37,490 bases of DNA from a virus: the IMG/VR virus record IMGVR_UViG_3300045988_166160; one strand, given 5' to 3'. The position numbers were made by a program, and so were the translations under genes. The notes below the pieces were generated by a model. It saw only the letters and a list, made by a program, of their open reading frames with translations. It was not told the DNA's origin and did not search any database. Positions 1-37,490 of the stretch are shown piece after piece; the stretch's first letter is position 1; each line of letters opens with the position of its first letter.

Positions 1-119
1 ATCGGCAACCTATTCTAAATAACAGTATATGTCCACTTTTATTAATTCCTTAAATGCTCTCTTAACATATTCCTTAAGACACCTTTAGGAGTGCCCTTGT
101 TACCAGCTATTAGATTTAA
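1..119. repeat. Terminal direct repeat; bases 1-119 are identical to 37372-37490 (circular-contig overlap)
   Basis: Manual comparison: atcggcaacctattctaaataacag...ccagctattagatttaa is present at both window ends. The gene at 42-356 runs through it. Confidence 0.95.
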
Positions 120-356
120 TAATTCAATGTCTTCGCTTGTTAATTTAACCTCTAAATTTTCAAGTTTAAGATTTTCTAATCTCTTTTTATTCAATTCTTC
201 TCTTCTTTCATTTTCTTCATTAGCTAAATATCTTTCCTTGCCTTCATCCCATGACTGGATAAGTTTATAAATAGTAATTGCTATAAGACAACTTATAAAC
301 GTAATGGATATCAAAGTTGCTATTGTTTCTACTATACAATTTAAATCAACATACAC
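42..356 (-). CDS. Membrane-anchored coiled-coil protein of unknown function
   Basis: N-terminal hydrophobic helix IVETIATLISITFISCLIAITIYKLI followed by a charged heptad-like region. GTG start preceded by GAGGAGGAAG, overlapping the TAG stop of the upstream ORF by 1 nt (translational coupling). Confidence 0.5.
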   Translation of the reverse strand: MYVDLNCIVETIATLISITFISCLIAITIYKLIQSWDEGKERYLANEENERREELNKKRLENLKLENLEVKLTSEDIELLNLIAGNKGTPKGVLRNMLREHLRN

Positions 357-562
357 TATTCTTCCTCCTCATTAAATTTACTAATAAAAGGTTTATGAAT
401 ACAAAAATATCTAACATAATCACTTACACTCATCCCTCTACTTTTTGCAAGTTGAATTATTTTTTCCTTTTCCCTCTTAGATACTTGTACAGTTAATCTA
501 TATATTTTTAATTCATCTTCGCTCTTTCTTCCCAAAATTTCTTTTTCTTTAAATCCTAACAT
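356..562 (-). CDS. Ribbon-helix-helix (CopG/MobC-like) DNA-binding protein
   Basis: RLTVQVSKREKEKIIQLAKSRGMSVSDYVR fits a beta-strand/helix/helix RHH pattern. Small basic protein next to the partition cassette. Confidence 0.55.
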   Translation of the reverse strand: MLGFKEKEILGRKSEDELKIYRLTVQVSKREKEKIIQLAKSRGMSVSDYVRYFCIHKPFISKFNEEEE

Positions 563-633
563 TTCCTAACCACTCCCCTACTCTCTCCAAATCTAATCGA
601 CCATATATCGGTGATTTACCGAGTACTTTTTGG

Positions 634-706
634 CTATTACCACCACATTACCCCACTATTAGCTTTTCTTATTAATTTTCTAGTAGTGTGGTAATAGTGT
701 GGTATT
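634..706. repeat. Imperfect inverted repeat of TACCAC(A/C)C-type units; candidate centromere (parC-like) or RHH operator
   Basis: Left arm ctattaccaccacattaccccactattag (634-661) and right arm ctagtagtgtggtaatagtgtggtattt (680-706) are about 25 nt imperfect complements. Each arm contains two tandem copies of the GTGGTAAT-like unit. Confidence 0.5.
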
Positions 707-909
707 TATATATCCATTAAATCCTCATAGTCTTCATTTTCTGAGCTTACCTCTGATACAACTTTAATCTCTCCTGGTATTGGTAATAATCCTCTAAGAA
801 CATCTTTTATATATGCAGCAGGATTACTATAGTTTTGTAATTTCTCATAAAGATTCAATTCTTCTTTTCTATTCTTATTAAACTCTAAAGTAATTCTTAA
901 TCTATCCAT
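706..909 (-). CDS. parR: ParR-like ribbon-helix-helix partition adaptor
   Basis: RLRITLEFNKNRKEELNLYEKL...NPAAYIKDVLRGLL fits an RHH pattern. 67 aa with an acidic tail, overlapping the 3' end of parM by 13 nt (coupled). Confidence 0.55.
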   Translation of the reverse strand: MDRLRITLEFNKNRKEELNLYEKLQNYSNPAAYIKDVLRGLLPIPGEIKVVSEVSSENEDYEDLMDI

Positions 910-1799
910 AACTTCTCTCCTACTCTCTTATATCCATTTGCATTTGAAAATAAATTATCTTCTATCATTCTCGCTGATGGATATCTCCTTTTAATAGATT
1001 TAAAAAAGGATCTTCCCCCTCCACCAGTAACTAGGATAGGGCTTGTCCTAACTGGATAACTAATATTTAACTCTTTAAATACTCTTTCAATATTGTTTCT
1101 AATAATATCTTTTATAAATTCAGTATCTTTCTTTTCACCATCAACTTCTAAACCATTTTTTATTATGCCTTCAGCATCTTCAATATTTAATCCTAAAGTA
1201 TATAAGCTATTAATTTCATTAATCATATCATTATAAATGTTAATCATCCCTACATCTAAACTTGTACTTTTAGCAACACTTCTTTTTTTACCAGCTTTAA
1301 GCAATGCTATATCTGTAGTTCTTCCTCCAATATCTAAAACAATTAAATCTTTCTCTATTAACTCTCTTCTCTTATCCACATCTAACGAATAATATGTTGC
1401 AACCCCTTCTGGGAATATTGCTGCATCTTCAATATAAATAGTTCTTTCTACTCCATTTAACTTAAAATTTAGTATTTTATTATCTTCAATTACTTCAATC
1501 ATTTTATCTTTTTTACTTCTATATTGATTTATAGGTAATCCTAGTACTATTCTTACAAATTCTTCTTTGGTACTTAACCCTAAAGCTAAACATAGCATTG
1601 GTAAGAGATTTTCTTTAGATATTTTATCTAAATTAGTATCATAATCACCTTCTCCAATAATTAATATTTCATTGTTAAACTCTAATTGATATCCTGTACT
1701 TATTAAATAATTTTCTCCCCTTGTAATTAATGAAGGTACTATTATCCCCTTACTTGTCTTAATGTTACAATTGCCTAAATCTACGCCTATTGTTTCCAT
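897..1799 (-). CDS. parM: ParM/Alp-family actin-like plasmid segregation ATPase
   Basis: Actin-fold motifs IGVDLGNCNIKT (phosphate 1), VLDIGGRTTDIALL (phosphate 2) and ILVTGGGG (adenosine). The track ORF starts at 1817, but the ATG at 1799 follows GGAGG with 6-nt spacing and is preferred. Confidence 0.85.
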   Translation of the reverse strand: METIGVDLGNCNIKTSKGIIVPSLITRGENYLISTGYQLEFNNEILIIGEGDYDTNLDKISKENLLPMLCLALGLSTKEEFVRIVLGLPINQYRSKKDKMIEVIEDNKILNFKLNGVERTIYIEDAAIFPEGVATYYSLDVDKRRELIEKDLIVLDIGGRTTDIALLKAGKKRSVAKSTSLDVGMINIYNDMINEINSLYTLGLNIEDAEGIIKNGLEVDGEKKDTEFIKDIIRNNIERVFKELNISYPVRTSPILVTGGGGRSFFKSIKRRYPSARMIEDNLFSNANGYKRVGEKLWID

Positions 1800-1933
1800 A
1801 TTATCCTCCAAATACATTATTTAAGGCTACTTTGTTGCCCTTTGTTATATATGTATTCATGAGTATAAATTATATTCCTATTTATGAATTAATTTTATAA
1901 ACAAGAATTATTCTTATAAAAAGAAAAAGGCCC

Positions 1934-2134
1934 TTAATCTTCAAGGTACCATATATCTTCTACCTTTAGATTAAGAGCCTTACTAATTTTTAATATTGTT
2001 TCTATATTACCCTGCTGCTTATTAGTTTCTATTTGACTATAAGTGCTTGGACTTATTCTAATCATCTTACAAAACTCATTTGAGTTCATCATATATTTTG
2101 TCATTCTAATCTCTTTTAATTTATTTTTAACCAT
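1934..2134 (-). CDS. XRE-family helix-turn-helix transcriptional regulator
   Basis: KLKEIRMTKYMMNSNEFCKMIRISPSTYSQIETNKQQGNIETILKISKALNLKVEDIW is a typical Cro/C1-type HTH. The ATG at 2134 follows AGAGGTG; the track start is a GTG at 2143. Confidence 0.8.
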   Translation of the reverse strand: MVKNKLKEIRMTKYMMNSNEFCKMIRISPSTYSQIETNKQQGNIETILKISKALNLKVEDIWYLED

Positions 2135-2240
2135 AACCAACACCTCTAATTATTTTATTCTATGAAATATTTATTTTTCCTTTTATCGGTGATAATTTAG
2201 ATGAGTAATAAATGAAAAAGTAGATGGTCATATATAAAAT

Positions 2241-2287
2241 AAAAAAAGGCTAGTAAGTAAGATTTTATATATCCTACCTACTAGCCT
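2241..2287 (-). terminator. Rho-independent terminator ending the late (lysis) operon
   Basis: 13-bp stem aggctagtaagta / tacctactagcct (1 mismatch), followed on the minus strand by a run of 7 T (a-run 2241-2247), just after the endolysin stop. Confidence 0.75.
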
Positions 2288-2294
2288 TAAATAA

Positions 2295-3182
2295 TTATAA
2301 ATTTAATAATTTTCTCCAAGTATTTTGACCAACAATTCCATCAACTGATAAACATCTAGTCTTTTGAAATTCTCTTACAGCAGAATAAGTACCACTACCA
2401 AAGATACCATCTACCCCGTTAGTAGAATATCCTAATGTAACAAGTTTTTCTTGTAATAGTTTAGTAATATTACCACTTGCACCTTTCTTAAGTGTAGGGC
2501 AACCAGCTAATGTTGCTAGTCCAGCTATTCCATCTACTTTTTGTTTGCTGTAACCTTGATTATTACATTCCTGTTGTAATCTTCTAACCCAATCGTTGCC
2601 TGTATTTACTGTAGTAGATTGAGTTTGAGATGTAGATGATGTATTTGTATCTACTGCTAGAGAACTAGATATATGATTATCTAATGCATCTACTATAGCC
2701 TTTGCGATTTTCTTATATCCAACTTCAAGATATTTATTTGCATCTTCTGTATCAACAAAGCAAACTTCTATTAACATAGATTTAGCTCTTGTTCTTCTGA
2801 TTACATAAAATCCTGTACCAGCTTTAACCCCTCTGTTATTAAATCCTAATGCAGATATATTGTTACAAACATCTATTGCATCTTGATATTGTCTACCTTC
2901 GTAAGTGTACACCTCAACACCTTGTCCACCTCCTGCATTAAAATGAATTGCAATAAACCAGTCTAAATCTTCTCTATTTGCTTGTTGCACTACTAAAGAT
3001 AAACTTTCATTTGTAGTTGCCGCATAATCAACAGTACAGTTATAAACAGTATTTCCTCTTTCCTTTAATAATCTTCTTACTTCTTCTCCAACTAATCTAG
3101 TATGCTCTCCTTCTTTTATAATTCCTACTGCTCCAGTTCCAGCACCTCTTAAAGTATGTCCATCATTTACTCCAATTTTCAT
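2295..3182 (-). CDS. Endolysin: N-acetylmuramoyl-L-alanine amidase (Amidase_3-like) with two C-terminal PG_binding_1-like repeats
   Basis: MKIGVNDGHTLRGAGTGAVG...IAIHFNAGGGQGVEVY is amidase_3-like. The C-terminus has VDGIAGLATL and VDGIFGSGTYSAVREFQ...VDGIVGQNTWRKLL peptidoglycan-binding repeats. It lies downstream of the holin. Confidence 0.9.
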   Translation of the reverse strand: MKIGVNDGHTLRGAGTGAVGIIKEGEHTRLVGEEVRRLLKERGNTVYNCTVDYAATTNESLSLVVQQANREDLDWFIAIHFNAGGGQGVEVYTYEGRQYQDAIDVCNNISALGFNNRGVKAGTGFYVIRRTRAKSMLIEVCFVDTEDANKYLEVGYKKIAKAIVDALDNHISSSLAVDTNTSSTSQTQSTTVNTGNDWVRRLQQECNNQGYSKQKVDGIAGLATLAGCPTLKKGASGNITKLLQEKLVTLGYSTNGVDGIFGSGTYSAVREFQKTRCLSVDGIVGQNTWRKLLNL

Positions 3183-3231
3183 TTTAATTCCTTCTTTCTT
3201 AATATATTTTTATAAAATTAAAAGATCATGA

Positions 3232-3606
3232 TTACTCACGATCTTCTTTATCTGAATTAAATATTTCTAATTTATCTTTTATAATGTTTGGTAGTTCAAC
3301 TCCACACTCTGCTAAATTCTCACATATTGAACCAGCTTCTTTATATATAAATAATCCTAATGTTGCATAGCTTATTAAAAAATTTAATCCTAATAAAATA
3401 TCTAGCCCCATAACAAATACTAATGCTATAAATTCAGCTATCCATCTTATAATTCCATCTCTCATTATTCTGCTTTTATAACTATTTTTATTTTTCCAAG
3501 TTTTTAATAACCCTGTTCCAAAGTCTGTTCCTTTAGATAGTAAATAAAATAAGAACAACCCCAATACTCCAGTTGGTAATAAACTTAATAAACCTTCTTC
3601 AAACAT
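3232..3606 (-). CDS. Holin (phage_holin_4_1 / TcdE-like family)
   Basis: Three hydrophobic helices and the C-terminal YKEAGSICENLAECGVELPNIIKDKLE, which resembles the ES.SI.EN...G.P motif of this holin family. Directly upstream of the endolysin. Confidence 0.8.
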   Translation of the reverse strand: MFEEGLLSLLPTGVLGLFLFYLLSKGTDFGTGLLKTWKNKNSYKSRIMRDGIIRWIAEFIALVFVMGLDILLGLNFLISYATLGLFIYKEAGSICENLAECGVELPNIIKDKLEIFNSDKEDRE

Positions 3607-3797
3607 TTTTCTTCCTCTTTTCTACAATCACTTGAAATTTTAAATATAAAAAAAGAACCTTTAGGCTCCTAATTTTTTCTATGAATATATTTGATATTTT
3701 CTCACAAGATATTATTGTGAACTATTTCACCCTATGTAAGAGAATAAGATACCTCCTGACAATAGGTTCTACTTAATGACTTATTCTCTTATTAAAC

Positions 3798-4010
3798 TTA
3801 CTTTATTCTTTCTTTTATCTTTTCTTCTAACCTTGAAACTAAATTATTAGTTTCACTATCTAACACAACAAAACTCTCTTTATTATTACTAGATACTATA
3901 GTTCCTAATTCATCTACTTCTCTTGTAGTATAAGCTATTCTATTCCCTACATTATCTTTTATTACTGCAAATCCAGTTAATATCTTTATAGTTTTACTCA
4001 TCTTCTTCAT
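3798..4010 (-). CDS. Small hypothetical protein downstream of the tail fibre
   Basis: ORF overlaps the tail fibre stop by 17 nt (coupled). No recognisable motif. Confidence 0.4.
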   Translation of the reverse strand: MKKMSKTIKILTGFAVIKDNVGNRIAYTTREVDELGTIVSSNNKESFVVLDSETNNLVSRLEEKIKERIK

Positions 4011-7000
4011 GCTCCTTTAATAATAAATTTTCTAATTCAAATGTTAATTCTTTCATTAAATCTTCTTCGTCAGTTTCTATTTCATTTTCAAAACTAAATA
4101 TGTCAATTTCATCACCTTGTGTTTCTATATCTGGCAGATCTAATCTATTAATTTCATATCCTTTCCTTTTTGCTTTTAATTCCCAACTAAAACTTGTTCC
4201 TGGTTCTCCTTTAACTATGAAATACGTTCTATATCTTTCTATAGATGTTATTTTCCCATTATATATTTGAGTGAAAACATGATAAGCTAAATTTGTGTTT
4301 ACACATTCTAAAAATATATCATCTATTTCAAGATAACATTCTCCATCTTCATTTATTCTTCCAAAACCTAAATCTCCAAAGTAATATTCAGCAGTTTCAT
4401 AAGCATTTATAAGCCTTGAACCATAATTTTTAGTTTCTTGCAAACAGTTCTTACTTCCATTTACACTTAATGATTTAGCAACTATATTAGCATTATGAAA
4501 AGTCCATCCATTGAAATTATAATTACCCCAACTAATTAGATTGTCCCCTGTTCCTGGATGGGAAGCTTCAGAAACTAGAAATCTTGCATTAAAACTTTCC
4601 CCTGATTTATATCCAAGAACAGCTCCATTATCTCCATACATACCTAATAAATTATTTATTGTACCAGTTCCATTATTCCAAGATATTGCACCATCTATTT
4701 CTGATAAGAAATTTGTACCAGAATATAGTTTAAGCCTTTTATTTATATACATAGGTGCATATACATTAATACCTTTTTTATAAGCTACACCATCTACAAT
4801 TTGATCACTACTCCAAAAATCCATAAAATTATATTGAGTATTGCTAGATGACCATCCTGTTGTTAAATCAGCTTTGTCAATATGTGAAATTCTTATATAA
4901 TCCCCATATTTGGCTAAAGAAAGATTAACTCCATTTATATCTCTATTTTCATTAAAATAAGATATTGCTATTCTTAGCATCTGCTCATTCTTTTGTGAAT
5001 CCTGAAAGGTAATTCCTCCAGAATCTAATCCAACCCATCTAGCTCCAGACTGACTTTTTGCTGTTCCAGTAAAAATTAAATTCCCATTAGTATCACTGTT
5101 TAAAACAGTTGTTCCAGCTTTATTTTGAATTGTTAATCCACCATTTTTTATGGTGAGTCCATTCTTATCCATTACAAATTGAGTTGTGCTTATAGACGAA
5201 GTTCCTCCACTTATTGCACTGCTTATTGTAGTAGTAAGAGAAGTTGCTGTTAATTTGCTTTCAGCAGTAGAAACTCTATTTGTTAAACCACTTATATTAT
5301 TATTAATAGTTGTTATCTTTGATTCTGTAGTGCTTACTTTTTGAGAAATACTATCTGTTGTAGCTTTTATTTCTGATACTTTATTAGTTATAGTTTTATT
5401 TACAGTTGTTATTTGTCCATCTGTATAACTTTTGGCACTATTTATAGCATTAGCTTTAGCTGTATTTATTTTACTTTCAACATTTGTTTTAGTTTCATAA
5501 GTTCCTGAAACAGATAAATTTATACTATCTTTAGCAACATTAATTGCTGAATCTGTTTGAACCTTTGTGTATACTTCTGATTTGGTATACACATCAGTTT
5601 TATTTGCTTTTGAATCAATTACTGAATCAATATCTTCAGGTGCTGGTGTCCAATCTGTACATTTAGTTCCTTCTTCAATTTGTACCTTGGATATATAAAC
5701 AGTATTAGTGTTAATACCATACACAAAAGGCTTCATATAATAAACATCTTGTGTATTTGGTGTTTCAAATACAACCCAAACTTTTGTCCATTTATTTGCT
5801 TCTAAGTTTCCGCTTGCAGAAATAACTTTTTCTAAATGCTGTCCACCTGTTTCAGAAGTGTTTAACCACATGTGTAGTGGATTAGAACTATTTACTATCA
5901 TACTTCCACTAGACTTCATCATCATGCTATACACATAAGTTGTATTTCTTTTTAATTTGATAAATGAATTATATTGAATACCTGAATAACCAGTAACTTT
6001 TATAGTTTTTGTACCATCAATAAAAGTTCCTTCTACCTTGCCAATTCCACCACCATTGCCTATCCAATTACCTAAACCATATTGGTATATATCACTTTTA
6101 AGAAATAAATTTCTTCCACCAACTTGCACATTGTTTACAGCAGTTGAAATCTTATTTTCAACATTAGTCTTAGTTTCATAAGTGTTCTTTACACCAAGGT
6201 TGATTTCATCTTTAGCTACTTTTATTGCTGAATCAGTTTGAGCCTTTGTGTAAGTTTCAGATTTAGTGTATACATCAGTAGAATTTGCTTTTTTACTAAT
6301 AGCTGTATTTAATTCATTCTTAGCTGAATTAACTTTATTTGTTGCATCTGTTGATGCTGTTGAAATAGCTTCTTGTTTTTTAGTATCAGCATAACTTTTT
6401 GCTGAATTTAAAGTTGTTGTATTTGCAGAACTTATCTTTGTTTCTACATTAGATTTAGTTTCATAAGTTTGGCTTACTCCTAGATTAATAGAATCTTTAG
6501 CAACATTGATTGCAGAATCAGTTTGTGACTTAGTATATACTTCTGATTTACTGTACACATCTGTTTTTTCAGCTTTTAGGTCAATAGATGCTTGAACATC
6601 TTCAGTAGCTGGTGACCAAGAAGTTGCTTTTGTTCCTTCTGTAATAACAAGGTTTCTAAATATATAAGTAACCCCTGTTCCTGAATTCATACCATTTAAA
6701 TATAATACTTGTGAAATACTTGAAGGCAATGTTGACAATGTTGTTATAGTAGCACTAAGTTTTGTCCATGTATTTGCAACAGTATTTCCTGTTTTAGTAT
6801 CTCCAGTTAGTGGATTACTACTATTCCCTTCTTTTAGTCCTACATAAAAGGATGTTACAACAGAAGCTTTAACTTCAAATGAAACAGTATATTTTCTATT
6901 AGGAAGATACTTATTTCTCCCTATTCTACTATACTTAATAAAACTCCAACCAGTTGAAGCAACTGAATCTCTAACCATCTTACAACATCTAATGCCATTT

Positions 7001-10000
7001 TCAGTAACTTCTGTAATGGTTTTTCCACCTGTTTGTAAGCCCCATTCCCAACCTGTTACTCCTTTATTAGTTTCTGTTGCAATATTAGTTCCACCAACCT
7101 GAATTCCATCAATCTTATTTGTTAATGTTGTTGTAACATTTGAAAGTTTATTTTCAACATTAGTTTTAGTTTCATATTTATTAGACACACCAAGATTAAT
7201 TTCATCTTTAGCAACCTTAATAGCAGAATCAGTTTCAGATTTAGTGTAAGTTTCAGATTTCTTATATACATCAACTATATTAGCCTTTTTATCTATAGCT
7301 AAATCAACATCTTCAGGTGCTGGTATCCAATCTGTACATTTAGTTCCTTCTTCAATTTGTACCTTGGATATATAAACAGTATTAGTATTAATACCATACA
7401 CAAAAGGCTTCATATAATAAACATCTTGTGTATTTGGTGTTTCAAATACAACCCAAACTTTTGTCCATTTATTTGCTTCTAATTTTCCACTTGCAGAAAT
7501 AACTTTTTCTAAATGATGTCCACCTGTTTCAGAAGTGTTTAACCACATGTGTAGTGGATTAGAACTATTTACTATCATACTTCCACTAGACTTCATCATC
7601 ATGCTATATACATAAGTTGTATTTCTTTTTAATTTGATAAATGAATTATATTGAATACCTGAAGATCCAGTAACTTTTATAGTTTTTGTACCATCAATAA
7701 AAGTTCCTTCTACATTGCCAATCCCACCACCATTACCTATCCAATTACCTAAACCATATTGGTCTATATTACTTTTAAGAAATAAATTTCTTCCACCTAT
7801 TTCAATAGAATCAATTTTACCAATTAACTCATTTTTCATAGTAGTTAATTCAGTTGAGTTAACTTTTAATGTTATTTGATTTTTTAACTGCTCAATACTT
7901 GATCCTTGTGTAGATACTTTAGAGTTTAATCCATCTATTAAATTAGTATGACTACTAACTGTACTCTTAGTTCCTTCAAGATCTCTTTGAATACTATTAA
8001 CTTTAGTATCAACACTTGTAATATTACCTGTTAATTCATTTATCTTTGTTGTATGTGTTCCTATTGTACTATTAATAGAATCAACTTTAGAAACAGTTCT
8101 ATTATAATCATCTTTAAGTAAAATAGTTTTCCCATCTTTAACTATTTGAGTATTATTAATAGCTGTATTTATTTGTCCTTGCATTACTCCTATTGTAGTA
8201 GAATGATTTTCTATTAATAACTTAGCATTATCAGCCTGATTTTTAAGAGAATTAAAAGCTACTTCTAAGCTTTGTCCTACAAAATCTATTGCCACTTTAC
8301 TAGCTTTAATTAACTTTGTATTAGTATCTTTGTTAAGACCAGTAATAAGAGAACTATAGTTTATTTGCTTTTCTCCTATAGCATCTGTAGCAACCATATT
8401 CCCTTTTATTAGATTATCAGCTATAGCCTTTTCCTTAATTCCAGTATGGTATATAAGTGTTGTAGTACCATCTTCTCCACGCAAAATAAAGTTAAAATTC
8501 CCCTTGGCATCTTGTCCCATCTGAATTCTAACTTTATTATTTTTATCTTTAAATTGTTGAGTAGCTCCTACAATTTCAATTCCACCATTATCACTTACTA
8601 TTCTAAATTTATTAGTAGAAATATTACCAGCATTAATTTTAGAAACATCTAAATTAGCTATCATGGCATTAGTAATAAATCCATTTGCTATTGTTAACTT
8701 ATCACTTGTTATTCCTCCAGCTTGAATATTTTCACTTGATAAGTTCCCATTTACAAGTGTTTTTATATTTGCTAGTTCAGAGTTAATTATATTAATATTA
8801 CCAACAACTGCATTTAATTCTGTTATATCTGCTTTATTTATTAATGCATTATTAATTTTCACATCATTTGCTATTAAATTTTGTATATTAGCATTAATTG
8901 CGTTTAAATCTGATATATGAGCAACATCAATTATAGCTTCTTCAATTTTCGCAGTTTTAGCTTCTAATATTTGAGTTCTAATAGATACTGCTTCTACATC
9001 TTTAATGTTAGCTTTTTCTATTAATGCTTCTTTAATTATTGCTTGTTCTATTACAGCTCTATTAACTTTGTTTGTAGTACTCCCAGAACTTGAAAAATTA
9101 TTTTTATTTTTACTTTCTCCCTTTGCTCCTATTTCAGAAGTAAGTCCACCAGTATAACTAATCTTTTGACTTAATATAGGTATCTTTCTTATAACGTTTT
9201 TTATATCTGTTACAGTTACAATATCGTAAGGATCTAAGGATAAATCTCCTTGCCATTTCATAGAATAACCTAAATAAGATAATCCATTTAACTTATTATA
9301 TAAATCATTTAATATAGTTTCAGTTACCCAAGGATTTTCAAATCCCAACTCCATAGAATCAGTTCCAGTTGAGCCTTTATATAAAATATTATTTTCATCT
9401 ATTTGGCAAGAAATTTTACCTATTTTATATTTCACTTCTTCTCTCTTATAATCAAAATAATTATTGCCATCTATGGATTTTTTAATTTCACTTAAACTTT
9501 TAATAGTAAACTTACCATCTCTAGTTATAACAGCATTACCACCACAAATACTTGCTACATACGAAAGAACTTCTCTACAAGTAAAGCCTTCCAACTTACT
9601 CACTGTGTAATTTGGAAGGTTTCCTATAAATTCTATTCCTGTTATTTTAGATAGCTCATTAACTACTTGTTTTAATGTTGGCTTATCTCCTAAACTAGAG
9701 AAATAAGGAGTTTCAAACTTTATCATGTTATCATAGGCTGTAAATTTAGTTGTATAGTCAGTTTTTTCAATATCATCTATATTGAATATACCCATTAATA
9801 TATATTCTATTGTAGAGCCTATTTTTAATCCTATTTCAACTTTAATTTGGCTTGTACTATAAATAATATCTCCTCTATTTAGTAAAGTTAAGTCTAAGCT
9901 TTGAGATATTGTATCACCTATACTAAAACCTTCTTGTGGTTGAGTATGCTCTAGAGTTAAATTAACTAACTCATCATTATTATAAATATTATTTCCTATT

Positions 10001-10071
10001 GTAATTTTACATTCAAATTCTCTGGAAGGCTTATTAATTTCTAACTTATAATTTGCTGTTGTATTTTGCAT
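3994..10071 (-). CDS. Giant modular tail fibre / tail-associated receptor-binding protein (2025 aa)
   Basis: Lies after the tape measure. The N-terminus resembles siphovirus tail-tip (Tal-like) proteins, followed by a long Ile/Asn-rich coiled-coil segment. Three jelly-roll/CBM-like modules alternate with four copies of a ~45-aa linker (DVYTKSE.YTKS.TDSAI.VAKD.INLGV...YETK.NVE.K). Acidic C-terminal tail. Confidence 0.85.
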   Translation of the reverse strand: MQNTTANYKLEINKPSREFECKITIGNNIYNNDELVNLTLEHTQPQEGFSIGDTISQSLDLTLLNRGDIIYSTSQIKVEIGLKIGSTIEYILMGIFNIDDIEKTDYTTKFTAYDNMIKFETPYFSSLGDKPTLKQVVNELSKITGIEFIGNLPNYTVSKLEGFTCREVLSYVASICGGNAVITRDGKFTIKSLSEIKKSIDGNNYFDYKREEVKYKIGKISCQIDENNILYKGSTGTDSMELGFENPWVTETILNDLYNKLNGLSYLGYSMKWQGDLSLDPYDIVTVTDIKNVIRKIPILSQKISYTGGLTSEIGAKGESKNKNNFSSSGSTTNKVNRAVIEQAIIKEALIEKANIKDVEAVSIRTQILEAKTAKIEEAIIDVAHISDLNAINANIQNLIANDVKINNALINKADITELNAVVGNINIINSELANIKTLVNGNLSSENIQAGGITSDKLTIANGFITNAMIANLDVSKINAGNISTNKFRIVSDNGGIEIVGATQQFKDKNNKVRIQMGQDAKGNFNFILRGEDGTTTLIYHTGIKEKAIADNLIKGNMVATDAIGEKQINYSSLITGLNKDTNTKLIKASKVAIDFVGQSLEVAFNSLKNQADNAKLLIENHSTTIGVMQGQINTAINNTQIVKDGKTILLKDDYNRTVSKVDSINSTIGTHTTKINELTGNITSVDTKVNSIQRDLEGTKSTVSSHTNLIDGLNSKVSTQGSSIEQLKNQITLKVNSTELTTMKNELIGKIDSIEIGGRNLFLKSNIDQYGLGNWIGNGGGIGNVEGTFIDGTKTIKVTGSSGIQYNSFIKLKRNTTYVYSMMMKSSGSMIVNSSNPLHMWLNTSETGGHHLEKVISASGKLEANKWTKVWVVFETPNTQDVYYMKPFVYGINTNTVYISKVQIEEGTKCTDWIPAPEDVDLAIDKKANIVDVYKKSETYTKSETDSAIKVAKDEINLGVSNKYETKTNVENKLSNVTTTLTNKIDGIQVGGTNIATETNKGVTGWEWGLQTGGKTITEVTENGIRCCKMVRDSVASTGWSFIKYSRIGRNKYLPNRKYTVSFEVKASVVTSFYVGLKEGNSSNPLTGDTKTGNTVANTWTKLSATITTLSTLPSSISQVLYLNGMNSGTGVTYIFRNLVITEGTKATSWSPATEDVQASIDLKAEKTDVYSKSEVYTKSQTDSAINVAKDSINLGVSQTYETKSNVETKISSANTTTLNSAKSYADTKKQEAISTASTDATNKVNSAKNELNTAISKKANSTDVYTKSETYTKAQTDSAIKVAKDEINLGVKNTYETKTNVENKISTAVNNVQVGGRNLFLKSDIYQYGLGNWIGNGGGIGKVEGTFIDGTKTIKVTGYSGIQYNSFIKLKRNTTYVYSMMMKSSGSMIVNSSNPLHMWLNTSETGGQHLEKVISASGNLEANKWTKVWVVFETPNTQDVYYMKPFVYGINTNTVYISKVQIEEGTKCTDWTPAPEDIDSVIDSKANKTDVYTKSEVYTKVQTDSAINVAKDSINLSVSGTYETKTNVESKINTAKANAINSAKSYTDGQITTVNKTITNKVSEIKATTDSISQKVSTTESKITTINNNISGLTNRVSTAESKLTATSLTTTISSAISGGTSSISTTQFVMDKNGLTIKNGGLTIQNKAGTTVLNSDTNGNLIFTGTAKSQSGARWVGLDSGGITFQDSQKNEQMLRIAISYFNENRDINGVNLSLAKYGDYIRISHIDKADLTTGWSSSNTQYNFMDFWSSDQIVDGVAYKKGINVYAPMYINKRLKLYSGTNFLSEIDGAISWNNGTGTINNLLGMYGDNGAVLGYKSGESFNARFLVSEASHPGTGDNLISWGNYNFNGWTFHNANIVAKSLSVNGSKNCLQETKNYGSRLINAYETAEYYFGDLGFGRINEDGECYLEIDDIFLECVNTNLAYHVFTQIYNGKITSIERYRTYFIVKGEPGTSFSWELKAKRKGYEINRLDLPDIETQGDEIDIFSFENEIETDEEDLMKELTFELENLLLKEHEEDE
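5632..6120. repeat. Intragenic near-identical repeat, copy A (partner 7309-7797)
   Basis: Manual alignment: ~489 nt with roughly a dozen mismatches. The offset is exactly 1677 nt (559 codons, in frame). Confidence 0.9.
7309..7797. repeat. Intragenic near-identical repeat, copy B (partner 5632-6120)
   Basis: Same as copy A. It encodes GGRNLFLKS...YISKVQIEEGTKCTDW with about 8 aa differences in ~160 aa. Confidence 0.9.
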
Positions 10072-10091
10072 TTTACCCTCCTTATTTTTTA

Positions 10092-10484
10092 TTAATCATT
10101 TATCATAAAATCTATTGTCATAAGTTCAGATGGAGAAATATTATAATCAGAATTTAATAAATCATCTAACTGGATCATGTGTATATCTATTTCATTTTCT
10201 ATAGATAACAACTCTTTTATATCTCTATTATAATCTTCAATGTGTTCTTCTTTTAAAGGTATAATACCATTTTCATTAACATTTAATTTTCCTTTTTCAT
10301 CTTTTTCCCCATATTTATTAATTAACTTAGCCTTTTCCTTATTGTAAGCTTCAAGCTCTACATTTATTTTATTAATATTCTTTGTAATTGCATAAGCTAC
10401 TTTAACTGGTAATTTAGCATTACTTAATCCTCCTAATGTATTAATTGTGTTTACTATTCTTTCATTGCTTAAAGTTAATTTCAT
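10092..10484 (-). CDS. Hypothetical tail-module protein
   Basis: ORF between the tape-measure-distal genes and the tail fibre. No motif recognised with confidence. Confidence 0.4.
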   Translation of the reverse strand: MKLTLSNERIVNTINTLGGLSNAKLPVKVAYAITKNINKINVELEAYNKEKAKLINKYGEKDEKGKLNVNENGIIPLKEEHIEDYNRDIKELLSIENEIDIHMIQLDDLLNSDYNISPSELMTIDFMIND

Positions 10485-10486
10485 AA

Positions 10487-10759
10487 TTATTTTCCTGCCT
10501 TTCTTATCTTTGTTGCTTCTTCTGTAGATTCAGACTTTAATAATTCATCTTCCAATTTATAAACTTGTTCCTCAAATGATGTGATATCAGCTCTAACCTC
10601 AACTTTATTAGAATTATACAATTCTTGATTGGTTATAGTTTTATTTACATTTGCACCTGCTCCACCATCGCTACTTATAGTTGCACTCATCCATGCAACT
10701 TGTACTCCATTAACTAAACTTGCCCCACTTAAAGTTATATTTTTATCTACTTTTAACAT
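10487..10759 (-). CDS. Hypothetical tail-module protein
   Basis: ORF tightly packed in the tail operon. Confidence 0.4.
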   Translation of the reverse strand: MLKVDKNITLSGASLVNGVQVAWMSATISSDGGAGANVNKTITNQELYNSNKVEVRADITSFEEQVYKLEDELLKSESTEEATKIRKAGK

Positions 10760-10774
10760 TATTAATCATCCTTT

Positions 10775-11125
10775 CTATTTCTCTATAAAATTCATTTTTA
10801 AGCCACTCCACTTAACTTGTTTAGTTTTTGTATCATAAACATATGCAGGAGCTGTTCTATCTCCTACATACATTGTTTTAGTTACTGTTCCTTGTTGAGG
10901 ATCTGGAAAAGTAACTGTAAAAAAAACACTACTTACTGCTATAAGTAATGTTGATATTTCTCTTTGTGTTAATGGTGACCATTCTAAAGTTATTTTTCTT
11001 TTGACTCCTATTCTATCTCTAATCAATTCACCATTTGCATTACGATTAGATTCACCATCTAGGTCGCTAATTGTAACTTCAAATGATTTAGGAGTAGCAA
11101 TTGCTACTCCATTAATACTAAGCAT
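10775..11125 (-). CDS. Small tail protein immediately after the tape measure (possible minimal distal-tail protein)
   Basis: Position only. At 116 aa it is shorter than typical Dit proteins. Confidence 0.35.
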   Translation of the reverse strand: MLSINGVAIATPKSFEVTISDLDGESNRNANGELIRDRIGVKRKITLEWSPLTQREISTLLIAVSSVFFTVTFPDPQQGTVTKTMYVGDRTAPAYVYDTKTKQVKWSGLKMNFIEK

Positions 11126-11136
11126 ATTACCACTCC

Positions 11137-13494
11137 TTATACTGGAATTAATGTAATTCCACCTTGTCTTTGCATTTTCTTTAATTGATTTAATGCAACC
11201 TTTCCTATAATTGAACCATCAATCTGCAATATTAAATCTCCAGTAGATGAATTATCGTTTCCTCCACCTCTTGGCATTCTATCTGCAACTTTTGAAGCTA
11301 AATCAGTTATCCATCCTGTGTTATTCTCCAAAGGCATTACAGCTTCTTTTCCTGCTTCTCCTACCATTGCTATAGTTGGAGCATCAACAATCCCTCCTTT
11401 AGCTAGTTTAGGAATTGTAGGAATATTAATTCCCTTCCCTCCAAGTCCTGGAATCCAGTCTGGAAGTTTTATTTTGTTCAAACCTTTAATCATTGTATTT
11501 ATTGCATCAATAATAGAGTTAATAGGTTTTTTTGCAATATTCGCTAATCCGTCAAATATACCTTTAAATATATTTTGCACTCCTTGCCAAGCCTTTTGCC
11601 AATTCCCAGTAAATACACCAACTATAAAATCAACCAATCCGCCAAACATTGTTTTTAAATTATCTAATATAGGTTTTATATAGTTACCTACATTCCTAAA
11701 TGCTTGTATAAATTCATTTCCTAACCAATTTACAACAGGTTTTAAACAAGTATTCCATATTCCAACAAGTATTTCCCCTATTTTCTCTATTGTAGGTTTC
11801 CATGCTTGCCATATTTCACTTAAACCATCAATAATCTTTTTAAGGCATTCTCCTAAAAACTGCACTACTGGTGCTATACAATTAGTCCATAAAGACATTG
11901 TTATCTTTACTATATTATCTACAACAGTGCACCAGGCATCCCATAATATAAAAAGTATAGGCTTAAGTATTGTAATTAAAAAATCTCCTACTAGTTTTAA
12001 TGCTCCCATAATAGATTGAAAATATGGTGTTAATGCACTTACTAAAGCATTCCATCCATCTATTAAAGATTGTCTAAAACTATCACTTGTTTGCCATAAA
12101 TATAAAAAAGCTGTTGTTATGGCTGCTACTGCACCTGCAATTAATGCTGCTGGCGTCGTTAATGCAAGCCCTGCTAATCCTAAAGCTGTTGGTATTAATT
12201 CAATCCATCCAATTACATTTGCTATTGCTCCAGTAATTGCACCCCAATTTCCCGCAATAAAAAAAGCTACTATACCTGAAATTAATCCGCCTATAATAGA
12301 TAATATAATTTCTTTATGTTTCTTTATAAAATTAGTAATATTTTTGAATACACTTCGTACCTTATCGGCAAAGGCTTCTACTTTTCCAGTTAAAGAATCC
12401 AATGAGCTTTCTTGCTGAGAAAAATCCCAGTTATCCATTCCGATATCACCTACCCCTGATACTCCTCCGGAACCACTGCCGCTATCACCATCCGAACCAG
12501 TTGAACTAATAGTGTTTATTTCATCAATTCCCATTAAACCTTTAATTTCTTTTGCCGCTTTCTTTGCTGCACTTCCAACTCCACTAGTTGAATTACTTAA
12601 GTTATCCATTGCAGTAGTTGCACTAGATACATCCGAAGTTACTGCTCCTATTCCTGAATTTTTATCACTTTTAACTCCAAATAACCGCTTCATAAATGCA
12701 CTAAATACATTGGCTAATTGAACCAATTTCCCCATAACTGTATTTATCACTTTAATTACTGGAGTTAATGCTGCAATAAATCCTTGCCCTAAGCTTGCTC
12801 TTAAGCTATCAAATTGTAATTTTAATATCCTTACTTGATTGGCCCATGAATCACTTGTCCTAGCAAAATCACCTTGCGCCAATGCTAATTGCTGTTGAAC
12901 AAATGCATATCTTAAAGCAACTTTTTCTTGTTCTGTCATAGCACTAGTTGTTTTACCATACCCATTGGCTAATGCATATTGATCTAATGCTGTTTGAGTC
13001 ATTACTATTCCTAAATCTTTTAATGTTTCGGTTTCCCCAGAAAATACAGATTTTAGTTTTGTATATGCTTCATCTTGTGTAATATTATAAAAAGAAGCTA
13101 CATCTCCAGCTAATCCAGTAAGTGTTGTTGACATTGCATAAGCTTCATTTTCTGCAAATCCAAAAGCTTTTGCCATTGCTCCAAATGTTCCAGTATACTT
13201 TTTAGCCATTGTTTCACTTAAACCAAATTGAAAAACTGCATTTTGAGCAAAATTATTTACTTGCTCATTCATTTTACTAAAAGTAACATCAACTACATTT
13301 TGTACTTCGGCTAAATCACTTCCTAAATCAAGACATGCAGATGTAAATTCAGTTATTTTTTTTATTGCAAATGCTCCAGCTAACACCTTACCAGCTTTAC
13401 TTGCTATATTAGTTATTCCTCTCATTTGCCTATCAAATTGATTTTGGTTGACAACCAAATCTAAACCAATTTGACCTACACTTTCTGCTGACAT
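11137..13494 (-). CDS. Tail tape measure protein
   Basis: 785 aa. N-terminal helical region, central Gly/Ser-rich stretch, long hydrophobic helical repeats (IIGGLISGIVAFFIAGNWGAITGAIANVIGW...). Lies after the G/T chaperones. Confidence 0.9.
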   Translation of the reverse strand: MSAESVGQIGLDLVVNQNQFDRQMRGITNIASKAGKVLAGAFAIKKITEFTSACLDLGSDLAEVQNVVDVTFSKMNEQVNNFAQNAVFQFGLSETMAKKYTGTFGAMAKAFGFAENEAYAMSTTLTGLAGDVASFYNITQDEAYTKLKSVFSGETETLKDLGIVMTQTALDQYALANGYGKTTSAMTEQEKVALRYAFVQQQLALAQGDFARTSDSWANQVRILKLQFDSLRASLGQGFIAALTPVIKVINTVMGKLVQLANVFSAFMKRLFGVKSDKNSGIGAVTSDVSSATTAMDNLSNSTSGVGSAAKKAAKEIKGLMGIDEINTISSTGSDGDSGSGSGGVSGVGDIGMDNWDFSQQESSLDSLTGKVEAFADKVRSVFKNITNFIKKHKEIILSIIGGLISGIVAFFIAGNWGAITGAIANVIGWIELIPTALGLAGLALTTPAALIAGAVAAITTAFLYLWQTSDSFRQSLIDGWNALVSALTPYFQSIMGALKLVGDFLITILKPILFILWDAWCTVVDNIVKITMSLWTNCIAPVVQFLGECLKKIIDGLSEIWQAWKPTIEKIGEILVGIWNTCLKPVVNWLGNEFIQAFRNVGNYIKPILDNLKTMFGGLVDFIVGVFTGNWQKAWQGVQNIFKGIFDGLANIAKKPINSIIDAINTMIKGLNKIKLPDWIPGLGGKGINIPTIPKLAKGGIVDAPTIAMVGEAGKEAVMPLENNTGWITDLASKVADRMPRGGGNDNSSTGDLILQIDGSIIGKVALNQLKKMQRQGGITLIPV

Positions 13495-13510
13495 ATCTCA
13501 CCTCCCTAAT

Positions 13511-13542
13511 GAAAAATAAAAACACCTAGAATAAACTAGGTG
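13511..13542 (-). terminator. Terminator-like hairpin with T-run immediately upstream of the tape-measure RBS
   Basis: Stem cacctag/ctaggtg (7 bp, 6-nt loop), followed on the minus strand by tttttattttt. Shares the 18-mer aaaaataaaaacacctag with 24068-24085. Confidence 0.5.
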
Positions 13543-13543
13543 C

Positions 13544-13801
13544 TTACTTACTGTTAGCCATTGAGATAAACATATTTTTAAATGCATTCATCGCATCGTC
13601 ATAACTTTCTTTATCAATATTTTTAGATTGTCTTCTTTTCCAATCACTTTGTATTCTTTTTTGCTCTTTAGTAAATCTTTTTATTACATCCTTATCCTTT
13701 TCTGCCCTAATAGAAATGATCTGTCCTAATGGTGTATCTGGCATAAGTCCACTAAGTAAAGTTGCAAATTCACTCCATGTCATATCCTGTTCATTTCTCA
13801 A
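13544..13801 (-). CDS. Tail assembly chaperone, gpT-like / Gp15-like C-terminal part
   Basis: MTWSEFATLLSGLMPDTPLGQIISIRAEKD resembles Gp15-type tail chaperones. The track start is a TTG with no good RBS. The same frame stays open upstream to 13909 and overlaps the end of ORF 13884-14198 in the +1 frame. Confidence 0.6.
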   Translation of the reverse strand: MRNEQDMTWSEFATLLSGLMPDTPLGQIISIRAEKDKDVIKRFTKEQKRIQSDWKRRQSKNIDKESYDDAMNAFKNMFISMANSK

Positions 13802-13883
13802 CCTTATTCCATATTGCTTTGCAAAACTTGCTTCTATTAAATCATAATCATCCAGTAGATCATACCAATATTCTTCTTTCTCT

Positions 13884-14198
13884 TTAGCTGGGTGTATTAA
13901 AGTTCTTTTCTACTTCATCATAAGTTTGACCTGATACTGCTGCCATTACTCCAATAAATAAAATCTTATAATCGCTAAATGGCATTTCCATAGATTCAAT
14001 TTCCTTAAAAGCTTTTTCTCCTAAAGTTAATCTAATTACATAATCCATAGATTCAACTTCATTTTCTCCACTTCTCATTTGCTGATCTATTAATAACATT
14101 GTATTTTTACTATTATTAACTTTATATTCCTTACCCTCTGCAATTTTTAAAATTGGCTTTTCATTACTTAATTTTTTTGAAATATCTATCATCCCCAT
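13884..14198 (-). CDS. Tail assembly chaperone, gpG-like
   Basis: Small acidic ORF between the major tail protein and the tape measure, in the conserved G/GT position. Confidence 0.6.
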   Translation of the reverse strand: MGMIDISKKLSNEKPILKIAEGKEYKVNNSKNTMLLIDQQMRSGENEVESMDYVIRLTLGEKAFKEIESMEMPFSDYKILFIGVMAAVSGQTYDEVEKNFNTPS

Positions 14199-14201
14199 TT
14201 T

Positions 14202-14654
14202 TTATTCCTCCTCACTAATCGTTGGTTTACCATTTGAAAGTACTTCAAACTCTAATGCTCCAACATTTGTTGAATCTCCAGAACCTACATTTGTAACATT
14301 AACTATACAGTCAAATGCTACTTTTGTTCCATCTGGGAATATCCATTCAAATTTACTTTCTAATTCTTGTGCATTTTTAAATAATAATCCTGCTACATAA
14401 TCATTTCCTGGATATCCCACACATCTTTTACCACTTAATGAAATAGAGAACCCTTTTCCTGTTGACATTCTTCTAGTCCATCCTTCTTGATCTAAAGCTG
14501 ACCATTCTTCAATATTATTGTCCATAGATAATGAGAATGTTTCTAAGTCTTTAATAGTTACCATATCTTCCGCTGAAGTACTAGCAGAACCCTTTTTGCC
14601 TATTTTAAATTTATTTTGGTGTACTGGATAAACACCACTTGTTACCGCAGCCAT
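14202..14654 (-). CDS. Major tail (tube) protein
   Basis: 150 aa, located upstream of the chaperones and tape measure. No sheath gene is present, which fits a siphovirus tail. Confidence 0.75.
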   Translation of the reverse strand: MAAVTSGVYPVHQNKFKIGKKGSASTSAEDMVTIKDLETFSLSMDNNIEEWSALDQEGWTRRMSTGKGFSISLSGKRCVGYPGNDYVAGLLFKNAQELESKFEWIFPDGTKVAFDCIVNVTNVGSGDSTNVGALEFEVLSNGKPTISEEE

Positions 14655-15061
14655 TATCTTTCATTCCTTTCATAATAAAATTCTAAATCTATAACTCTTT
14701 CATATACGTTCTTTTCATCTGTTCCTATATCAATAGACTCATTTGTTATTAACTTAATCATCTTGATTCTATGATTATTAATAACTACGCTATTTTGTTT
14801 TAATAACTCTTGATATAACTTATACGAAAACTCTTCTGTTTCCCTTGCATTTAAATTCCAATGTATAAGTATAGTAATTGCCTTTACTTCATAAGAAGAG
14901 TTTTCACGACCTCCTAGAGTTATTCTAGGAGATATAGTATTTTTACCTTGATATACTCCGATTGATTTATCATTCTTATTGTCAAGCTTTCCTATATAGT
15001 AATTATCAGCTTTATTATTAAGAGTTTTTAACCAATCTCTTATATCTGCTAACCCTAGCAT
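14654..15061 (-). CDS. Neck / tail-terminator-like protein
   Basis: Position in the head-tail joining block. Start overlaps the upstream stop. Confidence 0.45.
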   Translation of the reverse strand: MLGLADIRDWLKTLNNKADNYYIGKLDNKNDKSIGVYQGKNTISPRITLGGRENSSYEVKAITILIHWNLNARETEEFSYKLYQELLKQNSVVINNHRIKMIKLITNESIDIGTDEKNVYERVIDLEFYYERNER

Positions 15062-15543
15062 TAAACTCCTCCCAATCTTTTATAAAATTCTTTAAAAGTC
15101 TTTATACAAAAGTCTTTTTTCTTTCCATCAATCCAATCTTCATACCATTTACCTTTTGCATTTTTATTTTCACTAGTATTAAAATTGTATTCTGGATGGT
15201 AATAAAGCCTTCTTGCATAAGGAGTTGATGATACTAACGTACAAGTACCTTTTGAACTATTGCTATAATCAACAAAGGTGCTTTCATTTTGTAAAGTACC
15301 TCCTTGATAAATAACTCTAGTTTTTGTTTTACCTTTATACTCTCTTCCATTTTTAGCAAATTGCCCTCTAACTCCATATTCTTTATATGTTTCTTTCTTG
15401 GTTTCTCCAAATGGAATCACTTGTGCTTGGACGACTTCTGTGTGTAAAGCTTCAGCCGTCATTTCCAACGCTTGTATTTGTGCTTGTGTTAATTGTCTAA
15501 TTCTTTGTTGATTAATTGTTACAGTACTTGTTGCTCTTGCCAT
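15061..15543 (-). CDS. Neck / tail-completion protein (HK97 gp10-like position)
   Basis: Position in the head-tail joining block. Confidence 0.45.
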   Translation of the reverse strand: MARATSTVTINQQRIRQLTQAQIQALEMTAEALHTEVVQAQVIPFGETKKETYKEYGVRGQFAKNGREYKGKTKTRVIYQGGTLQNESTFVDYSNSSKGTCTLVSSTPYARRLYYHPEYNFNTSENKNAKGKWYEDWIDGKKKDFCIKTFKEFYKRLGGV

Positions 15544-15547
15544 ATTA

Positions 15548-15886
15548 TTAATTCAACTCCAACTTTGTATAATTTATTGTGTTATCTGGATTACGAGCTT
15601 TTTTGCCTTTGTATATACTTCTTTTAATACCAAGCACCTCAACTTCTCCAGATGATATAGAAGGAATACTAGGCGCAATATCTCCTGGTATTAATACAGT
15701 TCCTTCTATTCTCACAAGCTTCTGCTCTGCTGTTAAAACTGTTTTTGCTTCATCTTGATAATTACATTTAGTATCAATTTCAATAGCTTTTAAAGGCTCA
15801 CCATCTTCACTTATTCCTTCTTGAAAAATAGTAACTTTTATTGGAGTTTTACAAAACTTTTTAGGTACTAAACATGGATATTTCAT
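15548..15886 (-). CDS. Head closure / head-tail adaptor protein
   Basis: Position in the head-tail joining block. Confidence 0.45.
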   Translation of the reverse strand: MKYPCLVPKKFCKTPIKVTIFQEGISEDGEPLKAIEIDTKCNYQDEAKTVLTAEQKLVRIEGTVLIPGDIAPSIPSISSGEVEVLGIKRSIYKGKKARNPDNTINYTKLELN

Positions 15887-15888
15887 AA

Positions 15889-16272
15889 TTAAAACCTCCT
15901 AAAACTTAATGAACATAATCCTGTTTGTTTTAATGTTTCATGTAACTCTGTTGGTATTGCAACACCTTTTATTAATTGTACATTCCAACTACCACCAAAG
16001 TTCATTGATACTCCATTAATACTATAACTAGATAATACATTTTCAATAAGCTCTGCATTTTCATACTCAAACTCTGCTAATTCACAAGTTACTTCTTTGA
16101 TAATTTCCTTTTGAAAATCAGTTAATTTTTCAAACCCTAAACCCTTAATCCTATTAAAAGTTAATGTATCAATATGCCTACTTGCTTTTCTTAATGATTT
16201 ATCTATCTCATTATCATCTATCTCATTACCTTTAAAGATATCTGTATAATATGCTTTATCTACATATGACAT
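15889..16272 (-). CDS. Head-tail connector (gp6-like) protein
   Basis: Position after the capsid module and size ~127 aa. Confidence 0.45.
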   Translation of the reverse strand: MSYVDKAYYTDIFKGNEIDDNEIDKSLRKASRHIDTLTFNRIKGLGFEKLTDFQKEIIKEVTCELAEFEYENAELIENVLSSYSINGVSMNFGGSWNVQLIKGVAIPTELHETLKQTGLCSLSFRRF

Positions 16273-16290
16273 ACACTCACATCCTTATAT

Positions 16291-16315
16291 AAAAATAAGG
16301 GGATTATTTCCCCTT
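16291..16315 (-). terminator. Hairpin with T-run overlapping the stop of ORF 16304-16588 (attenuator after the capsid block)
   Basis: Stem aagggg/cccctt with a 7-nt loop, followed on the minus strand by atttttat. Confidence 0.45.
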
Positions 16316-16588
16316 ACCTTTTGTTTTAGATTCTTCTTTATCTTGAGTATCAATAGCAACTAATTTAGTTCTTAATTGATCATTCTCTTTTGTTAGCTCT
16401 GCTATTTTTTCTTCCAAAGATACTTTATCTTTCTTTAAAGCTATATATTTTTCATATGAAACAGTTTTACCAGCTCCATATTGAATTACTGTCCCATCAT
16501 CTTCTACTATGTCATAACCTTGTGCTTGATACATAGCTTTTTGTGTTTCATCTATTGTATAAACCTTATTTCCTTTTGTTGCCTTCAT
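16304..16588 (-). CDS. Small coiled-coil protein after the major capsid gene
   Basis: ORF with a C-terminal heptad region (LEEKIAELTKENDQLRTKL). Function unknown. Confidence 0.45.
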   Translation of the reverse strand: MKATKGNKVYTIDETQKAMYQAQGYDIVEDDGTVIQYGAGKTVSYEKYIALKKDKVSLEEKIAELTKENDQLRTKLVAIDTQDKEESKTKGKGK

Positions 16589-16600
16589 ATATTATTCCTC

Positions 16601-17506
16601 CTAATCTTCTGCTTCTGCATTAATAGCAATACCACAAGCTTTATTTTTAATTAAGAATGTATCACCATATTCTCTAGTTTGATATACATACTTATCTGCT
16701 GTTCTTGAATCTGTACCTGGAGTAAATAACTTCATATATGCATATTTACTTCTAGTTACTTGGCATGATGGATGAATAAGTATCATATATATTTGTTTTG
16801 CATCTGCCGCCGGGACACATCCATTAGTAAAATTATACTTAGTTTTCATTCTTCCAGATGGAACTTTTTCTATATTTACATCATCTAAAGAGTAAACACT
16901 TCTATCAATTTTCCCATTATTTGAATTAACATCAATATTTCTTGTTAATCCTTCTGCTCGTTTAAGCATCTTGTGAATTGATGGAATAACATAAAGTATT
17001 CTTCCTTCACTTGGAACTCCTGCATCATCCATTTTCTCCATTTGGTTATCAAACCACTCTAAAATATTAGCTGTAGTTAATGTTGTAGTATCTATTACTG
17101 CTCCATTTGCAGTGTAAGTCTTAGCTTCTGAATATAACTTAGAATATCTATAAGAATCTCTTTCTGGAATAGCTTGTTCTGTTTCAAAAACATTTTGAAC
17201 ATTTGCTACTTCTATAACCAAATTAGTTTGATCTATATCCATTGGATCTAAAGCGAATTCTATATCTCTATCATGTGCTAATTTCTTTGGTTCCCATTCA
17301 TTAGATATGCTTCCAGTATTAAATCCCATATTTGTTCTACTATGATCTTTATATCCACTAACTGTGATATTAGGTAATTTAATAGTTTGTGCATTAATAA
17401 ATTTAACTTGTGGATTAGATTGTTCTAATGCATAAGATGTTAGCTCCTTTGCATATTTTTGTTGTAATGCTTGTTCAAATTGTTCAGCATAATTGTATAC
17501 TGTCAT
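16601..17506 (-). CDS. Major capsid protein
   Basis: 301 aa, directly downstream of the scaffold gene, with a strong RBS. Confidence 0.8.
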   Translation of the reverse strand: MTVYNYAEQFEQALQQKYAKELTSYALEQSNPQVKFINAQTIKLPNITVSGYKDHSRTNMGFNTGSISNEWEPKKLAHDRDIEFALDPMDIDQTNLVIEVANVQNVFETEQAIPERDSYRYSKLYSEAKTYTANGAVIDTTTLTTANILEWFDNQMEKMDDAGVPSEGRILYVIPSIHKMLKRAEGLTRNIDVNSNNGKIDRSVYSLDDVNIEKVPSGRMKTKYNFTNGCVPAADAKQIYMILIHPSCQVTRSKYAYMKLFTPGTDSRTADKYVYQTREYGDTFLIKNKACGIAINAEAED

Positions 17507-17537
17507 ATTTCCATCTCCATTTCTTATTTTTAATTAA

Positions 17538-18143
17538 TTATTTAATTCCAAATGCCCTTGCTATTGCATCATTTGGATTTACTTTTTGTTTTGTGTTATT
17601 AGCCCCAATTATAAAACCATTTTTATTTTGTTCTGGCTCTTGTTGTTGTCCTTTAAAAGAAGGATATTTTTCTAACACCTTATCAATAGCCTGTTCCATG
17701 GTTAAATCATCATTAAGCATAGACTTAGCTAATATAACTACATCATCTACAGAAGTTGATGCAACTCCTTTAGATAAACAAGTTACTTTTGTTTCAGCTA
17801 ATAAAGCTCTTTCTTCAGCTGCAACTCTTGCCTTTTCAGCATTAGTTAAAGCTTCATTTTTCTTTTCTTCTTCTGTTTTTTGACTTTCTTGCCATTGCTT
17901 AAAAGCCTCTAACTCCTCTTTAGATGGTTGGTCTTTCTTTGCTCTAGCAACTCTTTCCTTTACTATTTTGTCTAACTCCTCTTGAGTAAAAGTTTTAGGC
18001 TCTTCACCTATTCCTTCCCCAGCTTCTGGATCACCTTCATCTCCTGATGGATTTCCTTCTCCAGCAATCCCAGCTCCTCCATCTGCTTGAAGTAATCTTC
18101 CCACTCCTAGCCTTTTTCTTAAATTACAACTTGTTATAAACAT
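17538..18143 (-). CDS. Scaffolding protein (DUF4355-like)
   Basis: Helical, highly charged protein. FTQEELDKIVKERVARAKK is typical of phage scaffold proteins. Lies between the MuF-like and capsid genes. Confidence 0.75.
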   Translation of the reverse strand: MFITSCNLRKRLGVGRLLQADGGAGIAGEGNPSGDEGDPEAGEGIGEEPKTFTQEELDKIVKERVARAKKDQPSKEELEAFKQWQESQKTEEEKKNEALTNAEKARVAAEERALLAETKVTCLSKGVASTSVDDVVILAKSMLNDDLTMEQAIDKVLEKYPSFKGQQQEPEQNKNGFIIGANNTKQKVNPNDAIARAFGIK

Positions 18144-18215
18144 AACTTCCCTCCATTTATAGTCTGTAGACTTTTATTTCCTTACACAGTTTTAGGCCTT
18201 AAGCAAGTTTTGGGC

Positions 18216-18244
18216 ATAATAAAAGCACCTACTTACGTAAGTGC
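18216..18244 (-). terminator. Terminator-like hairpin after the MuF-like gene
   Basis: Stem gcacctac/gtaagtgc (1 mismatch, loop ttac), followed on the minus strand by ttttattat. Confidence 0.45.
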
Positions 18245-18247
18245 TAG

Positions 18248-19309
18248 TTATCTTTCTTTTAACCACATTTCTTTTTTATTTTTATACTTTATCTTATTTT
18301 CATTATCAAAACTTCTATTTTCAAGATTAGTATATCTTTTAACTTGTCTTTCAATATAATTTTGATTTTGTTGTTCATTATATAATCTTATATTTTCTTC
18401 TTGTTGCTCTTTAGTAGTTCTTTTAGGTTTAGAAGTTATTCCCTCAAAATATGTTGTATGACTATCTCTACAATTAGGGTGATATAATCCTTTTTCTATA
18501 GCCGAACTAAGTAATGGATATGGTCCATCTTTAGAACTTCCACCACTCCATACATCATCAATATATATTTTACCTTGATGTGGTGTACATTTAGGGCAAC
18601 CTCCACCTCTACTTATCACTATAACTGTACTTATTCCCCACTCTTTTCTCTTATCTCCTTCCCCTTGAAGGTAAGCTCTTTTATTTGATGTTCTAATAGC
18701 CATATCAACATAACTTACAACATTAACTCTAGCACCATTTTTATATTCTATACAATTAATACCGTTGGCCATAAAATCTCTACTTGCCATATCAATAGCT
18801 TTTTCTATGGTTCCAGCACCAGTATTGGCATATATTTGAGCATTAAATATTATTTTTCTATATTGATCATTAGCCATTCTTAACATAGCTAATTGTGCTT
18901 TCTTGAAATCTTTCTTAGTAGCTTTAATTAATGCATTAAGTTTTCTATCATTTATTCTAAAAAACTTAGCATTTAAAGTAATATTCTTTTTCTTTCTTTT
19001 TTTGAATATATAACCTTCTCTTAATGCTGATAATATTTCAATTTCTTGTTGCATATTGCCCTGTTTATAGGCTTTTTCTAATACTTCCTCTATCTGTTCA
19101 TTAATAGTTGAAAAATATCCTTTGAATTTCTTTATATTATTACTTCTATACTTTTCTAATGCCTTAAGTTGCTCTGCTTGCCACATACTCCATTCAAAAC
19201 CTTCTGTTTTTTCCCAATCAGTATGTCTTTTAATATTCCCAAGCATAGAATTTATTAATTCTTCTTCTATCTTTTGAAATGCTGCAACTATATCATAATC
19301 TTTAGCCAT
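18248..19309 (-). CDS. Head morphogenesis protein (SPP1 gp7 / Mu F-like minor capsid protein)
   Basis: Lies downstream of the portal. The C-terminal CPKCTPHQGKIY...HPNCRDSHT resembles the Mu F family signature. Confidence 0.75.
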   Translation of the reverse strand: MAKDYDIVAAFQKIEEELINSMLGNIKRHTDWEKTEGFEWSMWQAEQLKALEKYRSNNIKKFKGYFSTINEQIEEVLEKAYKQGNMQQEIEILSALREGYIFKKRKKKNITLNAKFFRINDRKLNALIKATKKDFKKAQLAMLRMANDQYRKIIFNAQIYANTGAGTIEKAIDMASRDFMANGINCIEYKNGARVNVVSYVDMAIRTSNKRAYLQGEGDKRKEWGISTVIVISRGGGCPKCTPHQGKIYIDDVWSGGSSKDGPYPLLSSAIEKGLYHPNCRDSHTTYFEGITSKPKRTTKEQQEENIRLYNEQQNQNYIERQVKRYTNLENRSFDNENKIKYKNKKEMWLKER

Positions 19310-19529
19310 TACTATATACCTTATAGCCTTGTGCTTTATATTTTCTTATTTCTTCTTTTAATTTAGTTTTTGATGGTAGTACATCTCTTTTAATTTCTAC
19401 AATATTATTTTTTTCTACTGCATATATACCTAACACCACATATTCTTTGATACTTTCGAGGAACCCATTAATATTCTTTCTCTCTATCTGGTATACTCGA
19501 TTGTTTATTATCACCTTCACTATCTTCAT
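19302..19529 (-). CDS. Small hypothetical protein embedded between the portal and MuF-like genes
   Basis: Strong SD (AGGAGGGG, 7 nt before the ATG) lying inside the portal 3' end. Overlaps the portal gene by 62 nt and the MuF-like gene by 8 nt. Confidence 0.5.
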   Translation of the reverse strand: MKIVKVIINNRVYQIERKNINGFLESIKEYVVLGIYAVEKNNIVEIKRDVLPSKTKLKEEIRKYKAQGYKVYSNG

Positions 19530-20979
19530 CTATATCCCCTCCTACAAATGGTTCTTCCATAGTAATAATTCCTGCTTGCTCTTTAATTCTTCTAACCTCT
19601 TCTTCTTTCCATTTATCATCTTTACTATCTCCCCACATTTCCTCAACCTTTGCTTCTATAGACATTGGTATATTTGGATTAGATAGTGTTTCAACAACTG
19701 CTTCAAATGAAGGTGATGCATATTCTCCAAAACTTATTTCTACATCTAAATCGCTAATATTCTTATTCAATGATGTATGGTAAGCCTTAAATATTACATC
19801 AACTAGTCTAGGTAACATTTCTGTTAATGAATCTATAATAGCTTGTCTTGAGTAAAGAGTAGTTTTTTCTTTTTCCCTTTGAGCTTCTGCATTATCTAAC
19901 TTTTTATTATCTATTCCTAATGTTGATGGAGAAATTAACCCTTGTAAACATAGGTCTAAAGCTGTAACATAAGTTTGAAGATAAGATTCTGTTGGTATAC
20001 CCGGTTGTTCAGTAGTGATTTTACTATCTGCATTTTCCTTCATACTCTTATCGGTTTGAATAAACCTATTATCAAAGTAGTTAGGCTTCATTATTTCTCC
20101 AGTCTTAATATCCCTAGGCAATAAATCATCTGGTATATATGTTTTTGCTCTTCCTGCTCTTAATGCATCTATCCATTGACTCCAGGTTTCATCTAAACTA
20201 TCAAAGTTATCTGTTTTACCATCAAATATACTTTGTCCTCTACCTTCCCATTTCTCTGACTCATAAATCATATATGGTACAGCCATGTTGAAAGATTTAT
20301 CAAATGTTACATCTGCTAATTCTTCAGTTTGTGGAATAGTATTTAATGCTACTTCATTATTGTTAATAAATAGTTTATATGTTATATATCCATAACCGTA
20401 AGTTTCTTTTAAGTTGTATACTTTTGTATTATGTTTATAAACGGTATTAAAGATAATTTCTTTCATACGCCCTCTTTCATATACTATCTCAATATCATCA
20501 CCATCATAAAATTCTATAATAGGATATTTAGATATATTTGAATCAAAAGATATCTTAAAAGCACCATCACCAGCTACTAAAACTTTCTTTGTTGATCTAT
20601 CTAATAATTTATAAAATTTATTTTCCTTAACTATAGCTTCCCATATTTCATTTAAATTACTATCTTTAAAAGTTATATCATTTAAATCAGTTAATGTAAT
20701 ATCAGCTAATTTATTAACTATTATTTTAGGTAGTCCAGTATGTATTTTTCTTATTTCCATACCTAGTGTTGGAACACTTCCCCAAAATGAGAAATTATTA
20801 TTTTGTAACTGCTTGTATAACTGCTCTAACTCATAACTATCTCCCCTATACCAAATCTTATTTTTAAATACGTTTGTTTCATAGTTCATACTTTCTTGTA
20901 TATTAAAACTAGTTGTTTGAGCTTCTTGTATTCTTAAAAAGCTTCTCATAAAATTCCTCACTTTCTCTGTTATCTTCAT
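19468..20979 (-). CDS. Portal protein (SPP1 gp6-like)
   Basis: 503 aa with an acidic C-terminus, positioned in the terminase-portal-MuF order. Confidence 0.85.
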   Translation of the reverse strand: MKITEKVRNFMRSFLRIQEAQTTSFNIQESMNYETNVFKNKIWYRGDSYELEQLYKQLQNNNFSFWGSVPTLGMEIRKIHTGLPKIIVNKLADITLTDLNDITFKDSNLNEIWEAIVKENKFYKLLDRSTKKVLVAGDGAFKISFDSNISKYPIIEFYDGDDIEIVYERGRMKEIIFNTVYKHNTKVYNLKETYGYGYITYKLFINNNEVALNTIPQTEELADVTFDKSFNMAVPYMIYESEKWEGRGQSIFDGKTDNFDSLDETWSQWIDALRAGRAKTYIPDDLLPRDIKTGEIMKPNYFDNRFIQTDKSMKENADSKITTEQPGIPTESYLQTYVTALDLCLQGLISPSTLGIDNKKLDNAEAQREKEKTTLYSRQAIIDSLTEMLPRLVDVIFKAYHTSLNKNISDLDVEISFGEYASPSFEAVVETLSNPNIPMSIEAKVEEMWGDSKDDKWKEEEVRRIKEQAGIITMEEPFVGGDIDEDSEGDNKQSSIPDREKEY

Positions 20980-21120
20980 TTTTCACCTCTATTCACTCCA
21001 TATAACGTTTTTTATTATTCAATAACATTTTATACCTTTTAATCAAAACTAGCCTTAAATTTGATTGTAAAGCCATATTTCTACTCATAAATTTATTTTT
21101 AAGCTTTTTCTTTAATTTTA

Positions 21121-21158
21121 AAAACTGCGTAGAAGTATAGCCCTACGCAGTCTTTTTT
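21121..21158. terminator. Bidirectional hairpin terminator; left boundary of the accessory island
   Basis: The element is aaaa-ctgcgtag-(10 nt)-ctacgcag-tctttttt. Its first 18 nt match 22046-22063 at 17 of 18 positions. Confidence 0.7.
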
Positions 21159-21222
21159 ATTGTTTTTAAACAGTTTTTAATAGTATTGAAATAATCTCCA
21201 ATCCCCTAATATTTTTTTATTT

Positions 21223-21735
21223 TTATTTTTTTGAAAGTAATTCTATAAATTCTTTTTTAGCTTTTTCATTTTCAAACGTACTAATTGGAATAATTGGAGT
21301 ATATATTAAAGAGTTATTATCATTTCTTAATATATATATAGAATCTTCAAATTCTAAAATATTTTTTATATTATCAAATGAAAATTTATCTACGTGATTA
21401 TTAGAGAATTTATAGATTATTTCATGTTTACATACTTCTAATTCTTTTTCTGGTAGAACCTTATATGATAATATTAATCTTTTAATTATTTTTTTTGAAA
21501 TTGAAAAGTATATCTCAGGAAAATATAAAAAGAATATAGCAGGAATTAAAGTTTCAAGTGAAACTAATATTATTTGTATATTTGTTATTTTATGATTAAA
21601 CCAAAAAAAACAACCTATTAAAAAAATTATTAAAAAAATTATTGGAAATATTTTTTTTAATATTTTAAGTTTCAATTTTTCTAATTTTAAGTAATTAGTA
21701 TATTGATCAATAGTATTAGTATAAATGAATTTCAT
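21223..21735 (-). CDS. Two-TM membrane protein with a YcxB-like (bPH-type) C-terminal domain
   Basis: Hydrophobic helices IFPIIFLIIFLIGCFFWF and ILVSLETLIPAIFFLYF. The C-terminal IYILRNDNNSLIYTPIIPISTFENEKAKKEFIELL resembles the YcxB-like domain. The gene has its own promoter and terminator. Confidence 0.6.
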   Translation of the reverse strand: MKFIYTNTIDQYTNYLKLEKLKLKILKKIFPIIFLIIFLIGCFFWFNHKITNIQIILVSLETLIPAIFFLYFPEIYFSISKKIIKRLILSYKVLPEKELEVCKHEIIYKFSNNHVDKFSFDNIKNILEFEDSIYILRNDNNSLIYTPIIPISTFENEKAKKEFIELLSKK

Positions 21736-21752
21736 AATCCTCCCCCTATTTA

Positions 21753-21785
21753 TGGTATAATTTGATAATATATTAAATTATACCA
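21753..21785. promoter_or_regulatory. Palindrome holding two opposed extended -10 promoters (TGGTATAAT on each strand)
   Basis: The sequence tggtataattt-gataatatatt-aaattatacca has perfect 11-bp inverted arms. Plus-strand TGnTATAAT lies at 21753-21761 and its minus-strand equivalent at 21777-21785. Confidence 0.65.
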
Positions 21786-21838
21786 CAATTTTTTTCAATT
21801 ATGAAATTAATCTTTATTTAGTTTAAGGAGTTGTATAT

Positions 21839-21952
21839 ATGCAAAAATTTTTAACTTTGTTAATAAAAATAATAATATTCTTAATAATGCTTTTTATTAT
21901 TATAGCTTGGATTTATTTATTTTATTATTTGAATAAAGTAACGTCTAAATGA
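21839..21952 (+). CDS. 37-aa single-TM hydrophobic peptide (below the ORF-track size cutoff)
   Basis: The ATG is preceded by AAGGAG with 8-nt spacing. Translation by hand gives MQKFLTLLIKIIIFLIMLFIIIAWIYLFYYLNKVTSK. It lies downstream of the plus-strand extended -10 and upstream of the hairpin at 22043-22081. Confidence 0.55.
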   Translation: MQKFLTLLIKIIIFLIMLFIIIAWIYLFYYLNKVTSK

Positions 21953-22042
21953 TATAGAGATCTAAGCAAAAACTTTACTGTAAAGTTGTGTTATCAAATT
22001 GATAATAATGGCTTAAAACCGTAAATTTAAAAAAATAGAAAC

Positions 22043-22081
22043 AAAAAAACTGCGTAGAATTATGAAATCACGCAGTTTTTT
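22043..22081. terminator. Bidirectional hairpin terminator; right boundary of the accessory island
   Basis: The element is aaaaaaa-ctgcgt-(14 nt)-acgcag-tttttt. It follows the TerL stop on the minus strand and the small peptide ORF on the plus strand. Confidence 0.65.
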
Positions 22082-22205
22082 ATTAATTCGGCTTATTTAC
22101 TTAGTTTTATAGAAGTATAAATATTACTTTTTTACATTTTACGCAGTTTTATTGTGATAAAACACGCATTTTTATGGAAAATAAGCTATTTTTCTTTTTT
22201 AAATA

Positions 22206-23588
22206 TCATAAATTATTTGAAATTCCTATGCGATTTTTATAAGGCAACCAACTATATTGAGTACTGTTAACCATATGGTCATTTGCATCTTCTGGAGTAT
22301 TATCTTTACCCTCCATCCAGCTATATGTTTCTAATTCAGATATATAATTTACACAATGGTTTAAAATCTTATATTGATTATGAGCAAACCAACCTAATTG
22401 AAGGATAATTCTATCTATAATCATTGTTTTTTTCCATGCATTATTAAAGTTATATACTGTACCATTTAATCTTTTATATTTAGCAAACTCTGTTATAGTA
22501 GCCTGGTCTGCTGAATCTATAAATACATCTTTAGCAAATCCCCATTCTTTTCTATTTCTCTCTAAGAAATCTATAAAGTTCTTTACTGTATCACTTGGAG
22601 CTATAGGTATATCTAAATTAGCATTATTATATACCCTTTCATCTAGTACAAAGCAATTACCTTTATTAGTAATACCAATAAAACTCATTGAGATTGTATC
22701 AGGGCTATTAGTTGAATAAGCTGTATCTAATCCAGAACTAAATATTTCAAACCATTCTGTTTGTTGTCTATTACTTCTATCTCTAATAAACTTTTTAGCA
22801 TACTCTTTACTAACAACATGATTCTTTCTTTCAAAGTTGCTAAATATAATTCCTGTTGCTCTTCCTCTTAGACCTAATATCTTATTTTTATAAAGCTTAG
22901 TACCTTTTGGAGCACTTAACTTTTTCTTTTCAATATCTTCTTCACTTAATGATGCATTATCATAAAAAGAAAAGAACCAGTATGTCCAGTTTGTTTTTTC
23001 CTCACTGTTCAACTGCTCCATTATTTCTCTTGGTACATCATCTTTGTATTTAATTAATGGTCTACTACAATTTATAAACTCTTTATATATTGGTAAGTTT
23101 GGATCATCTGGATTAAGTGTCATCATTAAGTAATCATTTCTAGTACTTATTTCCCTAACAAACTCAACATTAGCTGTGTTAACCTCGTCTATAAGAACAC
23201 ATCCGAACTGTGAACCAAGTGCCATCTTCCATTTTTCTTTATTATCATAACCTAGAATATAAATTACTTTTTCACCATTTGGAGTGTTATATCTGATATG
23301 TGGTATCTTATCATCTTTATCACCATTACCGTTATACTTTACATACTCTCCAAATACATCAGTAATTCCATATTCTTTTTGTATGATATTCTTTTCAGCT
23401 ACTCCAGTAGTCTTAGCTGCTATAACATGCTGTTTCTTTTTAGACTTAGCAACTTGCAACATAAACTTTAGTATTCCTACTGTAGTTTTTCCTGCTGCAG
23501 TTGTTCCTTCTAAACACTCTACTGGTGCATTATGTTTTATAAAATCTTTATATTTCTTAGATAACTTGTATTCATTACTCATTATCAT
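22206..23588 (-). CDS. terL: Terminase large subunit
   Basis: Walker A-like EGTTAAGKTTVG and Walker B-like CVLIDEVN, with a C-terminal nuclease-like region containing acidic residues. Overlaps TerS by 14 nt. Confidence 0.85.
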   Translation of the reverse strand: MIMSNEYKLSKKYKDFIKHNAPVECLEGTTAAGKTTVGILKFMLQVAKSKKKQHVIAAKTTGVAEKNIIQKEYGITDVFGEYVKYNGNGDKDDKIPHIRYNTPNGEKVIYILGYDNKEKWKMALGSQFGCVLIDEVNTANVEFVREISTRNDYLMMTLNPDDPNLPIYKEFINCSRPLIKYKDDVPREIMEQLNSEEKTNWTYWFFSFYDNASLSEEDIEKKKLSAPKGTKLYKNKILGLRGRATGIIFSNFERKNHVVSKEYAKKFIRDRSNRQQTEWFEIFSSGLDTAYSTNSPDTISMSFIGITNKGNCFVLDERVYNNANLDIPIAPSDTVKNFIDFLERNRKEWGFAKDVFIDSADQATITEFAKYKRLNGTVYNFNNAWKKTMIIDRIILQLGWFAHNQYKILNHCVNYISELETYSWMEGKDNTPEDANDHMVNSTQYSWLPYKNRIGISNNL

Positions 23589-24057
23589 CTTCCTCTAACT
23601 GTTGTAATATTGAATCTAACTTAGTTGCAGCATTTACATCTACTTTTTGTTCTACCTTATCAACAAACAACCTATATCTCTTGCCTAAAAGCTCTGCTGC
23701 TTTAATCCTATCTTTAGCTGATAGTTCTTTCTTAACTATCCTAGCTGATGAACATCCATCTCCTTCACCTTCTACAACAACAACTTCTTCTGTAATTTCA
23801 TTTCTCATTACTGCGGTAAGGTATTTCATAACTTCTGTTGCATCTGCTATACTTTCATCTTCTATTTTTTTGAGTTGTTCATCTATATACTTTTTAACGT
23901 TAGCTTTTGTTAGTAACTTACTTGCATTTGCTCTTGCCGCACTATCCTTTTTAACATTAGGATAAGCCTTTTTATAAGCTCTAGTAGCATTAAGGTCTAC
24001 TAGATACTCATTTGCAAATATTATTTGTTTATCTGTTAGTTTCTCCATTAATGCCAC
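23575..24057 (-). CDS. terS: Terminase small subunit (Terminase_2 / P27-like)
   Basis: LTDKQIIFANEYLVDLNATRAYKKAYPNVKKDSAARANASKLLTKANVKKYI is the characteristic N-terminal HTH of this family. Confidence 0.85.
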   Translation of the reverse strand: MALMEKLTDKQIIFANEYLVDLNATRAYKKAYPNVKKDSAARANASKLLTKANVKKYIDEQLKKIEDESIADATEVMKYLTAVMRNEITEEVVVVEGEGDGCSSARIVKKELSAKDRIKAAELLGKRYRLFVDKVEQKVDVNAATKLDSILQQLEEDDNE

Positions 24058-24065
24058 CTACTTTC

Positions 24066-24101
24066 TAAAAAATAAAAACACCTAGCTTCTATACTAGATG
24101 T
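24066..24101 (-). terminator. Rho-independent terminator between the SEC-C gene and TerS
   Basis: Stem acacctag/ctagatgt (one G-U pair, 8-nt loop), followed on the minus strand by ttttatttttta. Confidence 0.6.
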
Positions 24102-24167
24102 TCTTATTTAACAATGATCATAATGCTAATTATAATATTATTTTAATATAAATAATTTAAATTTTTA

Positions 24168-25325
24168 TTAATTTTTTTTAAATAAATCATATTTTGGCTT
24201 TTTCATCATATCATTGGCTCCATTCTTTATCATTAAGCCTTCAATATAATCCTCTAAACTATCAAATGGTAATTCTAATGATATAAGTTTACTAAAATCA
24301 CCAATTTCCCCATTAATAACTTTCTCATATTCCCTTCTTGAAAATGGAGTCCATTTATCCCATAATCGTGGACTCAATACTATATTTTCACTATATGTAG
24401 GAATTAAATTATTAAGGAAAATTTTTAACTGATCATCTGTAAATGCTTTTATTTTTTCTAAATACTCTTTAAAATGTTCGAAATCTTCCTTTAAATAGCT
24501 AATTATAAAAAAAGAGTTTGTTTGTGTAGGTAAAATACTAATAAAAACACTCTTTAATCTTTCCTCATCTTTTGAATATATGTCATTTAACATTTTACCA
24601 TTAATATCAAATGTAGGATTAAACATTGTAGTTACTGCAAAATCATACATTTGATCAAATTTATAAACATAACTTTCTAATATATTAAAATCATTATTTT
24701 TAAATGCTTCATTAAATATGTTCATATATTTTTCAACATCTTTAAAAGATAGCTCCATATTCTCATAGCTTTCTATAAAGCCAGGAATATTAACTACTAT
24801 TGGATTGTCTTTAAAGCAATTTTGTATAGCTTTTAACATCCTATTTTTTTTATGATACTCTTGTGCACAAGTCCTATATGCATGAAGAAAATTTTGCTTT
24901 TCACTAGCAGTATATGGTAAAAGTTCTATTTCTTTAAATACTACAGAATCATGATATTCACAAAAGCCATAAAAAGTTGTTGCACTATTTTTACTTACTT
25001 CTTTAGTTGAAGTACCTTTCCTAACTTTATTTAATAAATCATATATTCTTACATGTCCATTTTCAGAAATTAATGATAAAATTCCATTATTCTGCAAAGT
25101 ATGTGCATTCTTTATTGGTTTTTTGCATTTTTCTTTCTCTGGATAAAAGCATGTCTTGTAATCAGTTGATTTTAATCTTTCAAATAAAAGCTGATTTAAT
25201 CTATTAGGATTGCTCAGCACCTCATCTGAAACTATTTTTTTCTGTGAATTTATTTTAGACATACAGCAAGATTTAAACTTTTTCCCACTTCCACAAAAAC
25301 ATTCCCTATTCTTAATTTTATTCAT
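24168..25325 (-). CDS. SEC-C-motif (zinc-binding) protein with a large uncharacterised C-terminal domain
   Basis: The N-terminal CFCGSGKKFKSCC matches the SEC-C metal-binding motif. The remaining ~350 aa has His/Asp-rich conserved-looking patches (KNAHTLQNNGILSLISENGHV, FYGFCEYHDSVVFKEIE) that I cannot assign to a family. Confidence 0.6.
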   Translation of the reverse strand: MNKIKNRECFCGSGKKFKSCCMSKINSQKKIVSDEVLSNPNRLNQLLFERLKSTDYKTCFYPEKEKCKKPIKNAHTLQNNGILSLISENGHVRIYDLLNKVRKGTSTKEVSKNSATTFYGFCEYHDSVVFKEIELLPYTASEKQNFLHAYRTCAQEYHKKNRMLKAIQNCFKDNPIVVNIPGFIESYENMELSFKDVEKYMNIFNEAFKNNDFNILESYVYKFDQMYDFAVTTMFNPTFDINGKMLNDIYSKDEERLKSVFISILPTQTNSFFIISYLKEDFEHFKEYLEKIKAFTDDQLKIFLNNLIPTYSENIVLSPRLWDKWTPFSRREYEKVINGEIGDFSKLISLELPFDSLEDYIEGLMIKNGANDMMKKPKYDLFKKN

Positions 25326-25361
25326 AATATCCCTCCTCTCTACAATTTTACAATCTTATGT

Positions 25362-25403
25362 AAAAAATGTAAAGCAACTAGCTTTTTACACTAGCTGCTT
25401 TAC
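25362..25403 (-). terminator. Rho-independent terminator between the late regulator and the SEC-C gene
   Basis: Stem gtaaagcaactag/ctagctgctttac (13 bp, 1 mismatch), followed on the minus strand by tttttt (a-run 25362-25367). Confidence 0.65.
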
Positions 25404-25524
25404 TAATATCACTATAGAGGACAGTATTGGAAAACCTTACTCACATTTTCCACACTTAAATATTATCACAATTTAGTGGTAGCATGTTGGGTATAAAGTG
25501 GGTATAAAAAGGGGGTTACTTTTT

Positions 25525-25995
25525 TTATAACTCAAACCTTTCTTGCTTATATGGATTATAGAAAATAGTATCTGCTAATTTTCTTATAATTCTATTTCTC
25601 AAATCTTTTCTGCAATAATCTACACTATACTTAAGTGCTCTTGCAATTTGATTCCAACTTAAAGTTCTCTTGTTAGTATACCTTAATTCTACTAACTGCT
25701 TTTCTTCTTCTTTTAAACTTTCTATTGCTATATCTAATCTTCTCTTTAATGTTTGCTTTTTATTTAAATCTTTATAATAACATATAAGCTTCTGCTCTCT
25801 ACTCATAACCTCATTTTCTACACTACTATTAAATTTATTAGTGCTACCTGTTTTTTCTTCATATTGTATGGCTGAACATCCTTGATATTGTTCTTCCATT
25901 TCTTTTATCTCAGCTTTTAATAATTCTATTTTATTTGTTAGATCATTATAATCATATAATATTCCCTCTGTTTTTCTAAATAACTCTTTATCCAT
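25525..25995 (-). CDS. Late-gene transcriptional activator (ArpU/RinA or sigma-70 region-4-like)
   Basis: The C-terminal LKEEEKQLVELRYTNKRTLSWNQIARALKYSVDYCRKDLRNRIIRKLA looks like a sigma region 4 HTH. Positioned just upstream of the packaging genes. Confidence 0.6.
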   Translation of the reverse strand: MDKELFRKTEGILYDYNDLTNKIELLKAEIKEMEEQYQGCSAIQYEEKTGSTNKFNSSVENEVMSREQKLICYYKDLNKKQTLKRRLDIAIESLKEEEKQLVELRYTNKRTLSWNQIARALKYSVDYCRKDLRNRIIRKLADTIFYNPYKQERFEL

Positions 25996-26262
25996 TCTAT
26001 CTCTCCTATTTATTACATTAAATTAAACACTAACTGTCCATTATTTAACTGCATATATCCATTTATTATTTCTACATTACTCTTATATACTCCACACCAA
26101 ATGCCATTATTATTTCAAAGATCATTTATTAAAGGACCATTTAAAACAATATCTAAATTTGTAATCCCCACTACATCTTATAGCTTGTCCAAAGGCCCTT
26201 TCTTAATATTTTTATTTATATAAATGCATTAAGCATTAATAACTTATTATTTAAGTATTAAC

Positions 26263-26685
26263 TTATTCATCTTTTCTCTTAATATTTTTTCTTCTTAATT
26301 TCTGTAACTCATAATAATCTATAAATCCATATTCATCACCATATTTTAGACTTCTCGCAACTATACTTAACTTTAAGTCCCTATAAAAATAATTGAACAG
26401 TTTTACTCTTAACTCTCCCTGTTGAGTTGTCATTCCTTTTACATCTATGTATTCAATGGATCCATCATTATGATATATAAGAAAATCCGGCGTATATGTC
26501 ATAGCTCTATATAACTTACCAAACTTTTTAAATGAATCTATTAAAGTAAATTTAGGCTGTAATTCAAAATTTTCTATTTCACCTCTATACTTTCTTATCT
26601 TTAGTGCTTCATAATATTTTGCTTCATCTTTAGAATCAAATTTAATTCCATCTACTACTACTTTATGGCTTAAATATTTACTCAT
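26263..26685 (-). CDS. DUF1064-family protein (putative PD-(D/E)XK-type nuclease / resolvase)
   Basis: KVVVDGIKFDSKDEAKYYEAL...YTPDFLIY...IEYIDVKG matches the DUF1064 pattern common at the end of phage replication modules. Confidence 0.65.
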   Translation of the reverse strand: MSKYLSHKVVVDGIKFDSKDEAKYYEALKIRKYRGEIENFELQPKFTLIDSFKKFGKLYRAMTYTPDFLIYHNDGSIEYIDVKGMTTQQGELRVKLFNYFYRDLKLSIVARSLKYGDEYGFIDYYELQKLRRKNIKRKDE

Positions 26686-26729
26686 GGTCCACCTTTTATT
26701 ATTTAGAGGGGAAATATCCCCTCCATTAA

Positions 26730-27443
26730 TTAAGCTATTATTTTAATATTTTCTAATTCTTTTAACTGTTCTTGTAAGTATCCTTTTATGTTAAGAATTG
26801 CTTTATTTCTCCATGCTCCTCCATCAGCTTCAAATATTGCTGCCTTTGGTCCTTCTTGCATTCTAAATATAAACTTACTTATTGGTTGCTCTACTTCTGG
26901 AAATGTTCTATAAGGTGCTAATTCTACTGGATTAGGTACTATAGCTTGTCCTACACTTGCCACACCTGTTTTAACTGTTACTTGCTGACTTACTCCATCA
27001 TCACCAGTAGTTTTAACTGCTTCATCTTGAACTAATCCTGTATATTTTAATAATGTTGACTTAGTTCCTACATCAACAAATGAACTTTGTAACATAATAT
27101 TAAATTGTTCTGTGCTTAAAAATCTATCATAAACAACATTGTTAGGTAATATTGCTTCTACTCTTATATACTCTTCTCTATCTCTATCAACATTTAATGG
27201 ACTATATAAAGCTACTTCCTTATGCGATTTTACTTGAATTAATAATTTTTCTGGAAGTGTATCAATATTTGATTTAATGTAATCTATTAATCCTGTTAAT
27301 GTTGATACTGTTAATGTTTCTGCTTTTGGAACTGTTACTCTAGTTAATCTTTCTTTTGTAAATGTTCCTTGTGATAAATCTACTATAGGATCTTCTTTAA
27401 TCCCTAACTCTACTAAATATTCTAATGCTTCTTTGTTTATCAT
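26730..27443 (-). CDS. Hypothetical replication-module protein
   Basis: ORF with an RBS. No family confidently recognised. Confidence 0.4.
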   Translation of the reverse strand: MINKEALEYLVELGIKEDPIVDLSQGTFTKERLTRVTVPKAETLTVSTLTGLIDYIKSNIDTLPEKLLIQVKSHKEVALYSPLNVDRDREEYIRVEAILPNNVVYDRFLSTEQFNIMLQSSFVDVGTKSTLLKYTGLVQDEAVKTTGDDGVSQQVTVKTGVASVGQAIVPNPVELAPYRTFPEVEQPISKFIFRMQEGPKAAIFEADGGAWRNKAILNIKGYLQEQLKELENIKIIA

Positions 27444-27512
27444 TTTCTATTCCACCTTTTTATTAATGTGCAAGGTTTAAGCCCCTTGCCATGGCTATAT
27501 ATTTAAAAATAA

Positions 27513-27905
27513 TTATTTAACTAATCTAATACCTTCTAAATCTATTTCTTTTTCTTCTGCAGTTGTTACTACTTCTCCAGTTTCTTCATCTACTCTCATT
27601 ACACTTTGTCCTGGAACTTGCTTCTTATATTCACTTGCTAATACTCCACCTTTTCCATCTGAACCAATAACAATTTTAGCTGCTAATGCCTTACTTGGTG
27701 CTAACTTAGTCTTTGCAACTATAGTTACTTCTGTAAGTTCTCTATCTTCTCCAGTAGATAATGTCATATCAACTGTTAACTTTCTTTTTACTTTCCAATC
27801 AGTATTAGGGTCTGTTATATTAGCTAATACTTCTCTTAATGCCATATTTACCTTTTCTGCTAATGCTCCATCTGCAAATGTTTCTAAATTTATAAACTTT
27901 TCCAT
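27513..27905 (-). CDS. Hypothetical replication-module protein
   Basis: ORF with an RBS. No family confidently recognised. Confidence 0.4.
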   Translation of the reverse strand: MEKFINLETFADGALAEKVNMALREVLANITDPNTDWKVKRKLTVDMTLSTGEDRELTEVTIVAKTKLAPSKALAAKIVIGSDGKGGVLASEYKKQVPGQSVMRVDEETGEVVTTAEEKEIDLEGIRLVK

Positions 27906-27917
27906 ACTTTTTCTCCT

Positions 27918-28682
27918 TTAATTTAAAAATTTATTTAATCTATAATTACAATTTTCTTTAAAAACAACACTAAATCTTTTGCCACATGACTCCAATATTC
28001 TTCCTGCTAATGCTTCATCCAAATCTAGTAACATTTCTGGTGTACATTCTGTTGATATTATCATTGGCATATAGTTAAAATATCTATAATTAAGAATTGG
28101 ATATATGTGTTTAATATCACTTTCATTTAATTCATATGATATTTTTCCCTTCTTAACTTTATCTTTAAATAAATCATCAATAATAAGAACTTTAGCCTTT
28201 TTATATCTATTAACTAGCCTGTCATAATCTTCTTGATACATAGCTAATGCTTTCAGCTCTCTAATAACTTCTAAATAAGGCATATATACTACAGATATTT
28301 TTTTATCTAATAGAGCCTTTCCTATAGCTAAAACAATATGAGTTTTTCCTGCTCCTGGTTGTCCCATTAAACAAAAACTATTTTCTCTACAACTTTTTAT
28401 ATCATCAAAGCTAGTAATATAATTTACTGCTTTATCTCTAGCTTTTTCAGTTATATCATTGTATGGTTTATATTCTCTTAGCAGCTTAATATCTTTTATT
28501 TTCACTCCAAAGTTTTCCCATAGCCTATTCAAATAATCTTCTGTATAACATGAGCACCTTACATATGAACCTTCTTTTTCTATCCAGCTTGTATCATGGC
28601 ATTTATTGCACTTATAATCATTCAAAGTTGTATTGGCTCCATTTGCTCTCACTTGGCTTAATATCCTGTTTAATGCCTCCAT
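27918..28682 (-). CDS. DnaC/IstB-like AAA+ helicase loader with an N-terminal Cys-rich (zinc-ribbon-like) segment
   Basis: Walker A is MGQPGAGKTHIV and Walker B is VLIIDDL. The N-terminus carries CNKCHDTSW...RCSC. The annotated start overlaps the upstream gene by 65 nt. Confidence 0.8.
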   Translation of the reverse strand: MEALNRILSQVRANGANTTLNDYKCNKCHDTSWIEKEGSYVRCSCYTEDYLNRLWENFGVKIKDIKLLREYKPYNDITEKARDKAVNYITSFDDIKSCRENSFCLMGQPGAGKTHIVLAIGKALLDKKISVVYMPYLEVIRELKALAMYQEDYDRLVNRYKKAKVLIIDDLFKDKVKKGKISYELNESDIKHIYPILNYRYFNYMPMIISTECTPEMLLDLDEALAGRILESCGKRFSVVFKENCNYRLNKFLN

Positions 28683-29418
28683 CTACTCCATTTGCTCTCC
28701 TTTTTTCCAATATTCCTTTTACATAGCTATAACTATGTTTTCCATTATTATCTGCTATATCTATAGCCTGCTTTACTTCCTCTAATGAATACATCTCTAT
28801 ATCTGCTTGTACTTGTTCTGCAATTATAGGACTTATAGATACAAATCCTCTTTGTTGCATATATAGATAAATATTAAAATCACCACTACAACCACTTATT
28901 TCATTATTGTTTTCTTTACTTTTCTTTACTTTACTTTTCTTTACTTTACTTTGGGGATTAATGTCATCAGAAACTTCTTCATTATCGTGATTAATGTCAA
29001 CAATAATTAAGTTTTTGTATACATTAATTGCTTTTTCATCTAAAAGTAAGTATTCTTTCTTAATTTCAACCTTAGTTCTACGACCTACTGCTTCTAAATA
29101 TCTTGATTGAATCCCCTTAGAAGTAAGTATTTTCTTACTTTCTAAGAGATTTCTATCAAATAACCCCCACTTTATACAATCATTAATGACAACATTAATT
29201 GAGTTAATGTCAACATTAATTCTTTTAGAGAAGAGTAATTGTTCCTTTTCTGTCCACTCATAGAAGTAACTGCTCTTATAAATCTTCATTAATAGTTTTA
29301 TAACTATAGCAAAACCTACTACTCCATGTTGAGCTTCTATGAGTGCTATTTTGTCATCTTGATCCATATCTACATCTAAAGGAAAATAATCTAATCCATT
29401 TTTTTGTGGTCTTGCCAT
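28618..29418 (-). CDS. Replisome organiser (DUF4373 N-domain plus DnaD-like C-domain)
   Basis: MARPQKNGLDYFPLDVDMDQDDKIALIEAQHGVVGFAIVIKLLMKIY is DUF4373/Lin1244-like. The C-terminal IMSYSLEEVKQAIDIADNNGKHSYSYVKGIL is DnaD-like. A KVKKS tandem linker joins the two. Confidence 0.75.
   Translation of the reverse strand: MARPQKNGLDYFPLDVDMDQDDKIALIEAQHGVVGFAIVIKLLMKIYKSSYFYEWTEKEQLLFSKRINVDINSINVVINDCIKWGLFDRNLLESKKILTSKGIQSRYLEAVGRRTKVEIKKEYLLLDEKAINVYKNLIIVDINHDNEEVSDDINPQSKVKKSKVKKSKENNNEISGCSGDFNIYLYMQQRGFVSISPIIAEQVQADIEMYSLEEVKQAIDIADNNGKHSYSYVKGILEKRRANGVDGGIKQDIKPSESKWSQYNFE
28911..28952. repeat. 15-nt tandem repeat (ttttctttactttac x2 plus a partial copy) inside the organiser gene linker
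   Basis: Read directly from the sequence; encodes SKVKKSKVKKSK. Confidence 0.8.
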
Positions 29419-29428
29419 TTAAAATCAC

Positions 29429-30253
29429 CTACTCTTTTAACTCTTCAACTTCTTGTACTGGTTCTGTATATTCTACTTCTTCTATTACTTCTCCAGCTTC
29501 AAAATCTATTTCCATAGTATCTTCATTTAAAATACTTTCTTTGATTGTATTATTATCAGCTGTGTAAGCTTTTTGCATTTCTATAGATAATATTCCCCAT
29601 TTAGATAGTAAATTTCTTATAACTGTCTTTTTTGCCATACTATCAAAATCTGTTTGCCATACACCATTTTTAAAATTATATGTTTTTGAAAATTTCTTTG
29701 CATGAGCTTCCATATCTTCTTTGCTCCAATAAACTGTTTTTTCAAATCCATTTAATAATTTAAAATATCCAGCATATCCAATTACTTTATTTGACTTTCT
29801 TTCAGTAAAATCAATTTCTACTTCTTCACTTAATGGATTCCAACTTATAAGTTCTCCCTCTCTAATTTCAACTACATTTATTGCTTTATATTGCCCTGTT
29901 CTTAAAGCTAATTGAATAAATCCTTTATACCCCATTTGAAATTGAGCTTTATCCTTATAAGGTACTACCCATGCATACCCTAAATTTTTATCTACCGGTA
30001 AATCCATTGTTGCTGCTACCATACAACTTGCAATTACACTCATAGGTTCACATTTCTTTAAATTAGTATCTGAATTAACTAAATTAACAATACTACTCAT
30101 ATATTGAGGTGCTCTTTCACATAAAACTTCCTCAAATCTTTTCTTAACTGCTGGACTATCCATAAGTCCTTTAACACTATTTGCTATTGCAGGGGCTTGT
30201 CCTACTAATTCCTTCTTTGCTAATTGATTTTTTAAACTACTTGCTGTTGCCAT
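29429..30253 (-). CDS. recT: RecT-family single-strand annealing recombinase
   Basis: CEPMSVIASCMVAATMDLPVDKNLGYAWVVPYKDKAQFQMGYKGFIQLALRTGQYK is a typical RecT core. Paired with the YqaJ exonuclease upstream. Confidence 0.85.
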   Translation of the reverse strand: MATASSLKNQLAKKELVGQAPAIANSVKGLMDSPAVKKRFEEVLCERAPQYMSSIVNLVNSDTNLKKCEPMSVIASCMVAATMDLPVDKNLGYAWVVPYKDKAQFQMGYKGFIQLALRTGQYKAINVVEIREGELISWNPLSEEVEIDFTERKSNKVIGYAGYFKLLNGFEKTVYWSKEDMEAHAKKFSKTYNFKNGVWQTDFDSMAKKTVIRNLLSKWGILSIEMQKAYTADNNTIKESILNEDTMEIDFEAGEVIEEVEYTEPVQEVEELKE

Positions 30254-30255
30254 AA

Positions 30256-31164
30256 TTATTTATCCTCCTTGATATTAAATTTTCTGCTACTACTTTTTTT
30301 AATAACTTTTTCATAAATTTCTGGATAGTCTGCTTTCAACTTTTTACTATCTACCCTATTAGATGAAACCTTTTTCCAACTTAAACTATATCCAGGAGCA
30401 TATGCATACTCTGCATCTCCTATTTCAAATTTAATTTGATTTTCTAATTCCTGTATCTTATTTTCAAAGGCTTTCAATTCTTTTTTCATATCTAAATAGG
30501 TTTTTATCTTATCTTTATATTCAAAACCTAATTCTATTGCTTTATTTTCTTCTACTTCTTTATATCTCTCTTTAAGATATTTTTCTGCTGCACTTGATCC
30601 ATCTAAAGCAGGTGGTGTTTTTGATTCAACCAAACTCCAAAAGTCCTTCTCTAACTGAATAATCATTTCAATTAATTCTTCATCTCTAGGTACTTCTTTC
30701 CATATAAATTTTTGACCACCTACTAAGACTGCTATATATCCTCTATCTGCTCCTGTAACGGCTAAATAATGTTGAACTTGTAGCAAATAACTTGCTGGTA
30801 TTTCTTCATCTTCCCATTCTTTTAACAAATACTGATTAGCTGTTTTACACTCAAGAATTGCATTTTGTCCTACTATTTTTCTATCTATGTTAGCTACCAT
30901 AAAAGGATATTCTTTATGTTTATAATGCTTTCTATCTCTTCTTACTTTTAGTCCTGTTCTCTTTTCAAACTCCTTAGCAACTACATCCTCAAATATATCT
31001 CCAAAATAAGCACTTTCTGATTGCTCTTTAACCTCTGTTATAGGCTCTGTTTTTTCTATATATACTTCAAACTGTGTTTTATACTTATTAACTCCTGCTA
31101 TTGCTCCAACATCACTTCCACCAATTCCACATTGCCTTTCCTTAAGCCATTCAAGTTTATCCAT
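30256..31164 (-). CDS. YqaJ-like (lambda Exo-type) recombination exonuclease
   Basis: WLKERQCGIGGSDVGAIAG is the YqaJ N-terminus. PD-(D/E)XK-type residues occur in ...NIDRKIVGQNAILECKT. Confidence 0.8.
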   Translation of the reverse strand: MDKLEWLKERQCGIGGSDVGAIAGVNKYKTQFEVYIEKTEPITEVKEQSESAYFGDIFEDVVAKEFEKRTGLKVRRDRKHYKHKEYPFMVANIDRKIVGQNAILECKTANQYLLKEWEDEEIPASYLLQVQHYLAVTGADRGYIAVLVGGQKFIWKEVPRDEELIEMIIQLEKDFWSLVESKTPPALDGSSAAEKYLKERYKEVEENKAIELGFEYKDKIKTYLDMKKELKAFENKIQELENQIKFEIGDAEYAYAPGYSLSWKKVSSNRVDSKKLKADYPEIYEKVIKKSSSRKFNIKEDK

Positions 31165-31332
31165 TTATTTATCCTCCTTTGTATCAAAATATAATCTATC
31201 AGTATTGCCATCATATCTAATGTTAGATATATACCAATCTGTATTATCAGAATCATAAACTTTAAAACCTTCTTCATTCAGTATGTTTATAATAGCTACT
31301 AAAATCTTTAATAATACTTTAAAAGCTTTCAT
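31165..31332 (-). CDS. 55-aa hypothetical protein (below the ORF-track cutoff)
   Basis: Hand translation gives MKAFKVLLKILVAIINILNEEGFKVYDSDNTDWYISNIRYDGNTDRLYFDTKEDK. GGAGGAAGT lies directly before the ATG, and the TAA abuts the ATG of the exonuclease gene. Confidence 0.55.
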   Translation of the reverse strand: MKAFKVLLKILVAIINILNEEGFKVYDSDNTDWYISNIRYDGNTDRLYFDTKEDK

Positions 31333-31348
31333 ACTTCCTCCATTTTTA

Positions 31349-31624
31349 TTAAATTTTCTTGTGTATATCTTTATCTAGTGATATACTGTCATTGATTTCT
31401 TTTGAATTGATTGAATCTGAATCTACATGAGCGCCAACTCTTTCAGATCCTATCAATTCTTTTGCTTTTTCTACAGCTTCTATATAGTCTAATCCTTCTT
31501 TTGCAATTAACTTCTGTGCTTGGCAAACTACCTTGTCCAACTCTTGGCTAATAGCAACAGTTCTTTTATCTGTTAGCCCATATTCATCAATAGCTTCATG
31601 AAGTTTTTCTCTTAATTCTTTCAT
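31349..31624 (-). CDS. Spo0E-like aspartyl-phosphate phosphatase family protein
   Basis: LREKLHEAIDEYGLTDKRTVAISQELDKVV contains the Spo0E-family SQELD signature in the expected helix-turn-helix-hairpin context. Confidence 0.7.
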   Translation of the reverse strand: MKELREKLHEAIDEYGLTDKRTVAISQELDKVVCQAQKLIAKEGLDYIEAVEKAKELIGSERVGAHVDSDSINSKEINDSISLDKDIHKKI

Positions 31625-31626
31625 GA

Positions 31627-31761
31627 TTACCTCCTAATTCTCTTGATTAGCTTGTCTACTACATCTAAAATAGATGTAATTATTGCTATAACTCCGATTA
31701 TTATTACTAGAGCTATTGGCATAACAAACGTAAATGCTCCCCACCAATTAAAACCTTCCAT
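31627..31761 (-). CDS. 44-aa single-TM peptide (below the ORF-track cutoff)
   Basis: Hand translation gives MEGFNWWGAFTFVMPIALVIIIGVIAIITSILDVVDKLIKRIRR. GAGGTAATC precedes the ATG, and the stop lies within the RBS of the Spo0E-like gene. Confidence 0.5.
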   Translation of the reverse strand: MEGFNWWGAFTFVMPIALVIIIGVIAIITSILDVVDKLIKRIRR

Positions 31762-31771
31762 GATTACCTCT

Positions 31772-32518
31772 CTAAAATAAATTCAAAATAAAATCTCTGC
31801 CTTTGCCTGTCCACTTTCTGTCATATATTATTTTTCCGTTATCCAATACATCTTGCTTAATACTAACTAAACCTAATTCAGAATACTTAGAATATAAAAG
31901 CCAAGTTTTATTTTGCTTATACTGTATCTTCTTTTCTGACAATAAATTATTAAGCTTTGTAGCACTACTTAACCCTAATTCCTTAGCAATTTCTGATGTT
32001 GTGTACAACTTATTTTGATGTACTAGCTTGTCCCTTTGCTTCTCTGCTTCTAACCTTGCAGCTCTTTCCTCTTTTAATTTTGTTGCTGCTGCTATAAGTA
32101 AATCTGGATTATCTAACAATTCATCTGTTGCATACATTCCGTATTTTCTCATGCTTGGTAATACTTCTGTCGCTAACCACATTTGAAACTTTTTAGCAAC
32201 ATCATTATTTGCTTTCATTCCAAGTAGATAAAATAAACTTTCTGGAATGTAATCATCTTTCCCCACAAGTGGAGAATTTCCAAACTCACTAATAAATCCA
32301 TTAATCCTCTCCCATTTAGGATATTTTTTATTATTTTTAATTTGATACCAACCAAAGCCTATAGCTGTATCTTCTGCATTTAAAGAAATACTTCTATCTT
32401 CATTTTTAATTGCTCTTACTTCAAGTTCTAATTCTTCATTAATGAATAATTGAACTCCTTCTTTTTTTTGATATTTTACATTTTCCATCTTTTTATCCTC
32501 CATTATCTTTATATTCAA
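31772..32518 (-). CDS. Phage antirepressor (Bro-N/AntA-like N-domain plus KilAC C-domain)
   Basis: LFINEELELEVRAIKNEDRSISLNAEDTAIGFGW is Bro-N-like. The C-terminal TTSEIAKELGLSSATKLNNLLSEKKIQYKQNKTWLL is KilAC-like. Confidence 0.75.
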   Translation of the reverse strand: MNIKIMEDKKMENVKYQKKEGVQLFINEELELEVRAIKNEDRSISLNAEDTAIGFGWYQIKNNKKYPKWERINGFISEFGNSPLVGKDDYIPESLFYLLGMKANNDVAKKFQMWLATEVLPSMRKYGMYATDELLDNPDLLIAAATKLKEERAARLEAEKQRDKLVHQNKLYTTSEIAKELGLSSATKLNNLLSEKKIQYKQNKTWLLYSKYSELGLVSIKQDVLDNGKIIYDRKWTGKGRDFILNLF

Positions 32519-32522
32519 CGGT

Positions 32523-32653
32523 ATTTTTCGCCATTATGTTATTTTTAAAAGGCTTATCGCCTTATCTAGTCTTTATATTTACTTTTTCTACATCATTTTT
32601 CGCACATTCGACCTTTTAAAAAGGCTTTTCAGCCTTGCTTGTCTTATGTTTAA
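32523..32653. repeat. Two imperfect ~59-nt direct repeat units, each with a short aaggc...gcctt hairpin, in a 230-nt non-coding gap
   Basis: Both units start with atttttcgc (32523 and 32595, 72 nt apart) and share ttttaaaa(a)ggctt...gcctt...gtctt(t)at. Confidence 0.6.
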
Positions 32654-32750
32654 AATTCATTTTGTTAAAATGCTATTCATTGCAGCACTTATTACACTTT
32701 CTTTAATTTCATCTAAAAGTACTATGCAATAATTCGGTGTTGCTTCTGGA

Positions 32751-33032
32751 TTAGCTTCCAATATTTTTTCTACTATCTCCTTCTTCAATTGCTTTCTTTC
32801 CTCTAAATTCATACTTTCCTCCTACTTTTATAAAATCTTCTTCTGTCCAACCCCTTATCTTAAAAATCTCTGTTGCCCATGCTTCTCCGAAAGTAATTTC
32901 CAAAGCATTAACTAATCCTTGATAATATCTTTGTGAAATTTCTTTTATCTTTTCTGGATCTTCTACTGGGTTGATACAAACGGCCTTAAATTTACTTCCT
33001 GGTATTGTAAAAACTTCTGTTCCTAAACCCAT
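32751..33032 (-). CDS. Hypothetical early protein
   Basis: ORF downstream of the cro-like gene. No motif recognised. Confidence 0.45.
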   Translation of the reverse strand: MGLGTEVFTIPGSKFKAVCINPVEDPEKIKEISQRYYQGLVNALEITFGEAWATEIFKIRGWTEEDFIKVGGKYEFRGKKAIEEGDSRKNIGS

Positions 33033-33070
33033 AGCTTACCTCTTTTAAATTTTTTATTAACATATGATAT

Positions 33071-33334
33071 TCAAATTTCATTGGTTTGTTCATTTTCTAT
33101 TTCCCTATACTCTAAGCTTTTTGTATTCATTTTGAATACATTGTTTTTAAAAAAAATTTCTTCTATGCTGTATCCAAATAATTTTGCTAAAGAATTTGCT
33201 TCCATTAAACTAAATTCTCTTTTCCCATTTTCTTTATTATTATAACTATTTAGGCTTATTCCCAGGAATTTTGCTAAATCTTCTTGCCTTAAACCCTTTA
33301 CTGCCCTTAAAGCTTTAATGTTTTGTGTATACAA
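33071..33334 (-). CDS. Cro-like XRE-family HTH regulator
   Basis: NIKALRAVKGLRQEDLAKFLGISLNSYNNKENGKREFSLMEANSLAKLFGYSIEEIF is a Cro/C1 HTH. The gene is divergent from the repressor gene and preceded by AGGAGG. Confidence 0.85.
   Translation of the reverse strand: MYTQNIKALRAVKGLRQEDLAKFLGISLNSYNNKENGKREFSLMEANSLAKLFGYSIEEIFFKNNVFKMNTKSLEYREIENEQTNEI
33123..33139. promoter_or_regulatory. Distal operator copy (perfect palindrome gtattca-ttt-tgaatac) inside the 3' end of the cro-like gene
   Basis: Same motif as the intergenic operators, with exact 7+3+7 symmetry. Confidence 0.6.
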
Positions 33335-33357
33335 CTATTTTCCTCCTTTCAATTAAG

Positions 33358-33374
33358 GTATTCATTTTGAAAAC
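33358..33374. promoter_or_regulatory. Operator copy (gtattcattttgaaaac; one good half-site) downstream of the cro promoter
   Basis: Shares TATTCATTTTGA with the perfect sites. Confidence 0.5.
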
Positions 33375-33387
33375 ACCTTATGTTTAT

Positions 33388-33416
33388 ATAATAGTATTCA
33401 TTTTGAATACTGTCAA
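33388..33416 (-). promoter_or_regulatory. Near-consensus sigma-A promoter for the cro-like/early operon (TTGACA-17 nt-TATTAT)
   Basis: The minus strand reads TTGACA gtattcaaaatgaatac TATTAT. The 17-nt spacer is exactly the palindromic operator. Confidence 0.7.
33393..33411. promoter_or_regulatory. Central operator (perfect palindrome agtattca-ttt-tgaatact)
   Basis: Has 8+3+8 perfect symmetry and occupies the spacer of the cro promoter. Confidence 0.7.
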
Positions 33417-33432
33417 CACTTTTTTTCATAAA

Positions 33433-33449
33433 ATATTCATTTTGTGTTA
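33433..33449. promoter_or_regulatory. Operator copy (atattcattttgtgtta; one good half-site) on the repressor side
   Basis: Shares TATTCATTTTG. Lies just upstream of a possible repressor promoter (TTAACA 33456-33461, 16-nt spacer, TACAAT 33478-33483). Confidence 0.45.
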
Positions 33450-33556
33450 TTTTTTTTAACATTGTTTTCAAATCGTGTACAATATATATAAATCGAAAAT
33501 ATTTAACGATTTTTAAATTGATATTTTAGAGATACTAATTAATATGGAGGTTTTTA

Positions 33557-33943
33557 TTGATTATGGGAACATTCGGAGATAGATTAAAGGAATTAAGACT
33601 AGAAAAGGACCTTACTCAACCAGCTTTCGGAAAAATTTTTAATGTTGAAAAAGGCACTGTATCTAATTGGGAAAATGAAAATAGATTCCCTGATAAGAAC
33701 ACCTTAAAAGCATTGGCAGATTATTTTGATGTTTCTCTAGATTATTTACTAGGAAGAAGTGATATTAGAAAACCACTAAATATAGATCCATTATTTCAAG
33801 GTGCTGGTGGAGAAAAATTTTCTGAAGCTGTTGAAACAATAGCCGCTCACTTAGAATCTAAAGATAAAGAAATTACACCAAAGAAAATGAAACTACTTAA
33901 AAGTTATATAGATACTTTATTTGATGATTTTGATGATGAATAG
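33557..33943 (+). CDS. CI-like / ImmR-like HTH repressor (no peptidase domain)
   Basis: FGDRLKELRLEKDLTQPAFGKIFNVEKGTVSNWENENRFPDKNTLKALADYFDVSLDYLLGRSD is a Cro/C1 HTH, and there is no S24 LexA-like domain. The start is TTG at 33557 (6 nt after GGAGG) or ATG at 33563. Confidence 0.85.
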   Translation: MIMGTFGDRLKELRLEKDLTQPAFGKIFNVEKGTVSNWENENRFPDKNTLKALADYFDVSLDYLLGRSDIRKPLNIDPLFQGAGGEKFSEAVETIAAHLESKDKEITPKKMKLLKSYIDTLFDDFDDE

Positions 33944-34008
33944 ATAAAATGTAAAGAAATCTAAAATACTTTAGATAAAATAATTTATAAAAGGGATGGG
34001 ATAAACAT

Positions 34009-34443
34009 ATGAATCCAGAAGAATATTTAGAAAGCCTAGAAAAGCGTAGAAAATGGTATTCTAACAAATCTGGTACTAATAGAAAGAGGTATCAAATTTC
34101 TTCAGTTATTAAAATAGTTCTTATAGGGCTTGTTCCTGTTGTGAGTCTAAATGAGTTTAATTATTGGTTTTATCCATATTTAGTTCCATTACTTTCATTT
34201 GGTGCAATAATAACAGAAGGAATTCAATCTATATATCAATTTAAAGATAACTGGATTAATTATAGAAACACTTCAGAAAAATTAAAAAGAGAAATTAGTT
34301 TATTTAAAACTAATTCAGGAGTCTATAGAACAACTCCTGAACAAACATCTTACAATCTTTTTGTAGAAACATGTGAAGCTATTATGTGCGAAGAAACTTT
34401 AACGTGGGTTGATAACACTTCAAATATAGAAATTACTTCTTAA
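34009..34443 (+). CDS. DUF4231 / SLATT-family two-TM protein (predicted membrane effector)
   Basis: [18 protein letters not shown] is followed by two hydrophobic helices ([13 protein letters not shown] and [16 protein letters not shown]). Then comes [29 protein letters not shown], which matches the W..YR...E.L..E......Y hallmark of DUF4231. Confidence 0.7.
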
Positions 34444-34670
34444 ACATATGGAGTTAATTCTTCATCATCATCTACAGCTTCATATGTTTTTTCAAATATA
34501 TCAGGTTTACAAGGATATTCTTCACCTCTTAAACCTGTAATTATATAATCACCAACATCAGCTTTTAATGAACCTTCTAAAGTATTTATTACTAATTCTT
34601 TATCGGTTTTATAAGCTGTTATTATAACTGGTTTTTTTCTATATTTTTTTCTTTGTACCAATTCTATCAT
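34440..34670 (-). CDS. Small PGDYG-like phage protein, antisense-oriented inside the cargo cassette
   Basis: [12 protein letters not shown]...[37 protein letters not shown] matches the PGDYG-family pattern. The SD abuts the ATG, so TTG at 34661 is an alternative start. Confidence 0.55.
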
Positions 34671-34721
34671 CTCCTATTTAACTTTATTTATTAATTATAC
34701 ATTAAAGGAGTGAATACATAA

Positions 34722-35150
34722 ATGATATATAAACTTTTTATTAGCCATGCATGGAAATATAATGAACATTATGACAATCTAGTAAATAAATTAAATTCTT
34801 ATGAAATTAGTAGCAATTTTAATTTTATGTGGTATAACTACTCTGTACCAAAGGAAAAACCATTACTTGATCCTGACTCCCCACACAGCAATGCTAAACT
34901 AACGGCTGCACTAGATGAACAAATTAGACAAGCTTCTTGTGTCTTAATTATTGCAGGCATGTATGTACCATACAAAAAATGGATACAAAAGGAAATAGAC
35001 TTAGCTAAAAAATATAATAAGAAGATTATAGGTATTAAATTATGGGATTCAGAAAGAGTTCCTATAGATGTTCAAATTGCTGCTGATGTTATGGTAGGAT
35101 GGAATACACCTACTATAGTAAAATCGATAGAAAATCTAGTTGGAAAATAA
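34722..35150 (+). CDS. TIR-like domain protein (MTH538 / DUF1863 / ThsB-like)
   Basis: KLFISHAWKYNEHYDNLVNKL forms the beta-A strand and first helix. SCVLIIAGMYVPYKKWIQKEIDLAKKYNKKIIGIKLW...VP......VMVGW fits the ThsB-type TIR-like pattern, including W87-x3-E91. Confidence 0.7.
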   Translation: MIYKLFISHAWKYNEHYDNLVNKLNSYEISSNFNFMWYNYSVPKEKPLLDPDSPHSNAKLTAALDEQIRQASCVLIIAGMYVPYKKWIQKEIDLAKKYNKKIIGIKLWDSERVPIDVQIAADVMVGWNTPTIVKSIENLVGK

Positions 35151-35265
35151 ATAGGAAATAAATAAATTGGTACAGGTTTAATAAAGGTTAATGTTAATAT
35201 TAATATTGACTTTTATTTTTTAACTTCTAACCGAACATACATTCTAATAAGAAAGGGAAATTAAA

Positions 35266-35724
35266 ATGGAATATGAAAAACTTATGATTAAATATGATAA
35301 ACATGTAAAAATTAAAGAATTACCTTTAAAGTATGGATTTAAAGGTTTATATAAAAATAAAAAAATAATAATAGATTCTAATATAGAAACAAATAAGGAA
35401 AAGACTTGTATACTTGCTGAAGAGCTTGGACATCATTTTACTAGTTATGGAGATATAATTGACCAAAGCGATATAAGAAACGTTAAACAAGAGCTTAGAG
35501 CACGTGCCTGGGCATATGAAAGACTTGTTGGAATAGTTGATTTAATTAATGCTCATAAAGCTGGTGTTAGAGGAAGATATGAACTTGCAGAATTTTTAGA
35601 AATTCCAGAATGGTTTTTACTTGATGCTATCGAATATTATAAGAGTAAGTATGGTACATGCTATAAAATTGATAACTATTTAATATACTTCTCTCCTAAT
35701 TTTGGAATAATAGAATTTTTTTAG
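35266..35724 (+). CDS. ImmA/IrrE-like (COG2856) putative metallopeptidase with a non-canonical motif
   Basis: Size, position upstream of int and ILAEELGHHFTSYGD resemble ImmA anti-repressor proteases. However, the HEXXH first His is replaced (EELGH). Confidence 0.55.
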   Translation: MEYEKLMIKYDKHVKIKELPLKYGFKGLYKNKKIIIDSNIETNKEKTCILAEELGHHFTSYGDIIDQSDIRNVKQELRARAWAYERLVGIVDLINAHKAGVRGRYELAEFLEIPEWFLLDAIEYYKSKYGTCYKIDNYLIYFSPNFGIIEFF

Positions 35725-35751
35725 TCAATAATATACAGCGAGGTGATATAA

Positions 35752-37314
35752 ATGAATGTTGCTATCTATGCAAGAAAATCAAAAGCCACTAAAAAAGGTG
35801 AATCTATTTCTAATCAAATAGAACTTTGTAAAAAATATTTTCTGAATACAACAAATGAAGATGTTAATTTTCTTATATATGAAGATGAAGGTTGGTCTGG
35901 TGGAAATATTAATAGGCCCCAGTTCACTAAAATGATGAATGATGCGAAATTAAAAAGATTCTCTGCCCTTATATGCTATAGATTAGATAGAATTGCTCGT
36001 AATGTAGCTGACTTTTCTTCTACTTATAAAATATTAGAAGAAAGTAATATAGCTTTTATAAGTATAACAGAGCAGTTTGACACCAGCACTATAATGGGTA
36101 GAGCTATGATTAATATTAGTGCTACATTTGCACAAATTGAAAGGGAGACTATAGCTGAACGTATAAAGGATAATATGCTTGAGCTATCTCGTACTGGTAG
36201 ATGGTTAGGTGGTACTCCTCCTCTGGGTTTTAAATCAGTTCAAATAACAGAAAATAATAAGAGAATGTATAAATTAGAAGTTGTTGAGGAAGAAATTGAA
36301 ATAGTAAGGCTCATATATAAGCTATATCCCGAATATAAGAGCACTGTTCCCATAGCAAGGTATTTAGTCTCTAATTATATAAAAGGAAAAAATGGGGGCG
36401 ATTTTAGCAGAAATACAGTACTGCAAATATTAAAGAATCCTGTTTACTGTTGTTCTGATGAAAATGCAATAAAATATTTCGAATCTAAAGGTTCAACTCT
36501 TAATTGTAGTGAAAATAATAAATATGGTCTAATGGTCTATAATAAAAGAAAAGGTGGAAAGAAGGAAAATCCTATTGAAGAATGGATTATTGCTACCGGT
36601 AAACATCCTGGTATTATTCCTGGAGCTGAATGGGTAGAGTGTCAAAATATTTTATCAGAAATTTCAAGTAAAACATCCCCAAGAAAAGCTACTGGCAATA
36701 AATTTTTATTAAGTGGAATGTTAAAATGTTCAAGATGTGGTTCTAGTATGTGCTCTTGGAGTAGAACATCTAAAGGTATCTATTATAGAAGTTATAGGTG
36801 TGAATTAAAAAATAGATCTTCTAATAGATGTGACTCAAAAATGGTCAATGCTGATGAGCTTGAACAATTTGTCATAGATTTATGTAAAAATATTAATATT
36901 GAAGATATTATTAATATTAAAAGAACAAAAAATAATAATGCTTCATTAAAAAGAGAACTAACATCATTAAATAAAAATCTTAATGAAAATTATAAATTGC
37001 TTCAAGGCCTTATTAAAAAATTAGCATTAATAGATGATATTGATGTTCTGTCCATGATCCAAACAGAAATAAAAAAAATAAAAACTGAAAATGATAATAT
37101 TAATAAAAGAATAAATGAAATTAATATTTCTATGTTTGATGTTGAAGATGAAGAAAATAAAAAACAACTACTTTTAGAAAGTCATAAACTTTTTATAAAT
37201 ACAATTGATTTAATTGAAGATGTTGAAGCTAAAAGAAATTTAATAATGAACTTTATTGAGTATTTTACCTATGACAGCGAAACAAATGAAGTTGGATATA
37301 AACTAAGGTTGTAG
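35752..37314 (+). CDS. int: Large serine recombinase (integrase)
   Basis: The resolvase domain has VAIYARKS (Ser10 nucleophile) and YRLDRIARN. A recombinase domain follows, then a zinc ribbon (CSRCGSSM...YRCELKNRSSNRCDS) and a C-terminal coiled coil. Confidence 0.9.
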   Translation: MNVAIYARKSKATKKGESISNQIELCKKYFLNTTNEDVNFLIYEDEGWSGGNINRPQFTKMMNDAKLKRFSALICYRLDRIARNVADFSSTYKILEESNIAFISITEQFDTSTIMGRAMINISATFAQIERETIAERIKDNMLELSRTGRWLGGTPPLGFKSVQITENNKRMYKLEVVEEEIEIVRLIYKLYPEYKSTVPIARYLVSNYIKGKNGGDFSRNTVLQILKNPVYCCSDENAIKYFESKGSTLNCSENNKYGLMVYNKRKGGKKENPIEEWIIATGKHPGIIPGAEWVECQNILSEISSKTSPRKATGNKFLLSGMLKCSRCGSSMCSWSRTSKGIYYRSYRCELKNRSSNRCDSKMVNADELEQFVIDLCKNINIEDIINIKRTKNNNASLKRELTSLNKNLNENYKLLQGLIKKLALIDDIDVLSMIQTEIKKIKTENDNINKRINEINISMFDVEDEENKKQLLLESHKLFINTIDLIEDVEAKRNLIMNFIEYFTYDSETNEVGYKLRL

Positions 37315-37341
37315 GTAGCTCTACAGCCTTTCATTTATTAT

Positions 37342-37405
37342 GGACATATGTTGTTATTTAGATTGTGTTGCATCGGCAACCTATTCTAAATAACAGTATA
37401 TGTCC
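37342..37405. repeat. 64-bp imperfect palindrome downstream of int; candidate attP core (or bidirectional terminator)
   Basis: Outer arms are ggacatatgttgttatttaga (37342-37362) and tctaaataacagtatatgtcc (37385-37405), matching at 19 of 21 positions. Inner arms are gttgc/gcaac around atcg. The symmetry centre is at 37373/37374. Confidence 0.5.
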
Positions 37406-37490
37406 ACTTTTATTAATTCCTTAAATGCTCTCTTAACATATTCCTTAAGACACCTTTAGGAGTGCCCTTGTTACCAGCTATTAGATTTAA
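37372..37490. repeat. Terminal direct repeat (identical to 1-119)
   Basis: See the feature at 1-119. It contains a second copy of the 3' end of gene 42-356. Confidence 0.95.

Follow-up and report, generated by a model that had tools for sequence, protein, structure and literature searches.

Genes of the cassette

The window, by which we mean the whole stretch of 37,490 nucleotides of viral DNA that was analysed (IMG/VR record IMGVR_UViG_3300045988_166160), carries a three-gene cassette in the lysogeny region of a prophage. An XRE/CI-like repressor gene (33557–33943, plus strand; HTH_3 41 bits, Phage_CI_repr 22.1 bits, phrog_8) lies directly 5' of a SLATT gene (34009–34443, plus strand), which is followed by a PGDYG-family gene (PF14083 / phrog_419; 34440–34670, minus strand) and a ThsB-type TIR gene (34722–35150, plus strand). 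Downstream are an ImmA/IrrE-like metalloprotease gene (35266–35724, plus strand; phrog_87 131 bits, Peptidase_M78 21.8 bits at a cut-off of 22) and, 3' of the cassette, a large serine recombinase (integrase) with Resolvase, Recombinase and Zn_ribbon_recom domains (35752–37314, plus strand). The inserted cassette keeps the repressor and the ImmA/IrrE-like gene apart. The PGDYG gene alone is antisense to its neighbours and fills the 278 bp from SLATT to TIR; these two are co-directional, but they are not adjacent in one operon because PGDYG intervenes. The original prediction of a minimal two-gene system had overlooked this real and conserved gene.

The SLATT protein (144 residues) consists of a single SLATT_1/DUF4231 module and is a candidate ThsH-like effector. 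Its earlier assignment to DUF4231/SLATT is borne out by 62.8 bits (E=4.5e-17) against Pfam DUF4231 (PF14015, cut-off 24.7) and 96.1 bits (E=1.6e-27) against NCBIfam SLATT_1 (NF033634, cut-off 41), while Pfam SLATT_1 (PF18181) gives 23.9 bits, slightly under its cut-off of 26.3. The motif W82-x2-Y85-R86-x3-E90-x-L92-x2-E95 is found in the reading frame as described, and an alignment of 22 family members shows no variation at Y85, R86, E90 or L92. Of the two transmembrane helices, the one formed by residues 28–50 is strongly hydrophobic and the second (residues 57–73) is weaker by hand calculation and includes the conserved E70. Close relatives were few, 5 in a word-based search, and a very broad SLATT alignment contained no stretch that was conserved enough for scanning; more distant homologues are encoded in tight operons with ThsB_TIR genes.

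The TIR protein (142 residues) was correctly placed in the MTH538/DUF1863 (ThsB) family: it scores 57.3 bits (E=2.2e-15) against Pfam ThsB_TIR (PF08937, cut-off 21.2), matches the PADLOC ThsB profile PDLC00418 with E=8e-10, and has MTH538 (1eiw) as the closest solved sequence (E=2.3e-6). An AlphaFold2 model (pLDDT 83) finds MTH538, CMP N-glycosidases and ThsB structures as fold matches. The elements that had been singled out, FISH (6–9), CVLIIAG (73–79) and W87-x3-E91, are all located, with F6, S8, W87, E91 and K100 invariant in 47 homologues. The candidate catalytic residue Glu91 is aligned to the glutamate of WVRYEI in the founding ThsB of B. cereus MSX-D12, which Ofir et al. in 2021 reportedly identified as the catalytic residue.

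The PGDYG gene encodes 76 residues when read from the first ATG. A TTG at 34661 (73 residues) is the more likely start, because an AGGAG at 34671–34675 (minus strand) sits 9 nt upstream of it. This ribosome-binding site shares the 51-bp divergent spacer between the start codons of PGDYG and TIR (34671–34721) with a second one, AAAGGAG at 34704–34710 (plus strand), so that there is no space for two separate promoters. At the other end of the gene, the stop codons of PGDYG and SLATT overlap by 4 bp. The construct 33944–35265 that had been proposed for cloning includes the PGDYG gene unknowingly.

Against phrog_419 the PGDYG reading frame reaches 83 bits; against Pfam PGDYG (PF14083, cut-off 27), the only Pfam family that it matched, it reaches 26.9 bits. 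Its AlphaFold2 model (pLDDT 84) is a small all-beta domain. A search of the PDB by sequence gave no match at E<=10, and by fold (Foldseek) the best match had E=1.3 with a TM-score below 0.5; matches in BFVD were PGDYG or uncharacterised phage proteins only. Homology of PGDYG to any known anti-defence protein was therefore rejected. We take the PDB to contain the structures of Tad1, Tad2 and Tad3, so that the comparison presumably covers them. The domain family is large, with 15,992 representatives, some of which have up to 30 repeats, and homologues occur in 795 phage records. In the larger members the domain is combined with further PGDYG repeats, an Annexin match and Zn-ribbons only, and the function is not readable from these fusions. 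Because this is such a large and general family, the role of PGDYG need not be defence-specific. Our literature search found no paper on PGDYG, and likewise none on DUF4231 with TIR in a prophage.

As to transcription, the number of promoter-like sites (14) was below the shuffled expectation of 20.3. No sense-strand terminator is predicted between SLATT and TIR in the window, and a terminator-like site at this position was found in 2 of 37 representatives of the three-gene cassettes described below. Terminators flanking PGDYG are not conserved; a terminator-like hairpin follows the gene in 6 of the 37. It is possible that SLATT and TIR are co-transcribed across PGDYG.

Linkage of PGDYG to phage-borne SLATT and TIR genes

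A survey of SLATT and TIR co-occurrence, which had been suggested with the original prediction, revealed that the pair recurs in 110 distinct protein triplets of phages or satellites and in 21 cellular or metagenomic loci. It rests on three samplings of at most 80 loci per scan, which overlap. Selecting on TIR, we found all three genes in 74 of 80 viral loci; selecting on SLATT, we found them in 61 of 64, and SLATT with TIR but without PGDYG in none. Both phage elements that were picked on PGDYG only (n=2) also carry SLATT and TIR. Every phage or satellite locus sampled that has a short SLATT and a TIR gene carries an antisense PGDYG gene, and none of the 21 cellular or metagenomic loci has one. 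The survey shows an apparently obligate linkage of PGDYG to phage-borne SLATT and TIR genes. PGDYG was absent beside phage TIRs paired with 3-TM proteins and is thus not required by every phage-borne TIR system.

The triplets fall into 41 SLATT clusters at 70% identity and occur in two gene orders: in 76 of them PGDYG splits SLATT and TIR (SPT), as in the window, and in 34 it comes after TIR (STP). The loci range from 25 to 56% GC, and their TIRs belong to several unrelated clades. The overlap of the 3' ends of SLATT and PGDYG is kept in about 70 of 79 trios, and the gap between the starts of PGDYG and TIR is typically 11–58 bp; in the STP order PGDYG overlaps the 3' end of TIR only. Of 53 integrase genes near trios, of both the tyrosine and the serine type, 50 lie 3' of the trio and share the strand of SLATT and TIR. 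We considered whether PGDYG is a constant feature of a hotspot next to the integrase, and rejected this, since PGDYG genes without SLATT and TIR are co-directional members of lytic operons. In 34 of 42 loci such a stand-alone gene points the same way as the genes on either side, and PGDYG is always antisense inside the cassettes. The SLATT and TIR operon itself is independently conserved in unrelated settings: in R-M islands, in proteobacterial genomes and in those of archaea. SLATT and TIR form a genuine, conserved module, which lies here in a prophage lysogeny region.

PGDYG is the best conserved of the three genes, with a median pairwise identity within the trios of 69% versus 44% for each of its partners, SLATT and TIR. 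The arrangement persists while SLATT identity falls to 19% and TIR identity to 33%. Differences at the three codon positions of PGDYG (0.25/0.16/0.57) indicate purifying selection at the level of the protein. An RNA element or TIR leader as the cause of this conservation was rejected, because third positions diverge freely (0.57 vs 0.16–0.25) and Rfam gave nothing over threshold. Between cassettes whose TIRs no longer align, PGDYG is still 57–69% identical, which suggests an invariant target, for example a small molecule.

Relation to Thoeris and other defence systems

The pair of TIR and SLATT alone is already a known type of defence. It had been described as uncharacterised by experiment, a statement that is now outdated: TIR with SLATT has been validated as type VII Thoeris, which consists of ThsB and ThsH and signals through canonical cADPR (Yirmiya et al., Dec 2025, bioRxiv 10.64898/2025.12.03.692087). 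The TIR of the window is 41% identical (40.7%; E=4e-30) to the validated type VII ThsB of Pseudohongiella nitratireducens. Both domain families, the presumed logic and the conserved catalytic glutamate of the TIR are shared. The original prediction had also reasoned that a SLATT protein of 144 residues has no room for a sensor domain and that coupling would have to be direct or of an unknown kind. This assumption is unnecessary, since in the type VII model cADPR binds pockets between SLATT protomers (bioRxiv 10.64898/2025.12.03.692087).

The effectors differ in size and composition, as the ThsH of Pseudohongiella is a 294-residue SLATT_3+SLATT_1 fusion. The same Pfam models recognise both proteins, but aligned with each other they show no significant similarity (BLASTP E=0.057; hhalign probability 2%). 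Over its full length, the SLATT protein of the window matches short SLATTs beside TIRs that are 58–69% identical to validated ThsB (E=1e-14 to 1e-18). In addition, the TIRs of STP cassettes are 43–81% identical to the Bacillus type VII cluster of the preprint, which includes the cADPR-producing system of B. licheniformis (bioRxiv 10.64898/2025.12.03.692087), and short SLATTs of about 144 residues adjoin these TIRs. Because the Bacillus systems fall into the TIR clade of the cassettes, their native loci probably adjoin a PGDYG gene as well. The validated type VII systems are described as two-gene systems, and cellular type VII systems defend without PGDYG (bioRxiv 10.64898/2025.12.03.692087); the phage cassettes add the antisense PGDYG gene, which neither the text nor the supplements of the preprint mention. 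A further difference is that the cassette of the window sits in a prophage lysogeny module.

Types I, II and IV of Thoeris likewise use a ThsB-family TIR as an infection-triggered signal generator, and their signals are 3'cADPR or His-ADPR (bioRxiv 10.64898/2025.12.03.692087). Their effectors are SIR2-SLOG ThsA, TM-Macro and caspase-like proteins, respectively, whereas a search of the reading frames of the window with Pfam found no SIR2/SLOG, Macro or protease effector near the cassette. We rejected the likeness of the TIR as a guide to the signal molecule, because its identity is 41.5% with the type IV (His-ADPR) TIR published for E. coli 328, 40.7% with the type VII ThsB and 47% with a TIR partnered with a "3TM" protein.

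CBASS systems with SLATT or 2-TM effectors resemble the cassette in that their membrane effector, a SLATT protein, would oligomerise when it binds a nucleotide signal and then kill the cell. Such effectors are said to have been predicted in CBASS and related systems by Burroughs et al. in 2015. The signal comes from a CD-NTase/SMODS cyclase there and would come from the TIR here; among the neighbours of the effector (repressor, PGDYG, TIR, ImmA and integrase) there is no CD-NTase/SMODS or pyrimidine cyclase of the kind that marks CBASS or Pycsar.

Possible roles of the PGDYG gene

We consider it probable that this prophage carries a three-gene variant of type VII Thoeris, with PGDYG as a coupled gene for self-immunity or regulation. 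In a lysogen, the transcript from the repressor side would express SLATT and TIR, which have the lysogeny orientation, and the two may lie on a single read-through transcript that crosses the antisense PGDYG gene. By analogy with the validated type VII systems, on superinfection the TIR would sense the incoming phage and, through Glu91, turn NAD+ into a signal of the cyclic ADP-ribose type, probably canonical cADPR. SLATT would then bind this signal, oligomerise and breach the membrane, so that the infection would be aborted before the invader spreads. A TIR signal generator that acts with a membrane effector in abortive infection had been predicted from the outset; it is the best-supported mechanism, if by analogy.

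PGDYG is a lytic-cycle phage gene that lies antisense in the cassette, and from its orientation, conservation and linkage we infer that it is functionally coupled to SLATT and TIR. Its most likely role would be cognate self-immunity or regulation, by which the prophage's own induction would escape abortion. This could be achieved by the protein, if it neutralises the signal or the TIR or SLATT proteins, or by convergent antisense transcription, if this silences the SLATT-TIR message; both routes may apply. A precedent for such an arrangement is BstA/aba, a prophage abortive infection system with a cognate self-immunity element in its own locus (Owen et al. 2021, PMC8585504). The proposed role of PGDYG is analogous in sparing the prophage's own lytic cycle; aba, however, is a DNA element that does not code for a protein, and the two systems are not homologous and defend by different chemistry.

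More speculatively, and with considerable doubt, we propose that the short form of PGDYG is the self-immunity factor of phage type VII Thoeris and that the wider family acts against Thoeris or TIR signalling, perhaps as a sponge or an enzyme for cADPR. The spread of PGDYG in lytic operons would fit with what is seen for Tad1 and Tad2, which are signal sponges, and Tad3, which binds ThsB (PDB-code: 9b7d), all of them small lytic-cycle phage proteins that neutralise Thoeris. PGDYG, however, has no sequence or fold likeness to any solved structure, Tad1, Tad2/DUF2829 and Tad3 presumably included.

Could PGDYG instead be a passenger? The cassette could have arisen once or twice by chance around a conserved gene and spread as a block, leaving a plain two-gene type VII defence in which PGDYG plays no part, and the conserved PGDYG DNA may even serve as a recombination anchor for shuffling SLATT and TIR alleles. 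SLATT and TIR are absent from about half of the loci of the closest PGDYG genes, PGDYG is missing from the cellular loci, the validated systems are described as having two genes, and the likeness to other phages at the DNA level is confined to the PGDYG segment. Within the trios, the divergence of SLATT is only weakly correlated with that of TIR (Spearman 0.21), which is compatible with recombination round a conserved core. We nevertheless regard this explanation as unlikely. A phage short SLATT and TIR without PGDYG was seen in none of the three samplings; both gene orders retain PGDYG antisense and convergent, across the whole range of identity and GC content given above; and the gene has left the lytic operons in which it is normally co-directional. 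No second copy of PGDYG exists anywhere in the 37.5-kb window.

The conserved overlap of the SLATT and PGDYG 3' ends could also be read in terms of RNA only. Convergent antisense transcription over the 3' end of SLATT and the spacer between SLATT and TIR would turn the toxic module off, in the manner of an excludon, when the lytic promoters fire, and the identity of the protein would be incidental. The short distance between the starts of PGDYG and TIR, which means that their promoters must sit inside neighbouring genes, and the rarity of sense terminator-like sites between SLATT and TIR agree with this. If any antisense gene would serve, however, the gene should vary; it is always PGDYG, under strong selection as a protein, and in the STP order it is not antisense to the intercistronic spacer. 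We therefore think it improbable that RNA alone accounts for the arrangement. Least credible, and in our view very improbable, is that PGDYG is a positive component, either a sensor or adaptor for TIR activation or the self-allele of a TIR-recognised phage protein that gives self/non-self discrimination: the obligate linkage and the near-universal occurrence of homologues as lytic-cycle proteins of many phages, which makes them plausible triggers, speak for it, but cellular type VII defends without PGDYG, the antisense, lytic orientation speaks against co-expression with SLATT and TIR in the lysogen, and a median identity of 69% is too high for allele-specific recognition.

What appears to be new is the rule that TIR with SLATT in phages and satellites always travels with an antisense, highly conserved lytic-cycle gene, and that cellular copies never do. 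The rule gives a specific and inexpensive way to approach by experiment how a prophage survives its own abortive infection system at induction and what, if anything, phages deploy against the cADPR branch. This branch, types VII and VIII, is found in about 2% of genomes, and type VII is not blocked by Tad1 or MoTad2 (bioRxiv 10.64898/2025.12.03.692087). If PGDYG acts as we propose, the PGDYG proteins of hundreds of phages would constitute an unrecognised anti-Thoeris family that covers a branch outside the reach of Tad1 and Tad2. Tractable isolates that carry the cassette are C. difficile phage phiCDKH01, S. aureus phages 187 and X2, Enterococcus phage IME197, and streptococcal Javan phages and satellites.

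Genes of the window locus

The original prediction had paired a gene for a SLATT (DUF4231) protein with one for a ThsB-type TIR protein. Both reading frames are present as described, with the motifs quoted for them, and in profile search both domain calls lie above the curated cut-offs. The 144-residue SLATT protein (34009-34443, plus strand) matches Pfam DUF4231 with 62.8 bits (cut-off 24.7) and NCBIfam SLATT_1 with 96.1 bits (cut-off 41); the 142-residue TIR protein (34722-35150, plus strand) matches Pfam ThsB_TIR with 57.3 bits (cut-off 21.2) as well as PADLOC ThsB models. Residues F6, S8, W87, E91 and K100 of the TIR do not vary among 47 homologues, and E91 aligns with the glutamate of the motif WVRYEI in the founding B. 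cereus ThsB. The AF2 model of the TIR (pLDDT 83) has fold matches to MTH538, CMP N-glycosidases, nucleoside deoxyribosyltransferases and solved ThsB/TIR structures.

A minus-strand reading frame (34440-34670), absent from the original prediction, separates these genes and fills the gap between them. It matches phrog_419 with 83 bits and Pfam PGDYG with 26.9 bits, just under the cut-off of 27, and its stop overlaps that of SLATT by 4 bp. It has its own AGGAG ribosome-binding site, with the best spacing for a TTG start at 34661. The codon-position differences of the PGDYG gene (0.25/0.16/0.57) indicate strong protein-level selection, so that its conservation cannot be put down to a DNA or RNA element. 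Judged by these sequence features, the reading frame is a real gene.

A Cro-like HTH gene (33071-33334, minus) and an XRE/CI-like repressor gene (33557-33943, plus) precede the three genes, and an ImmA/IrrE-like protease (35266-35724, plus) and a large serine recombinase (35752-37314, plus) follow. Outside this block the window carries minus-strand phage genes, which places SLATT and TIR among those genes of a temperate phage that run in the lysogeny direction. The GC content of this phage is 28.7%, and proteins 96-98% identical to those of the window are encoded on the IMG/VR contig UViG_3300045988_163148. XRE repressor and ImmA/IrrE-like metalloprotease genes form an adjacent ImmR/ImmA pair as a rule; here they are split by the three-gene cassette, and in other such trios ImmA lies upstream of SLATT in 6 of 36 representatives. 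An Rfam match to CRISPR-DR44 just upstream of the repressor gene (33523-33550, minus) reaches 24.9 bits, below the gathering score of 35 (E=0.53), and most probably reflects chance or an inverted repeat of operator type. The early region (29429-31164 and 31772-32518, minus) holds an apparent recombination pair (274- and 302-residue reading frames) and a Bro-N/ANT-type anti-repressor, whose counterpart in comparison locus L001 has Bro-N and ANT domains; such genes are commonplace in temperate phages.

Relation to type VII Thoeris

The pair had been thought experimentally uncharacterised. However, the Sorek laboratory, in a preprint of December 2025 on a scan of defence islands for TIR systems, validated TIR+SLATT as “type VII Thoeris”, consisting of ThsB and ThsH (bioRxiv 10.64898/2025.12.03.692087). 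Three type VII TIRs produced canonical cADPR upon infection, cADPR was toxic to cells carrying a type VII system, and modelling of the SLATT protein gave an oligomer that crosses the membrane and has positively charged pockets where protomers meet (same preprint). We thus read the system in the window as probably belonging to this validated type, or as a variant of it.

The window TIR was compared with the TIR domain sequences in Table S1 of that preprint. Its identity is 41% to the validated Pseudohongiella ThsB (E=4e-30), about the same to a published type IV TIR (41.5%) and higher to TIRs with a “3TM” partner (47%); therefore, the TIR clade does not dictate the signal, and it is the SLATT partner only that points to type VII. 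The validated locus was taken from a Pseudohongiella genome whose TIR is 100% identical. Its ThsH is a 294-residue SLATT_3+SLATT_1 fusion overlapping the TIR stop, in contrast to the single 144-residue module of the window, and pairwise similarity between the two is not significant. The window SLATT shows full-length homology (E=1e-14 to 1e-18) to SLATTs of 141-160 residues that directly adjoin TIRs 58-69% identical to the Pseudohongiella ThsB, in Enterovibrio, a Methylococcales symbiont, a Nitrospirota MAG and Desulfobacter.

Close relatives of the window locus (65-94% identity) have an identical layout, and being the same kind of prophage they are not independent evidence for the pairing. 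Each of four distant SLATT relatives (31-36% identity, 143-154 residues) forms a tight operon of overlapping genes with a ThsB_TIR of 129-140 residues; either gene may come first, and the surrounding genes are unrelated, for instance BglII-type and type IIG R-M systems or DUF4062. This predicted co-occurrence is borne out, and on such comparative grounds we consider the pairing real.

TIR homologues 44-57% identical to that of the window have other putative effectors as partners at L006/L007 (Brevibacillus agri), L008, L009/L010 and L011/L012 (Rhizobium). The partners are TPR-S and a second TIR_2, with a type I R-M system adjoining, a TrkA_N-RyR protein, an “8xMP” protein, and, in a Rhizobium locus of six genes, SLATT_3, two CAP12-PCTIR TIRs, TPR-S and YuaX. 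One TIR clade with many effectors matches the Thoeris pattern described in bioRxiv 10.64898/2025.12.03.692087. Two phage TIRs of this clade in IMG/VR (L104:4390-4911 and L128:3558-4004) lack SLATT and share operons of overlapping genes with 3-TM proteins (about 150-170 residues), resembling the untested “3TM” configuration of the same preprint; no PGDYG was found near either operon.

Linkage of PGDYG to phage-borne SLATT and TIR genes

PGDYG homologues occur in 795 phage records. When IMG/VR was scanned with a TIR alignment and reading frames were assigned by custom HMMs, the trio SLATT(+), PGDYG(-), TIR(+) was found in 74 of 80 viral loci, with TIRs only 37-55% identical to that of the window. 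Together with the window and its close relatives, these give 79 trios, whose TIRs form 13 clusters at 70% identity; pairwise identity has a median of 44% for SLATT (minimum 19%) and 44% for TIR (minimum 33%), against 69% for PGDYG (minimum 52%). PGDYG and SLATT overlap convergently at their 3' ends in about 70 of the 79. The flanks differ (ImmA, XRE, PemK/Zeta/HicB, Mrr, tyrosine or serine integrases), GC contents range from 25 to 56%, and 50 of 53 integrase genes lie downstream on the strand of SLATT and TIR.

Two temperate elements picked on PGDYG homology alone, Staphylococcus phage 187 and Streptococcus satellite Javan283, both encode a 144-145-residue SLATT and a ThsB_TIR in the order SLATT, TIR, convergent antisense PGDYG (STP; the window's order is SPT); the similarity of their TIRs to that of the window is bare or undetectable. 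This SLATT type is present in 33 isolate records, among them Staphylococcus phages 187, X2, S-CoN_Ph18-24, SN8/10/11/13, SpT5/252, WIS42 and SP197, Streptococcus Javan phages and satellites, and Enterococcus IME197. An antisense PGDYG accompanies it in all five divergent isolate examples fetched. C. difficile phage phiCDKH01 has the architecture of the window, with all genes annotated as hypothetical.

Sampling by SLATT gave all three genes in 61 of 64 viral loci (40 STP, 21 SPT) and none with SLATT and TIR without PGDYG. Overall, 197 three-gene loci were fetched, representing 110 distinct protein triplets (76 SPT, 34 STP); their SLATTs fall into 63 clusters at 90% identity, 41 at 70% and 14 at 50%. 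PGDYG was found at none of 21 cellular or metagenomic SLATT+TIR loci. By these gene contents, the linkage of PGDYG to phage-borne SLATT+TIR is obligate and oriented among the fetched loci. It is also asymmetric: of the 80 viral PGDYG genes nearest to that of the window (61-97% identity), about 38 lie in cassettes and 42 alone, 34 of the latter co-directional with both neighbours as ordinary lytic-operon members. Co-directional lytic-operon PGDYGs also occur in SBSphiJ6, Staphylococcus phage EW and a pneumococcal phage. Non-cassette PGDYGs are longer (81-91 residues) and 42-49% identical to that of the window, compared to 57-69% retained by cassette PGDYGs across both architectures. With the SLATT+TIR type itself already validated, the conserved three-gene, phage-specific architecture is what appears to be new here.

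The preprint's Bacillus type VII TIR cluster, including the validated cADPR-producing B. licheniformis SCCB 37, falls in the STP-cassette TIR clade. The B. nitratireducens BM02 TIR is 81.5% identical to that of viral locus L277, and that of B. licheniformis shares 43-47% identity with several STP TIRs; the related STP loci carry SLATTs of 144-152 residues and PGDYG. The examined parts of the preprint's text and supplements make no mention of PGDYG, and the word is absent from the literature searched. Of the four Bacillus type VII candidates in Table S2, three gave no defence (bioRxiv 10.64898/2025.12.03.692087); two of these, BM02 and P003, fall in the TIR clade in which the viral relatives (L277/L268/L274) have PGDYG adjacent.

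Some cassettes have accessory or defence-like neighbours: an annotated “abortive infection resistance protein” (gp29) in IME197 (L165), a bPH-SHOCT protein and ImmA in phage 187 (L148), and a Fic/DOC protein in Javan283 (L147), which makes phage satellites carriers too. This fits an integrase-proximal cargo hotspot.

Possible role of PGDYG

The domain identities, the conserved catalytic-type glutamate, the homology of the TIR to a validated type VII ThsB and of the SLATT protein to short SLATTs beside close relatives of that ThsB, and the conserved SLATT+TIR operons in unrelated contexts are established here. By analogy with the preprint's systems, the TIR in a lysogen would detect a superinfecting phage and make a cyclic ADPR signal, most likely canonical cADPR, and the SLATT protein would bind it, oligomerize and permeabilize the membrane. 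The mechanism first proposed, a TIR signal generator with a pore effector, appears broadly right.

What could the antisense gene contribute? We infer from comparative genomics that PGDYG is functionally coupled to SLATT and TIR, because it is dispensable in cells, obligatory in the phage-borne pair, lytic-facing, normally a lytic-operon gene and much better conserved than the rapidly evolving TIR and SLATT. This five-part pattern is as expected if PGDYG were to shield the phage's own lytic cycle against its own abortive-infection system; BstA/aba is a precedent for such self-protection by a prophage (PMC8585504). Since PGDYG stays constant while its partners diverge beyond recognition, one may speculate that its target does not vary either and is, for example, the signal molecule. 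PGDYG might even represent a widespread family with an anti-Thoeris or self-immunity function, a tentative proposal that we regard as possible rather than probable.

PGDYG could instead be a passenger, and it does occur alone in many phages; next to its constant presence in phage-borne pairs, we consider this unlikely. The sole terminator-like hairpin in 33000-35900 (34313-34342, minus) lies about 100 nt past the PGDYG stop, within the SLATT coding region, and a PGDYG mRNA ending there would be antisense to roughly 100-130 nt of the SLATT 3' end; the hairpin is not conserved (similar site in only 6 of 37 representatives). An excludon-like, purely transcriptional role is quite improbable, as selection acts on the protein. 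A positive sensor component would also accompany the phage-borne pair; PGDYG is dispensable in cells, and this is very unlikely.

The AF2 model of PGDYG (pLDDT 84) is a small six-stranded beta domain with a short helix; neither fold search (best E=1.3) nor sequence search gave a significant match in the PDB, so PGDYG is not a relative of any solved protein. We take these to include the anti-Thoeris proteins Tad1, Tad2 and Tad3, which are thereby rejected as relatives. BFVD matches of the model are PGDYG or uncharacterised phage proteins only, apart from a weak match to the 182-residue A0A5B8WIM2 of Arthrobacter phage Qui (E=7e-3, TMq 0.72, 18% identity), annotated as “Nicotinate ribosyltransferase”; this may be a faint hint of an NAD-related link, or else a mis-annotation. 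The family numbers 15,992 representatives at the 50% clustering level, as single domains, with a C-terminal extension or as tandem repeats (up to 30 copies), and the fusion partners examined for function were uninformative. Three giant proteins, P0134 (3743 residues), P0135 and P0138, carry up to 30 tandem PGDYG-like repeats, one also with an Annexin match, which suggests a eukaryotic or non-phage origin and a fold that serves as a generic binding module.
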